DNA from: a virus
Length of the DNA: 64,000 bases
IMG/VR virus record: IMGVR_UViG_3300033182_000769
Location: 96,010-160,009 of that record
Reading direction: 5' to 3' (one strand)
Program-made: the position numbers and the translations under genes
The notes under the pieces: generated by a model
Database searches by the model: none
What the model was told of the DNA's origin: nothing
Seen by the model: the letters and a program-made list of their open reading frames with translations, nothing else
Shown here: piece after piece, positions 1-64,000 of the stretch
Layout of the letters: each line of letters starts with the position of its first letter
Numbering within the stretch: position 1 is the stretch's first letter

Positions 1-2
1 AC

Positions 3-734
3 GCAACTGTTGACGAAGATTTGGTTTTTGATGTTGTTGGTACCGGTAAAGTTTCAATGCCAGACACAACTGCTTCAACAAGTACAACAACAGGTGCTTT
101 AGTAATTGGCGGCGGCTTGGGTATGGGTGGAAACCACCACGTAGGTGGAAGTACCGTAATTGCTGGCTCTGCTACAGTTAACAGTACAACAAACTCAACA
201 AACACGTCAAGCGGTGCCATAATCGTTACAGGCGGTGTAGGTGTTGGAGGTAATGGACACTTTGGCGGTTCAATAACCAGTGTAGGAATTACATCTTCGG
301 GTGCAGTAACTATTTCAAACGGTACTGCTGCGTCGAATTATACTTCGGGCGCATTGGTAGTTACAGGCGGTATTGGATGTAATAATAACTTATATGTAAA
401 CGGTGTAGGTCGTTTTTCAAATGACGTTGTTGCACACTATTCATCAGACGAAAGGCTTAAAGAAAACATTAACCCTATCGAAGATGCGCTAAATAAGATT
501 GATGCAATTAGCGGTGTAACGTTTGACTGGAACGAAACAGCATTAGAAATGTACCCAGAAAGAACAGGACGCGATGTCGGTGTTATTGCTCAACAAATTC
601 AAAGTGTTGTACCTGAATTAGTTGTTGAGAGAGAAAACGGATACTTGGCCGTTAATTACGAAAAAATCACTGCTTTATTAATTCAAGGCATCAAAGAGTT
701 AAAAGCAGAAATTGAAGAACTTAAAAAAGGTTAA
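3..734 (+). CDS. Tail fibre C-terminus with peptidase S74 intramolecular chaperone (5'-truncated by window)
   Basis: Frame is open to the window edge. Repeats of T-x-S-T-x-T-x-x-GA-L/I-V-x-GG-x-G; SDERLKENI...GVIAQ...VNY chaperone motif with terminal coiled coil. Confidence 0.85.
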   Translation, partial: ATVDEDLVFDVVGTGKVSMPDTTASTSTTTGALVIGGGLGMGGNHHVGGSTVIAGSATVNSTTNSTNTSSGAIIVTGGVGVGGNGHFGGSITSVGITSSGAVTISNGTAASNYTSGALVVTGGIGCNNNLYVNGVGRFSNDVVAHYSSDERLKENINPIEDALNKIDAISGVTFDWNETALEMYPERTGRDVGVIAQQIQSVVPELVVERENGYLAVNYEKITALLIQGIKELKAEIEELKKG

Positions 735-740
735 TTAAAG

Positions 741-1412
741 ATGGCATTTACGTTAACTTCTACAGGAATAACTTTCCATAACGGAACCACACAGTCAACA
801 AAATTTGACAGCGATGACGATAGAGGAAAGTTAATTAGCGTTAGTACATTTGGCGGTGGCTCTTCAGGTGGCGGATCATACACTTGGAATAAGCCGGCAG
901 GATGTACTAAAGTGCGTGTTATCTGCGTAGGAGGTGGCGGTGGCGCTTCGGGACACTGCGAAGGCGGTGGCTCCGGCGGTTATGCAGAGAAATGGGTCGA
1001 TGTTTCCGGTGTTAGCTCAGTATCAGTAACAGTAGGTGGCGGTGGTTCTGGAGGTGGTTACCACTCTAATAGACCAGATGGTGGCACAAGTTCATTTGGT
1101 GGCTACTGCTCAGCATCAGGCGGATACGGAGCAAATCGTAACTGGAGACATTCAGGCGGACATGGCGGCATTGGACACGGCGGTGATATTAACCTAAGAG
1201 GCGGTGGCGGTGGCGGCCACGAAAACGAAGCGGGCGGCAAGTCTGCAGATAGTTATTGGGGAGGAGGCGGCCCTGCTACACACCATAACTATCACGGTAA
1301 CAATTCAGAAAACCATTGCGCACCTGGCGCTGGCGGACAAGGTACTTGGACAGGCCACGGTCGTGGAAGATACGGTAAAGCGGGAATGGTTGTAGTTTGG
1401 AATTTCAAGTAA
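741..1412 (+). CDS. Glycine-rich tail-associated protein, paralogue 1
   Basis: TWNKPAGC..VICVGGGGG / GGSGGYAEK / VTVGGGG / SSFG motifs typical of phage Gly-rich domains; directly follows the tail fibre gene. Confidence 0.75.
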   Translation: MAFTLTSTGITFHNGTTQSTKFDSDDDRGKLISVSTFGGGSSGGGSYTWNKPAGCTKVRVICVGGGGGASGHCEGGGSGGYAEKWVDVSGVSSVSVTVGGGGSGGGYHSNRPDGGTSSFGGYCSASGGYGANRNWRHSGGHGGIGHGGDINLRGGGGGGHENEAGGKSADSYWGGGGPATHHNYHGNNSENHCAPGAGGQGTWTGHGRGRYGKAGMVVVWNFK

Positions 1413-1431
1413 TAGGAAGTAGGTAAAACAC

Positions 1432-2103
1432 ATGGCAGAAATTACTATTAATAGTTCAGGCATAGTAATGCCAGATGGCAACACACAAACAACTGCTATG
1501 AATGCCTCTCTTGATAGAGGTAAGTTAATTAGTGTAAACACATATACAGGCAACAGCACCTGGAATAGGCCATCTAATTGTAAAAAGATTTTGGTTATTT
1601 GTGTAGGTGGTGGCGGCGGTGGCTGCGGACACAATGAATCGGGCGGCGCCGGCGGCTATGTAGAAAAGTTATTAGATGTTTCATCTGGACCTACATCAGT
1701 ATCAGTAACAATTGGCGGCGGCGGAGATGGCCGTACATATCACAGAGGTTGTGGTGATGGCGGACAAACATCATTTGGTAGTTATTGTTACGCTACAGGC
1801 GGACGTGGAGCAAATCGTGACTGGAGCCACACAGGCGGACGTGGCGGACACGGCGGAAACGGTAATGTAAATTTATGGGGTGGCGGTGGCCGCTCACATG
1901 GAGACCAAGGTCAAGACGACGGTGGACAATCATTCTTTGGTGGTTCTCAAGTTGCAGGACACCACGGCGGTTATTACTACAGACACTGGTCAGAAGGACT
2001 TAATCACAATCCACCAGGATCAGGCGGAAACGGCGAATGGTCTCAACACTCACGTGGCGGGTATGGTACCAGTGGTATTTGTATCGTATATAACTATTCA
2101 TAA
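1432..2103 (+). CDS. Glycine-rich tail-associated protein, paralogue 2
   Basis: Same architecture as 741..1412. Confidence 0.75.
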   Translation: MAEITINSSGIVMPDGNTQTTAMNASLDRGKLISVNTYTGNSTWNRPSNCKKILVICVGGGGGGCGHNESGGAGGYVEKLLDVSSGPTSVSVTIGGGGDGRTYHRGCGDGGQTSFGSYCYATGGRGANRDWSHTGGRGGHGGNGNVNLWGGGGRSHGDQGQDDGGQSFFGGSQVAGHHGGYYYRHWSEGLNHNPPGSGGNGEWSQHSRGGYGTSGICIVYNYS

Positions 2104-2116
2104 GGACGAGCGATAA

Positions 2117-2806
2117 ATGGCAACTACATTAAACAGTAACGGAATTAATTTTCCAGATGGCACTACACAAACCGTAAAGTTCCAAGAAGAAGATGGCGGT
2201 GGTGAATTAATTGCTATCAATACTTTTCCACCACATAATGACTTCCACAACGTAACACGTTCTGGAACATATACTTGGACTAAACCGTCTGGCTGTAAAT
2301 ATGTTAGAGTAATTGTAGTCGGAGGCGGTGGTGGCTCGTGCGCACACGGAGAGTCGGGTGCTGCTGGCGGCATGGCTGAAAAGTTTATTAATGTTGAAGG
2401 TATTAGCTCAGTATCAGTAACAGTAGGCGGACGTGGGTCGGGCGGCGGCTACTATTCAAATAGACCAGACGGTGGCACAAGCTCGTTTGGTAGTTATTGT
2501 TCGGCAGGCGGCGGCTATGGTGCAAACCGTAACTGGGGCCACTCAGGCGGTCACGGCGGTGTAGGTCACGGCGGAGACATTAATGTTTGGGGCGGCGGCG
2601 GCAATGGCCACGATAACCGTGGCGGCAAAGGTGGCGGCTCATACTTTGGCGGATCAAAATTCCCAGGGTGGGGTAACAACTCACGTGGCGCTACTGGCGA
2701 AGATCACTATATGGCTCCGGGTGCAGGCGGTTCAAGTTGTCACTCAAGCCACGGTAGAGGTGGTTACGGCGCAACTGGAGCAGTAATTGTTTACTGCTAT
2801 AAGTAG
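2117..2806 (+). CDS. Glycine-rich tail-associated protein, paralogue 3
   Basis: Same architecture; shares SNRPDGGTSSFG and GYGANRNW-HSGGHGG with paralogue 1. Confidence 0.75.
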   Translation: MATTLNSNGINFPDGTTQTVKFQEEDGGGELIAINTFPPHNDFHNVTRSGTYTWTKPSGCKYVRVIVVGGGGGSCAHGESGAAGGMAEKFINVEGISSVSVTVGGRGSGGGYYSNRPDGGTSSFGSYCSAGGGYGANRNWGHSGGHGGVGHGGDINVWGGGGNGHDNRGGKGGGSYFGGSKFPGWGNNSRGATGEDHYMAPGAGGSSCHSSHGRGGYGATGAVIVYCYK

Positions 2807-2878
2807 CCACAAATATTATATTCAAACTATCTATCTAAATAAGTAAGTTAATAATATTAAGATTTACGAGGGTAATCA

Positions 2879-4513
2879 ATGCAAATTAACAGTGTTCTTA
2901 TTGTCGGTGGCGGAAGTAGCGGATGGATGACTGCTGCTGCGTTAGTTAGACAACTTCCACAATTAAAAATAACATTAGTAGAAGCACCAGGAATTCCAAC
3001 AATCGGTGTAGGCGAATCTACCATTGGACATATTAACAGTTATATGAATGCAGTTGGTCTCAAAGACGAAGATTGGATGAAGAACTGTAATGCAACATAT
3101 AAGACATCAATTAAATTTACGAATTTTAGAGATAATCCAGGAGAGATTGGAAAACATACCTTCCACTATCCGTTTGGGGTTATAGATATCACTGACAAAG
3201 ATGAAGGCCCAATGGAGTGGTTCTTACACAATCAAATAGATCCAGATAACTGGCCAGAAGAAACAATGGCAGAGTATTATCACCCTCACGTTATTATGGC
3301 TGATCATAATAAAATGACTAATAACGACGAGTTTCAGATAAGAGGATTTAATTTCCAATATGATACGGCATATCATATGGATGCTGCATTGTTTGGGGAA
3401 TATTTAAAGAATGATGTGTGTATTCCAGAAGGCGTAACACATATTGTAGATACTGTATTAGATGCAGAAGTAGCAGAAGATGGTTCACTTGCAAATATTG
3501 TTACAGAAAATAATGGAAAGTTAACCGCAGATTTGTACATTGACTGTACTGGTTTTAAATCTATACTACTTGAAGGAAAAATGAAATCTGAATTTGTTTC
3601 TTTCAAAGATACATTGTTAAATGACAGAGCTATTGCTACTATTATCCCGTATCTTGATAGAGAAAATGAAATGACTTCTGCTACTAATTGTACAGCAATT
3701 GATGCAGGTTGGGTATGGAATATCCCATTATGGAATCGTATCGGAACTGGTTATGTATATTCGAGTGACTTTGCGACAGAAGAAGAAGCAGAAGAACAAT
3801 TTAGAAAACACTTAGCCGGTGAATATATGGACTTCCAAGGCGATAAAGAAGCACTTAAAAAACGTGCAGAGGAAGCAGAATTTAGACATATTAAGATCAA
3901 ACACGGCTGTCATAGAGAAGCATGGGTTAAAAATGTAGTTGGTATTGGTTTAGCCAATGGATTTATTGAACCGCTTGAGTCGACAGGACTTATGCTAACG
4001 CACGAAGGTATTATGAGATTAATTGATACCTTGCATAATAGAAAATGTTTTGTTACCGGCTATGATAGAGAAGCATTTAACTTTGCAGTATTTGACGAAG
4101 TTATTGGTTTTAAAGATTTCATTTCAATGCACTATACATTAACAAGACGTAACGATACACCGTACTGGAAACATATCACAGAGGGAGGCATTAAATGGTC
4201 TCCGGAAATGGCAAATAGTATTCCAAAATTACGTAATATTTACATGGATGTTGCTGGTAGGACTTTAAATTCGAGAGTTTACGATCTTGATATGGGAGGA
4301 ATGCTTTATATCGTCGCAGGTCAGGGTTACAAACCAATGAATGATCGGTATATGAAAGACAAAAATGATAGGTATAATAGACGCAAGCAGTGGAAACAGG
4401 AAGAGTCAGCACACTTATGGTTCGATTACAAAGAAAACGTTTTAATGCCAATGATTGATAGTTTACCAACCCATTATGAGTATTTGAAGATAAATATTCA
4501 TACAGAAGAGTAA
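2879..4513 (+). CDS. Flavin-dependent halogenase (tryptophan halogenase family)
   Basis: GGGSSG FAD motif, IGVGEST, ATYKxxIKF (catalytic Lys region), DCTGF, GWVWNIPL (WxWxIP), FIEPLESTG. Confidence 0.9.
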   Translation: MQINSVLIVGGGSSGWMTAAALVRQLPQLKITLVEAPGIPTIGVGESTIGHINSYMNAVGLKDEDWMKNCNATYKTSIKFTNFRDNPGEIGKHTFHYPFGVIDITDKDEGPMEWFLHNQIDPDNWPEETMAEYYHPHVIMADHNKMTNNDEFQIRGFNFQYDTAYHMDAALFGEYLKNDVCIPEGVTHIVDTVLDAEVAEDGSLANIVTENNGKLTADLYIDCTGFKSILLEGKMKSEFVSFKDTLLNDRAIATIIPYLDRENEMTSATNCTAIDAGWVWNIPLWNRIGTGYVYSSDFATEEEAEEQFRKHLAGEYMDFQGDKEALKKRAEEAEFRHIKIKHGCHREAWVKNVVGIGLANGFIEPLESTGLMLTHEGIMRLIDTLHNRKCFVTGYDREAFNFAVFDEVIGFKDFISMHYTLTRRNDTPYWKHITEGGIKWSPEMANSIPKLRNIYMDVAGRTLNSRVYDLDMGGMLYIVAGQGYKPMNDRYMKDKNDRYNRRKQWKQEESAHLWFDYKENVLMPMIDSLPTHYEYLKINIHTEE

Positions 4514-4526
4514 TAAGGAGTAATTA

Positions 4527-5042
4527 ATGGCAAAATATGCATTAGTACACAATTTTATGGAAACTCGTGTTCAGGCAGTTGCAACAACCGAGGCAGAAAA
4601 ATTTGACATCCACTCAGATTTAAGTTGGATCCCTTGCAGTGATGACGTTGAGCAAGGATGGGAATATAATAAAGAAACTGGAACCTTCCAACCTTGGCAG
4701 GATCCTCCAACACACTACACAGTAGCACGTAGGGTAGGCTATGGTGATGTAGGCGCACAATTAGGTGAAATTTTTGACGCAATACAGTCAGGTAATGCAA
4801 ACGCATTAACATCGTGGGCTTCAAGAATTGAAAAGATTAAAATTTTATTACCTAAAGACAACGAAGCAGCAGTGATTGCAGTTCAAAATGAATTAAATCA
4901 GCGTAACCAAACAATGGCTGATAAGGCAGAAGCAGGTGAAATTGATTTTCAAGATGCGCCTGATGTTGTCACTCAGTTAGCAGATGAATATATTAATGGT
5001 ACTTGGATTTGTCCTGTAAGAGGTCAGTATACCGGTTCCTAA
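4527..5042 (+). CDS. Hypothetical protein, possibly tail-fibre assembly-like
   Basis: AAGGAG RBS; N-terminal WIPCSDDVEQGWEY resembles phage tail-assembly chaperones. Confidence 0.5.
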   Translation: MAKYALVHNFMETRVQAVATTEAEKFDIHSDLSWIPCSDDVEQGWEYNKETGTFQPWQDPPTHYTVARRVGYGDVGAQLGEIFDAIQSGNANALTSWASRIEKIKILLPKDNEAAVIAVQNELNQRNQTMADKAEAGEIDFQDAPDVVTQLADEYINGTWICPVRGQYTGS

Positions 5043-5063
5043 ATTACTCTTGCTAATGCATAG

Positions 5064-5099
5064 AAAAGGTAAGTACTTAAAAGGTGCTTACCTTTTTTC
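5064..5099 (+). terminator. Intrinsic terminator, potentially bidirectional
   Basis: AAAAGGTAAGTAC-loop-GTGCTTACCTTTTTT. Confidence 0.65.
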
Positions 5100-5122
5100 A
5101 TCTATTTTAGAAAGGTATTTAA

Positions 5123-6412
5123 ATGAACGACTTTGATAAGTTATTTTCTTTTGGTTATCCATCATTTACTGAAGATCCTAACTTTTATTATAACTGTTTA
5201 AAAAATTCGCATCCTCGTTTTAGAGAAGAAATTTTTGACATTTACTTTTCTGCTCCTTTTAAATATACATGGAACGGAGTAGATCGTCAATACGGTGATG
5301 TAATGGGTGCTCCTTTAAGTGATGCACACATTGAATCGTTACTAAAAATACAAAAAGAATTTGGGATTGAAGTTAGTTTAACATTTAACGAGACCTATCC
5401 TAATAGAGAACTGGTTGAAGATCTTAATATCATGAATCAGTTTGTGGATCATATTGGTAAGTATTACGACATGGGTGTTCGTTCTTGTACCATTAGCCAT
5501 GTTCATATGATGGCAACAAGTGTACTACAACGCAATTTTCCTGAAATGAGATGGAAAAATACTGTTAATCATATTATTACAAAGCCCCAGCAAGTTGTAG
5601 ATTATCATACTATTGGCTACGATGTTATTAATCTTGATAGATCGTTGAATCGTGATATGGATATGCTTAATGCTATGCAACCGTTACGAAAAAAATATCC
5701 TAACTTAATTCTTTCGCTACTTGTTACAGAAGGTTGTATGCCTACTTGTCCATTTAAAGTAGAACATGATACAATGAATAAAGAAGTAGGATGGAACTAC
5801 TTTGCTAATCACGGTAACATGACTTGTAAACAATGGAGGCATTCTGTAATTAACGATCTTCCAAGAGTTGGAACTGAAATGATTTGGGGTGACTTAGACA
5901 CTTTTATGGAATACAGAGAAAAAGTTGATTACTTCAAGTTCTCCGGAAGAATGATGAATCTCCCATCTAACTCTACAGATCAAAAAATGTGTTGGACGAA
6001 TACAACAGACATTAAAGGCCAACGTTGGAATACTGATTACGCAGATGCTAATGTTCCTATAGAACAAGGCAATACTGTTCTTGTTGCAAATTATTTTGAA
6101 GAAATTATTAACAACAATCCGGGAGTTATTTCTAACTTTAGTCCTATACGATTTGTTGATAAGGATACACCGTCAAATTTGGAACTTGCTCCAGACGTTG
6201 ACAGCAGATCTATATGGACAACAAAGAAAGGAAAATCTCTTAATTTAGTGTTAAAGAATTGTAAAAACGAGTGTTGGGATTGCCATGCCTGCGAACGTAC
6301 TTTTAGCTCTGAGTTAGGTGATATTGATACACTTATTGAAGTAAACAGAGATACTGAAATTCTAAGAGGCCATGCTCAACATTTCCAAGGAATTAAAATT
6401 AATCAGATTTAA
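5123..6412 (+). CDS. Peptidase U32-like Fe-S protein
   Basis: INLDRSLNRD, EGCMPTCPF, FKFSGR (cf. the U32 KIEGR motif); C-terminal CxxxCxxCxxC cluster. Confidence 0.6.
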   Translation: MNDFDKLFSFGYPSFTEDPNFYYNCLKNSHPRFREEIFDIYFSAPFKYTWNGVDRQYGDVMGAPLSDAHIESLLKIQKEFGIEVSLTFNETYPNRELVEDLNIMNQFVDHIGKYYDMGVRSCTISHVHMMATSVLQRNFPEMRWKNTVNHIITKPQQVVDYHTIGYDVINLDRSLNRDMDMLNAMQPLRKKYPNLILSLLVTEGCMPTCPFKVEHDTMNKEVGWNYFANHGNMTCKQWRHSVINDLPRVGTEMIWGDLDTFMEYREKVDYFKFSGRMMNLPSNSTDQKMCWTNTTDIKGQRWNTDYADANVPIEQGNTVLVANYFEEIINNNPGVISNFSPIRFVDKDTPSNLELAPDVDSRSIWTTKKGKSLNLVLKNCKNECWDCHACERTFSSELGDIDTLIEVNRDTEILRGHAQHFQGIKINQI

Positions 6413-7028
6413 TATTTCTTTGCCAGTTTATATTTAAATTGTATCTGGCTTTTTGTTTACAAGGTCTGGAACCTGAATGGTAATATTCTCCAGGGAATAC
6501 TAATAATCTATTACGTTTAGGAGGTATAGTTGTTAGTAGTTCGCACTTATTTTTATTTTCTTTATAATATTCCAATGCTTCGTCAGTAGTCTTTCCAATA
6601 GGGCATTTCATATCATATATGTATGTAGGGCCGTCGCTATCATTAAGATACAGTATAGCAGTTGTTGACGCCATGTCTGGTGTATCGACGTGCGGTTCGA
6701 ACGGGTCTGAATTAATTGATGTTGTATTTAAATTGGCTTTAAATCGAATTAACTCGTCCATCTTGGTGCCAATTGTATACTCGCAGTGCAACAAAAACGG
6801 AACAAACTCGTCATAATTTGGACAGGTAAACTTTGGCTCTGCATCTTCTACGTGTCTATAATAAATTAAAGACGAAAACCCTTCGTCCCACAATGCTAAA
6901 TCATCAGAGTACTTTGATCTGTATGTAGTGTCTTTTAAAAAAAACCACGGATAACTATCATCGAGCACCACAGAAGAAACTTGATCAAGTATAATTTTAG
7001 GTAAAAAGTCGTCTATAATTTTAATCAT
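6399..7028 (-). CDS. 2OG-Fe(II) oxygenase
   Basis: PHVD...AILYLNDSDG...YHSG...R; start moved to the ATGA overlap with the upstream gene. Confidence 0.8.
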   Translation of the reverse strand: MIKIIDDFLPKIILDQVSSVVLDDSYPWFFLKDTTYRSKYSDDLALWDEGFSSLIYYRHVEDAEPKFTCPNYDEFVPFLLHCEYTIGTKMDELIRFKANLNTTSINSDPFEPHVDTPDMASTTAILYLNDSDGPTYIYDMKCPIGKTTDEALEYYKENKNKCELLTTIPPKRNRLLVFPGEYYHSGSRPCKQKARYNLNINWQRNIKSD

Positions 7029-7615
7029 TTTATTATTGCTGCCCATGTCGCTATTACGTATTTGTCATTTGAAAGTGGAGAGTTTCCTCTATGTGTATGT
7101 GTAAACTCTGCAGGAAACATTAATAATCTTCCTTTCTTTGCTGCTACACGTCTTGGATAATAATGGAATTCTGTTTCACCGCCTTCGTCTACATCATTAA
7201 GATAAAGTATGAATGCTAAAAAACGATTACTATGTTCAATGTCTCCACGCTCGTGGTGCCATACATGATAGCCGCCTCCGACTGGTGTTTTTTGCAATCT
7301 ATATGAATATATTCCATAATTGTGTGCGTGTAATATATCGTATTCATTAAAATATAAATTAACGCAATCAACAACTGCACGGTTAACCTCACCTAAAATT
7401 CGGCTGTTCATTAACTGTATGCTATCGTCCATTTCATCTTGAAAGAAGTAAGTATCATCTTTTTTCTTAAGACGCTCTACTCCTTCTAACTCTTGTCTGG
7501 AACTTGTTAATGTTGATGCTTTTACGTAATCAAAATGTTTAACAACATCATCACAGAAATCAAGAGGAACTGCATCGTCAAATACACCAATAAAATCTTT
7601 TATATCTACTTTCAT
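7025..7615 (-). CDS. 2OG-Fe(II) oxygenase (prolyl-hydroxylase-like)
   Basis: GGGYHVWHHE, LYLNDVDEGGET, FPAEFTHTHRG. Confidence 0.88.
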   Translation of the reverse strand: MKVDIKDFIGVFDDAVPLDFCDDVVKHFDYVKASTLTSSRQELEGVERLKKKDDTYFFQDEMDDSIQLMNSRILGEVNRAVVDCVNLYFNEYDILHAHNYGIYSYRLQKTPVGGGYHVWHHERGDIEHSNRFLAFILYLNDVDEGGETEFHYYPRRVAAKKGRLLMFPAEFTHTHRGNSPLSNDKYVIATWAAIIK

Positions 7616-7623
7616 ATTAATAC

Positions 7624-8241
7624 TTACACAAAATTGATGTTCATAATGTATCGTCTTGGATGGAACATAGGGTTGCTTGGTGCGTGAAACCGAAGCCCGT
7701 TAAATGCAACCATTCTACCTAACTTTGGCGTAACACGCTGTTCTACCTTTACATCATACTCAAACTGTTCGGAATTCCAAATCTTATCGAATAAAAATGT
7801 ATCCCCATCACTATCATTGAGATAGTAAATTATTGTTTTATGTTCTTCAAAATTGTCAACATGAATTTCGTTGCAGCAGTTATCGTGCCATCCTGGCAAA
7901 TGATTCTTGGTTTGATTATTAACTTTGACACGCATTACTGCTTCGACTGTATCGCCTGACAATCGTTGATATTCGTCTAATACTGACAACGCTAATTGAT
8001 AAAATGTATCATCAAAAATTTTAGATTCTTTAAAATTATTATAGTATACTAATTTAATTAATGAGTCTGATGGGACCTGCACGGTATCTAACGGATTAAC
8101 AGTTAACCCTTTAAAGTATGCCCCAGACGTTGCAACATGATTATAATCAACCCATCCAAAGTTTCCACCTTTTGTATACTCTGAAAACCGTTGCTCTGTT
8201 TGCTTAGGTAAAATGTTATCGTAAATTTGTGTTTCAATCAT
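7624..8241 (-). CDS. 2OG-Fe(II) oxygenase
   Basis: IHVD, YYLNDSDGDT, FHAPS..RR. Confidence 0.8.
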   Translation of the reverse strand: MIETQIYDNILPKQTEQRFSEYTKGGNFGWVDYNHVATSGAYFKGLTVNPLDTVQVPSDSLIKLVYYNNFKESKIFDDTFYQLALSVLDEYQRLSGDTVEAVMRVKVNNQTKNHLPGWHDNCCNEIHVDNFEEHKTIIYYLNDSDGDTFLFDKIWNSEQFEYDVKVEQRVTPKLGRMVAFNGLRFHAPSNPMFHPRRYIMNINFV

Positions 8242-8716
8242 GGAATTTAAACTCTACTGTTAGTGTTTTAAAAGACTGTACAGGATTTGTGATAGCATAC
8301 AGTCTGTTATCTACATGAATTATAGATCCTTTTTTAGTTTTTATTCTTTCAACTTCGTTGCAACAGTCGTCAAAGAAAATTACTTCACTATCATTATCAT
8401 TAATGATATACAATACTCCATTTAATTTAGTTGGCCGGTTACAGTTAACACTTGTAATATTTGGATTTTGATATTGTAATTTAAATTTTACATTTTGTAA
8501 TTCAAAAGGACCGATCTCAGTTTTATCCATAACATTATCTAATATATGCCAAACCCATGCAGCAAATATTTGGTCATCTTTGTCAAAAGTTAATTCATTA
8601 ACAAACTCAACACTAACTTCTCCTTTAGTGTAGACCCATTTAAATTCTCTCCCGTTTACAGTGTTTTCTAAACGATCCTGTGAGTACGGATTAATAATGC
8701 TATTAAAAATTTTCAT
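8234..8716 (-). CDS. Degenerate 2OG-Fe(II) oxygenase-like protein
   Basis: Pattern matches neighbours (LYIINDNDSE, KKGSII) but HxD and the distal His are missing. Confidence 0.55.
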   Translation of the reverse strand: MKIFNSIINPYSQDRLENTVNGREFKWVYTKGEVSVEFVNELTFDKDDQIFAAWVWHILDNVMDKTEIGPFELQNVKFKLQYQNPNITSVNCNRPTKLNGVLYIINDNDSEVIFFDDCCNEVERIKTKKGSIIHVDNRLYAITNPVQSFKTLTVEFKFHD

Positions 8717-9321
8717 ACTATATTGATATTCAAAATTATACGTTTGTCGTTTTCTTTAGGACTTTGAGAAGTGTGAAAGTGTAGTCCGTCAAACAGTACA
8801 ATTCTGCCTTTCTTTGGTTTAATTCGTTGTTTAATAGTTAAAGGTACCGGCTGCTCAGCATCTTCGCTCCAACGCTCATTAAAAATAACGGTATCACCGT
8901 CTGAATCGTTTACATAATACACCATTACTAAATGTTCATTATACACATCGAGGTGCGGATAATGAATAGCATTATCGTGTGTTGCTCCAGATGCAGGATT
9001 AGGTGTCAGCATATTTGCTTTAACTCTAATAATACCGTGTAAATCTATATTTTCTTCCTCACAAACATAATCTATAATCATTCGAGACATCATGTATGCA
9101 TCATGAGGATCGTACCATAAACTGTCCATAAACAACGGCTTTGTCATTCCTGACGACTCTATATGTTTATAATTGTCTGGAAATGTGAATTCGTTTTTAG
9201 GTGTTTGTGTACCTAATGATAAATTATCCATTGCAAACCAATAGAAGTTATCAGAAGTTAATCTTTCTTCTAATCTGTCCACTAATGCAGGAGGTAGTAA
9301 ATTATCAAAGACCTTAATCAT
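8713..9321 (-). CDS. 2OG-Fe(II) oxygenase
   Basis: PHLD, YYVNDSDGDT, FHTS..KR. Confidence 0.8.
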   Translation of the reverse strand: MIKVFDNLLPPALVDRLEERLTSDNFYWFAMDNLSLGTQTPKNEFTFPDNYKHIESSGMTKPLFMDSLWYDPHDAYMMSRMIIDYVCEEENIDLHGIIRVKANMLTPNPASGATHDNAIHYPHLDVYNEHLVMVYYVNDSDGDTVIFNERWSEDAEQPVPLTIKQRIKPKKGRIVLFDGLHFHTSQSPKENDKRIILNINIV

Positions 9322-9959
9322 TAATCATCCCATTCTATAGCAAACGAAACAGAAATACGATCTTCTTCGCTGGTTTTATTTACACCAATTTCGTGATCCA
9401 TCCAACCCGGCCAAATTAATAAGTCTCCTTCTCCTGGAGCAAATGTATACGACGATAGTAACAGACTCTTTGAAGATTCTGTTTGATTTAGGTAGTACGC
9501 AAATTGATTTGGGTCAGTGAATGTTATATTTCCTGAATATTTAGGCACTGAAATATAATATGTTCCGGCTAATAAATCCGGAGCATGGTGGTGTCTGCCT
9601 TGAAAACCACCAGGAGGATTAATATTAAACCACATTGTTCTTAATCTAATATTACTATGTGAACGGGTCCACGGAGCATTGAGCTCTCTCATCTTTTCTA
9701 TAATATTATTAACATACTCTGTTGATCTTTCTAAAATTAAGTCTTTAAGATGTTTAAAAACATCAACTTCAAATAACTGAGATGTAAAGTCATCATAAAA
9801 ATAAGTTGTAAAGCCAGTATTATAAAAGTTTCCTTGTCCTTTTACCGGAGATTCATTGTAGATGGATTTAATCCAAGTTAGTATCTCATCGTGGTTAGAA
9901 ACTTTACTTTCTGTATCCAACAGTATTTTTGGAGAAAACGGTGTAAAATATTCTTTCAT
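9321..9959 (-). CDS. 2OG-Fe(II) oxygenase, TIGR02466-like
   Basis: WFNINPPG..HHH..LAGTYY, WPGWMDHE, RISVSF. Confidence 0.8.
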   Translation of the reverse strand: MKEYFTPFSPKILLDTESKVSNHDEILTWIKSIYNESPVKGQGNFYNTGFTTYFYDDFTSQLFEVDVFKHLKDLILERSTEYVNNIIEKMRELNAPWTRSHSNIRLRTMWFNINPPGGFQGRHHHAPDLLAGTYYISVPKYSGNITFTDPNQFAYYLNQTESSKSLLLSSYTFAPGEGDLLIWPGWMDHEIGVNKTSEEDRISVSFAIEWDD

Positions 9960-9960
9960 G

Positions 9961-10551
9961 TTATAATCTTCCTACTGATTCCTTTGTTATTAAATCTACA
10001 TTTAATATAGTTCTAACGCCGTTAGTTGGCCGACTGCTACTATGATAGTGTTTTCCATTAAAAATTACACATCTTCCTTTTTTAGGTTTGATTGTTTTTT
10101 TAATTGTATAATTATCTGATTTTTCTGTTTCGTTATAAATGATAGTATCTCCGTCAGTATCTGTTAGATAATATAAAACAACAGTGTGTCCAATAGGCAA
10201 ATCTACGTGAGGATTGTTAACTCTATCATCGTCACTTCCTCTAACTGGAAACTGCAAAAATGCTCGCATCCGTAACATTGTTTCAACTTCGTCGTCAATA
10301 TGTTCTAATGCTCTGTACACTATTGGTAAGATATTAAAAAAATCAGGGTGTACACTATCAGGCTTATTTTGTCTATCAAAAATTAACTTAGCGAACCCGT
10401 AGTGATTAACTCTTTTTTCACTTTCCTGTCCGTCGTCAAATGTAATATCTTTTTGAAAATACCATTCGGTATCTCCTCTCATAAAATACCAAGTAATAAA
10501 ATCTTGATGCTGCTTAGGTAATAAATCGTCAATAATTACAATATCATCCAT
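9961..10551 (-). CDS. 2OG-Fe(II) oxygenase
   Basis: PHVD, LYYLTDTDGDT, YHSSS..R. Confidence 0.8.
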   Translation of the reverse strand: MDDIVIIDDLLPKQHQDFITWYFMRGDTEWYFQKDITFDDGQESEKRVNHYGFAKLIFDRQNKPDSVHPDFFNILPIVYRALEHIDDEVETMLRMRAFLQFPVRGSDDDRVNNPHVDLPIGHTVVLYYLTDTDGDTIIYNETEKSDNYTIKKTIKPKKGRCVIFNGKHYHSSSRPTNGVRTILNVDLITKESVGRL

Positions 10552-11143
10552 CGACAAATTCACCTAAAAGATTAAAATTGATAATACATCGTAACCCATC
10601 TTGTGGCTGCTCTGCTGTATGATAAACATCTCCATCAAACACTACACATTTATTTTTTTGTGGAGTAACTCGGATCATTTCTTCAAAATCTTCAGCCTCT
10701 AAATCAAACCGTGCTTCGCCTTCTCTTATATGATCAACTAAAATAGTATCACCGTCCGAGTCCATTACGTAATATAACACAACTAAATGTGTGTATGGTT
10801 GATCTGTGTGTAACGCATCAACTTTGGTATTTGTAAAGTTTTCGTGTAATGGCATCTGTAAAAAAGACCGTGCTTTTTGAATATTATGGTATTTGTAATT
10901 TATCTTCTTACAGGCCTCATCAATAATAGGTCTTACTAACTCTAAAAAATCGTCATCATTTTTGTTCCACTCGGTATTCACAAAAACGTGCCCGACTGCC
11001 GGTGTGGCTCTTTCATTAGACCCTGTTCCGTAAGTAATGTCCGTGATCAAGTGCCATGGCGCATTATGGAGTAAAACGTCCTCGATTTCATCGGCAACGT
11101 TTTGATCCAGCAAGTTTTCAATAATCGTTGGTTTTATAATCAT
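10544..11143 (-). CDS. 2OG-Fe(II) oxygenase
   Basis: LHTD, LYYVMDSDGDT, YHTA..R. Confidence 0.8.
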   Translation of the reverse strand: MIIKPTIIENLLDQNVADEIEDVLLHNAPWHLITDITYGTGSNERATPAVGHVFVNTEWNKNDDDFLELVRPIIDEACKKINYKYHNIQKARSFLQMPLHENFTNTKVDALHTDQPYTHLVVLYYVMDSDGDTILVDHIREGEARFDLEAEDFEEMIRVTPQKNKCVVFDGDVYHTAEQPQDGLRCIINFNLLGEFVDG

Positions 11144-11238
11144 TATTTTACACGTACTCTTAACAAGGTATTTAGTGAGCATTTTTGCAGGTCTAAGAAA
11201 TATTGATAAATATAAAAAAGAATTTAGGATTTAAATCT

Positions 11239-13320
11239 ATGGCACTTCCACAGACGTTAACAAATTTACGAATTATCCCAAGAGAGGGTAGTTTTCTTGA
11301 TCGAAAAGTAGGATCACGAGGCGAGATTTTTTACGATCAAGATACAAATACATTAAGACTTTACGATAGCATTGTTAAAGGCGGATTTCCTATTGTTACG
11401 AAATCAAACCTTATTAGAGATCTTGAAAGTGAGAACGTTGCTAACGTAAAATATACTGTAGTAATTGTTAACAATGGTGAAGGAAACAAATATGTTCTTA
11501 ATAACGAATATTGGCCAGAATTAACATTTGTTGTAGGCTATACTTACACATTTATTCAAGACAATCCTACAAACGTTTATTATCCTAATCCTAATGGAAC
11601 TACTAATAATCAACATCCTTTAAACTTTAGTGCTGACCAGTTAAATGGTGAATTAGAGGATGGTACAAGTTATCTTGACGGAGTTACATATAGATTAGAC
11701 GGACTTGAAGTAACACAAGCGGATTATTTTAACGGGTTTGAAATTGCAACACAAAGAAGCGTAAGTATTCATGTTACATCATCAACTCCTACTACTCTTT
11801 ATTACTGGTGTCAAAAGCACCTAAATATGGGTCGGCCTATTACTGTTTCAAATCCCGGAACAGGCGGCGGTGTATTGGATTATAACGAACTTGAAAACTT
11901 ACCTACGTTGTTTGATGGAGATTATAACAGTTTAACTAATCTGCCTTCTATTCCAACAAGTATTTTAAACCTTGGAATTAGTGACGGAAGTAACAATCAA
12001 GTATTAACAACAAACGGAAACGGTGTATTTACATTTAAAACCGTAGCCGGTGGCGGTGGTGGTGATATCACTGTTGTTTCAGACGATGGCCAATTTACTA
12101 TATCTGGCGGGACAATGACTGTTGTCGGTGGCACAAACATCGACACTGAAGTCGTAACAGGAAGCGGACAATTAACAATTAATCTAACTCCGTTTGGAAT
12201 AAACTACTTAACTGATGTTGACACTTCAACAACAGCCCCCGAAGCAGGGCAAGTATTAAAATGGGATGGTGCCAAGTGGGCTCCTGCTACTGATGCTACT
12301 GAAGGCGGTGCAGGTCTCGATGCTCAATTCTTAAACGGTCAGCCGGGCCCATATTATTTAAATTATAATAATTTAACAAATACTCCTTCTACATTAACAC
12401 TTGCAAATTTAAGTGTTGGCAATGAACGTGCAGCAGCAGGCGACGGCGGCATTGAGTACGACAACACAACAGGCGTATTTCGATACACTCCGCCGGATCT
12501 GACAAGTTTTGTAACATCGGGCGAATTAGCGCCAGTTGCTTATACTGGGGACTATGCTAATATATCTAACACTCCTACATACGCAACAGTAGCAACATCG
12601 GGTGCTTACGGTGACTTATCCGGCACTCCTACAATTCCAAGTGCGTTAACTGATTTGGGCATTACTGACGGTACTAACGGTCAAGTATTAACAACTAATG
12701 GTGCTGGCGGATTTACATTTACAAGTGTATCATCCGGAGGAAACGCATTTACTACTATTAGCATTTCGGGTGCCGACAGCATTTTAGCAGATTCAAGTTC
12801 AGACACACTAACATTTGCAGCAGGAAGCGGAATTACATTAAGTACTGATGCTAATAACGACACTATTACTATTTCAAGTTCGTCTACCGGCGCTTCAAAC
12901 TTTAGTGGGTTGAGTGATGTTACAACAGCAAACACAACTATTGATAAAGTTTACCTACCGGCAATTACACAATTAGTTGTTGTAAACAATGGTGCTACAT
13001 CTTATAGATTTGATCAATACGGGTCCGCTAACAATCCGTCAATTTATGCTCTAAGTGGAACTACTATTGCGTTTGATATTGACGGCATTGGAGCACACCC
13101 ATTCTTAATTCAAGATGCAATGGGTACTAATTACGATACTGGATTGGTACACGTTACTTCAAACGGTAATGTATCTACTGCGTCAAATGCTCAAGGTAAA
13201 ACATCCGGCACGTTGTATTGGAAGATTCCGGGTGATGTATCGGGAACATACAGATACCAGTGTTCACTGCATCCGGCAATGGTTGGATCTATTTACGTTA
13301 AGAACTTTGGATCTATTTAA
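11239..13320 (+). CDS. Fibre-like virion protein with two cupredoxin-type C-x-x-H-x-x-M motifs
   Basis: Repeats Y-x-x-L-x-N-x-P and DG-x-N-x-QVLTTNG; LYYWCQKHLNMG and YRYQCSLHPAMVG. Confidence 0.7.
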   Translation: MALPQTLTNLRIIPREGSFLDRKVGSRGEIFYDQDTNTLRLYDSIVKGGFPIVTKSNLIRDLESENVANVKYTVVIVNNGEGNKYVLNNEYWPELTFVVGYTYTFIQDNPTNVYYPNPNGTTNNQHPLNFSADQLNGELEDGTSYLDGVTYRLDGLEVTQADYFNGFEIATQRSVSIHVTSSTPTTLYYWCQKHLNMGRPITVSNPGTGGGVLDYNELENLPTLFDGDYNSLTNLPSIPTSILNLGISDGSNNQVLTTNGNGVFTFKTVAGGGGGDITVVSDDGQFTISGGTMTVVGGTNIDTEVVTGSGQLTINLTPFGINYLTDVDTSTTAPEAGQVLKWDGAKWAPATDATEGGAGLDAQFLNGQPGPYYLNYNNLTNTPSTLTLANLSVGNERAAAGDGGIEYDNTTGVFRYTPPDLTSFVTSGELAPVAYTGDYANISNTPTYATVATSGAYGDLSGTPTIPSALTDLGITDGTNGQVLTTNGAGGFTFTSVSSGGNAFTTISISGADSILADSSSDTLTFAAGSGITLSTDANNDTITISSSSTGASNFSGLSDVTTANTTIDKVYLPAITQLVVVNNGATSYRFDQYGSANNPSIYALSGTTIAFDIDGIGAHPFLIQDAMGTNYDTGLVHVTSNGNVSTASNAQGKTSGTLYWKIPGDVSGTYRYQCSLHPAMVGSIYVKNFGSI

Positions 13321-13574
13321 AGGTAACTGTGAAGTTTTTCTTCTAAGGATTTTCTTGTATCTAAGATGTCATCCTTTAAATCTGCACCGGCAGTAGGTAG
13401 TTTCTTTTCATAAGCCATTTCAACAATTGATTCGTCCAAACGTTTTACTAAAGCAACTAACTTGCCTAACAGCATTTGTGCATCTTCCTGTTTCTTTCCT
13501 TCCATTTTAGCGATAGCAGCATTAAAGCGATCGTAATCTGCCTGGAACCGTGACGACTTAAATAATTTTTGCAT
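13317..13574 (-). CDS. Hypothetical helical protein
   Basis: ORF coupled to neighbours, plausible composition. Confidence 0.65.
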   Translation of the reverse strand: MQKLFKSSRFQADYDRFNAAIAKMEGKKQEDAQMLLGKLVALVKRLDESIVEMAYEKKLPTAGADLKDDILDTRKSLEEKLHSYL

Positions 13575-13944
13575 TTTCTAACTCCAAAATAGTTTCAATC
13601 TTTGTTCTAATTAGATTGTTATTTAACGTAATTCTTAAACCGGTATGTAAATTTCGTGGAAGATTATTTAGCGTACTCCAGCATATTGTGTCTGATGTAG
13701 TAGTTAAGAATTCGTTATTAACCAAACACACGTATGTTCCGTATTCAAACCCCTCATCATCTGATTTATAAAGCTCAATAGGAACAATTCTTCCTTTTGC
13801 GTAATCGTTAAGTAGTTGTTCTGCATCGTCTAACAAGTTACTTGAACGCTCAAACGTTGGAACTGTCCATTTTTGTTCTTCAAGGACCAATAATACTCGA
13901 GATGTATTTAAAGATAAGAAAAGTAATCCGGCACGTTTTTGCAT
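13558..13944 (-). CDS. Degenerate Nudix-like protein
   Basis: AGLLFL..RVLLV, F.YxTYVCLVxxEF and LPxxLHxG recall phage Nudix proteins; no intact Nudix box. Confidence 0.45.
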   Translation of the reverse strand: MQKRAGLLFLSLNTSRVLLVLEEQKWTVPTFERSSNLLDDAEQLLNDYAKGRIVPIELYKSDDEGFEYGTYVCLVNNEFLTTTSDTICWSTLNNLPRNLHTGLRITLNNNLIRTKIETILELENAKII

Positions 13945-13955
13945 AAACGTACTTA

Positions 13956-15422
13956 TTATCCGTTCAAGTCAAAGCGCCACGAACCGGCTGCGTATTCCCC
14001 TTCAAATGACTTGAGCCATTGGACACCGTCCCATTTATATTGTATTCCTGTTCTTAGGTTTTTAATATATGTAGGAGTAGCAATTGGATCTGCAGGATCA
14101 AACACCTCTGACCAGACAGTGCCAGTCCATTCAACTATTGAATTAGCATAGATCACTGTATCATCGCCGTTAGCATCTTTCCACGCATCCGGACCGTCGT
14201 AACCAGTTTCGCCAACGTTTTTACTAACGTTAACATCATCAAGCATAAGATAGCGTGTTCCTGCGGGTATATTATTAATGCCGTTCCATAAATTTATTGG
14301 ATCAAACTTATAAGGATCTATAATAGCATCAATTGTTGTCAGTGACGATGCAGATCTGTAAATAGAAGGTATTGACGTATTAGTTGGAATAGTATCCTGG
14401 TCAAACGTAACAACCATAACAGACTCGTCTAATGGATTAATAGCAAACGTTCCTACCATTTCAGTTCCATTTGGCTGCATGAAGTAAATCTTACTACTTG
14501 GAGTGTTAGCACCGTACTTCTCAATAACAACATTCCAGTCATGTGGCTTGCCTGTTTTAGCAGGAACTTCTTCGAGATCTACGTCTAAACCTGCATCTGT
14601 ATCGCCAATAATGGTTACATCGTAATCGTATGGCTGACCGTTGTTTGATTTGAATATTAGTACGGGAACACGAGGAGAAATAATCTCTTGTGCTTCGCCA
14701 TCTGCTTCATTATAAATGATCTGATCTATTTCTTTAATATTGCCTTCTTCTGTAAAAATATTAGCAATAATAGTTTGAATAATACCAAGTTTCTTAACTT
14801 TAGCAGGCGGTGATAACCATACAGGCATTTCAAATTCTACAGATGCAATGTCAATGTCTGTGTCTGTTCCTGCAGGTATAGTACGAGAACTAAACTGTAA
14901 GTTTTGTAGATATACTGCACTTAAACTGGTCCAATCGATGTAATTGTCAGTAGTTTGAATTTCCAGTGCTGGATTAAACAATACCAGTATTTGTTCTAAC
15001 AACTGTAATTTTTGATCTGTGTTTGAAGTCCAAATGTCTGCCTTCATACGCATTTTAAATGGAGTAGGCATTAAGCGTTCTACAGTATATCCTGCGCCTT
15101 GTGCACCTGTATATGCAGGGTCGCCTGTTGAGTCAAACTCATAATTTCTTTCACGTATATGCATTTTACTTGTAAAGGTTGCATCGCTTAAACGTGATGC
15201 ATCCAACTCTAAATTAGTAATATAACAAGCAATGCGCGGAACATTAGGAAGTTTGTTTTCGCTGTTTTCACGAATAATGTTTGCAACCTGTCTGGTCATG
15301 TCGCCATACATAACAGGAACACTCGTTTGTGTACCGTCACCCGCTTCGTATTTAAAACCGATAAAGATACGCATAAACTGAGTAACGTACCTTCTTACTT
15401 GACCGTCGTAAAAGAAATCCAT
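13956..15422 (-). CDS. Tail sheath stabiliser / tail completion protein (T4 gp15-like)
   Basis: FFYDGQVRRY..F..IF, VPVMYG, QKLQLLEQILVLFNP. Confidence 0.75.
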   Translation of the reverse strand: MDFFYDGQVRRYVTQFMRIFIGFKYEAGDGTQTSVPVMYGDMTRQVANIIRENSENKLPNVPRIACYITNLELDASRLSDATFTSKMHIRERNYEFDSTGDPAYTGAQGAGYTVERLMPTPFKMRMKADIWTSNTDQKLQLLEQILVLFNPALEIQTTDNYIDWTSLSAVYLQNLQFSSRTIPAGTDTDIDIASVEFEMPVWLSPPAKVKKLGIIQTIIANIFTEEGNIKEIDQIIYNEADGEAQEIISPRVPVLIFKSNNGQPYDYDVTIIGDTDAGLDVDLEEVPAKTGKPHDWNVVIEKYGANTPSSKIYFMQPNGTEMVGTFAINPLDESVMVVTFDQDTIPTNTSIPSIYRSASSLTTIDAIIDPYKFDPINLWNGINNIPAGTRYLMLDDVNVSKNVGETGYDGPDAWKDANGDDTVIYANSIVEWTGTVWSEVFDPADPIATPTYIKNLRTGIQYKWDGVQWLKSFEGEYAAGSWRFDLNG

Positions 15423-15574
15423 TATTTTTCCTGCTTGCTCGCTGTTCTATATTGTTTTAACTTATCCTGCACCTTTTGATTTAAATTCTTATCATCTTTT
15501 GCAGGAGGACGCTTCTTAACTGTATGCGTCTTAGGACGCTTGGTAGCAAAACCAAATATCTCATCTATACGCAT
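15422..15574 (-). CDS. Small basic protein, 50 aa (MRIDEIFGFATKRPK...), absent from ORF track
   Basis: Exactly fills the gap, with TAATG stop/start overlaps on both sides. Confidence 0.65.
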   Translation of the reverse strand: MRIDEIFGFATKRPKTHTVKKRPPAKDDKNLNQKVQDKLKQYRTASKQEK

Positions 15575-16953
15575 TACTCGTCTGCCTCTGGACGCAATGC
15601 CTTATGTAAACTTTGCTTCTCTTTAACTTGCTTACCGTTAATATTATTAACCTTGTCGTTATTAATAAATGAAGTTTTCTGAGTTTGTCTTTCGTCCTTA
15701 TCTTCAAATGGTGCACCAGTTGCAACATCGTCACCGCCTAAGTTACTCATAGTCATTCTTATGTTATCTTCTATTTTAACCCATCGAGTTCCGTCAAATC
15801 TAAACAATCTATTTGGCATATAATCTGTTCTTAAACAATATTGTCCTTGTATTGCATTTAATGGATAAGCGATACCTTGCGTAAATGGAGCACCGTTTGA
15901 CGGTAGCCCATCCCCTACGATGTAGCCCGGATATGCATTACCTTCCGGAGTTTGGTATGCTGTATCTGCTGTGATAGCCATATACACTTCATTGCCTTGA
16001 TCGTCATATAGTGTATTGCCATCTTCATCTGTTGACGGAATTAATAAATCGTCGCTATCTGCTGTAACAAGTTGTGCTTTACCGTTTTCATCTGGTTGTA
16101 ATGTGTAGAACATTGTTGTATCAAAACCAGACTTAGGAGCATCTTCCTCTGCTTGATCAAGAACTGCTTGTGTAATCTGCATTTCTTTTTCGTATGTTGA
16201 CATTATATCGCGTAACGAATCAGCAATACGATAGTATTCGTCATTGGGCGGAGTAATACCTGTAACTTGTTTTATAACAGTATATTTGATGCCATCATAC
16301 TCAATAACATCATTAGGGAAGTATGTACTTTGTACGTTCCACGCACCTTTATAATTCTCTGTATCTGCAATCCCATCAAGTATTTGTTTGAACTCTTGAG
16401 AGTCTACTAAAGGAACACATTTAGCACGATACAGATGCGGGTACCAAGTTACACTAAAACCTTCTGCTGCACGATTTACTTCTTCTACAACATAGAATCG
16501 TTTTAATGCAAACTGTAAATCATTAAGAGCATATTCGTCTTTTAAGTGAGGCAATTCAATTACATCTCCTGACATAATTTTTCTGCCTAATTTTTCTACT
16601 GTATCGTTGATGTGGAAAGTAATAAAAATAGTGTCGTTTTGTAAAAACAGGCCAAATTGACTAAGATTAAAGTCAATGTCTTGTATATGGTACACACCTC
16701 TCAATATGTACACGTCAGGATCATATTTTCGATCTCTGTTTTCTAAAAACAGCATATCTTGAATATTAAATGGGTTATCACCGCCGGTATATTCTGGTGT
16801 GCTTGGAGTATTTCCCTGCGCAGCAGAATCCGGCCCAATATACTTGTGAACTAACACATCGACACCACCGACCTGGAACATTTCCCAGGCAGTTCTGTCC
16901 ATAAATTTAAAATCGTTGCCCTTTTCAGGACGGTATAAACTCAGTCTCGGCAT
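15574..16953 (-). CDS. Neck / head-closure protein (T4 gp14-like)
   Basis: IQDMLFLENRDRKY, LSQFGLFL..D, GDVIELPH; divergent from the gp13-like gene. Confidence 0.7.
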   Translation of the reverse strand: MPRLSLYRPEKGNDFKFMDRTAWEMFQVGGVDVLVHKYIGPDSAAQGNTPSTPEYTGGDNPFNIQDMLFLENRDRKYDPDVYILRGVYHIQDIDFNLSQFGLFLQNDTIFITFHINDTVEKLGRKIMSGDVIELPHLKDEYALNDLQFALKRFYVVEEVNRAAEGFSVTWYPHLYRAKCVPLVDSQEFKQILDGIADTENYKGAWNVQSTYFPNDVIEYDGIKYTVIKQVTGITPPNDEYYRIADSLRDIMSTYEKEMQITQAVLDQAEEDAPKSGFDTTMFYTLQPDENGKAQLVTADSDDLLIPSTDEDGNTLYDDQGNEVYMAITADTAYQTPEGNAYPGYIVGDGLPSNGAPFTQGIAYPLNAIQGQYCLRTDYMPNRLFRFDGTRWVKIEDNIRMTMSNLGGDDVATGAPFEDKDERQTQKTSFINNDKVNNINGKQVKEKQSLHKALRPEADE

Positions 16954-16997
16954 AGTACTTGTATTTACCGTTTCTTGCACAAGGCATAAATAGTTAT

Positions 16998-17756
16998 ATG
17001 AGTAATATTGATACTGCCAAGCAAGAAGTTTTTGATTACTGTCGCACTATGTTAGGCGACGGAATGATCGATGTTGAGCTTGATCCTGAACATTACGAAG
17101 CAGCATTAAAACGCTCTTTAGGAGTATTCCGTCAAAGATCAGAAAATTCTGTAGAAGAGAGTTTTGCGTTTTTAACATTAGAACCTGATCGTAATGAATA
17201 TATCATGCCTAAAGAAATTCAAACCGTTAGACAAGTTTTCCGTCGTAGCGTTGGATCAAGAACAGGTGGAGGCCAGGGCGGCACAGTATTTGAACCTTTC
17301 AACTTAGCATATACAAATACGTACCTATTAAGTTCAACTAATATGGGCGGTCTTGCTACATACGAACTATTTGCTCAATATCAAGAACTTGTAGGAAAGA
17401 TGTTTGGTTCGTTTATTAATTTTGTGTGGAACCCACAAAGTAAAAAATTAGTTATTCAACAACGTCCAAGAGCAACGGAACAAGTTATGCTTCATGTTTA
17501 TAATGAAAAGCCTGATTTTGCTATTCTTGATGATGTGTATTCCGGACAGTGGATTAGAGATTATACCCTTGCAAATTGCAAAGTAATGTTAGGTCAAGCA
17601 CGTGAAAAGTTTGCAAGTATCGCAGGCCCACAAGGTGGTACTGCTCTAAACGGTACAAGCATGAAACAAGAAGGTCAAGCAGACATCGAAAGACTCACTA
17701 TAGAATTAACCACGCAAGTTCCGGGCGGCAGCGGCTATGGATGGTTAATAGGCTAA
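16998..17756 (+). CDS. Neck / head-tail adaptor protein (T4 gp13-like)
   Basis: LGDGMIDVEL, WIRDYTLA..K..LG..R.KF..IAGPQGG..LNG. Confidence 0.8.
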   Translation: MSNIDTAKQEVFDYCRTMLGDGMIDVELDPEHYEAALKRSLGVFRQRSENSVEESFAFLTLEPDRNEYIMPKEIQTVRQVFRRSVGSRTGGGQGGTVFEPFNLAYTNTYLLSSTNMGGLATYELFAQYQELVGKMFGSFINFVWNPQSKKLVIQQRPRATEQVMLHVYNEKPDFAILDDVYSGQWIRDYTLANCKVMLGQAREKFASIAGPQGGTALNGTSMKQEGQADIERLTIELTTQVPGGSGYGWLIG

Positions 17757-18235
17757 TGAGATTTGACGAATTTAAAATTGACGAAGTGGTTACTCGTGTT
17801 GAGTTTGCAGATGGCCAGAAGAAATTCTTGCGCACATACGGCAAAATGAGCAACGACGAAATTATCGCTTACTTTAAAAAGATGGGCAAGGAAGTAGTTT
17901 GTATTCAAGGTGATTGCGATCTAAATGATGAATACTACAACGAAACTGCTAAAATGGTTTGGGGTGTAGGCAAGCATAATGCTCGTAGCGGCCAAACAAA
18001 ACTCCGCTTCCGTTGCTCAGCAGGACCACGCAGCGGCAGACAGGTGAGCCATCCTTCAAAATGTGTTCAACAGTATGACTTCGCTAAGTCACAACAAATG
18101 AAACGCACCCGTGCAAGAACAGCACCTACACAAGCAAGACGCCAAAAGCGTACCAAAGCAATCAATACAGCAAGCACACTTGCTCGTAAAATGAATAATC
18201 CAGGAAAGGTTATTCGTCCAAAACCTTGGTATTAA
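17756..18235 (+). CDS. Hypothetical protein with basic C-terminus, possible head-internal protein
   Basis: TAATG coupling; starts MRFDEFKIDE; RCSAGPRSGRQVSHPSKC. Confidence 0.6.
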   Translation: MRFDEFKIDEVVTRVEFADGQKKFLRTYGKMSNDEIIAYFKKMGKEVVCIQGDCDLNDEYYNETAKMVWGVGKHNARSGQTKLRFRCSAGPRSGRQVSHPSKCVQQYDFAKSQQMKRTRARTAPTQARRQKRTKAINTASTLARKMNNPGKVIRPKPWY

Positions 18236-18238
18236 AGG

Positions 18239-18266
18239 TTGACTTTCAAAATCAATATGTTATAAT
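18239..18266 (+). promoter_or_regulatory. Sigma70-type promoter
   Basis: TTGACT-16-TATAAT with extended TGn; AAGGAG RBS downstream. Confidence 0.7.
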
Positions 18267-18289
18267 ATAGTTCTATTAAGGAGTATATT

Positions 18290-18529
18290 GTGGCAAAGAA
18301 AGAAGTAAGCGACGGCTCAACCGCTAACTATTATGAATTACCTAAAGATGCTAAAGAACTACAGCATCTAATTTCCTATAAAAACATGAACGGACAGATG
18401 GCCGAGATCTTTCGTGCTGTTTATCGTTACGGACAAGTAGAGCATTCACCAAGATTGCGTGATGCTAAAAAGATCAAATACTATATTGACGCAGAGATTG
18501 AGCGTTTAGAAAAATATGGAGACTGTTAA
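18290..18529 (+). CDS. Small conserved phage protein (DUF3310-like)
   Basis: SDGSTANYYELP...YRYG...RDAKKIKYY; has RBS and promoter. Confidence 0.6.
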   Translation: MAKKEVSDGSTANYYELPKDAKELQHLISYKNMNGQMAEIFRAVYRYGQVEHSPRLRDAKKIKYYIDAEIERLEKYGDC

Positions 18530-18864
18530 AAGTCCGGAAGCAGATCTCCCTGTTTCCAGGTAGTCTCAGTAGTTGATAGAATAACAGCACAATTAGAGCA
18601 TAACGTTTTTAGATTTGACGGCCGGCAGTTATTAAGATTACCGTCAACATGGAACACTTTAAAGACTCCTTTGTGTTGCGATTTATATCCGCACTTGTCA
18701 CAAACATTCTTCTTTTTATAACCTGCACGTTTCCATCTTGGTATACCGTGGTTAGGACCTTTAGTTAAACACGACTCGCACTGACTTCTATAGTAGACTT
18801 TCTTTCCTTTTTTATAGTTCACTGCTCGCGGGCGTTCATTACAGGTCTTACAAAGCGGTCTCAT
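18526..18864 (-). CDS. HNH endonuclease-like Zn-finger protein
   Basis: CxxC pairs; FHVDGNLNNCRPSNLKTLCSNC. Confidence 0.75.
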   Translation of the reverse strand: MRPLCKTCNERPRAVNYKKGKKVYYRSQCESCLTKGPNHGIPRWKRAGYKKKNVCDKCGYKSQHKGVFKVFHVDGNLNNCRPSNLKTLCSNCAVILSTTETTWKQGDLLPDF

Positions 18865-18977
18865 ATTATTATTTACACCTTTTCTGCCCCTTTTTCGTAT
18901 GCTATAACGCCTACTTTTTTGTCTTAACCGCTAAATACACATAGTAACAAAACTACTATTACCAGGAGATTAAAGGT

Positions 18978-21900
18978 ATGGCACTAACATCACCAGGCGT
19001 AGAAGTTACAGTAATTGACGAGAGCTTTTACACACCGGCTGCACCCGGAACAGTTCCGTTAATCGTTGTAGCAACAGCCGAGAATAAAATGAACGGCGCT
19101 GGCACTGGCACAGCGGCTGCAACTACAGCAGCAAATGTAGGCAACGCCTATAAAGTAACAAGTCAGAAAGAATTAATTGATCTTTTCGGAGTACCATTCT
19201 TTGAGAAGACAGCAAGTAGCACACCAATTCATGGATCAGAAAGAAACGAATATGGACTTTTAGCAGCATACAGTTTGTTAGGTGTTTCAAACTCAGCATT
19301 TATTGTTCGTGCAAACGTAGACCTTGCAGAATTAGAAGGAAAATCAGAGGCTCCAGGAGCGAATCCGGACGATGGCACATGGTGGGTAGACACAAGAGCT
19401 ACAGCATGGGGCATCCAAGAGTGGAATGGCGCAGCCATTAGCACCACAGGCGGTCAAAAATTTGCCGCAAAAACCCCAATTGTTTTAACAGACGACGATA
19501 CAACTAAGATTGACAACGGTATGCCTGTAATGGCAGTAGGTGCTATTGGTGATTACGCAGTTGTATTCCAAACTGTAGGAACAGATGGCACGTTCTCAGC
19601 AACAAAAGAGAATGCAAAAGTTTACTATAAGTCAGCAGGTAACACTCAAGCAGGCGTTGCAGCAGGACAGTGGACATTAGTTGGAAGTCAAGCATGGGCT
19701 TCAAGTCATCCAACTGTAATGGGAGGGGTTGTTACAGTAGCAACCTTAACAGCAGGTAACTTTACACTAAATGGAACCACTATTACTATCTCAGGCGGCG
19801 ACGTACTTGACGACTTAGTAGCCACAATTAACGGCTTAACAGAAACACAAGGTATTACTGCTAAAAATGTAAACAGTAAATTATACTTGTTCACTGATGG
19901 CGGTTTAGACGACAATGTAGGTGATAGTTCTTTAGCAAATGCTATTGTTGTTGGTGCAGGTACAGCAGACTTAAATGAAATTGGCATTATTGCTAAAACA
20001 TACTATGGTCCAGAACTTTATCAGGCTCCACATACACAAGTGCCAGAGTGGAAAGCCAATGATACAGCACCACGCCCAACAGGCAGTGTATGGATCAAAA
20101 CTACAGAACCAAACAACGGAGCACGTTGGAGAGTTAAGCGTTGGGACAGCAACATTTTAAGTTGGGTTTCATACGAGGCTCCGATTTATGCTTCAACAAA
20201 CGCAGCGTTATACTATTTAGATAGAGCAGGCGCAGGCGCAAACATTGCAACAGACAGTTTATTTGTTCAGTCAAATGCAACTGAAAACTCTGGATTTGAC
20301 GACAGTCCGGCTACTGCTGCATTCCGTGTATGGCGCAGAGCAGCAACTGGTGCAACTACAATTACATCAGCAATTATTGCTTCTGGATCATTTACAGCGG
20401 GTGCTAACTCATTCACAATTGAAGAGAGTTTAAAAGGACGTATTGATTTAGGTACGTCAGACGAAGCAGCAACTCCTACTTATGCAGGTATTGAAGTTTC
20501 ATTCACAGCAGCAGGCAATACATCTGCAGATGCATTTACTATTGCTGGAGCAATTAACTCAGCAGGATTTACTAACATTGAAGCAACAGTTAGTGATGAC
20601 AACGAAGTTGTTATTTCTCACAGATTAGGCGGCGATTTCCGTATTACGGACGGAACTAACACTCCTATTTCAGCAGTATTCACAACTTATAACATTGACA
20701 CACAAGGCGGAACAAGCAACTTGTACGCATTACCAGCAGGTGCAAGCCAAGACATGGTTGCTACTAACTGGATGCCTTTAGCAGCAAGCGACTTCCATGC
20801 TGGTGCTAATGACCCAACTAACGAACCTACTGATGGTACACTTTGGTATAACCCAGAGTTTAGTGACGTAGATATGATGATTCATAACGGTAGTGATTGG
20901 GTAGGATACCAAAACTACAGTGCAGCATATCAGAGTACTGATCCGGCAGGCCCGCAAGTTACTGCAAGTAAACCAAGATTACAAAGTAACGGTGATCCAT
21001 TAGTTGATGGAGATCTTTGGATTAGCACCGCTGATTTAGAGAACTTCCCAACTATCTACAGATACAACGGCGATTTGTTAGAATGGATCATGCTTGATAA
21101 AGCAGACCAAGTAACTGAAGAAGGTGTGTTGTTTGCAGATGCACGTTACGGTACTTCAGGCGCAACAGGCGACACTGCGGCATCTATTGTAGACTTGTTA
21201 ACAAGTAACTACTTAGACCCAGACGCACCAGATCCAGCACTATATCCAAAAGGTATGTTGTTATGGAATACACGTAGAAGCGGCGGCAACGTTAAGCGTT
21301 ACGTTAACAATTATATTGACGTAAATAGTGACAATCCACGCTTTGGTGACCAAGCAATGAGTGGTTACGCAACTGACCGTTGGGTTACTGCTTCTCCAAA
21401 TGCTGAAGATGGTTCAGGACAGTTTGGTCGTAAGGCACAACGTTCTGTTGTTATCCAAGCAATGAAGAGCATTGTTGATACAAGTGATCAAGCACGTGAT
21501 GAAGAGCGTCGCAACTTTAACTTAATTGCTGCTCCTGGTTATCCGGAACTAATGAGCAACTTGGTTAACTTAAACATTGACAGAGGCTTAACAGCATTTG
21601 TTATTGGTGACACTCCATTCCGCTTACCAGCAGACGCAACAAGTTTAACTACTTGGGGTACTAACGCTAACTTAGTAACTGATAACGGCGACGACGGTAT
21701 TGTTACATACGACGAATACATGGCTTGTTTCTATCCAAACGGTTTCACAACTGATTTGGGCGGTAGCAACGCAGTTGTTCCTGCTTCGCACATGATGCTA
21801 AGAACTATTGCACTAAGCGATAATGTCTCTTACCCATGGTTTGCTCCAGCAGGCACAAGACGTGGTGGTATTACTAACGCAACAGCAGTTGGATATCTTG

Positions 21901-22361
21901 ATTCACTAAGCGGTGAATTCCAAACTGTAGCACTTAACGAAGGACAACGTGATACACTTTATGACTTAAAAGTTAACCCAATTACATTCTTTAATGGTGT
22001 TGGTCTTGTTAACTACGGTCAAAAGACTCGCGCAAGAAACGCAAGTGCATTAGATAGAATTAACGTGGCACGTTTAGTAGTTTACTTGCGTACACAGTTA
22101 AACAGATTAGCTCGTCCTTATATCTTTGAACCAAATGATAAGATTACAAGAGATGAAGTTAAGCAGGCTGTCGAGAGCTTACTACTTGAACTGGTAGGCT
22201 TAAGAGCACTATACGACTTCGCAGTTGTTTGTGATGAATCTAACAACACGCCAAGCAGAATTGATCGTAACGAACTTTGGGTAGACATTGCGATTGAACC
22301 TGTTAAAGCAGTTGAATTCATTTACATTCCACTAAGAGTTAAGAACACAGGAGAAATTTAA
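18978..22361 (+). CDS. Contractile tail sheath protein (gp18-like) with large insertion
   Basis: SPGVEVTVIDES N-terminus; PWFAPAG..RG, SALDRINVARL, FEPND, VCDESNNTP, IEPVKAVEFIYI. Confidence 0.95.
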   Translation: MALTSPGVEVTVIDESFYTPAAPGTVPLIVVATAENKMNGAGTGTAAATTAANVGNAYKVTSQKELIDLFGVPFFEKTASSTPIHGSERNEYGLLAAYSLLGVSNSAFIVRANVDLAELEGKSEAPGANPDDGTWWVDTRATAWGIQEWNGAAISTTGGQKFAAKTPIVLTDDDTTKIDNGMPVMAVGAIGDYAVVFQTVGTDGTFSATKENAKVYYKSAGNTQAGVAAGQWTLVGSQAWASSHPTVMGGVVTVATLTAGNFTLNGTTITISGGDVLDDLVATINGLTETQGITAKNVNSKLYLFTDGGLDDNVGDSSLANAIVVGAGTADLNEIGIIAKTYYGPELYQAPHTQVPEWKANDTAPRPTGSVWIKTTEPNNGARWRVKRWDSNILSWVSYEAPIYASTNAALYYLDRAGAGANIATDSLFVQSNATENSGFDDSPATAAFRVWRRAATGATTITSAIIASGSFTAGANSFTIEESLKGRIDLGTSDEAATPTYAGIEVSFTAAGNTSADAFTIAGAINSAGFTNIEATVSDDNEVVISHRLGGDFRITDGTNTPISAVFTTYNIDTQGGTSNLYALPAGASQDMVATNWMPLAASDFHAGANDPTNEPTDGTLWYNPEFSDVDMMIHNGSDWVGYQNYSAAYQSTDPAGPQVTASKPRLQSNGDPLVDGDLWISTADLENFPTIYRYNGDLLEWIMLDKADQVTEEGVLFADARYGTSGATGDTAASIVDLLTSNYLDPDAPDPALYPKGMLLWNTRRSGGNVKRYVNNYIDVNSDNPRFGDQAMSGYATDRWVTASPNAEDGSGQFGRKAQRSVVIQAMKSIVDTSDQARDEERRNFNLIAAPGYPELMSNLVNLNIDRGLTAFVIGDTPFRLPADATSLTTWGTNANLVTDNGDDGIVTYDEYMACFYPNGFTTDLGGSNAVVPASHMMLRTIALSDNVSYPWFAPAGTRRGGITNATAVGYLDSLSGEFQTVALNEGQRDTLYDLKVNPITFFNGVGLVNYGQKTRARNASALDRINVARLVVYLRTQLNRLARPYIFEPNDKITRDEVKQAVESLLLELVGLRALYDFAVVCDESNNTPSRIDRNELWVDIAIEPVKAVEFIYIPLRVKNTGEI

Positions 22362-22362
22362 A

Positions 22363-22992
22363 ATGCCTATTACTTCACTTAACAACTTTGGAGTTCCATT
22401 AGACGGCGGCAACCAAGTATTGTTAATGCCAAAACTCAAGTATCGTTTTAGGGTAACACTCCTGAACTTTGGTGCTGAGTCAGCAACAGAATTAACAAAA
22501 CAAGTGGTTGACGTAACTCGTCCTAAAGTGGGCTTTGAAGAAATTCAATTAGATGTTTACAACTCAAAGGTATTCTTAGCAGGTAAGTATAACTTAGAGG
22601 CTGTAACATTGAACCTACGTGATGATGCAAGCGGTTTCGTACAGAAACTGGTTGGTCAACAGATTCAGAAACAATTCGATTTCATTGAGCAGGCATCTGC
22701 AAGATCAGGTATTGACTACAAGTTCACTACAAGAATCGAAGTATTAGACGGTGGAAACGCAGGTCATACGCCAAACATTTTAGAGACATTTAATATGTAT
22801 GGTTGTTTCTTATCAAACACTGATTACGGTGACATGAACTATGCTACTAACGAAGCAGCAACAGTTGCACTAACTATCCGTTACGATAACTTAGAGCAAT
22901 GGGCTGCTGGTGAAGCGCAAACAAGTATTGCAGGCGGTATTGGTGCAGCAGTTGCACGTACACTTGGCGAAACTACAACAGGCGCAAGTTAA
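22363..22992 (+). CDS. Tail tube protein (gp19-like)
   Basis: Follows the sheath gene; PKLKYRFRV, LTIRYDN. Confidence 0.85.
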   Translation: MPITSLNNFGVPLDGGNQVLLMPKLKYRFRVTLLNFGAESATELTKQVVDVTRPKVGFEEIQLDVYNSKVFLAGKYNLEAVTLNLRDDASGFVQKLVGQQIQKQFDFIEQASARSGIDYKFTTRIEVLDGGNAGHTPNILETFNMYGCFLSNTDYGDMNYATNEAATVALTIRYDNLEQWAAGEAQTSIAGGIGAAVARTLGETTTGAS

Positions 22993-23015
22993 CAGTAAAT
23001 TGTTTCATTTACTTC

Positions 23016-23048
23016 AAAAGGCCCGGACTAATAATCCGGGCTTTTTTT
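23016..23048 (+). terminator. Intrinsic terminator
   Basis: GCCCGGA-ctaataa-TCCGGGC-TTTTTTT. Confidence 0.85.
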
Positions 23049-23064
23049 ATAGATAAATATTATT

Positions 23065-24183
23065 ATGGCAAACAAATTCACAAGGTATCTCACAGACTTT
23101 GCATCCGGTTTTATTAGCGGAGCAACTAATCCTAAAGGCCAAATGTCTAACTGGCGCCACGCCACACGATTGTTCGTAGACGATACGTTTAGATTAGCAC
23201 CTAAGCATAAGTTTAATTATTATGTTAGGTTTGAAATTGACAAAACCGCAGTAAAAGCACCGTCATTTAATGATAAGCATATTGAAGAAGTTGGGCTTTT
23301 GGTTAAAAGTTGCGATTTGCCTAAATTTAGTTTTGAAACTTCTACTCTTAACCAGTATAACAGAAAGAAAATTGTTTATACAAATTACGGTTACGATCCT
23401 TTAAACTTCACAATGCACGACGACAATAATGCAGTCATTAACTCGTTATGGGCAATATATTGGGGACATTATGTAAAGGATAGACACAATCCTGTAACTG
23501 CATTTGACAATAATATGTATAGAGCAGCAGATGCAGATACTTTAAACTTTAGATATGGTTTAGACAATAATCGAAGTGCTGATATGTTTAAATCTATTTC
23601 AATTTATACTATGGGGCGTAGAAGGTTTGTAGGTTATACATTAATCAATCCAAAGATTACAACCTGGCAACACGGTATACGAGATCACTCAGATTCACAA
23701 GGCATGGGTGAAAGTTCAATGACTGTACAATTTGAAAACGTAGTGTATAGTGCTGGTATGGTTGAGCCTGGCCAACCTAAAGGGTTTGCAAATTTACACT
23801 ACGACACCTCTCCAAGTCCGCTAAGTGTTGCAGGTGGTGGCATTGCATCTTTAACAGGTAGTGGCGGTGTACTTGACGGACTTGAACAAGTCTTTGGTGC
23901 AGTCGGCGACGGTTCTGCATTTAGTAGTCCTGGAAACTTTTTATCAACAGTTGCTAAAGGAATCAATACTTATAAAAATGCATCAAATCTAACTGCAAGT
24001 AGTTTAATGTCTGAAGGCATGAATATATTATCCACGCCCGGCGCATTATCACAAATCAGCGGCGGCGTTACAAGTGTTGTTGGTGCAGTATTTCCTAAAA
24101 GCGATACTAACAACACAGTAACACAAGCAACGGCGAAATCAATGGTTTCAAATAGCAATTGGGTTAATCCAAACGGTCCATAA
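23065..24183 (+). CDS. Tail-tube-like baseplate protein (tube initiator, gp54-like)
   Basis: LVKSCDLPKF..NQYNRK..Y.P..FT.HDD tube-fold pattern. Confidence 0.65.
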   Translation: MANKFTRYLTDFASGFISGATNPKGQMSNWRHATRLFVDDTFRLAPKHKFNYYVRFEIDKTAVKAPSFNDKHIEEVGLLVKSCDLPKFSFETSTLNQYNRKKIVYTNYGYDPLNFTMHDDNNAVINSLWAIYWGHYVKDRHNPVTAFDNNMYRAADADTLNFRYGLDNNRSADMFKSISIYTMGRRRFVGYTLINPKITTWQHGIRDHSDSQGMGESSMTVQFENVVYSAGMVEPGQPKGFANLHYDTSPSPLSVAGGGIASLTGSGGVLDGLEQVFGAVGDGSAFSSPGNFLSTVAKGINTYKNASNLTASSLMSEGMNILSTPGALSQISGGVTSVVGAVFPKSDTNNTVTQATAKSMVSNSNWVNPNGP

Positions 24184-24548
24184 TGAAAACTAATTTACCT
24201 CCCCAGATAGAAACAGACAGTGCTGCGGCAACTAAGTTATACTTTGGTACCTATGGCCAGGTTCCACTTTCGTTTAATGCTACCGATGTTGCAGTTGCCG
24301 TTAACTTTTTTGAAAAAAGAGGGTTTGACAGTTTAGCAGCCCAAGTTACTGCTATGGCTCTTTTACGCCAGGCTAAGATGGAAGATGTTAGTATCAGTTC
24401 TGTCTTAGATCAACTTAAAGGTTATGACGACCTTCAGGTTACTGGAATTGTTGCTCAAATACTTAATAATAGTAGAACAGCAACATCTACATTAGGCTAT
24501 AAAAAAGAAGCACAAGACCTTACTAAATCAAGGAACATCTATCCATAA
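24183..24548 (+). CDS. Hypothetical structural-module protein
   Basis: TAATG-coupled ORF. Confidence 0.6.
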   Translation: MKTNLPPQIETDSAAATKLYFGTYGQVPLSFNATDVAVAVNFFEKRGFDSLAAQVTAMALLRQAKMEDVSISSVLDQLKGYDDLQVTGIVAQILNNSRTATSTLGYKKEAQDLTKSRNIYP

Positions 24549-24988
24549 TGCCTAAGTTTGCTCAGGGAAAGTTTGAAATGAAAAACCCTGACAAGTATGT
24601 CGGGAAGAAAACTCCACATTCGAGAAGTAGTTGGGAGTTTGTCTTTATGCGTATGCTCGACGAACATCAGGGTGTGCAGCATTGGGCAAGTGAAAGTATT
24701 CAGATACCGTACAGAGATCCGTTAACAGGCAAGCATACAATTTACGTTCCTGACTTTTTTATTGTATATCAAGATAAGAATGGTCAAAAACGTGCAGAAG
24801 TAGTAGAAGTTAAACCACTGAATCAAACACTAAGAGAGAACGTCGGAAAAAGCAGATACAACCAAGAACAATATATCAAAAATTTAGCCAAATGGGAAGC
24901 CGCAACTGCATGGTGTAAACAACAAGGAGTTAAATTTCGTGTTGTTACTGAAGATGATATTTTTCACAGCGGCGGCAAGAGAAAATAA
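24548..24988 (+). CDS. Head completion nuclease (T4 gp4-like, TnsA-type)
   Basis: NPDKYVG, RSSWE, WASE..IPY, YVPDF, EVKP, KWEAA, FRVVTE. Confidence 0.9.
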   Translation: MPKFAQGKFEMKNPDKYVGKKTPHSRSSWEFVFMRMLDEHQGVQHWASESIQIPYRDPLTGKHTIYVPDFFIVYQDKNGQKRAEVVEVKPLNQTLRENVGKSRYNQEQYIKNLAKWEAATAWCKQQGVKFRVVTEDDIFHSGGKRK

Positions 24989-25015
24989 ATATTAATAATA
25001 TAGTTTGGTATTATT

Positions 25016-25495
25016 ATGACTAAAAAATTAGAAGAGTTGTTCAATTTAGAAGAACAAGAAAAACAGCAAATTACCCCAGAGGTAATTGAAGAAAAGCATC
25101 AGCAAGTTCGCAGTGTTGATGATAGTTATGCCGCGGTAAACGAAATCACAAAGAATTTACCTCAGGTTGCAGAACTCGATGACCTGGGAGAAGGTGATCT
25201 TGATAAACTTGCTGCCAAAGCAGAGCAAGCATATGACGATCTAATGGATCTTGGTATGAATGTTGAAGTACGCTACAGCGGACGTATTTTTGAAGTTGCT
25301 GGGGGTATGCTAAAAAGTGCCATCGACGCAAAAGCAGCCAAAGTAGAAAAGAAATTAAAAGCGGTTGATCTACAACTTAAGAAATATAAGATTGACAAAG
25401 ATAACAACGAAGATCCTAACAATATCATGAATGGTGAAGGTTACGTAATTACCGACAGAAATGAACTTATGAAGAAATTAGGTCAAAAGGAATAA
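25016..25495 (+). CDS. Probable terminase small subunit (gp16-like)
   Basis: Helical; RIFEVAGGML..AIDAK, C-terminal DRNELMK; lies upstream of the large terminase. Confidence 0.55.
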   Translation: MTKKLEELFNLEEQEKQQITPEVIEEKHQQVRSVDDSYAAVNEITKNLPQVAELDDLGEGDLDKLAAKAEQAYDDLMDLGMNVEVRYSGRIFEVAGGMLKSAIDAKAAKVEKKLKAVDLQLKKYKIDKDNNEDPNNIMNGEGYVITDRNELMKKLGQKE

Positions 25496-25503
25496 ATACA
25501 CAT

Positions 25504-26088
25504 ATGAAAACCTTTAGAGATTATTTAACAGAGAGTAAAAAGCCATACGCTTTTAGAGTGAAAATTGCGGGTGATGTTCCTGAAGGATTTAAGGAAAATC
25601 TTAAATCTAATTTAGAATCTTGTAATGCTACATTAACAGATGGAACAAAAACACCAGTACAAAAACTTCCTTTAGATTTTCCAGAATTATCAAATATGGA
25701 AGTTACTATTTTTGATCTTGTAACAGAGTATCCAATTACACCTGCAGCAATTACAAAACGTATTAGTGAAATGGGTTTAGACGAAAGTTATTTCCGTGTT
25801 AGAGGAGTTGATGAGCCAACTGAAGTTGAACAAGAGCAGTTCCAGGCAGAAAAAAGCGGAGAATCTCTATTAGCATCTGAGTATGCAAACGAAAAAATCA
25901 AGCACAAAGACTATTTTGGTGACGACTTTAACAAGGGATTTTTACAGCAACTTTCTAAAGATGCTAAGGCACGCAAAAAAGAGTTAGGACATAACGAATC
26001 AGCAATGAAAGATGTTGATGTATTAGGTACTAATAAAACTACTAAAGAAGATAAGGCAGGGTGTTGCAGTCCTGTAGGGAGTAAATAA
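25504..26088 (+). CDS. Hypothetical head protein with T4-like capsid-targeting N-terminus
   Basis: MKTFRDYLTE resembles the T4 CTS MKTYQEFIAE. Confidence 0.6.
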   Translation: MKTFRDYLTESKKPYAFRVKIAGDVPEGFKENLKSNLESCNATLTDGTKTPVQKLPLDFPELSNMEVTIFDLVTEYPITPAAITKRISEMGLDESYFRVRGVDEPTEVEQEQFQAEKSGESLLASEYANEKIKHKDYFGDDFNKGFLQQLSKDAKARKKELGHNESAMKDVDVLGTNKTTKEDKAGCCSPVGSK

Positions 26089-27095
26089 TGGATTTTAACC
26101 AACTACTATCAAGAATGCAAGAACTTGATTCACCTGCTTTAGAAGCAGATACAACTGAGTGCGGTATGAATATGCCAGCACCACCAGCAAAGCCTGATAC
26201 ACCAGAGCCAAGTATGACTGTTAATGTTAATGCACAAGGCATGGACAACATTGAGTCAATGCTATCTTTAATGGCAAAGATCAGTGGAGCGGGAAAAGCA
26301 GATATGCCGAGCATGGCTCCTATGCCAGCAATTATGCCATTAGATAAAATGATGGGTCCTGCACCAGACATGGATGCTGACAACGACGATAAAGTTGGCG
26401 GCGAAATGGACCTGCCAAAGGATCACGACAACGATCACGTTATTATCAAGACACTTGACAAAGACGGCGACAACGATCATGATATGGATGATCACGAAAA
26501 AGAAGAAGCACCAACAGGAACTGGAATGGCAGCATCTATGAAAGGTGTTGACGAGAAAGATCCAGACGCAGCAGATAAAATGAAGCCAGGTGTAGCAAAC
26601 GCACCAGATGCAGACGACGATGGCAAATTAGGAATGGGTAAGAACGTAGATCCTAAGCAAATTAAACTTGATGATATTGACATGGAAGAATTATTAAAAC
26701 TTGCAGGTCAAGAAACCGAAGGTGCAATGGATGATGCTGCAAAAGACTTTTCGGCTTATCATCAGGCACAAGCAGCATCAACAGAAAAAACTATGGCTGC
26801 TATTAGAGATGCTATCAAGGCAGCACTAACTTCCGATCCAAAAGATCAAAACAATGATGACGACGGCGAAAAAAATGCCGACGAAGCATACGCTAACGAG
26901 CCAAGCGAAAAGATGCGCGGCACAGATTACATGAACAATAAGATTGCAGGCGGCATGAACCGTCCTAAAGGTACATATCCTAAGGTTGCAGCCGCTGACA
27001 ATCCAATGCAGAAAGTTAAAGAAGGCGACGATTTAAGAACACGCATTCATAACGAACTTGCTGCTAAATTAGCAGAAATTAAAGGAGCAGAATAA
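26088..27095 (+). CDS. Acidic low-complexity protein, prohead core/scaffold-like
   Basis: Asp/Met/Pro-rich with DxDxD repeats. Confidence 0.55.
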   Translation: MDFNQLLSRMQELDSPALEADTTECGMNMPAPPAKPDTPEPSMTVNVNAQGMDNIESMLSLMAKISGAGKADMPSMAPMPAIMPLDKMMGPAPDMDADNDDKVGGEMDLPKDHDNDHVIIKTLDKDGDNDHDMDDHEKEEAPTGTGMAASMKGVDEKDPDAADKMKPGVANAPDADDDGKLGMGKNVDPKQIKLDDIDMEELLKLAGQETEGAMDDAAKDFSAYHQAQAASTEKTMAAIRDAIKAALTSDPKDQNNDDDGEKNADEAYANEPSEKMRGTDYMNNKIAGGMNRPKGTYPKVAAADNPMQKVKEGDDLRTRIHNELAAKLAEIKGAE

Positions 27096-27096
27096 A

Positions 27097-27525
27097 ATGG
27101 CAGACTTAACGACAGCAACAATTGGCGGCGGAAGTTCAATCCTTGTTGCAGAGAATCGTTTAAGTGTTGAAGATGCAACAGTTGTTGATTACATGGGTAA
27201 CAAAGATTTAACTATGTTTACAGTTGATTTTGATTCTGCTGCAAATGCAGAAACAGGTGCTAACGAAGCAATCCAAGCAGTAGTTGATATTATTGGTAAG
27301 TATGCTACTATTGTTATTCGTGGTGCTTTATTTGACTCAAACACTCAAATGTGTTTTGCAGTAGAAACTCCAAACGATTCATTAGATTGGGACGGCGCTG
27401 GCGCAGAAACTTTAGTTGAGCAAATTGAAGATGAAATTATTGCATTAGGTGCTTCATATGGTAACAACAACTTTGATATGACTGCTGTTACTTGTACTGT
27501 TAAAACAACTTTCCAATTAGCATAA
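27097..27525 (+). CDS. Hypothetical virion protein
   Basis: AAGGAG RBS; acidic, Ala/Thr-rich; followed by a terminator. Confidence 0.55.
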   Translation: MADLTTATIGGGSSILVAENRLSVEDATVVDYMGNKDLTMFTVDFDSAANAETGANEAIQAVVDIIGKYATIVIRGALFDSNTQMCFAVETPNDSLDWDGAGAETLVEQIEDEIIALGASYGNNNFDMTAVTCTVKTTFQLA

Positions 27526-27550
27526 AATCTACCGGCTGAGCAAAAAAATC

Positions 27551-27577
27551 AATAGCGCCGCAAGGCGCTATTTTTTT
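27551..27577 (+). terminator. Intrinsic terminator
   Basis: AATAGCGCC-GCAA-GGCGCTATTTTTTT (GNRA loop). Confidence 0.9.
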
Positions 27578-27591
27578 GATTAAATAGTGTT

Positions 27592-29187
27592 ATGGCAAAG
27601 AGTTTAGATGGCAATCTTGTTAAGAAAGCCCACGCACAACAAAAATATACTTTAGAACAAGTAAAGCACCTTGAAAAGTGTATGGATCCTGTTGACGGTC
27701 CGTTATACTTTGCTAAGAACTTTATTCAAATCCAACACCCAACTCGTGGTAGTATACCGTTTGATATGTATGAATATCAGGAAAGATTAATACATGCATA
27801 CCACGATCATAAGCAATCTATTGCTATGCTACCAAGACAGATGGGTAAAACAACTTGTGCCGTAGCATACTTGTTATGGTACACAATGTTTGTTCCTGAC
27901 AGTCAAGTGTTAATTGCAGCACACAAATATGAAGGTGCTAAAGACATTATGGATCGTTATCGCTTTGGTTATGAAAACTTACCTGACTTTATCAGAGCAG
28001 GAGTGTATAGTTATAACCGTAACACTATTGAATATGATAATGGTTCAAGAATACAAGCAACTACTACAACAGAAAACACCGGACGTGGTAAGTCGCTTTC
28101 ATTGATATACTGTGACGAGTTTGCGTTCGTGCAACCTCCTGAAAAAGCCAAAGAGTTCTGGACTGCACTATCACCAACATTAGCAACAGGCGGTAAGTGT
28201 ATGATTACAAGTACACCAAACTCGGACGAAGACCAGTTTGCACTTATCTGGACAGAAGCACAGAAAAAGTTTGACGAGCACGGTAATGAGTATGAAAACG
28301 GCGAAGGCATAAATGGATTTTTCAGTTACTTTGCACATTGGAGCGAACACCCAGACAGAGACGATGAGTGGGCACGACTTGAAATGGCAAAAATTGGCGA
28401 GCAACGCTTCCGTCGTGAGTTTGAGTGTGAGTTCTTAATCTTTGAAGAGACACTTATTAATTCGGTTAAACTCGCTGAACTTGAAGGCATTGATCCTAAA
28501 TTTAATATGGGGCAAACACGCTGGTATAATGACATTGACGGATCGTCAACATACTTAATAAGCCTTGATCCAAGTTTAGGAACCGGAGGAGACTATGCTG
28601 CTATTCAAGTGTTTGCTATGCCCGAAATGAAACAAATTGCAGAATGGCGGCACAATACAACACCTGTACAACAACAAGTAAGACACCTACGAGAAATTTT
28701 AAAATATATTTACGAAGAAGCAACAGCGAAAGGAAATCCTAATCCGCAAATTTATTACTCTGTTGAAAATAATACATTAGGCGAAGCAGCACTGATTGTA
28801 ATTGGAGATATAGGGGAAGAAAACTTTCATGGATTGTTCTTAAGTGAACCAATTAGAAAAGGGCACGTAAGACGATTCCGTAAAGGGTTTAATACTACGC
28901 ATAAAGCAAAAATTACTGCTTGTAGTAAATTTAAAAATCTATTAGAAACTAAGCAAATGGATATATTCTCCAAACCGCTTATTTCTGAATTAAAAACTTT
29001 CATCGCAAGTGGCGTGAGCTTTAAAGCAAAGCCGGGTGAACACGACGATTTAGTATCTGCACTTCTACTGGTAATTAGAATGGCAGACGTATTGGCGGAC
29101 TGGGATCCAAAAATATACGATAAAATGACAGAAAAGATAGCAGAAGAAGCGATGCCAATGCCTATCTTTGTAAGTACGGGATTTTGA
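27592..29187 (+). CDS. Terminase large subunit (gp17-like)
   Basis: YEYQ, PRQMGKT Walker A, IYCDEFAF Walker B, ITSTPN; RNase H-like DPSLG..D and HDDLV. Confidence 0.95.
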   Translation: MAKSLDGNLVKKAHAQQKYTLEQVKHLEKCMDPVDGPLYFAKNFIQIQHPTRGSIPFDMYEYQERLIHAYHDHKQSIAMLPRQMGKTTCAVAYLLWYTMFVPDSQVLIAAHKYEGAKDIMDRYRFGYENLPDFIRAGVYSYNRNTIEYDNGSRIQATTTTENTGRGKSLSLIYCDEFAFVQPPEKAKEFWTALSPTLATGGKCMITSTPNSDEDQFALIWTEAQKKFDEHGNEYENGEGINGFFSYFAHWSEHPDRDDEWARLEMAKIGEQRFRREFECEFLIFEETLINSVKLAELEGIDPKFNMGQTRWYNDIDGSSTYLISLDPSLGTGGDYAAIQVFAMPEMKQIAEWRHNTTPVQQQVRHLREILKYIYEEATAKGNPNPQIYYSVENNTLGEAALIVIGDIGEENFHGLFLSEPIRKGHVRRFRKGFNTTHKAKITACSKFKNLLETKQMDIFSKPLISELKTFIASGVSFKAKPGEHDDLVSALLLVIRMADVLADWDPKIYDKMTEKIAEEAMPMPIFVSTGF

Positions 29188-29198
29188 TAAATATAGTT

Positions 29199-31280
29199 AT
29201 GGACGCAGCGAACAATATTGCAACAGATTTATTCTACAAGGTACGTAGCAGATTTCAAGGATTAAAATTAGGTGAAGCCACTGGGCAGATCACAATAAAT
29301 CCTGAAAGCGCACGATTCTTTGATTTTGACTATACAGAAGGTGACAATGCTATTGGCCATGTCAGCATTAGTTTAGCAGAACCAAATAGTATGAAAGTTT
29401 ACTTTTCAACAGGCATCACTGAAGGTATGGATGACGGGCAAAAAGAAAACTGGTATAAATTTTTAAAAGAATTAAGAGAATTTGCAAAGAGACGTTTATT
29501 AGCATTTGATACACGTGATATCGCAAAGGACAATTTAGACAAAAGAGACTATACATTTTTAAGTCAAAACGCATTACAAAATAATCAAAAAACTGAGGTC
29601 GGAGAGAGTATGATGAACGAAAGTAACTTATACGGTACAAAAACAATGAGTTACCAAAAATTAGAGGATACACGTCTTATTATTAAGCATAGTAAAGCAG
29701 TAATGGACGATACAACACCTGGTGCAAGAAGTAGAAATATTTCAGCACTGTTTGTTGAAAACCAAGACGGTGAAAGATTTAAGTATCCTTTTGTACATTT
29801 AGCAGGTGCTCGTGCAATGCAACGTCACGTTGCTAATGGCGGTTTGCCATACGATGCAGTAGGCGAAAGTATTATTAAAATGAGCGAAGAGATTGCTCAG
29901 TTAAAAAGTTTTTCAAACTACGTTGTACGTAACGACTTAATGAACTCCGACACTAATGAAGTTGTTATGCGTGGTCAAATAAAACTTGATAGTTTAAGAG
30001 AAACAATTTCTAAAATTGCAAAACAAGCACATTATGAGGCTTATGTAGAAAACTTCCAGTCAGCAGATGCATATGAAATGTCAGACGAAATGATGGAAGA
30101 TTTTAAAAACAAATTCACAGTTAGATCTTTCAATGAAGAAATGACTGATGTTTTCCCGGTATTAGCGAGGCTTATGGCTGAAGAAACTACAGTAGGCTAT
30201 GACGACATAGTCGGAGAAACAAAAGAAGAGGATATTGAAGAAAAAGCAGATAAAGATCATATGGCAAACTTTGAAAATTGGGTTATGGGCTTAGGCGAAG
30301 ATAGTCCTATTCAAAGTTCAGACGATGATGAAAGACAAACTGCTATTAAGAGTTTAAATGCTCTTGTTGGCGAAGTATTTCCTGCAGGCATAGATGGTAT
30401 GAATGCGTTGGAAAGTTTGCACGGCATCATCGATGATCCAAGACTCGAACAAGACATTAAAAGACAAGCAAAGGAAAGTGCAGAATCGGATGTACGTCCG
30501 TTAGTTAAGGCATGGATTGAAGAAAACGCACCAGAAGCATTAGACCAACTCGACTTTGGTGATATGTCAGACGAACCAGCGGTAGGTGCAGATCAAATTG
30601 AACCGCCAACCGAAAGTACTGAGGAAGGTTTTGATCCAGACGAGTTCGATGGTGAGTTTGAAATGGAAGTCGGGGGAGACGACGGAGAAGAAGAAACTAT
30701 CTACGTAAGTTACATGGCAAAGGTAGAAGACGGTCGCCCAGTAGTTGATCCAGAATCGTTAAAGGCTTCATCTGCAGAAAGTAACCCAAGTGCAAGAGTT
30801 GATGACAGTTGGGCAAGTGAAATGGTATCACCTAACGGTGATGAACACGAACAAGCATTAGAGATTGCTCAACAAGATGCAGAAGAGCAGTGGGCAGAAC
30901 GTGATAACAAATACGATCAAGGCGAAAGCGCAGACGACCAAGAAGGCATGACAACTTCTAAATTGGCAGAATTTATTTTCAGTTTTTATGACAGAGAGTC
31001 AGGCACATTTCCTAAAGGACCAGAAGGTGTTGCTACTATGGTAGGCAAGAAGTTTGGCGAACAGGCCGAAGCGGCTGCTCGCAAAATGGTAGAGCGTATG
31101 GCACCAGTACAAGACCAAGGTGCCGAGTACGTCGAAGCACAGGCTGAACAAGAAGCAGACGATGAAAACGATAGCATCGCTAAGAAGATCAACTGGGGCG
31201 GCCAATACGATAAAGGCAACGATAACGATGATAATGATTCAGGTATGTTAGATCGACTTAAAAAACTTGCTGGTTTTTAA
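29199..31280 (+). CDS. Large acidic protein, probably head/core associated
   Basis: GARSRNI..LFVEN..GERF..HLAGARAMQRHV domain plus acidic region; late-promoter motif at the start. Confidence 0.6.
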   Translation: MDAANNIATDLFYKVRSRFQGLKLGEATGQITINPESARFFDFDYTEGDNAIGHVSISLAEPNSMKVYFSTGITEGMDDGQKENWYKFLKELREFAKRRLLAFDTRDIAKDNLDKRDYTFLSQNALQNNQKTEVGESMMNESNLYGTKTMSYQKLEDTRLIIKHSKAVMDDTTPGARSRNISALFVENQDGERFKYPFVHLAGARAMQRHVANGGLPYDAVGESIIKMSEEIAQLKSFSNYVVRNDLMNSDTNEVVMRGQIKLDSLRETISKIAKQAHYEAYVENFQSADAYEMSDEMMEDFKNKFTVRSFNEEMTDVFPVLARLMAEETTVGYDDIVGETKEEDIEEKADKDHMANFENWVMGLGEDSPIQSSDDDERQTAIKSLNALVGEVFPAGIDGMNALESLHGIIDDPRLEQDIKRQAKESAESDVRPLVKAWIEENAPEALDQLDFGDMSDEPAVGADQIEPPTESTEEGFDPDEFDGEFEMEVGGDDGEEETIYVSYMAKVEDGRPVVDPESLKASSAESNPSARVDDSWASEMVSPNGDEHEQALEIAQQDAEEQWAERDNKYDQGESADDQEGMTTSKLAEFIFSFYDRESGTFPKGPEGVATMVGKKFGEQAEAAARKMVERMAPVQDQGAEYVEAQAEQEADDENDSIAKKINWGGQYDKGNDNDDNDSGMLDRLKKLAGF

Positions 31281-31292
31281 GTAAACCCAACG

Positions 31293-31322
31293 TCCCCGCT
31301 CACAATGCGGGGATTTTTTTTG
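31293..31322 (+). terminator. Intrinsic terminator
   Basis: TCCCCGC-tcacaat-GCGGGGA-TTTTTTTT. Confidence 0.88.
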
Positions 31323-31341
31323 GCTAAAAATAAGTATTAGC

Positions 31342-32010
31342 ATGATTATACCGTTCATAGGACAAGACTTATTTGAAGTTAATCCAAACTATACAATTGT
31401 AGAGCAATCAAACACATTCTTAGTTATAGATAACTTCTATAAGAACTATGACGAAATTTTTAATGTTCTTAATAACATTCCTGCACCTGCGTGGAAGTAC
31501 ACTTCCAGAGATACAAAAAACTTTGTAGACTATTATGATTGTAGACCTACTATCGATATACGATTTTCTAACGGCTATCAACATATAGATGAAATACATC
31601 GTTTAATTTTTGGCAAATGGAATAGCGACACTGCTCAAATAGAAACAAAACCATATGAGTTCAACTATTTCAAAGTGATTAACAGTAATGTAAACGAAAC
31701 ACATCAAATGTTCCCACACGTTGATTACGATTACACTGCTATCATTTATCTTGATAAAATAGGAAATGGCGGCACAGCATTTTATGATATAGATGAGATA
31801 CCAAATAACGAAAATGAAAACTTATTAGTTGATGTATCAAGTTACACTAAGACAATCATAGAATCTAAACCAAACAGAATGTTGATTTTTAAAGGAGAAA
31901 CTCCACATGGAGGGTACATTCGTAACTACGATGCGTACTCTACAGATTGGAGAATTAATCAGGCGATCTTCTTCAAAAAATCGTTATTTACTATTGACAA
32001 TGATAAATAA
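31342..32010 (+). CDS. 2OG-Fe(II) oxygenase-like protein (DUF6445-like)
   Basis: IDNFY, PHVD, IIYL..GGTAFY, NRMLIF..PHG, RINQ. Confidence 0.75.
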   Translation: MIIPFIGQDLFEVNPNYTIVEQSNTFLVIDNFYKNYDEIFNVLNNIPAPAWKYTSRDTKNFVDYYDCRPTIDIRFSNGYQHIDEIHRLIFGKWNSDTAQIETKPYEFNYFKVINSNVNETHQMFPHVDYDYTAIIYLDKIGNGGTAFYDIDEIPNNENENLLVDVSSYTKTIIESKPNRMLIFKGETPHGGYIRNYDAYSTDWRINQAIFFKKSLFTIDNDK

Positions 32011-32022
32011 CGATAGCATAAT
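31994..32022 (+). promoter_or_regulatory. Overlapping sigma70 and late-type promoters for the SSB gene
   Basis: TTGACA-17-CATAAT, with ATAAATA inside the spacer. Confidence 0.65.
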
Positions 32023-32078
32023 ATGTATTATGCTTTAAAGGCATACATTTTTTATAAGGCAATAAGGAGGCTACAAAA

Positions 32079-33059
32079 ATGGCAACATTAGCAGAAATCC
32101 GTGCAAAACTTCAAGAAGCACAAAACAACGGCGGCAATAACCGCTCATTTACAGGCGGCGACAACGCCATTTACCCACACTGGAATATGCAAGAAGGCAA
32201 GGAAGCAGTAATTCGTTTCTTACCCGATGGCGATCCTAATAATACGTTCTTTTGGGTAGAACGTGCAATGATTAAACTCCCATTCGCAGGTATTAAAGGC
32301 GAAACCGATTCACGTAACACTATTGTTCAGGTACCGTGTGTTGAAATGTACAATGACGGCACTACTTGTCCAATCCTTTCAGAAGTGCGTGGATGGTTTA
32401 AAGATCCTGCACTTGAAGAAATGGGTCGTAAGTATTGGAAGAAGCGTTCGTATATCTTCCAAGGTTTTGTAGTTGAGGATCCACTTAACGAAGAAACCAC
32501 TCCAGAGAATCCTATCCGTAGATTTATCATCGGTCCACAAATTTTCCAGACTATCAAGTCTGCATTAATGGACCCAGAGTTGGACGAGTTGCCAACTGAT
32601 TACCTACGTGGTGTAGATTTCCGCATTGCTAAGACAAGCAAAGGCGGCTTTGCAGATTATTCAACTTCTAAATGGTCACGTCGTGAACGTGCTCTTAGTG
32701 AAGAAGAACAGGCTGCTATCGAAAAGCATGGTCTATTTAACTTGTCAGACTACTTACCTAAGAAGCCTACTGACGTTGAACTTCAAGTAATGAAGGAAAT
32801 GTTTGAAGCATCTGTAGATGGTGAGGCATACGATCCAGATCGTTGGTCACAATACTTCCGTCCAGCAGGTATGGCACAACGTACAGGTGATCCTAATGTA
32901 GCACCTGCACCAGCAGCGGCTCCAGCAGCAACTACTGCACCTGAGGCAGCACCAGTAGCAGAAACAGCACCGGTGGCTGAAGCAGCACCTGCAGAAGGTG
33001 GCGACAATGCAAGTCGTGCGCAAGATATTCTTGCAATGATTCGCAATCGTCAGCAGTAA
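32079..33059 (+). CDS. Single-stranded DNA-binding protein (T4 gp32-like)
   Basis: AVIRFLPD, C..CPI, YWKKRSY, G.DF.I.K..KGGFADYSTS; AGGAGG RBS. Confidence 0.9.
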   Translation: MATLAEIRAKLQEAQNNGGNNRSFTGGDNAIYPHWNMQEGKEAVIRFLPDGDPNNTFFWVERAMIKLPFAGIKGETDSRNTIVQVPCVEMYNDGTTCPILSEVRGWFKDPALEEMGRKYWKKRSYIFQGFVVEDPLNEETTPENPIRRFIIGPQIFQTIKSALMDPELDELPTDYLRGVDFRIAKTSKGGFADYSTSKWSRRERALSEEEQAAIEKHGLFNLSDYLPKKPTDVELQVMKEMFEASVDGEAYDPDRWSQYFRPAGMAQRTGDPNVAPAPAAAPAATTAPEAAPVAETAPVAEAAPAEGGDNASRAQDILAMIRNRQQ

Positions 33060-33138
33060 AAGGTTTAGTGGGAGTTCCGGCAAAAACCTCCATCCGGTAA
33101 TCAGCGAGGTCTCCCACTTTTAATTAGAGGAAGGTATT

Positions 33139-34209
33139 ATGGCAAAACCATTTGATATTTCAAAATTTAGAAAAACCCTTACCAAATCTATCGACGGTGT
33201 TGGTATTGGTTTCAATGATCCTACTGATTGGGTAGGTACAGGTAACTATGCACTGAATTACCTTATAAGCGGCGATTTTCATAGAGGAGTTCCGCTTGGC
33301 AAAGTAACGGTATTTGCAGGTGAATCAGGAGCAGGTAAATCTTATTTCGCTTCGGGAAATATTGTTAAAGCAGCACAGGAGCAAGGTATCTTTGTAGTAC
33401 TAATTGACTCTGAGAATGCTCTTGATGAGAAGTGGCTACACGCTCTTGGTGTAGATACTTCGGAAGAAAAATTACTAAAACTTAATATGGCAATGATTGA
33501 TGATGTTGCTAAAACAGTTTCAGAGTTTATGAAAGAATACAAGGATATGCCCGAAGAGGAACGTCCTAAAGTATTGTTTGTAATTGACTCGTTAGGTATG
33601 TTACTGACTCCAACAGATGTTGACCAGTTTGGCAAAGGCGACTTAAAAGGTGATATGGGCCGTAAGCCTAAAGCACTTACAGCACTTGTACGTAACTGTG
33701 TTAATATGTTTGGTAACTATAACGTTGGTATGGTAGCAACTAACCACACTTATGCATCGCAAGATATGTTTGACCCAGACGACAAGATTTCAGGCGGTCA
33801 AGGCTTTATCTACGCATCATCTATTGTAGTTGCAATGAAGAAGTTGAAACTTAAAGAAGATGAAGATGGTAATAAGACTTCAACTGTACAGGGTATTAGA
33901 GCGGCGTGTAAAGTAATGAAAACACGTTATGCTAAACCATTCGAAGGTGTACAGGTTAAAATTCCGTACGAAACAGGAATGGATCCGTATTCAGGATTAG
34001 TAGATCTGTTTGAGGCAAAGGGATTACTTAAAAAAGAAGGTAATCGACTTAAATACACAGACCTTAACGGCGAGGTACATTTAGAGTATCGCAAAAACTG
34101 GACTGGAGATAAACTTGATTTGATTATGCAAGATCTACTCAAGAACCCAGAACCAGATCAAGTCGAAGAGGTAAGTAACGAAGAACCTCAAGCGGAGACT
34201 ATTAAATGA
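33139..34209 (+). CDS. uvsX: RecA/UvsX recombinase
   Basis: GESGAGKS, IDSENA, VIDSLG, NHTY, SGGQG..YASS. Confidence 0.93.
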   Translation: MAKPFDISKFRKTLTKSIDGVGIGFNDPTDWVGTGNYALNYLISGDFHRGVPLGKVTVFAGESGAGKSYFASGNIVKAAQEQGIFVVLIDSENALDEKWLHALGVDTSEEKLLKLNMAMIDDVAKTVSEFMKEYKDMPEEERPKVLFVIDSLGMLLTPTDVDQFGKGDLKGDMGRKPKALTALVRNCVNMFGNYNVGMVATNHTYASQDMFDPDDKISGGQGFIYASSIVVAMKKLKLKEDEDGNKTSTVQGIRAACKVMKTRYAKPFEGVQVKIPYETGMDPYSGLVDLFEAKGLLKKEGNRLKYTDLNGEVHLEYRKNWTGDKLDLIMQDLLKNPEPDQVEEVSNEEPQAETIK

Positions 34210-34442
34210 ATGAAGATTTGATTGCTGACCTCTGGGCAACATTTGTTGATCATATCCCAGAAAAACAACGTAAAGATACTGCTTACGAATTTATCAACAC
34301 ATTACTTGATTATGGTGTTAAAGAAACTGTAATTGAAGGACTTATAGGTATAGATCCGTGGCTTGATGGCGCGGTTGAATACGCAATCGACGATGAAGAT
34401 TATTCATCAGATGTTGATCCAGATGATGACGACTGGGACTAA
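34206..34442 (+). CDS. Hypothetical acidic protein
   Basis: ATGA-coupled to uvsX. Confidence 0.65.
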   Translation: MNEDLIADLWATFVDHIPEKQRKDTAYEFINTLLDYGVKETVIEGLIGIDPWLDGAVEYAIDDEDYSSDVDPDDDDWD

Positions 34443-34451
34443 TTGTAATTT

Positions 34452-34910
34452 ATGACAAACTGGTACGACAAGGTTTCAAAAGATATTTCTGCAATTCCTG
34501 ACGCTGTTGAATACTTTAATACAGAGTTATTAGCAGCAAAGGCAGACCAGAAGGTATCTGGAAGAATTGAACGAATTGCAGCAGAAATGCCTGCTGTGGT
34601 CGAAACCAGATTTTCTCAATTACAAGAAATTGAAGCGATCTTAGAATATCTAAACATTGAACTTCGTCGTTTACGTTCTTCTCACTTCAGAAAGTATGTT
34701 GAAAATTATCAACGTGCTCTTAGTTCGCGAGATGCTGAAAAGTTTGTAGACGGCGAAGCCGATGTTGTAGATTTCGAAAAAATTATTAACGAGTTTGCAC
34801 TAATTCGTAACAAGTGGTTAGGTGTAATTAAAGGTTTAGATATTAAACAATGGCAGGTTAGTAACATTGTTAAATTAAGGACCGCAGGATTAGACGACGC
34901 AACCCTCTAA
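34452..34910 (+). CDS. uvsY: Recombination mediator UvsY-like
   Basis: Helical; Y.RALSSRDAEKFVDGE, KGLDIKQWQ.SNIVKLRTAG. Confidence 0.75.
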   Translation: MTNWYDKVSKDISAIPDAVEYFNTELLAAKADQKVSGRIERIAAEMPAVVETRFSQLQEIEAILEYLNIELRRLRSSHFRKYVENYQRALSSRDAEKFVDGEADVVDFEKIINEFALIRNKWLGVIKGLDIKQWQVSNIVKLRTAGLDDATL

Positions 34911-35521
34911 TATTTAAAATTAAAAAAGTTAATAGGCTTTTCGTAATATTTTCTTACGATATCTACTGTTTCAGTATTATACATATCTTGATAGTGTTTG
35001 TTGTCTCTAAGATTTCCTTTTAACTTAATTTTATTTTTTAACTCATCATTGTAAACAATACCTAATACATTACACACATCTTTCATGTCATCATTTAAAG
35101 AATCGTGTATCATAACTTTATCTACAACTAAATTATCATTCTCATCAGTATAAAGACTCCAGTCGTCTTTGAAGCAATGTTGCTTATTAGATTTAACAAA
35201 TCCATCAAAACCGTTTTTGACTTTTTTAGGTTTGTAACTTTTTATGTAGTAATATAAACTTACAACCTTATCCCATGAATTTCTTTCAACTGTAAATTTA
35301 TAGTAGTCGTTCCACTCTTGTGGGAACTGTTCTTCTATAAATCGCCATCCTTCATGTTCGCAGTCTCCTTCCATGCCAACCGGTGGCATTCCTTCAGGAG
35401 GCATTCCTGCAAATACATAATCGGTACCTGCTATACTATCTAATAAAAATTTTTCAACACTTGATCCGGCAGTTTTTCGAGTTTTAATAAAAATAAATTT
35501 GTACTTGTGTGAGATGATCAT
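34907..35521 (-). CDS. Sulfotransferase family protein
   Basis: FIFIKTRKTAGSS (5'-PSB motif), RNSWDKVVSLY (3'-PB motif). Confidence 0.85.
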   Translation of the reverse strand: MIISHKYKFIFIKTRKTAGSSVEKFLLDSIAGTDYVFAGMPPEGMPPVGMEGDCEHEGWRFIEEQFPQEWNDYYKFTVERNSWDKVVSLYYYIKSYKPKKVKNGFDGFVKSNKQHCFKDDWSLYTDENDNLVVDKVMIHDSLNDDMKDVCNVLGIVYNDELKNKIKLKGNLRDNKHYQDMYNTETVDIVRKYYEKPINFFNFKY

Positions 35522-35560
35522 AAAACTATTTATTCATAAACTGCGCATATAAATATGTGC

Positions 35561-36319
35561 ATGAAAGTAGTTATTGTTACAGGTGGTTTTGACCCCATTC
35601 ACTCAGGTCATATTTCGTATATTAAAGCAGCAAAACAATTAGGCGATAAACTAATTGTTGGGCTTAATTCAGATGCTTGGTTAGAACGTAAAAAGGGTAG
35701 AAGTTTTATGCCTTGGGAGGAACGTGCTACAATTTTAGAAGCACTTGCTGATGTCGATCGTGTTATTGTATTTGATGATAGTGATAATACAGCCAAGGGT
35801 GCTATTATTAAAATTAGAAACATTTATCCAGAAGCACACATTGTATTCGCCAACGGAGGTGATAGAACATCTGACAATATTCCTGAAATGGATATTAACG
35901 ACGGCAACACTTCGTTTGAATTTAGTGTTGGCGGCGATGACAAAAAGAACTCAAGCAGTTGGATCCTTACAGAATGGAAAGCACCAAAGACAGAACGTGT
36001 TTGGGGTTACTATCGTGTACTGCATGAAGTAGAAGGCTGTAAAGTAAAAGAACTTACAGTTGATCCTGGTAAAAGTTTGTCAATGCAAAAGCACAGATGG
36101 CGGAACGAGTATTGGCTTGTTAGCGAAGGTAAATGTGTTGTTAATAGTAAGTTAGCGAGCGGGTACACCATTCCTCCTAAGCAACTTGAAAAGCACGACG
36201 AGTATACAATACTATGCGGCGATTGGCATCAACTAACTAATCCGTTTGACGAGCCATGCAGAGTTGTAGAAATACAGTACGGAAAACTCTGCGAAGAAGA
36301 GGATATTGAGAGAGAATGA
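35561..36319 (+). CDS. Cytidylyltransferase-family (RfaE/TagD-like) domain fused to a mannose-6-phosphate-isomerase-type cupin
   Basis: TGGFDPIHSGH, ANGGDR, SSS; R.WG.Y, LSMQKH..R.EYW, EIQYG..EEDIER. Confidence 0.88.
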   Translation: MKVVIVTGGFDPIHSGHISYIKAAKQLGDKLIVGLNSDAWLERKKGRSFMPWEERATILEALADVDRVIVFDDSDNTAKGAIIKIRNIYPEAHIVFANGGDRTSDNIPEMDINDGNTSFEFSVGGDDKKNSSSWILTEWKAPKTERVWGYYRVLHEVEGCKVKELTVDPGKSLSMQKHRWRNEYWLVSEGKCVVNSKLASGYTIPPKQLEKHDEYTILCGDWHQLTNPFDEPCRVVEIQYGKLCEEEDIERE

Positions 36320-37116
36320 CCCGCTGGACATTTATTAGTAAAGGCGGAGAGGATCCTTACATAAATGCGTTCTGTAAAGGAACAAATGGTCGCTTGGTAG
36401 ATTCTGATAGTTTCAATTATGACGATTCAAGTGAACCAATTGTATTAAGAGGAATACTAAAGAAGAAAATTATTAAACAATGTTGGGAAAACAATCGTGA
36501 TTTTTACTATATGGATACTGGCTACTTTGGAAATGAAACAAATGTTAGAAATCCAAACGGATGGAAATATTGGCATCGAATTGTAAAAAATAATCTACAG
36601 CATAATGAAATTGTTGATCGCCCGTCAGACAGATTTGAAAGATTAGGAAAACAGTTCTCGCCTTGGAGAACATCAGGCCGTAATATTCTAATTGCCGCAC
36701 CAGACGAAAAACCTATGAAGTTTTATGGTTTAGACTTAGATACATGGATTGACGAAACTGTTACAACAATTAAAAAATATACAGATAGGCCTGTCATTGT
36801 TCGCCGTCGCGACAAGAATCGTATTAATAGAATACAAAATGATACACTGGAAGAAGCATTAAAAGATACATTCGCATTGGTAACATTTAATAGTAATGCT
36901 GCAACTGAAAGTATTTTTTACGGTGTTCCTGTTTTTACATTAGCACCAGTTCATGCTGCAAGACCAGTTGCGTCAACAGATTTAAGCCAAATAGAACGTC
37001 CTTACTACCCGAGTGAAGATAAATTATTTAAGTGGGGATGCCACTTGGCATACGGCCAGTTTCACATGAGCGAACTCAAATCAGGAAAAGCAAAAGAAAT
37101 GTTGGAGGAGCAATGA
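36316..37116 (+). CDS. Capsule-synthesis-like (KpsS/KpsC-type) GT-B protein, paralogue 1
   Basis: YYMDTGY, VTFNSNAATESIFYGVPVF, LAYGQF. Confidence 0.6.
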   Translation: MTRWTFISKGGEDPYINAFCKGTNGRLVDSDSFNYDDSSEPIVLRGILKKKIIKQCWENNRDFYYMDTGYFGNETNVRNPNGWKYWHRIVKNNLQHNEIVDRPSDRFERLGKQFSPWRTSGRNILIAAPDEKPMKFYGLDLDTWIDETVTTIKKYTDRPVIVRRRDKNRINRIQNDTLEEALKDTFALVTFNSNAATESIFYGVPVFTLAPVHAARPVASTDLSQIERPYYPSEDKLFKWGCHLAYGQFHMSELKSGKAKEMLEEQ

Positions 37117-37832
37117 TTAGAATTTTTATTGGCTACGACTCAAATGAAGTAGTAGCATATCACACACTATGTCACAGTATTTTAAGACACAGTTCGCAGC
37201 CGGTGTCATTTACACCAATTGCAAGAAATACCATCGAAAATTTATATAAAAAACCTAAAGGCGAAAAAGAGTCAACTGAGTTTTCGTTGACACGTTTCCT
37301 TGTACCTTACCTATCTGACTTCCACGGTTGGTCTATCTTTATGGACTGCGATATGCTTGTTACAGAAGATATTGCAAATTTATGGAACTTAAGAAATGCC
37401 GACAATGCAGTTATGTGTGTGCAACACGACTATTCTCCAACTACGACACGTAAGTTTTTGAATCAAGAACAAACAGTCTATCCTAAGAAAAATTGGTCAA
37501 GTGTAATGATGTTTAACAACAATTTATGCAGAGCATTGACACCGACATACGTTGAAGAAGCAAGTGGTTTAGAACTACATCAATTTAAGTGGTTAGAAGA
37601 TGCTGACGGTTTGGTAGGAGCACTTCCACCTAAATGGAACTTCTTAGTAGGCGAAGAACAAATGTATGACGAAGGAGTTCCAAGTCTTATACATTACACA
37701 CTTGGCGGACCGTACTTTAACGACCACAGAGATGTTGATTATGCAGACTTGTGGTACGAAGAAAATCGTTTAGCAAATCATGCAACACAGATTACTACGG
37801 AATACACAGAACAAATGATCAAGGGTAAGTAA
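37113..37832 (+). CDS. GT-A glycosyltransferase
   Basis: IFIGYD, STEFSLTRF, FMDCD (DxD), KNWSS, HYTLGGP. Confidence 0.85.
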   Translation: MIRIFIGYDSNEVVAYHTLCHSILRHSSQPVSFTPIARNTIENLYKKPKGEKESTEFSLTRFLVPYLSDFHGWSIFMDCDMLVTEDIANLWNLRNADNAVMCVQHDYSPTTTRKFLNQEQTVYPKKNWSSVMMFNNNLCRALTPTYVEEASGLELHQFKWLEDADGLVGALPPKWNFLVGEEQMYDEGVPSLIHYTLGGPYFNDHRDVDYADLWYEENRLANHATQITTEYTEQMIKGK

Positions 37833-38614
37833 TGCCAAAGGATCCAGATAAAATTTCAATAGAAGAGAAGTTTGTAGCAAGTACAAATGGGGCTCTTACA
37901 ACTGACATCAACAGCGACAAGCCGTTAGTTGTTAGAGGTGTTACTTCTAAAACTGAAATGGATATTTGTGAAGAACAAGGCAGAGACTATTATTACATCG
38001 ATACTGGATATGTAGGGAATTTTCCAAGTATAGGTAACCCTAAAGGTGCAAAAATTTGGCATCGTATTGTAAAAAATAAAATGCAGCATGACGTTATAGA
38101 ATCTGCTCCTGATGATCGTTGGAACAATTTAATTTCGCAAGATCCTAACCTTAAGTTTAAAGGTTGGAAGAAACATGAAAATAAAATTCTATTTGTTCCA
38201 CCAAATCCTAAGGCGTGTAAAGCATTTAACATTGATTATCAAGAATGGATGGAAACAACAAAGCATACTATTGAACAAACGACTGATATTCCCATAGAAG
38301 TTCGTATAAAAGGATCTCGTTCAGAAAGAAATCATGCAAATACAATTTATGATGCATTACAAGGAACTTATGCAGTAGTGACTTTTAATAGCATAGCAGC
38401 ACTTGAAGCAATACTATTTGGAGTACCGGCTTTTGTCGCTGTTCCGTGCGCGGCAAGTCCATTAGCATCAAATAACTTAAACGATTTAACGAAACCGTTT
38501 TACCCGTCAGCAGGAAAAATAATCCAACAATGTAAAAATATCGCATACGGTCAGTTTACTGTTGATGAAATTGAAAATGGTACTGCTTGGAATATTTTGC
38601 AGGAACGATCATGA
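37832..38614 (+). CDS. Capsule-synthesis-like GT-B protein, paralogue 2
   Basis: YYIDTGY, VTFNSIAALEAILFGVP, IAYGQF. Confidence 0.6.
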   Translation: MPKDPDKISIEEKFVASTNGALTTDINSDKPLVVRGVTSKTEMDICEEQGRDYYYIDTGYVGNFPSIGNPKGAKIWHRIVKNKMQHDVIESAPDDRWNNLISQDPNLKFKGWKKHENKILFVPPNPKACKAFNIDYQEWMETTKHTIEQTTDIPIEVRIKGSRSERNHANTIYDALQGTYAVVTFNSIAALEAILFGVPAFVAVPCAASPLASNNLNDLTKPFYPSAGKIIQQCKNIAYGQFTVDEIENGTAWNILQERS

Positions 38615-39720
38615 AATTATTACTTAACGATAAAGAAATTGCGCACTATCTAACTTCGTTAATAGACCTTACGCCTGATGTTAAGTCCGGGGTTGAGTTT
38701 AATAATCTTGAAATTGCAGAAGTTGTAGTTGTTTTTAAAAGTCAACAAAGAAACAAACCTCATAAGCAAAGAAAGTTAAATCTTAAAGGTAAACAAAAGA
38801 TATATCATAAAATTAAACGTGCTACTGAAAAAGATGTCAAACAATATTTTAAAGATATTAAAGAACGAATTGTAGTTTGTAAAAATTTAAAGTTTCATGA
38901 GATACATAACAACATAGAATATTTTATTGAAACTCTCGGAAAAGAAAAAATCTTTGATCTTTACAAAAAAGACAAACATCAAGTCGACTTTGTTAAAGGT
39001 ACAGGTTTATCTCTTGATAAATCTGGAGAGTTTATTAGACGTAAAGAATTTAAAGACTACACCAACGACTGCTTAATTAGAAATACTGTCGGAAATGAAG
39101 AATTATTGGTCACTAAGATTGATAACAACTATCCTATGTGGTTTATTGATAGTGGTTATACAAATTTCTTAGAAACAAATAAAAAGTGGCATAGATTAGT
39201 TCGTAATCATTTACACTTTGGCAAATATTTTGATGCTCCGTCGGATAGGTTAGGTAATATCAAAGAATTTCCTAAACCATGGCGAAATGATGGAGAAATT
39301 ATCTATATTATTGAGCCGGGACCGTTTGCAGCGGCAATATTTCATGCAGATTTAAAAACTTGGAAGTACGAAGTTGCAAAAGAACTTAGAAAATACACAG
39401 ACAAGCGGATTGTTTTCCGTAAAAAAGCACCAAAGCGTAATAGACCAAGTCTAATAGAACAATTACAGAACGAAGACTATCATTGTATCGTTAGTTTAAA
39501 CAGTAATGCCGCTACAGAGGCAATTTGGCAAGGAATTCCTGTAATTACACTTGGAACACACATTACAAATCCAGTTAGTAGAAATAACTTAGCGGATATT
39601 GACAATTTATACAAAGGACCTTTAGGTAACTGGCTGGCGTATCTAAGTTATAGTCAGTTTTCAAAGGAAGAATTACTAAATGGTACCGCACAAGAGATTG
39701 TAAGGAAGTATCATGTCTAA
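38611..39720 (+). CDS. Capsule-synthesis-like GT-B protein, paralogue 3
   Basis: FIDSGY, SLNSNAATEAIWQGIPV, LSYSQF. Confidence 0.6.
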   Translation: MKLLLNDKEIAHYLTSLIDLTPDVKSGVEFNNLEIAEVVVVFKSQQRNKPHKQRKLNLKGKQKIYHKIKRATEKDVKQYFKDIKERIVVCKNLKFHEIHNNIEYFIETLGKEKIFDLYKKDKHQVDFVKGTGLSLDKSGEFIRRKEFKDYTNDCLIRNTVGNEELLVTKIDNNYPMWFIDSGYTNFLETNKKWHRLVRNHLHFGKYFDAPSDRLGNIKEFPKPWRNDGEIIYIIEPGPFAAAIFHADLKTWKYEVAKELRKYTDKRIVFRKKAPKRNRPSLIEQLQNEDYHCIVSLNSNAATEAIWQGIPVITLGTHITNPVSRNNLADIDNLYKGPLGNWLAYLSYSQFSKEELLNGTAQEIVRKYHV

Positions 39721-40636
39721 ATTAACAGCAGTTGCTTACTATAAAGGCATTCCACCTAACAATAAGAACATAGAGAAGCCTGCAATTCTCGATAATTTTA
39801 TTGCAGGCGTTAATGCAGTTGGCGATAATGGTGTTAAGCACAATGGCATGGGTGCAATTCCGTGTGATGTTGCATTGATACAAGGGTTTGTACACGAACA
39901 TGGAAAAAATGCGCCGCATCTTGCTCTAAGAAGGTCTGCTGTTGAGATGCAAAAACAAAATAATAAAAGATCTTTAATAGTTGATAGCAACTTATTTCTT
40001 TATGCTACTCCCGGTAACCCCAAGCATTACCTAAGATACAGTTTTGACGGAGTTTTTCCAACAACGGGTTTTTACTTTGACAAAAATGTTGACCCGACGC
40101 GGTGGCAACAGATAAGTCAAGATCTAAACATCAAATTAAAGCCATGGAGAACCGAAGGAAACCATATTTTAATTTGTTTACAAAGAAATGGTGGTTGGTC
40201 AATGCGTGGCCTTGACGTAATGCAATGGTTAAATCAAACTATAGCAACTATTAGACAGTTTTCTGGAAGACCTATTGTTGTTAGAGCACACCCTGGCGAT
40301 AAAAAAGCAAAAGCATACTTGAGAATATCGCAACCTAACGTTAGAATCAGCACAAAATTAAATTTATTGGAAGACTTGCGTGGTGCGTGGGCAACAATTG
40401 TCTATAATTCAAGCCCGGCAGTAGCAAGTTCTATAGAAGGTATTCCTGTTTTCTTAACAGATCCACAACCAGAACATAGTCAAGCATACGAAGTATCAAA
40501 TACTGACCTTTCAAAGATAGAAAATCCACTGTTGCCTGAACGACAAGGCTGGATTGAAAAATTATCCATGTGCCATTGGAACTTTGACGAACTAAGATCA
40601 GGTAAGGCTTGGAATTTTATGAGGAAATACGTTTAA
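39713..40636 (+). CDS. Capsule-synthesis-like GT-B protein, paralogue 4
   Basis: VVRAHP, YNSSPAVASSIEGIPVF. Confidence 0.6.
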   Translation: MSKLTAVAYYKGIPPNNKNIEKPAILDNFIAGVNAVGDNGVKHNGMGAIPCDVALIQGFVHEHGKNAPHLALRRSAVEMQKQNNKRSLIVDSNLFLYATPGNPKHYLRYSFDGVFPTTGFYFDKNVDPTRWQQISQDLNIKLKPWRTEGNHILICLQRNGGWSMRGLDVMQWLNQTIATIRQFSGRPIVVRAHPGDKKAKAYLRISQPNVRISTKLNLLEDLRGAWATIVYNSSPAVASSIEGIPVFLTDPQPEHSQAYEVSNTDLSKIENPLLPERQGWIEKLSMCHWNFDELRSGKAWNFMRKYV

Positions 40637-41478
40637 CGTTTAAATTGTTGCCAGTAAGGTTCAGTTCTTGGAACCTTTAAATCATCTCTATGACTCATTC
40701 CGGTGTTCTTCCTACCACCTTTTAAGTGATCTAACCAAGCACCCCATTGGCTATTAATCAAAGGATGACCTTCACCGGTACTCATTCCCGGTCTTGGACG
40801 AAGATCGTGTAAATTTGCAGCCCAGTCATGCTGCTTTAAACCAGGAATTGTCTTTTTAACTTCGTCAAACACAAAACTATCGTGCCATTCAGCCATTTGA
40901 AAAATGCCTTGTTCGGCCTGATCATAAACACGTTGAAATTCTTTTAAAAAGTTTAATGTAGCAGGGCTGGAAAGTTTCATAGCATATAATCCGCACTCAC
41001 TATATTTGCCTCTCCTGCCTAAATAACACAAATCTTGGTTATTAGGTAACATATATTTTAAGTTTTCTTCGTTAATTGGACTATGACAAATGGTGTCAGC
41101 ATCCATCCACATTAGCCATTCACTATCACACATATTAGCACAGGCAAAAATTGAGTAAACTTTATGGGCAAACCGAATAGCGTTCCATTTGAACCCTTTT
41201 CCGCTGTCTTTTCGTCGACTTCTAATCGGGTCATTAGATACATCGCCGTTAGCCTTTGGCGCATCTCTCCACTTTTCTTTAAATCTAACAAGCTCGGGGC
41301 TTGCTTGATGGAGATTAAATACTTTAAGGTTAGGTGCCTGCTCATCAACACAACAATTTTCAGCAAAAACGTACAAATTTACACTTGATGGCCAATTTTC
41401 TAAGAATGTCTGTATCATCCTCTTACCGTATAAATCGTATCCTGCTTTATGAAATGTTGTAACTACTGATAAATTCAT
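40633..41478 (-). CDS. GT-A glycosyltransferase
   Basis: VVTTF, RFAHKV, WMDAD (DxD), EWHDSFVF, HLKG.RK. Confidence 0.75.
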   Translation of the reverse strand: MNLSVVTTFHKAGYDLYGKRMIQTFLENWPSSVNLYVFAENCCVDEQAPNLKVFNLHQASPELVRFKEKWRDAPKANGDVSNDPIRSRRKDSGKGFKWNAIRFAHKVYSIFACANMCDSEWLMWMDADTICHSPINEENLKYMLPNNQDLCYLGRRGKYSECGLYAMKLSSPATLNFLKEFQRVYDQAEQGIFQMAEWHDSFVFDEVKKTIPGLKQHDWAANLHDLRPRPGMSTGEGHPLINSQWGAWLDHLKGGRKNTGMSHRDDLKVPRTEPYWQQFKR

Positions 41479-41873
41479 TTTAATTTCTTCCACGTATGGT
41501 AATAACCTTGTTGCTCAACTGCTCCGTACCCGGTTCGGTACAATGTTTGTGATAAATCTCGGCCAATGACCTCATCGCCTTCAATTACAACTAACGAATG
41601 CCACTTATTAAGTATAATAACAATATCATCTATCTTTTTTGTTTTGTCTCTATCGACAAATACTACAGAAATATCGTTTAGAAAATCCTTACCAGCACCG
41701 TGTTCTCTAAAAATTAAATTTTTGGCTTTAATTTTAGGAGCAGTTGGTGCAAATACAAACACAGATTTAAATACTTCAAGTATATCTTCTAAATGACCAA
41801 ACCCTTCTCCCAGAACAATGGCGTTCTGTGGATTCTTTTTTGTTTTTAAGAGTCTCTTTTGAAATTTTTCCAT
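41475..41873 (-). CDS. Hypothetical protein, possibly a degenerate methyltransferase fold
   Basis: AIVLGEGFG resembles a SAM-binding loop; ATGA-coupled. Confidence 0.45.
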   Translation of the reverse strand: MEKFQKRLLKTKKNPQNAIVLGEGFGHLEDILEVFKSVFVFAPTAPKIKAKNLIFREHGAGKDFLNDISVVFVDRDKTKKIDDIVIILNKWHSLVVIEGDEVIGRDLSQTLYRTGYGAVEQQGYYHTWKKLK

Positions 41874-41911
41874 TGTTTTTCATTAACTGCGCTGTTATTT
41901 ATAAGTATAGT

Positions 41912-42766
41912 ATGCGGTTTAAAATTTTTAGAGAGTTTGGTTCACTAAACAGTCCACCGGTATTTGATGCATTTGAGCAAGGACTAAAAAACATCGGCCA
42001 CGAAGTAGTAACTACTAACGAAGATGTTGGTGTAATATGGAGTGTCCTTTGGAACGGCCGCATGATGCGTAATCAATCTATATATAACGAGTACCGATCA
42101 AAAAACAAACCTATTATAATTATTGAAGTTGGTAATCTACTACGCAACAAAACCTGGAGAGTATGCCTTAATCATATAAACGGCGAAGGCCTATTTGGCA
42201 ATAATAACGACTTAGATGTTAACAGACCAAGTAAACTTAACGTTAGATTACAACATATTAAAAATCATAGACGCCCTGAGATCTTAATAGCGACACAACA
42301 TAACAGAAGCCTTCAATGGGAAGGTATGCCTCCTATGAGTAGTTGGGTTGATAATATTTTGGAAAAAATTCGAGCCTTTTCGGACAGAAAAGTTATAGTT
42401 AGACCACATCCACGCTCTCCTTTGAGATTAAATAAAAGTGACCCATCTGTTACTTTGCAAGTTCCTGCAAAAGTAGCAGGAAGTTACGATGACTTTGATA
42501 TTAATTACGGTTATCATTGTGTTATTAACCATAACAGTGGCCCTCCGGTTCAAGCAGCAATACACGGAGTGCCGGTAATTTGTCACAAAACCAGTCTGGC
42601 ATATCCTGTTTCTTCAACTTATGAAGATATAGAAAATATTGCACTTCCTGATAGAGAAGAATGGTTTTTAAAATTGACACACACCGAATGGACTGTTGAT
42701 GAGATCGCACAAGGGATACCGTTGAAACGAATAGAAAACTTAATACGAAGTCAAATTAGCCGTTGA
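41912..42766 (+). CDS. Capsule-synthesis-like GT-B protein, paralogue 5
   Basis: IVRPHPR, HNSGPPVQAAIHGVPV, TEWTVDEI. Confidence 0.6.
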   Translation: MRFKIFREFGSLNSPPVFDAFEQGLKNIGHEVVTTNEDVGVIWSVLWNGRMMRNQSIYNEYRSKNKPIIIIEVGNLLRNKTWRVCLNHINGEGLFGNNNDLDVNRPSKLNVRLQHIKNHRRPEILIATQHNRSLQWEGMPPMSSWVDNILEKIRAFSDRKVIVRPHPRSPLRLNKSDPSVTLQVPAKVAGSYDDFDINYGYHCVINHNSGPPVQAAIHGVPVICHKTSLAYPVSSTYEDIENIALPDREEWFLKLTHTEWTVDEIAQGIPLKRIENLIRSQISR

Positions 42767-42791
42767 CAAGGCTATAAAACAAATGTATAAT
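42763..42791 (+). promoter_or_regulatory. Consensus sigma70 promoter
   Basis: TTGACA-17-TATAAT; ATG follows after a 7-nt gap. Confidence 0.85.
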
Positions 42792-42798
42792 AGGTATT

Positions 42799-43992
42799 AT
42801 GACAAGTACAGTCTTCATAGAAGATATTTTTATTCAATTATGCGATACATTAGATTTCGCTCCTGTTTCGTTTCAGAAGCAAGACCGCTCTGCTATTGTT
42901 AGTTTCTATAGTACTCTTATAACAAATCAGAGACTAACTCAAAATCAAGGAAATTATATTTTACGGTTGTTAGGCAAGTACCGTAATCTATCAAAAATGC
43001 ACGGGTTTGATTACGAAGAGCACCTTGCTGACCCTAAATGGAGAAATCCATTTAGAACTCTCGATATGTCCAGAAAAGTATGGTTGGAACAAGATAGCGA
43101 AGGATGTCCTTGGATATGTTTAAAATTTCCGTACTTACTTAAAAAGGAATTTGAAGAAGCAATTCTTATTGCTGATTCATTCGAAGGTAGAGATTTTGGC
43201 AACGTATGGGATAAAGAAAGACGTGTTCGAATGCTATCCTTATATGAGTTTAACATTGTTCAGGTATATGATTTTATAAAAGATAACCATTTCGAAATAG
43301 ATGAATCGTTTTATGATGCACTTGCTTCAGTCGAAGAAATTTGGCAAAAGCAGGACGATGTTATAAAGACTTGTACAATTTCTAACAGTAAAGTACAACT
43401 AAACAATGCCAATGAAGATGCATTAACATACTTTAAGAATAATTCTATCAATAACATAACAAATGATTTATTGTTAGCAAAGTCTATGGGATACTATTTT
43501 GCGCAACAACCGTCAAATAAGGCGCAAAAAATAGCCGGTACAAAAACCACCCAGTTTTACGTGTCAAATTACAAAGATTTGTTTGAAATTGCGTCACAAA
43601 TACAAGGAAATATTGTATTTGTAATAGATAGAACTGTAGATGCCTTAGAATGGCTTAAAACATTAAAGACGAACATTGACCTTAACAATATTAATAGAGA
43701 AGAATTTAAGGTTTGTTTTAGAGAATCCAATAAAGATAACCCGGAATTTAATAATTGGGTTAAAGAAAACGGCTTTGGCGGTAAAGTTGATACAGGAAAG
43801 TATTTAATTTTTAAACATAAACCAGCAAAGTGGTTGTTCTCTAACAATATTGATGTTAAAATAATAGTTACTAATAATGTTTATCCGTCAACTAATCCGT
43901 TGACTAAACAATGGATAGCAACACATCCGTGTGTAATTTATTTTGATGAAGTTAAACCTTCATATGGGAGTAATACTATTGTCGAGTTGTAA
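42799..43992 (+). CDS. Hypothetical protein upstream of the helicase
   Basis: 397-aa ORF with its own promoter. Confidence 0.7.
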   Translation: MTSTVFIEDIFIQLCDTLDFAPVSFQKQDRSAIVSFYSTLITNQRLTQNQGNYILRLLGKYRNLSKMHGFDYEEHLADPKWRNPFRTLDMSRKVWLEQDSEGCPWICLKFPYLLKKEFEEAILIADSFEGRDFGNVWDKERRVRMLSLYEFNIVQVYDFIKDNHFEIDESFYDALASVEEIWQKQDDVIKTCTISNSKVQLNNANEDALTYFKNNSINNITNDLLLAKSMGYYFAQQPSNKAQKIAGTKTTQFYVSNYKDLFEIASQIQGNIVFVIDRTVDALEWLKTLKTNIDLNNINREEFKVCFRESNKDNPEFNNWVKENGFGGKVDTGKYLIFKHKPAKWLFSNNIDVKIIVTNNVYPSTNPLTKQWIATHPCVIYFDEVKPSYGSNTIVEL

Positions 43993-45433
43993 ACTTGTAA
44001 TTAAAGATGAAGTTAATATTAAACTTGAAGGCTTAGCGATCGAAACAAGACGTAAGATTGCTAACAAGCTCAAGTTTGAATTGCCTTACGCTCGTCATAT
44101 GCCTGCATTTAAGTTAGGTCGATGGGATGGTACCATAAGTTTCTTTGGCATTGGAGGTACGGGGTACCTTGCACATTTAGATACTATATTACCTATTATT
44201 GAAAATGACGGATATGATATTGAAGTAGAAGATAATAGACATCATCATACATTTGATTTTAAGAAAGTTAATGAAAATTACTGGGCAGACCAAGGAAAGA
44301 CATGGCCCGAAGGACATCCTGCTGAAGGATGTCCTATTGTGCTACGCGACTATCAGTATGATGTTGTTAACAAATTTTTAGAAAATCCACAGTCATTACA
44401 GGAGGTTGCGACAGGTGCAGGTAAAACTATTACTACTGCTACCCTTAGCCATTTATGCGAGCCATATGGTCGTACAATGGTTATTGTACCCAATAAAAGT
44501 CTTGTTGTACAAACGGAAGAAGACTACAGAAACTTGGGTCTCGATGTAGGAGTATACTTTGGTGATCGTAAAGAATTAAATCATACACATACTATTTGTA
44601 CATGGCAAAGTCTTAATGTTCTCGATAAGAAAAGTTATGATAGCGACACATTAACACTTGCAGAATTTACAGAAGGCGTACAAGCAATTATTATTGATGA
44701 AGTACACCAAGCAAAAGCAGAAGTACTTAAAAAACTGCTTACACAAAATTTCCGTAATGCTCCAATACGTTGGGGACTTACAGGAACAGTACCTAAGGAA
44801 CAACACGAGTTTCAAGGTATTTTAGCAGGCATTGGTCCTGTTATCAATCAAGTTAGTGCGCATGACTTACAACAAAAAGGTGTGTTGGCTAATTTAGAAA
44901 TTAACATTTTACAAACTAAAGATGTTGAAGTATTTAGAAACTTTCAAGAAGAGTATCAGTGGTTAGTTACAGACAGTAAGCGTCTTGACTGGATGGCTGA
45001 CATGATTAAAGAGTTTCAAAAATCAGGTAATACGCTTGTATTGATTAATAGAATTGATACAGGTAAAAAACTCATGGAACGATTACCTGATGCTTCTTTC
45101 GTTAAAGGGGATGTAAAGTTAGATGAAAGAAAAGAACAGTACGACGAAGTCAGAGATGCTCACGATAAGATTATCATTGCTACTTACGGTGTTGCCGCCG
45201 TTGGCATTAATATTCCTCGTATATTCAATTTGGTTCTCATAGAGCCAGGTAAAAGTTTTGTACGAGTAATACAATCGATAGGACGTGGTATTCGTAAAGC
45301 AGAAGATAAGGATTTTGTACAAATATGGGATGTCACTTCAACTTGTAAGTATGCAAAGCGGCACTTAACAGAACGTAAAAAATATTACAAAGAAGCAAAC
45401 TATCCATTTAAAATAACAAAGGTAGATGTATGA
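43979..45433 (+). CDS. uvsW: SF2 DNA helicase UvsW-like
   Basis: LRDYQ, ATGAGKT, DEVH, GLTGT, QSIGRGIR; TTG start after GGAG. Confidence 0.92.
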   Translation: MSSCKLVIKDEVNIKLEGLAIETRRKIANKLKFELPYARHMPAFKLGRWDGTISFFGIGGTGYLAHLDTILPIIENDGYDIEVEDNRHHHTFDFKKVNENYWADQGKTWPEGHPAEGCPIVLRDYQYDVVNKFLENPQSLQEVATGAGKTITTATLSHLCEPYGRTMVIVPNKSLVVQTEEDYRNLGLDVGVYFGDRKELNHTHTICTWQSLNVLDKKSYDSDTLTLAEFTEGVQAIIIDEVHQAKAEVLKKLLTQNFRNAPIRWGLTGTVPKEQHEFQGILAGIGPVINQVSAHDLQQKGVLANLEINILQTKDVEVFRNFQEEYQWLVTDSKRLDWMADMIKEFQKSGNTLVLINRIDTGKKLMERLPDASFVKGDVKLDERKEQYDEVRDAHDKIIIATYGVAAVGINIPRIFNLVLIEPGKSFVRVIQSIGRGIRKAEDKDFVQIWDVTSTCKYAKRHLTERKKYYKEANYPFKITKVDV

Positions 45434-45933
45434 GAATATTAACATTAGATAACGAGCCGTTTGATCTAAACGAGCTCCCAGAAGAAGTTGAAGACACAAG
45501 ATTTAGCGTTTTAGATAATTCGGATACAAACGATCCTGATTTTTATTTTATGCCGTTAATCTTTTTAGAAAGTTTTAACAGTCCGGCAATTTTGCTAAGT
45601 ATTGGCGGATATGAGGTAGAAATGCCCTTAGACTGGTGTATGCTTGTTGGCGATAGCGAATGCGGGTCGGATCCGGAAATTTTACCGTTAACATCAATCA
45701 ATGAACGTGGGTTTGAAGCATTTGTTATGAACCCAATCACAGGGTTTAGATGCGAATATCTTCCTGTTGAGATTATAAACATTTATCAAGATGTTAAATG
45801 GTACTTTCCAAAGATGCGTAACGGACAATTGTTAACGGTACCGTTAGGTGATGGTCCAGAACCACTTTGTGCATATTTTGTAAAAGAAGTGAGCAGACAG
45901 TGTGAAATATTACAATTAACGAACTTAATGTAA
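45430..45933 (+). CDS. Hypothetical protein
   Basis: ATGA-coupled to the helicase. Confidence 0.7.
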   Translation: MRILTLDNEPFDLNELPEEVEDTRFSVLDNSDTNDPDFYFMPLIFLESFNSPAILLSIGGYEVEMPLDWCMLVGDSECGSDPEILPLTSINERGFEAFVMNPITGFRCEYLPVEIINIYQDVKWYFPKMRNGQLLTVPLGDGPEPLCAYFVKEVSRQCEILQLTNLM

Positions 45934-45943
45934 GGAGAAAGGA

Positions 45944-46303
45944 ATGACAATGAAAGCAGGCAAGGTATGGGGTCAAACAGAATTGATCCACGCAAACGGT
46001 GTACTTGAGTTTCATCGTATTGAATACAAAAAAGGCTACAAGTGTAGTGAACACGAACACAAGTACAAGTGGAATGGCTTCTTTGTAGAGTCAGGTAAGA
46101 TGATTGTTCGTGTATGGCAAGACGCAGATCAAGAAGGATTAGTTGATGAAACAATTTTAGGTCCAGGAGAGTTTACACAAGTTAAGCCAGGCAAGGTACA
46201 TCAGTTTGAAGGCGTAGAAGACGGTGTAGCATTTGAGCTTTACTGGGCTGAGTTTAATCATGATGATATTGTGCGTAGAACTGTAGGTAGTAAGTCTAAA
46301 TGA
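45944..46303 (+). CDS. Cupin-domain protein
   Basis: CSEHEH.YKWNGF, PGKVHQF, FELY. Confidence 0.8.
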   Translation: MTMKAGKVWGQTELIHANGVLEFHRIEYKKGYKCSEHEHKYKWNGFFVESGKMIVRVWQDADQEGLVDETILGPGEFTQVKPGKVHQFEGVEDGVAFELYWAEFNHDDIVRRTVGSKSK

Positions 46304-46989
46304 TTAAAGGCTTTGTTATTGTAAAAGAAGGCGACGAAACGTCAAACCAATTAGCAGAAGAATGTATTGCTTCTGGTGCTGATCATGGGTTTAATATTGA
46401 AAAGTTTTCTGGAGTTTACGATAACATCGATCAATTATTTGAAACCAATAAACTTTTTGTTAACCCAGATGGAAACAAAAAAGTACGAACAAATGGTGTG
46501 AAGGGTTGTTTCCTTTCACACTTTTCTTTATGGAAAAAGTGTGTCGAACTAAACGAAACTATTGCTGTATTCGAATACGATGCATTAGTTATAAACACAC
46601 TGCCAAAGAATATCGTTAAGAAGTTTGATGATTATTTGAATTTAGATTATGCAAGACATTTATATCTTAACGAAGATGTAGAAAAATATAAATCTGAATT
46701 AATATCGTCAGATGAAATACTAACTTATAAATTTAGTGAAAATATAGATTCTGATAAACGAAGTTTTAAGTATATTAACAGAAATCATATTAGAGGAGCA
46801 TACGGTTATTTAATTACTCCTAATGGCGCATCTAAACTCATCAACGCTGCAAGAACAGAAGGTATGCTTCCTGCAGATGTATTGCCGAATATGAAGTATA
46901 TTAATTTACATTATACAACACCAAGTGTTGTAAGACTAAATCCAAAGATGTTAGAAAATTTAACAACTTGGTCACACACCAAGAGGTAA
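46300..46989 (+). CDS. Glycosyltransferase family 25
   Basis: GCFLSH..LW.KC, FEYDA, GAYGYLITP.GA.KL. Confidence 0.85.
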   Translation: MIKGFVIVKEGDETSNQLAEECIASGADHGFNIEKFSGVYDNIDQLFETNKLFVNPDGNKKVRTNGVKGCFLSHFSLWKKCVELNETIAVFEYDALVINTLPKNIVKKFDDYLNLDYARHLYLNEDVEKYKSELISSDEILTYKFSENIDSDKRSFKYINRNHIRGAYGYLITPNGASKLINAARTEGMLPADVLPNMKYINLHYTTPSVVRLNPKMLENLTTWSHTKR

Positions 46990-46991
46990 TA

Positions 46992-47624
46992 ATGGAACAT
47001 TTAGTTGAAAAGAGAAAAGGCTGGTGGTGGCCAAAGTACGATGTTGCTTGTTGGAAGTTTTTAATAAGACGTCGAAACTTACCCGCAAAAGTAAGTGAAT
47101 TTTGTGATAGTAAACGTGTAGTTATTCAAGCAGGAGGAAATGCAGGTATGTATCCTGCAATGTATGGAGACTTGTTTGAAACAGTTTATACGTTTGAACC
47201 TGATCCTCTTAATTTCTATTGCTTAACTAAGAATGTAAAAGATAATGTTGTTAAATTTCAAGGTTGTGTTGGCAATAATAGAAATTTAGTTGACATCAGT
47301 TTGCTACCTGCGGTAGGCCATTCGCCAAACTCTGGCGCATTTCAAGTTGCTGGCAGCGGAAGCATCCCAACATTTATTATTGATGATTTTAATTTTAAAA
47401 ACGTTGATTTAATACATCTTGATATTGAAGGGTTTGAACTATTTGCTCTTAAAGGTGCAGTTAAAACAATTCAACAATGGCATCCAACAATTGCATTAGA
47501 GTTAAATGGACTTGCAGAACGATACGACCATTCAGACCATGATGTTGTGCAGTTTTTAAAAGAACACGGGTATGAGCGTGTAGACACCGCAGACGATGAC
47601 GTGATTTTCAAATGGGTACATTAA
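46992..47624 (+). CDS. FkbM-family methyltransferase
   Basis: QAGGNAG, TFEP, DLIHLDIEGFE..ALKGA..TI..P.I.LE. Confidence 0.88.
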   Translation: MEHLVEKRKGWWWPKYDVACWKFLIRRRNLPAKVSEFCDSKRVVIQAGGNAGMYPAMYGDLFETVYTFEPDPLNFYCLTKNVKDNVVKFQGCVGNNRNLVDISLLPAVGHSPNSGAFQVAGSGSIPTFIIDDFNFKNVDLIHLDIEGFELFALKGAVKTIQQWHPTIALELNGLAERYDHSDHDVVQFLKEHGYERVDTADDDVIFKWVH

Positions 47625-47866
47625 AGCCAGGCGAAGCATTAATTTATGAACGTGCAAATGGAGTGACCTATGCAAGGTATAGAGATCCTCCATATAACAC
47701 TATTCCAAGATGGGAAATTGGGCGAACACAAGAAGCCGACTTGCATCTTGAATTAAGATTGTGGGAAGATATCATGCGAGCCTCTTGGAATAATAAACAG
47801 TTGCAAGATGCAATTGAACGTGTTAAAATAATATATGCATTGAGTAAGAAGGACGATAATGGGTAA
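47612..47866 (+). CDS. Hypothetical protein
   Basis: Overlapping in-operon ORF. Confidence 0.65.
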   Translation: MGTLKPGEALIYERANGVTYARYRDPPYNTIPRWEIGRTQEADLHLELRLWEDIMRASWNNKQLQDAIERVKIIYALSKKDDNG

Positions 47867-48338
47867 GAACAAGTACGTTGATTTGTTTAAGGATATGATT
47901 CCTGCTGTAGATCAAAATATAAAGGAATTATGGGATGCTGCTGACGAAGCAGGACAAAAAGAAATTAAGGGCGACCTATGGACTCTTAACCGTTATATTA
48001 GTAGTTGCAAATCCAGTAATCGAGAATTAAAAGAGCATTACTGCTTAACAGTGAACGAGTTCTACAATAAAAATTGGAATGAGATAGCCAAGCATCCAAA
48101 ACTCCAATGGCAAAGTTTATGTGTTTGCGGACACGAGAGTAAGAAATCTCAATTTCATGAATGGATTGCTTTAAAGAAAACAAAAAATAAGAAAGAAGAT
48201 TTTTTATCAACATTATTTCCAGACATGAAAAGGGCAGACATTGAAACACTTGCTAAAATCACAACAGACAAAGAAATCAAAGAATATTGCAAAAATCTTG
48301 GCTGGGATAAAAAAGAGATCGATGGAATTAAACTATAA
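47859..48338 (+). CDS. Hypothetical protein, possibly clamp-loader small-subunit (gp62)-like
   Basis: W.LNRY.S, N......KHPKLQW, FHEWI pattern; weak. Confidence 0.4.
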   Translation: MGKNKYVDLFKDMIPAVDQNIKELWDAADEAGQKEIKGDLWTLNRYISSCKSSNRELKEHYCLTVNEFYNKNWNEIAKHPKLQWQSLCVCGHESKKSQFHEWIALKKTKNKKEDFLSTLFPDMKRADIETLAKITTDKEIKEYCKNLGWDKKEIDGIKL

Positions 48339-49005
48339 GTGCGAATATTGTGGCAAACCGTTTGCTAAAGAAAAAACACTTGCTGTTCATGTATGTGAGC
48401 AGAAGCGTAGACATCTTGCGAAAAATGAAAAGCACGTACAATTAGCACTTTTAACTTATAACAGATTTTATGAATTAGCACAGGGAGGTAAAGGAAATAA
48501 AACCTTTACTGAGTTTGCAAAGAGTCCTTATTATAATGCATTTGTTAAGTTTGGAAGTTTTGTTAGTAACGTAAATCCTATATATCCTAACAAATTTATA
48601 GACTATGTAATTAAGAGCGGAGTTAAACTTGACCATTGGTGTAGAGATGCGTTATATGATACTTACTTAATGGAGCTCATTAAGAACGAACCAGCAGACG
48701 GTGCCATCCAGCGAACAATTAAAACTATGATGGACTGGGCAGATAAAAGTGAAGCACCGTGGGAACATTATTTCAAATACGTTAATTTAAATCGAGCAAC
48801 ACACGACATCAAAGAAGGCCTTATTAGTCCTTGGCTATTGTTAAATACTCGAGCAGGCAAAGAAATGCTACAGAATATGAACGACGAACAATTAGATATA
48901 ATTAGCCCTCTAATTGATCCGCAACACTGGATGAGAAGATTTAAAAAAATTCCAGGCGATGTAGCATTAGTCAAGGACGTTATTAAGGAAGCAAAAATAT
49001 TATGA
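48322..49005 (+). CDS. Protein with N-terminal C2H2/C2HC zinc finger
   Basis: YKCEYCGKPFAKEKTLAVHVC. Confidence 0.7.
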   Translation: MELNYKCEYCGKPFAKEKTLAVHVCEQKRRHLAKNEKHVQLALLTYNRFYELAQGGKGNKTFTEFAKSPYYNAFVKFGSFVSNVNPIYPNKFIDYVIKSGVKLDHWCRDALYDTYLMELIKNEPADGAIQRTIKTMMDWADKSEAPWEHYFKYVNLNRATHDIKEGLISPWLLLNTRAGKEMLQNMNDEQLDIISPLIDPQHWMRRFKKIPGDVALVKDVIKEAKIL

Positions 49006-49187
49006 GCGAAGAATACATTACTCAAGCGGATTTAGATATCCAAGTTATGACAGGTGAAGACGAAACAGAACCTTGTGTTTATGTAAAATTTACAGGATTT
49101 GAGAGCCTCGAAGAAGCAGATGCATACGCAGATGATTTAATCGAAACACTTCCTTTATTGTTGTTTGAAAGTACAAGGATACACTAA
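49002..49187 (+). CDS. Hypothetical protein
   Basis: Coupled on both sides. Confidence 0.6.
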   Translation: MSEEYITQADLDIQVMTGEDETEPCVYVKFTGFESLEEADAYADDLIETLPLLLFESTRIH

Positions 49188-49804
49188 TGGCCAATGTAGT
49201 ACCACTTTTTGCTGTTCCGTTGTTTGTTGATAACATAGGTACAGATTTTGATTTAGATTTTCTTAAAGATGATTCGATGTACGATCGAATGCATTCAAAT
49301 AATGGATACTACACTAAAGATAAAAAAATATTAAACAATCCAAACTTAGAAAAATTAAAACTTGCAATAGCATCAGCCGTTGGAGAATATATAAACTTTC
49401 TTAAAATTTCTGGTGATATTGAATTCTTCTTTACAACATCGTGGGTTGTAAAGCACGACATGGGAGACTTTGGTGGTAGCCATCACCATGCAAATTCGTT
49501 GTTTTCAGGAGTTTATTATTTTGATGTGCATCCTGATAGCGGCGACATTATTTTTGAAAACGGACAAGAGAACATTATAGGTAACACATTAAAGTTTGAA
49601 TATAGCGAATGGAACATTTTTAATTCTATGGAATGGAACATTACACCGGAGAATGGAATGCTGGTTATGTTTCCTTCGCACTTGTCGCACAGGATTAATC
49701 CAAACCAAAATAAACTTCCAAGGTATGTGTTAGCGTTTAACCTATTTGCTAAAGGAGCGTTTGGAAGAGATAATACAGGATTAATGGAGTTAGATATAGC
49801 ATGA
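49187..49804 (+). CDS. 2OG-Fe(II) oxygenase, TIGR02466-like
   Basis: SW, HHHANS.FSGVYY, FPSHLSH, R..LAFN. Confidence 0.85.
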   Translation: MANVVPLFAVPLFVDNIGTDFDLDFLKDDSMYDRMHSNNGYYTKDKKILNNPNLEKLKLAIASAVGEYINFLKISGDIEFFFTTSWVVKHDMGDFGGSHHHANSLFSGVYYFDVHPDSGDIIFENGQENIIGNTLKFEYSEWNIFNSMEWNITPENGMLVMFPSHLSHRINPNQNKLPRYVLAFNLFAKGAFGRDNTGLMELDIA

Positions 49805-49989
49805 CAAAGTTAAGAAAATTATTAGACGACAGCGAAGTTGAGTGCCTCGATAAACCTGTTAATTTAACAATCCTAACCAAGTGCCCGAAGAAATGGAAAC
49901 TCACTGATATGGAAACTGGACAGACTTATATAGCGAGCGGTGACTACGAAATTTATAAGCAATGGAAATTAATTAGAGAGGATGAATAA
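49801..49989 (+). CDS. Hypothetical protein
   Basis: TKCPKKWKLTDMETG; ATGA coupling. Confidence 0.65.
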   Translation: MTKLRKLLDDSEVECLDKPVNLTILTKCPKKWKLTDMETGQTYIASGDYEIYKQWKLIREDE

Positions 49990-50190
49990 ATGCAACACTT
50001 AGGTGGAATTAAACATTTAAACAGACGTTGGGAATCGTTAGGAGCACTATTGCATTGTATCAACACACAATGCAAAGATGAAGATATTTTGTTTTACGAT
50101 GGTAAAGTAATTCAAACTAACAAAGGTGAGTATTCATTTGATAGTGATGGAAACCTAACTTATGTTCCTAAAGAAGGTATCGATGAATGA
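49990..50190 (+). CDS. Small hypothetical protein, paralogue of 51054..51227
   Basis: KHLNRRWESL...DG..I.TNKG.Y. Confidence 0.65.
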   Translation: MQHLGGIKHLNRRWESLGALLHCINTQCKDEDILFYDGKVIQTNKGEYSFDSDGNLTYVPKEGIDE

Positions 50191-50654
50191 AAATACTAAT
50201 CTGTGGTCTACCAGGATCAGGTAAGACTACGCTTGCAGAACCATTTGCAAAATTAATTGGCGCAGTATGGATTAATGCTGACTCTGTAAGAAGAGAGTAT
50301 GACGACTGGGATTTTACTACAGAAGGTCGTATTAGACAAGCACAACGTATGCGCTACTTGGCAGATGGCATTGTTAAAGCGGGTAAGGTGTGTGTAGCAG
50401 ACTTTGTTGCGCCTACTAAAAAAGCACGTGATGAGTTTGAAGCAGATTACGTTGTATGGATGGACACTGTTAAGAAATCACGAAGTGTGAATGGACCAGC
50501 AGCAGAAGGAAGTACATACGCACAGACTGATGCAATGTATGAGCCGTTAAATAAAGATGAGTACAATTATCATGTATCCGAGTGGTTTGACGATACACAT
50601 CAACAACTTGTAAAAGTTGTTTCTGAATATATAGTGAAGGAAGATAATGTTTGA
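50187..50654 (+). CDS. Adenylylsulfate kinase (CysC)-like P-loop kinase
   Basis: GLPGSGKTT, NADSVR, DWDF..EGR.RQ, DFVAP. Confidence 0.75.
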   Translation: MKILICGLPGSGKTTLAEPFAKLIGAVWINADSVRREYDDWDFTTEGRIRQAQRMRYLADGIVKAGKVCVADFVAPTKKARDEFEADYVVWMDTVKKSRSVNGPAAEGSTYAQTDAMYEPLNKDEYNYHVSEWFDDTHQQLVKVVSEYIVKEDNV

Positions 50655-51057
50655 TTGGAAAAAGCCCACTACACAAATATTAGGTAGATGGCAACCGTGG
50701 CATGATGGCCACACTGCATTGTTTAAAAAAGCACTTGCTGAAACCGGCCAAGTGTGTATTATGGTTCGTGATGTAGGCGGAATCGTAGGTGAAGATGCCG
50801 GCGCAGGTCGTACCGTAGCTCAAGATGATAACCCGTTCCATTGGCAGCAAGTAAAAGCAAATATTACTCAGGCGCTTTGGGATGAAGGATTTTTAGAAAA
50901 CGAAGACTACGTTATTATGCAGGTGCCTAATATCGTTGATATTAGTTACGGACGTGGCGTTGGTTATACCTTTACTCAACATGATTTAGGTGAAGAGATT
51001 CACAGCATTAGTGCTACTAAAATTAGAGCACAATTAAGGGAAGAAGGCAAACTTTGA
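50647..51057 (+). CDS. HxGH nucleotidylyltransferase (cytidylyltransferase-like)
   Basis: GRWQPWHDGH, NPF, GRGVGY, ISATKIR. Confidence 0.8.
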   Translation: MFDWKKPTTQILGRWQPWHDGHTALFKKALAETGQVCIMVRDVGGIVGEDAGAGRTVAQDDNPFHWQQVKANITQALWDEGFLENEDYVIMQVPNIVDISYGRGVGYTFTQHDLGEEIHSISATKIRAQLREEGKL

Positions 51058-51227
51058 AACACTTAAACCGTAAATGGAATAGTTTATCAGATCTAAAAGA
51101 TTACTTTGAAAAGAATAAAGAAGAAACAGTTCTTGACTTTGACGGATTATCTTTGACGACAAACAAAGGCGTTTACGGTTTATTTAATAGCCACTTATCG
51201 TTTATGAAGAGGGGACGAGATGCCTGA
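51054..51227 (+). CDS. Small hypothetical protein, 57 aa, absent from ORF track
   Basis: TTG start overlapping the previous stop; MKHLNRKWNSLSDLKDYF...DG..LTTNKGVY resembles 49990..50190. Confidence 0.65.
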   Translation: MKHLNRKWNSLSDLKDYFEKNKEETVLDFDGLSLTTNKGVYGLFNSHLSFMKRGRDA

Positions 51228-51855
51228 TTTCAATGTAATTCCACTATGGGTAACTCCGTTATATGTAGGAACAATACCTACAGCACATTCCTTTGTAGAT
51301 AAACTAAAAAATGTAGATTGGAAACGTCCAGATACAGATAATGGGTTTGTAACTACCAATACTTACCTTTTAGATCAGACTGAGTTTAAAAATTTAAAAA
51401 CAGCAGTAACTGATCATATTGAGACTTATGTTAGGGAGGTTTGTAATTTTGATCATAATATTAAATTTTATATTACAAACAGTTGGGGAACTAAACATAC
51501 TAAAGGTGACTGGGCAATAAAGCACTTCCATCCTAACTCATTATTTTCGGGTGTGTTATATTTGCAATGCGATCCAAACTCAGGAGAAATTGTTTTTTAT
51601 CAAAATTCAGGTTTCTCGACATTGGTTCCACAAACTTTTGAGTTTGACTTTTCACAACAAAATATGTATAATAGTACTAAGTATTCGGTTAACCCAAAGG
51701 ATGATATGATAGTGTTATTTCCTTCACACCTTGAACATAGTGTGAACATTTCACAGAGTGATCATACAAGGTTAGCCATCGCTTTTAACGTTTTTGTTAA
51801 TGGAACACTTGGAAAGAACAATCCAGAGAACATTTCAGATTTAAGGTTATACTGA
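51220..51855 (+). CDS. 2OG-Fe(II) oxygenase, TIGR02466-like
   Basis: NSW, HFHPNS.FSGVLY, FPSHLEH, R.AIAFN. Confidence 0.85.
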   Translation: MPDFNVIPLWVTPLYVGTIPTAHSFVDKLKNVDWKRPDTDNGFVTTNTYLLDQTEFKNLKTAVTDHIETYVREVCNFDHNIKFYITNSWGTKHTKGDWAIKHFHPNSLFSGVLYLQCDPNSGEIVFYQNSGFSTLVPQTFEFDFSQQNMYNSTKYSVNPKDDMIVLFPSHLEHSVNISQSDHTRLAIAFNVFVNGTLGKNNPENISDLRLY

Positions 51856-52436
51856 TGCCAGATATTGATATTGACTTTGTAAATAGAGAAAAAGCATTAA
51901 AATTGTTTAAGCATACTCGTGCATCTCGCATCGACGACGGAAAATTAGTTAAGCATAACACAGGTGTGTATATGCATCCTGTTCCTGTAAATGCAGAGAC
52001 AAATTTATGTGCTGTTCCATATAATGAAGCAGAAGAACAAGGATATTTTAAATTAGATTTTCTTAACGTAAATCTATACAACGGTGTTCGCGATGAAGAA
52101 CATCTTATACAACTTATGGAAAGGGAACCAGAATGGCAACTACTGGAGCACGACGATTTCACAAACTTGCTCTTTCACGTCAACGGTCATGGAGACATCT
52201 TGCGCAAGTTGCAGCCAAAGTCAGTGGAGCAACTGGCAGCAGTCTTAGCCATGATACGGCCAGCGAAGAGACATCTACTGGAAGAGAGTTGGACGACGAT
52301 AATGAACGAAGTGTGGACAAAGCCCGACGGGGATGAATATTATTTTAAGAAGTCACACGCCACTGCGTATGCTGTAGGTATTGTAGTTCAGATGAATTTA
52401 ATTTGCGAAACTGCTACGTCTTCTTTACAAGAGTAA
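51855..52436 (+). CDS. Minimal DNA polymerase III alpha (DnaE) core fragment
   Basis: PDIDIDF, HNTGVY, GYFKLDFL, LAMIRP, YYFKKSHATAYA. Confidence 0.85.
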   Translation: MPDIDIDFVNREKALKLFKHTRASRIDDGKLVKHNTGVYMHPVPVNAETNLCAVPYNEAEEQGYFKLDFLNVNLYNGVRDEEHLIQLMEREPEWQLLEHDDFTNLLFHVNGHGDILRKLQPKSVEQLAAVLAMIRPAKRHLLEESWTTIMNEVWTKPDGDEYYFKKSHATAYAVGIVVQMNLICETATSSLQE

Positions 52437-52782
52437 TTGATTTACGCTTAATTCTTTTTACGATAATATCATTTAGACTTGTACACGGTCCTAACAATAC
52501 TTTTACATCTTTCGTTGTGAAGTTCTTTATTGCGTATCTAAAACCACTAATTTCTTTTGATAGGAAAATGTTAATTGGGATTTGCCTGTTTGATTCCCAC
52601 CACCATGCTTCTCCTAACTCTAAGAATCGTGCTTTTTCTTCTTCTGTACGGATTGATTGGTAATCGTAAAGACTCGTGACATTAGCATCCTGGTTGATGA
52701 TAATGCCAACATATTCTTGATCGGTGTGATTAATTACACTGATAAATGGAAAGTTTTCTTGTAGGTTCTCTGTTATTCTCAT
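52414..52782 (-). CDS. Hypothetical protein
   Basis: WWWESNRQIPINIFL motif; plausible ORF. Confidence 0.7.
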   Translation of the reverse strand: MRITENLQENFPFISVINHTDQEYVGIIINQDANVTSLYDYQSIRTEEEKARFLELGEAWWWESNRQIPINIFLSKEISGFRYAIKNFTTKDVKVLLGPCTSLNDIIVKRIKRKSITLVKKT

Positions 52783-52813
52783 TCGATAAATATATTGTAA
52801 AAGGTAACTATCT

Positions 52814-53689
52814 ATGCAAAGTAGCTCTGTTTATTTATATCCAAATATTTTAGACGTATATCGTTTGGATGCGTCATGGACCAACGAGAGGTATCGTAAA
52901 GTGTACAATCGCAATCTTAAAATTTTCCGTAGTGTTGATAACAGGATCGACCTTCAGGTAAGAAATCCTGATCAAAAAACAAGAAACGTTGTTGGTACAA
53001 CGTTAGTATTTAATCTTTTGAGCAAAGAACGAGATTTAATTATTCAGAAAGACTGTTCAATTGATGATGCTTCAATTGGGCGTTTATACGTTACGCTCGA
53101 TCGCACAGAAGTACTCGATTTAGAAGAAGGATTTTACGATTACAACATTGTACAGGAAACAAGAGACGTTAACGGTGTAGTTCTAACAAAAACGCCATTG
53201 TACGTTGATACATGGTTTGGTGCTATTGGAACTATTGAAGTAGCAGGCGATTTACAAGGTACGTTAGATGATACCGTAGTAGTTGATACGTTTGCTCGTG
53301 TTGTTGATTTTGATAAAAATTTAGCAACAGATGGATCTACTCCTCCTCTTAATTTACCAAGACCAAACTACGCAAGAAACACCTCATCTGATAGATTTGC
53401 AGAATTTTACACAAGCGAAGTTATTGACGCTAAACCACACATGGGGACTTCGTCATCGTTACACACATTTCAATTTTATTTTACAAACTACTTAGGTGAT
53501 GTTAAAATACAAGGTAGTATTAATCCGCAAGGCGCTTCTCCACAAGCCGGCGACTGGCAAGACTTAGCAACAATTGATCCGTCCACAGAAAATTATAAAA
53601 ACATTACCGGAAAATGGAATTGGTTTAGAATTAAACACACGCCAGACGAATTGAACACAGGATCGGTTGACAAAATACTGTATAGATAA
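52814..53689 (+). CDS. Hypothetical protein, probably structural
   Basis: Beta-rich; ATAAATA upstream; ends GSVDKILYR. Confidence 0.6.
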   Translation: MQSSSVYLYPNILDVYRLDASWTNERYRKVYNRNLKIFRSVDNRIDLQVRNPDQKTRNVVGTTLVFNLLSKERDLIIQKDCSIDDASIGRLYVTLDRTEVLDLEEGFYDYNIVQETRDVNGVVLTKTPLYVDTWFGAIGTIEVAGDLQGTLDDTVVVDTFARVVDFDKNLATDGSTPPLNLPRPNYARNTSSDRFAEFYTSEVIDAKPHMGTSSSLHTFQFYFTNYLGDVKIQGSINPQGASPQAGDWQDLATIDPSTENYKNITGKWNWFRIKHTPDELNTGSVDKILYR

Positions 53690-53695
53690 TATACT
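53667..53695 (+). promoter_or_regulatory. Sigma70 promoter, leaderless geometry
   Basis: TTGACA-17-TATACT; ATG follows after a 6-nt gap. Confidence 0.8.
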
Positions 53696-53701
53696 TACAG
53701 T

Positions 53702-54727
53702 ATGGCATTCGTTTTAGATAAATTCAAATCGTTACTTCCCGCACGAGCAAAATCGAGCCCAAGTGGTTGGACAAGTTTTAATGCTCCGTGCTGCCAACAT
53801 CGAGGACACGCAGCAGATAAACGTAAGAGAGGCGGAGTTCGATTTGACACTGGCGTAGTTTATAATTGTTTTAACTGCAAATACACTGCAAGTTGGCAAC
53901 CCGGAAGACCACTTAGCAACAAGTTTAAAAATCTTTGTAAGTGGCTTGGTGCAAGCGATGATGATATTAAAGTTATGGTATTTGAAGCACTAAAGACCGA
54001 ATCGCCAGAATATGAAATAAAACAATTTGAAGAAAAGATAACGTTTACCGAAAAAGAACTTCCGCAAGGATCATTACCAATTGCAGAATGGTTAGATGTA
54101 GAGTTAGAGAACGATCAAGCAATACAGTTAGCAGCAGTTGTAGAGTACATCTTAGAGCGTGGATTTAACCCTACAAGCGGAGATTTTTATTGGAGTCCGC
54201 TTAATGGTTACGAGTATAGAGTTATTGTTCCTTTTAAATATCACGGAAAGATTGTAGGAAACACTGCTCGTAAGGTTAAGTCAGGAAATCCAAAATATCT
54301 TTCAGATCAACATCCGCATTTTGTGTTTAATGTTGACAATCAAAAAGAAGATCAAAAATATGTGTTTGTTGTTGAAGGTCCGTTTGATGCTATGAGTATT
54401 GGCGGAGTCGCACTGCTCACCAACGATATTCACGAACAACAACAGAAGATAATTAATAGTTTAGAAAGCAAAGTGATTGTTATACCTGATCAAGATTTAG
54501 CAGGAATAAATCTTATAAACAAGGCTGCTGAATTAGGATGGAGTGTAGCATTTCCAAATTGGGAAGATGATGTAAAAGACGTTGCAGATGCTATACAAAA
54601 GTATGGAAAACTATTTGTAATGGTAGATGCTATTGAATCTGCACAGCATCATATAGCCAGTATAAACATTGAAAAGAATAAGCACCAACAGAAGTTAGAA
54701 AGGTTAGAAGATGAAAAGAATAATTGA
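53702..54727 (+). CDS. DNA primase (Zn finger + TOPRIM)
   Basis: PCC...YNCFNC, RVIVP, PKYL, VVEGPFDA, PDQD.AG, KDVAD. Confidence 0.9.
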   Translation: MAFVLDKFKSLLPARAKSSPSGWTSFNAPCCQHRGHAADKRKRGGVRFDTGVVYNCFNCKYTASWQPGRPLSNKFKNLCKWLGASDDDIKVMVFEALKTESPEYEIKQFEEKITFTEKELPQGSLPIAEWLDVELENDQAIQLAAVVEYILERGFNPTSGDFYWSPLNGYEYRVIVPFKYHGKIVGNTARKVKSGNPKYLSDQHPHFVFNVDNQKEDQKYVFVVEGPFDAMSIGGVALLTNDIHEQQQKIINSLESKVIVIPDQDLAGINLINKAAELGWSVAFPNWEDDVKDVADAIQKYGKLFVMVDAIESAQHHIASINIEKNKHQQKLERLEDEKNN

Positions 54728-54824
54728 ATGGTTACTCACTCCGTATCGTAAATGGAAAGAGTCTCGAGAATTTAAAAAGCGTGTAGAAGAAATGCGCAAA
54801 AAGGATCCGTTCATTTACAAATGA
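54711..54824 (+). CDS. 37-aa basic peptide (MKRIIEWLLTPYRKW...KKDPFIYK), absent from ORF track
   Basis: Overlaps the primase end; ATGA-coupled to the next gene. Confidence 0.6.
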   Translation: MKRIIEWLLTPYRKWKESREFKKRVEEMRKKDPFIYK

Positions 54825-55355
54825 TCACTTGGGGTATTTCAGCAAACAGTCACGACGCAGCACTGGCAGTATTTGTAGATAACGAGTTAGTATTTGCAAG
54901 CCACTCTGAGCGATTTAGTGGTATCAAAAACGATCCCGACTTGCATAAAGATTTAGTCGAGTATGCAAGACAGTGGGGCTATCCAAATAAAGTAGTATGG
55001 TATGAAAACCCATACAAAAAGACATTAAGACAATTTTTAGCAGGACAAGGATTTAATTATGAGAGAAACAATATCAAACATTATCTTAGCACTTGGGGCA
55101 TACATTGTCCTATCGTTTATGTTAATCACCATGATAGTCATGTTGCCGGTGGCTATTTTACTTCTAATTTTACTTCTGCCGCTTGCGTTAGTATTGATGC
55201 AATTGGAGAATTCGAAACCCTTACTATATGGAAGGCAAGATCGAAAAAATTAAAAAGAGTATATAGTCAAAGGTATGCCAATAGTGAATAATGAGCAAGA
55301 TGCGGAAGAATTTTCTAAATTATACAATGTTAGAGTATTGACAGGAAGCAAGTAA
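54821..55355 (+). pseudogene. Carbamoyltransferase (NodU/CmcH family) with a large internal deletion
   Basis: N-terminal HDAA, ERFSGIKND, HHDSH, DAIGE joined out of frame to a C-terminal-like KGMPIVNNEQDAEEFSKLYNV (55269..55355). Confidence 0.75.
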
Positions 55356-55366
55356 GAGCATATAAT
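55338..55366 (+). promoter_or_regulatory. Consensus sigma70 promoter, leaderless geometry
   Basis: TTGACA-17-TATAAT; ATG follows after a 6-nt gap. Confidence 0.85.
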
Positions 55367-55372
55367 AGTATC

Positions 55373-56818
55373 ATGAGCATAAAGAATTACGATTACGAAG
55401 TACAAAAATTATATTTAGAAATGATGCTAAGTGACGCAGAAACATTTGTGCGTTGCCAGGGCATTTTCGACAGCCAACTATTTGATAGAAAACTACAAGA
55501 GGCTGCAGAGTTCATTAACGTCTATGCAAAAGAATATTCAACACTGCCCGAATATGATATGGTCAATGCAAGTTGCAGAGTAGATTTAAAAAGACCAGAA
55601 GAAGTTAAAGAAGGACACCTCGACTGGCTCATGGACGACTTTGAGCAGTTTACACGTCATAAAGCACTTGAGAAAGCAATTGTAAACAGTGCAGATCTAC
55701 TCGACAAAGGTGACTACGGCGAAGTAGAAAATATGGTAAAAGCGGCAGTACAGATTGGTCTTGCTAAAGACATGGGTACTGATTATTTTGCTGATCCTAA
55801 AGGTCGATTAATGGGACTAAAGGATAAGAACGGACAAATTAGCACAGGCTGGCCAACACTTGATAAAAGATTGTTTGGTGGTTTTAACAGAGGTGAACTA
55901 AACATCTTTGCAGGTGGATCTGGTGCAGGTAAGTCGTTATTCTTAGCAAATCTCGGTGTTAACTGGGCACTACAAGGGTTAAATGTTTGTTACTTAACAC
56001 TTGAACTTTCAGAAGCACTTGTTAGTATGCGTGTTGATAGTATGCTTACAGGAATTAACACACGAAACATTTTTAAAGATCTTGACGAGGTTGAAATGAA
56101 AGTTAAGATGATTGGCAAGAAGTCGGGCGCATTCCAAGTTAAGTATATGCCAAGTGGTAAGAACGCAAACGACATTCGTGCGTACTTAAAAGAATATGAA
56201 ATTAAAATGGGTCGTAAGGTAGACGTATTACTTGTAGACTATCTTGATTTGCTTATGCCTATTTCAAGACGTGTTGCACCAAGTGACTTGTTTATTAAAG
56301 ACAAATTTGTATCTGAAGAACTGCGTAACCTTGCAATGGAACTGCAATGTGTATTTGTAACAGCATCGCAGTTAAACAGAGCAGCAGTTGAAGAAGTTGA
56401 ATTTGATCATTCACACATTTCAGGCGGTTTAAGTAAGATTCAAACAGCAGATAACGTTATTGGTATCTTTACATCGAGAGCAATGCGTGAACGTGGACGC
56501 TATCAAATCCAGTTAATGAAAACACGTTCGTCAAGCGGCGTGGGCATGAAAGTAGATCTTGAGTTTGATATTGAAACTCTACGTATTACAGATTTGCCAG
56601 AAGATGAACAAGAAAGTACAAGCGGCGCAAACAGAGGCACAAGTTCAATTATTGACAACATTAAACGCAAAACAGAAGTATCAAGTTCAGATACCGACGA
56701 GCGGTCAAGTGATCCTACTGAAGGATCTCCTATAGGCAAAGTTAGAGGCAAAGTCGAAAGCACTAAGTTACGAGAGTTACTTGGTAATCTAAGTGGTGAT
56801 GACGATGAAGACTTCTAA
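55373..56818 (+). CDS. Replicative helicase (DnaB / T4 gp41-like)
   Basis: GGSGAGKS, TLELSE, VDYLDL, TASQLNR, KTR. Confidence 0.93.
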   Translation: MSIKNYDYEVQKLYLEMMLSDAETFVRCQGIFDSQLFDRKLQEAAEFINVYAKEYSTLPEYDMVNASCRVDLKRPEEVKEGHLDWLMDDFEQFTRHKALEKAIVNSADLLDKGDYGEVENMVKAAVQIGLAKDMGTDYFADPKGRLMGLKDKNGQISTGWPTLDKRLFGGFNRGELNIFAGGSGAGKSLFLANLGVNWALQGLNVCYLTLELSEALVSMRVDSMLTGINTRNIFKDLDEVEMKVKMIGKKSGAFQVKYMPSGKNANDIRAYLKEYEIKMGRKVDVLLVDYLDLLMPISRRVAPSDLFIKDKFVSEELRNLAMELQCVFVTASQLNRAAVEEVEFDHSHISGGLSKIQTADNVIGIFTSRAMRERGRYQIQLMKTRSSSGVGMKVDLEFDIETLRITDLPEDEQESTSGANRGTSSIIDNIKRKTEVSSSDTDERSSDPTEGSPIGKVRGKVESTKLRELLGNLSGDDDEDF

Positions 56819-57065
56819 GACTATATTATACCGTTGGCCAAATCCATCCGGGCTTGCTGAAATTTTAAACGATGGTGGTCTTGATATTGACTGGCCTTTA
56901 GTAAAAAGAGAATGTGGTGAAGATTGTGTAGAGTGGCTACTAAAACAAGATAACGCAAAGTGCCAACTCAGTTTAGAATTTTCTCAAAGCGGATACAAAC
57001 AATTAATTGCTGAATTTTTTGATGAAAAGGTTGCTGTTTCGTACCACATGATGTGGGCTAAATAG
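56802..57065 (+). CDS. Hypothetical protein
   Basis: In-operon ORF; start uncertain. Confidence 0.55.
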   Translation, partial: TMKTSKTILYRWPNPSGLAEILNDGGLDIDWPLVKRECGEDCVEWLLKQDNAKCQLSLEFSQSGYKQLIAEFFDEKVAVSYHMMWAK

Positions 57066-57068
57066 TAT

Positions 57069-57788
57069 ATGCACATTAAAGAAGTACTTCTCGAAAGACG
57101 TTTACAAACAGTCAAAGTAAGAAAAAACCTAAACCCGTTAATTTGGGAAGGTGGCGATCTCAAACCTGAAGTTCACGATAAACTATTAAAAATTGCAGAA
57201 GCATTTGAAGAATTTGTTGGTGTTGATCTTAACGTGATAGATCTAACACTTACAGGGTCAAATGCAAATTTCACATGGAACAAACACAGTGACATTGACT
57301 TACATTTAATTGTGCCAGGCGTACCGTCGGATGCAGAACGTGAACTGTATACAGCAAAGAAAGCCCTATGGGCAGAGCAACACGACATTACTATTAAAGG
57401 GTTACCAGTTGAATGCTATGTACAAGGAGAAGACGAACCGCATCACAGTACAGGCGTATACAGTCTCGAAAAGCAAGATTGGATTGACCAGCCTGAAAAA
57501 GTAAAACCAGATGTTAGCGATTCAAGTGTAAGTGCTAAACTTGATCATTTAAGTAGATTAGCAAACACAGCACTTGTTAATCGTGATCTCGAACAATTAA
57601 AACTGGTTAAAGATAAGATCACACAAATGCGCAAGGCAGGTCTTGAGCGTGGGGGCGAGTGGTCAGTAGAGAACCTTGTATTCAAAGCATTACGTAATAC
57701 AGGTATTATTGATAAACTTGCCGAAGTTATTCGTGAACTTGAAGATGAAGAATTAAGTCTCGAACAAATGGCCCAGCCCTTAGACTGA
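57069..57788 (+). CDS. Pol-beta-superfamily nucleotidyltransferase
   Basis: LTGSNAN..W...SDIDLH, VECYVQ, GVYS, RKAGL..GGEWSVENLVFK.LR. Confidence 0.82.
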   Translation: MHIKEVLLERRLQTVKVRKNLNPLIWEGGDLKPEVHDKLLKIAEAFEEFVGVDLNVIDLTLTGSNANFTWNKHSDIDLHLIVPGVPSDAERELYTAKKALWAEQHDITIKGLPVECYVQGEDEPHHSTGVYSLEKQDWIDQPEKVKPDVSDSSVSAKLDHLSRLANTALVNRDLEQLKLVKDKITQMRKAGLERGGEWSVENLVFKALRNTGIIDKLAEVIRELEDEELSLEQMAQPLD

Positions 57789-57789
57789 T

Positions 57790-57945
57790 ATGGACATACT
57801 CACAGGATTAACTTTCCCACTCATTGATACAGAAGACAAATCAGACTATCCTACAACAGGCGAGCCGTTGCTTGACTGGCTTTTATTTGTGGGGATTTGT
57901 CTATTAGGAATTACAATCCTAATATTAACAAAAGATGATGATTAA
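57790..57945 (+). CDS. 51-aa single-pass membrane peptide, absent from ORF track
   Basis: Starts 1 nt after the previous stop; hydrophobic WLLFVGICLLGITILIL. Confidence 0.5.
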   Translation: MDILTGLTFPLIDTEDKSDYPTTGEPLLDWLLFVGICLLGITILILTKDDD

Positions 57946-58163
57946 CGTCCGCGCTGTTTAATTAAACGCTTAGTTTCAGTATACTCTTCAACAAAACCAT
58001 TCCACGCTTGACCAGTAGTAATAGACATTTTTCTTGCTAAGTCGTCTGCTGCTTTTTGGCAGTCTTTAACTTGATCGAGACGAAAACGTGTACCATAAAG
58101 ATTTTGTGTCTTTACAGTTTGTCTTGTTGCAGCGTTACGTGCTTTCGGGATTAAGTAATTCAT
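57942..58163 (-). CDS. Small basic hypothetical protein
   Basis: Start reassigned to the ATG 5 nt after TAAATA. Confidence 0.65.
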   Translation of the reverse strand: MNYLIPKARNAATRQTVKTQNLYGTRFRLDQVKDCQKAADDLARKMSITTGQAWNGFVEEYTETKRLIKQRGR

Positions 58164-58179
58164 AATACTATTTATCCCC

Positions 58180-58298
58180 GTAGGTGGGAGTTTGCAATTG
58201 TGCAGTGGATCAGTAAGTCGCTTCACTATATTAGCAAGTCTATAACCAAGCGCATTCTGACAATTGTTCGCCTATGATTCGCACTGCACAATTGCTGT
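58180..58298 (-). ncRNA. Candidate structured non-coding RNA
   Basis: Perfect 14-bp inverted repeat (58194-58207 / 58282-58295) with an internal CGCTT/AAGCG stem; TAAATA promoter at 58304-58309 with no ATG at +1. Confidence 0.5.
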
Positions 58299-58359
58299 AT
58301 AAGTATTTACAACGATAACAAAATTCACGGTTAAAATAGGCTTTTTTTGTAAAACTATT

Positions 58360-58575
58360 ATGCTTACACTTGAAACATCACAAACAGAATCAAACGGATT
58401 AATTACTGCTGTTATTGCGGGTCCGCAAGGCCGCATACGGTTTAACGACCTCGTTTGGATAGTTGATAGGGATGATATTCTTGATATTTACTATTGGGAA
58501 GCGTGGGGTGTTATGCAAGGAGCATATCACTGTTGTTTTTCAATTCCGGGTAAAATTGCGCTTCTGCCGCCATAA
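58360..58575 (+). CDS. Hypothetical protein
   Basis: Fills the gap; overlaps the next gene convergently by 36 nt. Confidence 0.4.
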   Translation: MLTLETSQTESNGLITAVIAGPQGRIRFNDLVWIVDRDDILDIYYWEAWGVMQGAYHCCFSIPGKIALLPP

Positions 58576-58746
58576 GAACCACGGTGTTAAATGTGCAAGA
58601 AACATTATAAACCACATTGCAGGCATTTCCCAAAATGACCCACCGCACATAGTTGCTTGCATACCCTGCGAGTTTAAAATACTCCAAAAGAACCCGATAA
58701 GAAACAACGGACTTGGTGCAAGTGTTAATAACGTGTACATATTCAT
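58540..58746 (-). CDS. Small two-helix membrane protein
   Basis: ATGA-coupled; hydrophobic; M..MW..M.LAH..PW. Confidence 0.6.
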   Translation of the reverse strand: MNMYTLLTLAPSPLFLIGFFWSILNSQGMQATMCGGSFWEMPAMWFIMFLAHLTPWFLWRQKRNFTRN

Positions 58747-59534
58747 TTTCGTTGTGCGTCCTTAAAGAAAAACTTACGAGCCCCGGCAAATTTCAGTAAG
58801 AAATCACGTTGCTGTAACGAACAATCATATTCAAGTTTGTGTTTGTTATTAAACCAAATATACGCAAGTGGCGTTCCTGCAGGAATAAAATAGTCCATTT
58901 GCTTGTTTGGATTAATGTGCCAAAATGTATTAACGTTTAGTTGCTGACACAGGGTTTCCGCACGGCTAACAGTGCCGTTTAACACGTTGTAAGGCGCTCT
59001 CCAGTGATATTGCGGCTGTAGGAACATATAAGTATCATAATTGCTATTCAGCAGCAACGGAAGCTCAAATTTCAAATTTACACAGTCACGAAACACGTTA
59101 TCAACATCTGACTCGTATTGTCGTTTTGGATGACTTGTAATATTGAGCAATGACGTAGAAGCAGCATTCCAAAGGAAATCCCCATCCTTGTTTATGCTTA
59201 TATGTACGTCCACAGGACACATAACCATAATAGAAGTATCAAGTATATGCTGTATGGCAGGACACGATTTAGCAGTGCTTTCTACAGGGCGTAGTCCATC
59301 TGTTAGTTCACCGGGCGCCATGCCTGAATTCCAATAGCGATACTTAATAGAGCTATAATAATTTTTTATATTAGTTACACCCCGTGTTAGAGTGCTAAGA
59401 GAGTTGTACCATGGGCAACCAGAACGTCCACGGCTTTGCAAGAACAAGCCAATGTATTTTTTTGGATCGCTGTTTAATTCTTCTGTGTCTTTGTTGTCTT
59501 TACAACGATACACATAACGCAGTTTTTTCATCAT
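58743..59534 (-). CDS. Hypothetical protein, dUTPase-like beta fold suspected
   Basis: KSCPAI, LKF, IPAGTPLA. Confidence 0.55.
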   Translation of the reverse strand: MMKKLRYVYRCKDNKDTEELNSDPKKYIGLFLQSRGRSGCPWYNSLSTLTRGVTNIKNYYSSIKYRYWNSGMAPGELTDGLRPVESTAKSCPAIQHILDTSIMVMCPVDVHISINKDGDFLWNAASTSLLNITSHPKRQYESDVDNVFRDCVNLKFELPLLLNSNYDTYMFLQPQYHWRAPYNVLNGTVSRAETLCQQLNVNTFWHINPNKQMDYFIPAGTPLAYIWFNNKHKLEYDCSLQQRDFLLKFAGARKFFFKDAQRK

Positions 59535-59725
59535 CTCGACATTTGTAAGTATTGGATCATACTCTGTAGATCTCGTATCAATCTTCCCTGTCGCTCCACT
59601 GCTTCTTCAAGAACACGCACTCGCTTATCCACACTGTCACTTACTGACGTATCCGCAGCAAACGAATCAATACGTGCTTGAGTTTCTTCTGTTATTGTTA
59701 TGTCAACGTGTTTATATTGTTCCAT
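59531..59725 (-). CDS. Small coiled-coil protein
   Basis: TAAGTA-N4-ATG start. Confidence 0.6.
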   Translation of the reverse strand: MEQYKHVDITITEETQARIDSFAADTSVSDSVDKRVRVLEEAVERQGRLIRDLQSMIQYLQMSR

Positions 59726-59736
59726 ACTGTACTTAT

Positions 59737-59822
59737 CCGCACCCGCATCATCTCAGCCACGAAGTGGTACGCGGTTTTTCCGAAGGCGCGAAGCGCAAGC
59801 GGCAGCGTAGCGATTTTGCGCA
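59737..59822. other. GC-rich cluster of GNA-triloop mini-hairpins
   Basis: CCAC-GAA-GTGG, CC-GAA-GG, GCGC-GAA-GCGC and GC-GTA-GC within 55 bp on the + strand. Confidence 0.6.
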
Positions 59823-59827
59823 GATTT

Positions 59828-60403
59828 TTAATACCGTTCAAACACACAATTAAACGATATACTTACTCGTGTATCATCACTGTCATTAGTTTGTACACCG
59901 TGATACAAGTATCCAGGAAACAGTATAATCATCCCCGGCTTGGGCACATACTCTACACGATCCGGAGGCATAACCCACCAACCGTGTGCAGCAAGATTAG
60001 GATTCTCAAAAAAGATATTTCCCGCCTTACTTCCTACACTGTGATAGTAAACCCCACTAATATCAGAGTATCCATGGTTGTGTATTTGTGCATATTCCCC
60101 ACGATCGTAGCGTGTAATCCATGACCGTCTACTGTATGTTTCTGGCATTTCAAACCCAAGATCTTGACAGTATAACGCTACAGCCGCTCGTATCTGGCTG
60201 TCAACTTTTATTAAGTTATACTCCGTTAGTGCATCTTCTTCAAATGAGTTCGTGCTTAGTTTATGTGTAGTACCCCATTCTGGCTTAATTTTCCAGTCTA
60301 TTGTAGGTAGTATACTGTCTACTTCCGCCAAGCAGGGTGCGATGTCTTCGACTTGCCCCACAAATAACGGAGTGGGGTATAAAGGGCGCATAGAATGTTT
60401 CAT
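59828..60403 (-). CDS. 2OG-Fe(II) oxygenase, TIGR02466-like
   Basis: SWIT, HNH..SDISGVYY, FPGYLYHGV, RVSISFN. Confidence 0.85.
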   Translation of the reverse strand: MKHSMRPLYPTPLFVGQVEDIAPCLAEVDSILPTIDWKIKPEWGTTHKLSTNSFEEDALTEYNLIKVDSQIRAAVALYCQDLGFEMPETYSRRSWITRYDRGEYAQIHNHGYSDISGVYYHSVGSKAGNIFFENPNLAAHGWWVMPPDRVEYVPKPGMIILFPGYLYHGVQTNDSDDTRVSISFNCVFERY

Positions 60404-60448
60404 ATGCTTACTTATTGTTATACACAGTGTAGAACACACATTTTTGGA

Positions 60449-60658
60449 TTATATACCAAGTGCGTGGTTAGTTTCGTGGTCTATACAGTGTATGCAGTGG
60501 GAGTGTTTTAAGTATAACGCAGTGTGTAGACTGTTCTCTGGATCGAGCCAAAAACGTGTACGCTGTAAGTGAACTTCGTATGTTACACAGTGAAAGCGGA
60601 GATCTTGTAGTACTTTAGCGAATTGTGGATCTGTATTGTATATGCAATAGTGAGTCAT
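60449..60658 (-). CDS. Hypothetical protein
   Basis: TAAGTA-N4-ATG; EVHLQRTRFW. Confidence 0.6.
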   Translation of the reverse strand: MTHYCIYNTDPQFAKVLQDLRFHCVTYEVHLQRTRFWLDPENSLHTALYLKHSHCIHCIDHETNHALGI

Positions 60659-60669
60659 ACAGTACTTAC

Positions 60670-60874
60670 CAAATGGGGTCTGTGTGGAAAAAAATTTGGT
60701 CGCGCAGTTTTTTCAAAATGGGTCTACAGAGAAAAAATCTTGCCGCGCAAAAAATTATATTAGTAACTTTTTCTTTTCAGGGTGGTGATTTATGACCATT
60801 AGCGCAAAAAGTAGCAGTTGTGCGTATGTATATAAAGCCCCCCAGTACCACCATAGACCCACCATAGACCCACC
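60670..60874. repeat. Non-coding junction with direct, tandem and inverted repeats
   Basis: Imperfect ~37-bp direct repeat (60670-60706 / 60714-60749); CCACCATAGAC x2.5 (60848-60874); TGGGTCTA versus TAGACCCA. Confidence 0.7.
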
Positions 60875-61177
60875 TCAACACCTTGTGGTGTGCCATGCCT
60901 TCAACTCTCGTCTTGGTAAGTGACCACCACACACCTTGTCGGCTTCGTTGGTCCAATGAGGTATCTGATCTGCAAGGTTCGCACCCGGCTCAGGATCCCA
61001 TGGTGCTTGCGTAGGGTATAACAGTTCTCGTACTGTACACATAATGCGGCCTGTGTGCTTGTCTACCCATGCATCATTACACACATACTCATAGCGAGGA
61101 GTAACATCAGCATGTGCTGTTATACTGTACACTCCGCCTGCTATAAAGCCTACTGCTATTGCTAATGCTAATCTCAT
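60875..61177 (-). CDS. Secreted hypothetical protein
   Basis: Signal peptide ending AHA-D; four Cys. Confidence 0.65.
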   Translation of the reverse strand: MRLALAIAVGFIAGGVYSITAHADVTPRYEYVCNDAWVDKHTGRIMCTVRELLYPTQAPWDPEPGANLADQIPHWTNEADKVCGGHLPRRELKAWHTTRC

Positions 61178-61374
61178 AGATCTCTCTGTGCTACTACAAT
61201 AAGAAGTGTGCCGCCCAGTAAGCCTGAAAGGCCAATACCAATAGACATTAGCATAGTAGGAATGTCATTCGCGTGTTCCATACACTTACCATCACAGTCA
61301 CCTGCTGAACCAGCCATAACCATAAAGCCAAGCATTCCTAATACTACGCCAAGTGTTGTTAAAATGTTTTTCAT
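61174..61374 (-). CDS. Two-TM small membrane protein
   Basis: Hydrophobic helices flank GDCDGKC; has RBS and promoter. Confidence 0.7.
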   Translation of the reverse strand: MKNILTTLGVVLGMLGFMVMAGSAGDCDGKCMEHANDIPTMLMSIGIGLSGLLGGTLLIVVAQRDL

Positions 61375-61399
61375 GTCGCTCTCCTAACTTGTTTAATAT

Positions 61400-61428
61400 A
61401 TTATAGGACATCCTTGTCCATTTGTCAA
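61400..61428 (-). promoter_or_regulatory. Early sigma70 promoter
   Basis: TTGACA-17-TATAAT. Confidence 0.88.
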
Positions 61429-61431
61429 CCC

Positions 61432-61806
61432 TTAATCTAAACGTGATCCTGCGTATGCTTCAAAGCCATAGCGTTTGAACACTTCAGCGGCTGCTCGTGC
61501 ACCTGCTTCCAGAGTGTCAATGTTCTGTACTGGATAGCCCGATGGGTTCCAGATCTGGAAACTTCTATCCCAGCTCTGCCCAACACCAGCGGCTTTCAGG
61601 TTCTTGCCCAGTTTGGTGTTGCCCTTCACGCCGTGTATGCTGACCCACGCAAAGCCACAAGCGTATTGATCTTGTCCGCCAAGTACATCATTGAAGTAGG
61701 TTTGGGCTGCTGCGTAGGCTGCTGTACGAGCTTGGCTTACGATATCCTTGATGTCCTCTACGGTGTAGAGTTTAGGATCTTGTTTGATTGCTGCAAATGA
61801 GTTCAT
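61432..61806 (-). CDS. Early hypothetical protein
   Basis: CGFAWV...EAGARA.A.V....G...SRLD; start after AGGAGCGAAAC. Confidence 0.75.
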   Translation of the reverse strand: MNSFAAIKQDPKLYTVEDIKDIVSQARTAAYAAAQTYFNDVLGGQDQYACGFAWVSIHGVKGNTKLGKNLKAAGVGQSWDRSFQIWNPSGYPVQNIDTLEAGARAAAEVFKRYGFEAYAGSRLD

Positions 61807-61838
61807 GTTTCGCTCCTTTTGTTTAACAGTGTCTATAT

Positions 61839-61867
61839 AGTATATGGTCAAGCCAATTCTTTGTCAA
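61839..61867 (-). promoter_or_regulatory. Early sigma70 promoter
   Basis: TTGACA-17-TATACT. Confidence 0.85.
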
Positions 61868-62027
61868 GCTCTTTTTGGACCAGTTCGTGTGCGAGATTCC
61901 ACGCCATTCCGGCTGCTGTCATAGCCATTGCTCGCTCAGGACCATTGAGCTTGCCAATCCATGTTTGGAGTGCTTCTATACTCTCTGGGGTGGCAAATAT
62001 GTTGCTTGGGGTTATTGGATTATTCAT
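61848..62027 (-). CDS. 59-aa hypothetical protein (MNNPITPSNIFATP...), absent from ORF track
   Basis: ATGA-coupled to the upstream ORF. Confidence 0.65.
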   Translation of the reverse strand: MNNPITPSNIFATPESIEALQTWIGKLNGPERAMAMTAAGMAWNLAHELVQKELDKELA

Positions 62028-62131
62028 TTGCCCATCTCCTCAAAACGCTTGCGGGCTTCGTACATCTGCCCGAACATGAATCCCATGAAGCCTGTGTAGG
62101 CGATGAGTGCGAAGTTTAGAATGATATCCAT
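62024..62131 (-). CDS. 35-aa membrane peptide
   Basis: AAGGAG RBS; MDIILNFALIAYTGFMGFMFG. Confidence 0.6.
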   Translation of the reverse strand: MDIILNFALIAYTGFMGFMFGQMYEARKRFEEMGK

Positions 62132-62141
62132 GTGTTTCTCC

Positions 62142-62264
62142 TTATAGAATGACTGGAAATGTTGCGAGCATCGCAATGAATGTTGCCAGGGTGAGCAAGG
62201 CCATTTGGGCGATACCTGTTGCGAATAGGAAGCCAATGCCTGCGATCCAAAGTAGTGTTTTCAT
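62142..62264 (-). CDS. 40-aa hydrophobic peptide (MKTLLWIAGIGFLFATG...), absent from ORF track
   Basis: GGAGCGAAC RBS and promoter directly upstream. Confidence 0.65.
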   Translation of the reverse strand: MKTLLWIAGIGFLFATGIAQMALLTLATFIAMLATFPVIL

Positions 62265-62294
62265 CGTTCGCTCCGTTTGTTTAACTATATCTAT

Positions 62295-62323
62295 ATTATA
62301 GGGTCACTTTGGGTTGATGTCAA
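62295..62323 (-). promoter_or_regulatory. Early sigma70 promoter
   Basis: TTGACA-17-TATAAT. Confidence 0.88.
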
Positions 62324-62326
62324 CCC

Positions 62327-62476
62327 CTAAAAGAGGATATATGCAAGAAATCCCAAACCCAAAATCCAGGCCCAATACTGCCATCCTGCTCGGATACTTG
62401 CTGTGATCACTGTTACCGTTAGGGCTATTACAAAGCCACCAGCCAGTGCTCCAAGCAATACTTCGAACTCGTTCAT
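62327..62476 (-). CDS. 49-aa two-TM peptide (MNEFEVLLGALAGG...), absent from ORF track
   Basis: GGAGG RBS; TAATG coupling. Confidence 0.65.
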   Translation of the reverse strand: MNEFEVLLGALAGGFVIALTVTVITASIRAGWQYWAWILGLGFLAYILF

Positions 62477-62805
62477 TACACTGCCTCCAATTTGGTTACG
62501 AACTCATCGTGCGGATTAACCCGCTTGACGTGCTCCATCTTGAATGCGCGATACTCTGCATCGTCATCTTCCAGCCACTCTTCAACGGTCATTACCGCTG
62601 ATGGAAACTCCTTCCAACCGATACCGTTCTCCATGCCGATCGCGGCAACGAACGCCATAGCATCTTGTGGGCGGTCCAAGCCCTCGACCATATAGTCCGT
62701 ACCGAACTTGAACTTCCAGTAAGCCTCGCCGTCCTTGAACTTGCCAGTGCCTGCGTGGGCGCCGTAGTTTTCCAATGCTTGAGTTGTTACGATGAAAGTT
62801 GACAT
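62476..62805 (-). CDS. Early hypothetical protein
   Basis: TQ.LENYGAH...YWKFK.G..Y; has RBS and promoter. Confidence 0.75.
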   Translation of the reverse strand: MSTFIVTTQALENYGAHAGTGKFKDGEAYWKFKFGTDYMVEGLDRPQDAMAFVAAIGMENGIGWKEFPSAVMTVEEWLEDDDAEYRAFKMEHVKRVNPHDEFVTKLEAV

Positions 62806-62836
62806 AGTTCGCTCCTATTTCCTAACTGTTATATAC

Positions 62837-62865
62837 ATTATACCATCGGTTGTCCAATCTGTCAA
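62837..62865 (-). promoter_or_regulatory. Early sigma70 promoter
   Basis: TTGACA-17-TATAAT. Confidence 0.88.
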
Positions 62866-63476
62866 CCATTTTCTGTAATAAATTCCGGATTGTGAATGTA
62901 GGCAGTGTGCTTCTTCTTTTCGTATGTGAGAACCAGTTGTTTGGTTACATCAGCGCCATTGTGGACGTGGCCTTTCTTGTAGGTGTCCTCTGGCTTTACC
63001 TGTACAGGATATTCGCCGATCCACCCGTCGATGCCCTGTGACTCCTCTTCTGCTGTTGAGAAGCGATATGGCATTTTGAAATACTCTGCGGCCGCTTGAA
63101 TCGCAGCACTCTCACCGCCCATACCAAAGTGAGTTTTGTTGAAGATCACTTCTTCAACATAGTCACGGCATAGTTCAGGAGTGATCCAAGAGATGCCCAT
63201 GTCATCGTGTGCCTTTGAGTAGAGTTTGTCTGCGGCCCACTGAAGATTCTCTTCACCAATACGTGGGCGTTGAAATGCCTCCCAATTCTCAAGAGTATCA
63301 GGAACACCAGTTGCTACAAACTCAAGCCAGGATTCCTTCATGCTACCAACCTTCTTTGCTGTGAAGCACTGAGCGTTCTGCCCCGCGATGTTCAACAATT
63401 GGGTTGCGTATCGTGGCCACTCACGACGGCTTCGTGTGTCGTTGGCCTTGTAGAATTTTGCTGTTAGTTTGATCAT
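62862..63476 (-). CDS. MjaI-family PD-(D/E)xK restriction endonuclease
   Basis: P.YATQLLNIA.QNAQ......VG.M, KT..G...E, EEESQGIDG.IG..PVQVKP..Y match my recollection of the RE_MjaI family. Confidence 0.75.
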   Translation of the reverse strand: MIKLTAKFYKANDTRSRREWPRYATQLLNIAGQNAQCFTAKKVGSMKESWLEFVATGVPDTLENWEAFQRPRIGEENLQWAADKLYSKAHDDMGISWITPELCRDYVEEVIFNKTHFGMGGESAAIQAAAEYFKMPYRFSTAEEESQGIDGWIGEYPVQVKPEDTYKKGHVHNGADVTKQLVLTYEKKKHTAYIHNPEFITENG

Positions 63477-63507
63477 TTGGTGCTCCCGTCAATCTCTTAT
63501 TATGTCT

Positions 63508-63536
63508 ATTATAAGATCGTTTGGACGAAATGTCAA
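63508..63536 (-). promoter_or_regulatory. Early sigma70 promoter for the endonuclease
   Basis: TTGACA-17-TATAAT; GGGAG RBS. Confidence 0.88.
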
Positions 63537-63539
63537 CCA

Positions 63540-63746
63540 TTATTGGAGGGTGACTACACCCGGAACCGTCTGCTTACTTGCAGCGATATGGTCAAACAGC
63601 AGGTCCTGCGCCGCCTCAATCTCCTCCAGCGTCATCCAATCTGCATCGTCCATAATGCCCTGCACGATGTTGCCCATCTCATCATCGCTACGCTCGAAGC
63701 GTAGCGGATGGATCATAAGTTCCGGATCAACATAGGTAATGCTCAT
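63540..63746 (-). CDS. Hypothetical acidic protein
   Basis: GAGGTG RBS before MSITYVDPE. Confidence 0.65.
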   Translation of the reverse strand: MSITYVDPELMIHPLRFERSDDEMGNIVQGIMDDADWMTLEEIEAAQDLLFDHIAASKQTVPGVVTLQ

Positions 63747-63747
63747 A

Positions 63748-63999
63748 TCACACCTCGTAGCCCGCAGCACGCAGGCGAGCAAGTTCATCTTCAACTACTG
63801 GACCGAGCAAGTCAAAAATCGGAAAGTTGTTTTCGTCATAGTTGCCCGCACGCCAAACCAGCCACTCCTTGCCGTTCCACAAGTAAGCATAGTCGCTCCA
63901 GCTGTAATGATCAAGCCATTCCTGGATAGTTGCAAACTCCTTGCAATCAACATCCTTCTCGCCGCGATCACGTCCGTAGAACACAGTCATGTTGCCGTA
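63748..63999 (-). CDS. Hypothetical protein (5'-truncated by window)
   Basis: Frame open to the edge; FYGRDRGE...DYAYLWNGKEW. Confidence 0.65.
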   Translation of the reverse strand, partial: YGNMTVFYGRDRGEKDVDCKEFATIQEWLDHYSWSDYAYLWNGKEWLVWRAGNYDENNFPIFDLLGPVVEDELARLRAAGYEV

Positions 64000-64000
64000 A

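Follow-up and report, generated by a model that had tools for sequence, protein, structure and literature searches.

An MjaI-family restriction endonuclease gene without a partner methylase in the CTAG-free sequence of an uncultured giant T4-like phage

The IMG/VR record IMGVR_UViG_3300033182_000769 comprises 160,009 bp, of which the final 64 kb (positions 96,010–160,009) were analysed here; this stretch of 64,000 bases is designated the window, and coordinates refer to it unless a contig is named. Its source is an uncultured giant T4-like phage, and the window encodes tail sheath and baseplate proteins, the large terminase, DnaB and other helicases, and a tryptophan halogenase. The closest isolates are the giant phages Pseudomonas PA5oct, Sinorhizobium Phosso, and Agrobacterium Atu_ph07, with a terminase identity of about 50 %, and metagenomic relatives are plentiful at 79–83 % terminase identity, one of them being a 353-kb genome with a completeness of 98 % (G005). 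The completeness of the record itself was determined as 45 % by CheckV, and the full genome of the phage should have a size of roughly 350 kb. Neither tRNA genes within the window nor a match of positions 60000–64000 to the phage collection by megablast were found, and psbA, which was sought as a test for cyanophages, is absent from the record and from four relatives. The GC content of the window is 38.4 %, close to the 37 % that had been estimated in an earlier note on this DNA, made from the letters alone. A 203-aa 2OG-Fe(II) oxygenase (PF13759) is encoded at 59828–60439 on the minus strand, and several paralogues of it occur in the record and in relatives.

The feature of interest is a gene on the minus strand (62862–63476) which codes for a 204-aa restriction endonuclease of the MjaI family (PF09568) and has no partner methylase. 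Its ATG is preceded by a Shine-Dalgarno sequence, GGGAG, located 6 nt upstream (63483–63487, minus strand) and by a sigma-70-type promoter, TTGACA-N17-TATAAT, at 63508–63536 on the same strand, the first hexamer lying 60 nt before the ATG. This promoter, which had already been noticed in the earlier note, agrees with the consensus at 12 of 12 positions. Three further perfect copies of the motif are located on the minus strand before small open reading frames (61428–61400, 62323–62295, and 62865–62837), and in the complete 160-kb record eight such promoters are present, all with a spacer of 17 nt, where by our estimate about 0.1 would be expected by chance. Half of the eight thus fall within 2.2 kb of the minus strand (61400–63536), and the small open reading frames behind them have no family match. 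Since perfect sigma-70-type promoters are clustered here and a late-type TAAATA box is missing upstream of the nuclease gene, the setting has an early-type appearance, and the four promoters together with the small minus-strand reading frames resemble a cluster of early genes as in T4-like phages. Promoters matching in 10–12 of 12 positions are also found at −46 to −93 in the homologue loci L015, L013, L277, L278, L274, and L002–L006. A search for sequencing runs that contain positions 60500–64000 listed none, RNA data included.

The open reading frames flanking the nuclease gene have no Pfam match, the small-gene block around it is not syntenic with that of relatives, and no neighbour gene is conserved across the loci in which the nuclease gene stands alone; the sole recurrent neighbour is a methylase gene, in the paired loci described below. 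Two local arrangements in other phages may be mentioned. On an NCBI metagenome contig (L278, 1766–5580), a lone MjaI-family gene is followed by a gene for a 721-aa protein and by a gene with a Phage_T4_rIIB domain, an arrangement resembling a T4-style early region. In the branch of the cultured Synechococcus phage S-SM2, a reading frame of 379–395 aa follows the nuclease gene, which is gp066 in S-SM2 (L188, 4621–5760, which is SSM2_067; L026, 2181–3368), and SSM2_067 has no Pfam match.

The assignment of the 204-aa protein to the MjaI family, proposed in the earlier note, was confirmed by a match to the Pfam model RE_MjaI (PF09568) with an E value of 2.1e-27 and a score of 96.4 bits (cut-off 22.7), covering positions 1–161 of the 164 positions of the model. 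An alignment of 23 homologues (45–75 % identity) contains 37 invariant columns, including E144, E145, D150, Q159, and K161. The corresponding block, EE...GID...(Q/S)xK, is common to members from cyanophages and to members linked to restriction-modification (R-M) systems, with QxK being replaced by SxK in the cyanophage branch, and 29 of the 30 viral loci have retained it, the exception being a truncated copy in L022. The acidic and lysine residues of this block are presumably catalytic. The truncated copy (L022, 4330–4830) encodes 166 aa without the xK of the motif on an 11-kb contig with 0 CTAG sites of 15 expected, and may be a recently decayed gene. Cellular homologues recovered in the alignment scan show at most 41 % identity and stem from Zixibacteria, Ignavibacteria, and unclassified MAGs, which points to no particular host. 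Compared to the known CTAG-specific enzymes of the MjaI type, the phage protein is extended at the N-terminus by about 20 residues, and the form of about 200 aa was met only in viral and metagenome DNA.

A PD-(D/E)xK fold, which the earlier note had ascribed to this reading frame, is plausible but weakly supported. The AF2 model of the protein (pLDDT 82.5) gave no match in the PDB at an E value of 0.001 or better with Foldseek, and a profile search of solved structures with the nuclease yielded chance-level matches alone. In an exhaustive structural comparison with VIA-align, the C-terminal domain (residues 111–204) resembled PD-(D/E)xK nucleases with Z scores of 4.5–6.4; the top match was I-Ssp6803I (Z 6.4, rmsd 3.2, 90 aligned residues), followed by modest matches to Hjc, HhaI, VRR-NUC, and Vsr with Z scores of 4–5. 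A homodimer prediction reached a score of 0.36 against a mark of 0.42 and gave no verdict.

The archaeal namesake MjaI recognises CTAG, and its partner methylase M.MjaI generates m4C (PMC11033074). In the earlier note, CTAG had never been seen when the window was inspected by eye, and the computed count is indeed 0 in 64,000 bases, compared to 168 ± 12 expected from dinucleotide shuffles, 130 from a second-order Markov model, and 224 from base composition. The CTAG-free DNA, which would constitute the self-immunity half of the system, extends from position 1 to 64000 of the window and across the whole 160,009-bp record, with 0 sites versus 326 expected. Because the trinucleotides CTA and TAG are plentiful in the window (about 830 each), the gap is specific to the CTAG tetramer. 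The four 6-mers containing CTAG are all absent and every CTAG context is purged, which argues for a 4-mer as target and not for particular 6-mers; a 6-bp recognition site containing CTAG was rejected on these grounds. A homing endonuclease was set aside, since the target would be a 4-bp word purged genome-wide as opposed to one long site, and since the gene is situated within the non-syntenic small-gene block, outside any conserved gene. Other words are low in the record, none of them being absent (observed/expected: AGCT, 90/448; CGCG, 45/169; CATG, 291/533), and the hexamers AAGCTT and ACATGT were counted 0 times versus about 53 expected from base composition. How the CTAG sites may have disappeared can be read from a comparison with G005, in which 281 CTAG places lie in aligned orthologous reading frames: the window's phage has TTAG (51), CTTG (41), CAAG (19), or other words instead, and at 124 of these 281 places both codons keep their amino acids.

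The absence of a methyltransferase from the window, as reported in the earlier note, holds for the whole 160-kb record with respect to four methylase families, i.e., PF01555 (N6_N4), PF00145 (C5), PF02086 (D12), and PF02384 (N6_Mtase), and no remnant of the methylase of a related R-M pair (that of G042) was found in the record either. A cognate methylase gene adjacent to the nuclease gene, as would be expected in a Type II R-M system, is not present at the window's locus. As the record corresponds to about 45 % of the genome according to CheckV and relatives reach 353 kb, the absence of a methylase has been established for under half of the genome of this phage. The same four families are also missing from S-SM2, whose sequence is 97 % complete.

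For comparison, 160 loci of relatives were used as a control set, 80 of them anchored at the terminase and 80 at DnaB, with terminase or DnaB proteins of 73–91 % identity. The profile search by which these relatives were found to lack an MjaI gene recovers the gene of the window, serving as positive control. CTAG occurs at expectation in 155 of the 160 loci, and all loci pooled contain 9673 sites compared to 8901 expected. Among the terminase-anchored loci, the ratio is near 1.0 in 78, and two fragments contain no CTAG (L056, 5 kb; L071, 27 kb). Among the DnaB-anchored loci, three lack CTAG: L198 belongs to a record (G041) that carries the MjaI gene elsewhere, and L200 and L273 are fragments of 29 and 5 kb. 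The sequence of the four CTAG-free fragments (5–29 kb, 1–8 % complete) contains no MjaI gene. Two long gene-free records have normal CTAG counts, with 1411 sites versus 1315 expected in the 353-kb, 98 % complete G005, and 667 versus 661 in the 188-kb G003. CTAG absence thus tracks the gene and not the clade. Some relatives with normal CTAG counts are largely or completely purged of CATG instead (L065, 0 of 54 expected; L044, 0 of 30; L035–L040, about 4–7 of 32–61).

With a profile built from the 23 homologues, 30 viral loci were retrieved and subdivided by a search of their records for a PF01555 methylase. The 22 loci with a lone MjaI-family gene contain 4 CTAG sites versus 626 expected. CTAG was counted 0 times versus 299 expected in cultured S-SM2 (190,789 bp), which has a lone gene, and whole metagenomic records with a lone gene gave the same picture (G044, 0/304; G043, 0/197; G041, 0/166; G039, 0/145; G029, 0/131; G032, 0/112; G030, 0/90). 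Additional metagenome contigs with a lone gene showed 0/33, 0/33, 0/32, 0/15, 4/35, and 3/35; as a few lone-gene contigs (L026, L028, L274, and L277) retain 2–4 sites, zero CTAG is not obligatory. Where the gene adjoins a PF01555 methylase gene, CTAG is retained at lowered frequency (G042, 76/122; G058, 70/177; L017, 7/19; L018, 3/17), and the cultured cyanophage S-H9-2 (NC_070960.1), which possesses an overlapping operon of both genes, has 61 of 467 sites. Three GC-rich proviruses and G051 carry the pair yet no CTAG, with 11–21 sites expected. Wherever such a pair was found, the methylase gene lies beside the nuclease gene or within about 1 kb of it. The ratio of observed to expected CTAG is consequently about 1 without the gene, 0.13–0.62 with nuclease and methylase, and 0, rarely up to about 0.15, with the nuclease alone.

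CTAG absence is thus tightly associated with the lone gene across phages, and both coincide in unrelated phage backgrounds with GC contents from 36 % to 44 %. All nine long CTAG-free records examined, including that of the window, carry the gene; they represent about eight distinct ones, as G043 and G044 seem to derive from one and the same phage. Of 17 records without the gene that measure at least 43 kb (about 12 distinct), not one is free of CTAG. Fisher's exact test on 8 versus 12 distinct records gives p ~8e-6 by our own arithmetic, a value which ignores shared ancestry. In a quick terminase tree, the CTAG-free phages form three scattered lineages with three label changes, of which well-supported branches force at least two, and therefore the CTAG-free state was gained or lost repeatedly, although mosaicism may obscure the picture. 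CTAG-rich and CTAG-free relatives were found in common samples, for example G041 together with L053, L055, and L065 in 3300017917, and G044 together with L076 in 3300027969.

Further word deficits were observed in some of the phages with the gene. In S-H9-2, whose R-M operon of MjaI type is located between two annotated psbA (D1) genes, CCGG (0/95) and GGCC (11/100) are also low. AGCT is low in G030 (7/93), G032 (4/109), and L274–L276 (0/33, 0/31, and 0/28), which carry lone MjaI-family genes with proteins of 53–55 % identity, and no second nuclease was identified in their gene tables.

Taken together, we consider it probable that the gene product is an active Type IIP-like nuclease of the MjaI family with specificity for CTAG, which is expressed from an early-style promoter with no accompanying methyltransferase, and that the phage is immune because the site is absent from its DNA. 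Self-protection by site loss is the well-supported part of this model; cleavage activity and CTAG specificity of the window's protein are what we infer from its family and from the missing word. The nuclease would be made early from its own sigma-70-type promoter, and the phage genome, having no CTAG, would offer no substrate. Its sites would have disappeared mainly through substitutions of one base, many of them synonymous. Since the phage genome lacks the word, all DNA with CTAG sites that is present during infection, from the host chromosome as well as from co-infecting phages, would be a substrate and could be cut; a host which methylates CTAG would have its DNA protected. The occurrence of CTAG-rich and CTAG-free relatives in the same samples makes the exclusion of rival phages ecologically possible. 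The graded CTAG loss in phages with both genes suggests a route in which a phage-borne R-M pair was followed by selection against CTAG despite the methylase, then by a state with zero sites, and finally by loss of the methylase gene. The earlier note had described the protein as a methylase-free weapon acting early on host or co-infecting phage DNA, with self-protection by site loss; the last element is well supported by the counts, early expression is a reading of the promoter type, and the DNA of the host and that of co-infecting phages are both candidate targets. More tentatively, the combination of a lone nuclease and total site loss may be a weapon that recurs, without a methylase, among T4-like and giant phages of aquatic habitats, acquired via such a ratchet and directed mainly at the DNA of CTAG-rich rivals, but also at that of the host; this broader reading is possible, though we would not bet on it. 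If it is true, clean purges of CATG, AGCT, and CCGG in relatives could mark further phage nucleases of the same kind.

Alternatively, the order of events could have been the reverse, CTAG having been purged first as an escape from host restriction and the nuclease being a later passenger, either selfish or of little benefit to its carrier, which a genome already free of CTAG could simply tolerate. Site avoidance is indeed widespread in phages (PMC6286503), AGCT, CGCG, and CATG are also low in the record with no matching nuclease identified, relatives such as L065 and L044 have been cleared of CATG, and the four CTAG-free fragments have no MjaI gene in their sequenced part. We nevertheless regard host-driven avoidance as unlikely, because all of the about eight distinct long CTAG-free records carry the gene and none of the about 12 distinct gene-free ones is CTAG-free, and because the purge of CTAG is absolute and that of the other words partial. 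In addition, the strong conservation of the protein and its own strong promoter indicate that the gene is not decaying. Even if the CTAG-free state originated from host restriction, the mechanism operating today could be that of the preferred model.

A conventional R-M system would require that a cognate CTAG methylase is encoded in the remaining 55 % or so of the genome and that the phage DNA is methylated as well. The 45 % completeness of the record leaves room for such a gene, some phages do carry the pair, and separated nuclease and methylase genes are known in prokaryotes (PMC3488263). This arrangement appears very improbable to us nonetheless, as the methylase gene was close to the nuclease gene in all paired cases, as the 97 % complete S-SM2 combines a lone gene with zero CTAG and no methylase of the four families, and as phages having the methylase keep CTAG; in a genome without CTAG sites, moreover, a methylase would have nothing to protect. 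Similarly, there is hardly any likelihood that the protein has ceased to cut at CTAG, being inactive, respecified, or a DNA-binding or repair factor, with the absence of CTAG unrelated to it. The lack of a solved relative in the Foldseek search and the weak structural matches (Z at most 6.4) would be in line with this possibility, but the gene and the CTAG-free state occur together across unrelated backgrounds (GC 36–44 %), the CTAG content differs with the presence of a methylase, and the acidic/lysine motif is invariant.

Under the preferred model of a CTAG-specific nuclease with immunity by site absence, the gene would stand for a virus-borne Type II nuclease whose carrier is protected by loss of the site instead of methylation. 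Restriction enzymes are taught as host defences which are necessarily paired with a methylase; these phages hold the nuclease alone, and the target word has been deleted from genomes up to the 190,789 bp of S-SM2 and from all 160 kb of the window's record. A rule that can be read from sequence follows, as a lone nuclease gene together with a missing word may provide specificities for uncharacterised nucleases, and the same rule could recast some cases of phage 'restriction avoidance' as self-inflicted. The system would represent a possible mechanism of host shut-off or of phage-versus-phage exclusion in abundant aquatic phages, and cyanophage S-SM2 on Synechococcus WH8017 is a cultured system suited to the question. 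The three states, i.e., no gene, nuclease plus methylase, and lone nuclease, furnish a worked example of a toxin losing its antidote gene. Our literature search, the coverage of which was incomplete, yielded no account of a lone nuclease encoded by a phage whose genome is free of the site.

Several known systems share single features with the one described here. CTAG-specific Type II R-M systems include MjaI/M.MjaI of Methanocaldococcus jannaschii, MthZI, and MaeI. The phage protein belongs to the same Pfam family as MjaI, probably shares its target, and in the phages with both genes is paired with an N4/N6 methylase of family PF01555, as in MjaI systems; unlike MjaI, the window's gene has no methylase, resides in a giant phage of lytic type, is preceded by an early-style promoter, and would depend on site absence for protection. 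Solitary restriction endonuclease genes of prokaryotes (Ershova et al. 2012, PMC3488263) likewise comprise Type II nucleases without adjacent methylase; in the passages considered, that survey explains them by methylases encoded at a distance, by fragmentary genes, by inactive enzymes, or by chromosomes that are protected, and the terms 'avoid' and 'CTAG' do not occur there, 'phage' occurring in other contexts alone. The avoidance of palindromes by phages is classically read as escape from host R-M enzymes (Rusinov et al. 2018, PMC6286503). The window's phage resembles such cases in that a short palindrome has been purged genome-wide, partly via synonymous changes, and differs from them in that the phage itself encodes a nuclease matching the purged word and that the purge tracks the gene among relatives.

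Virus-encoded Type II-like nucleases with short recognition sites (2–4 bp) are also known from chloroviruses, such as R.CviAII and R.CviJI of PBCV-1-like viruses. The chlorovirus enzymes are packaged in the virions and are believed to break down the DNA of the host in the first minutes after infection, thereby contributing to host shut-off, and the degraded DNA feeds nucleotide salvage; their genes are always adjacent to a methylase gene, and the viral DNA is methylated (PMC7019647). In contrast, such a pairing is not found in the window's phage, in whose sequenced record no methylase of the four families was detected and from which the sites themselves are gone. A functional parallel is offered by endonucleases II and IV of phage T4 (denA and denB), early nucleases which destroy the DNA of the host and spare that of the phage (PMC2764454). 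The nuclease families are unrelated, and the basis of the exemption differs: T4 relies on hydroxymethylcytosine, whereas the window's phage would rely on the missing word.
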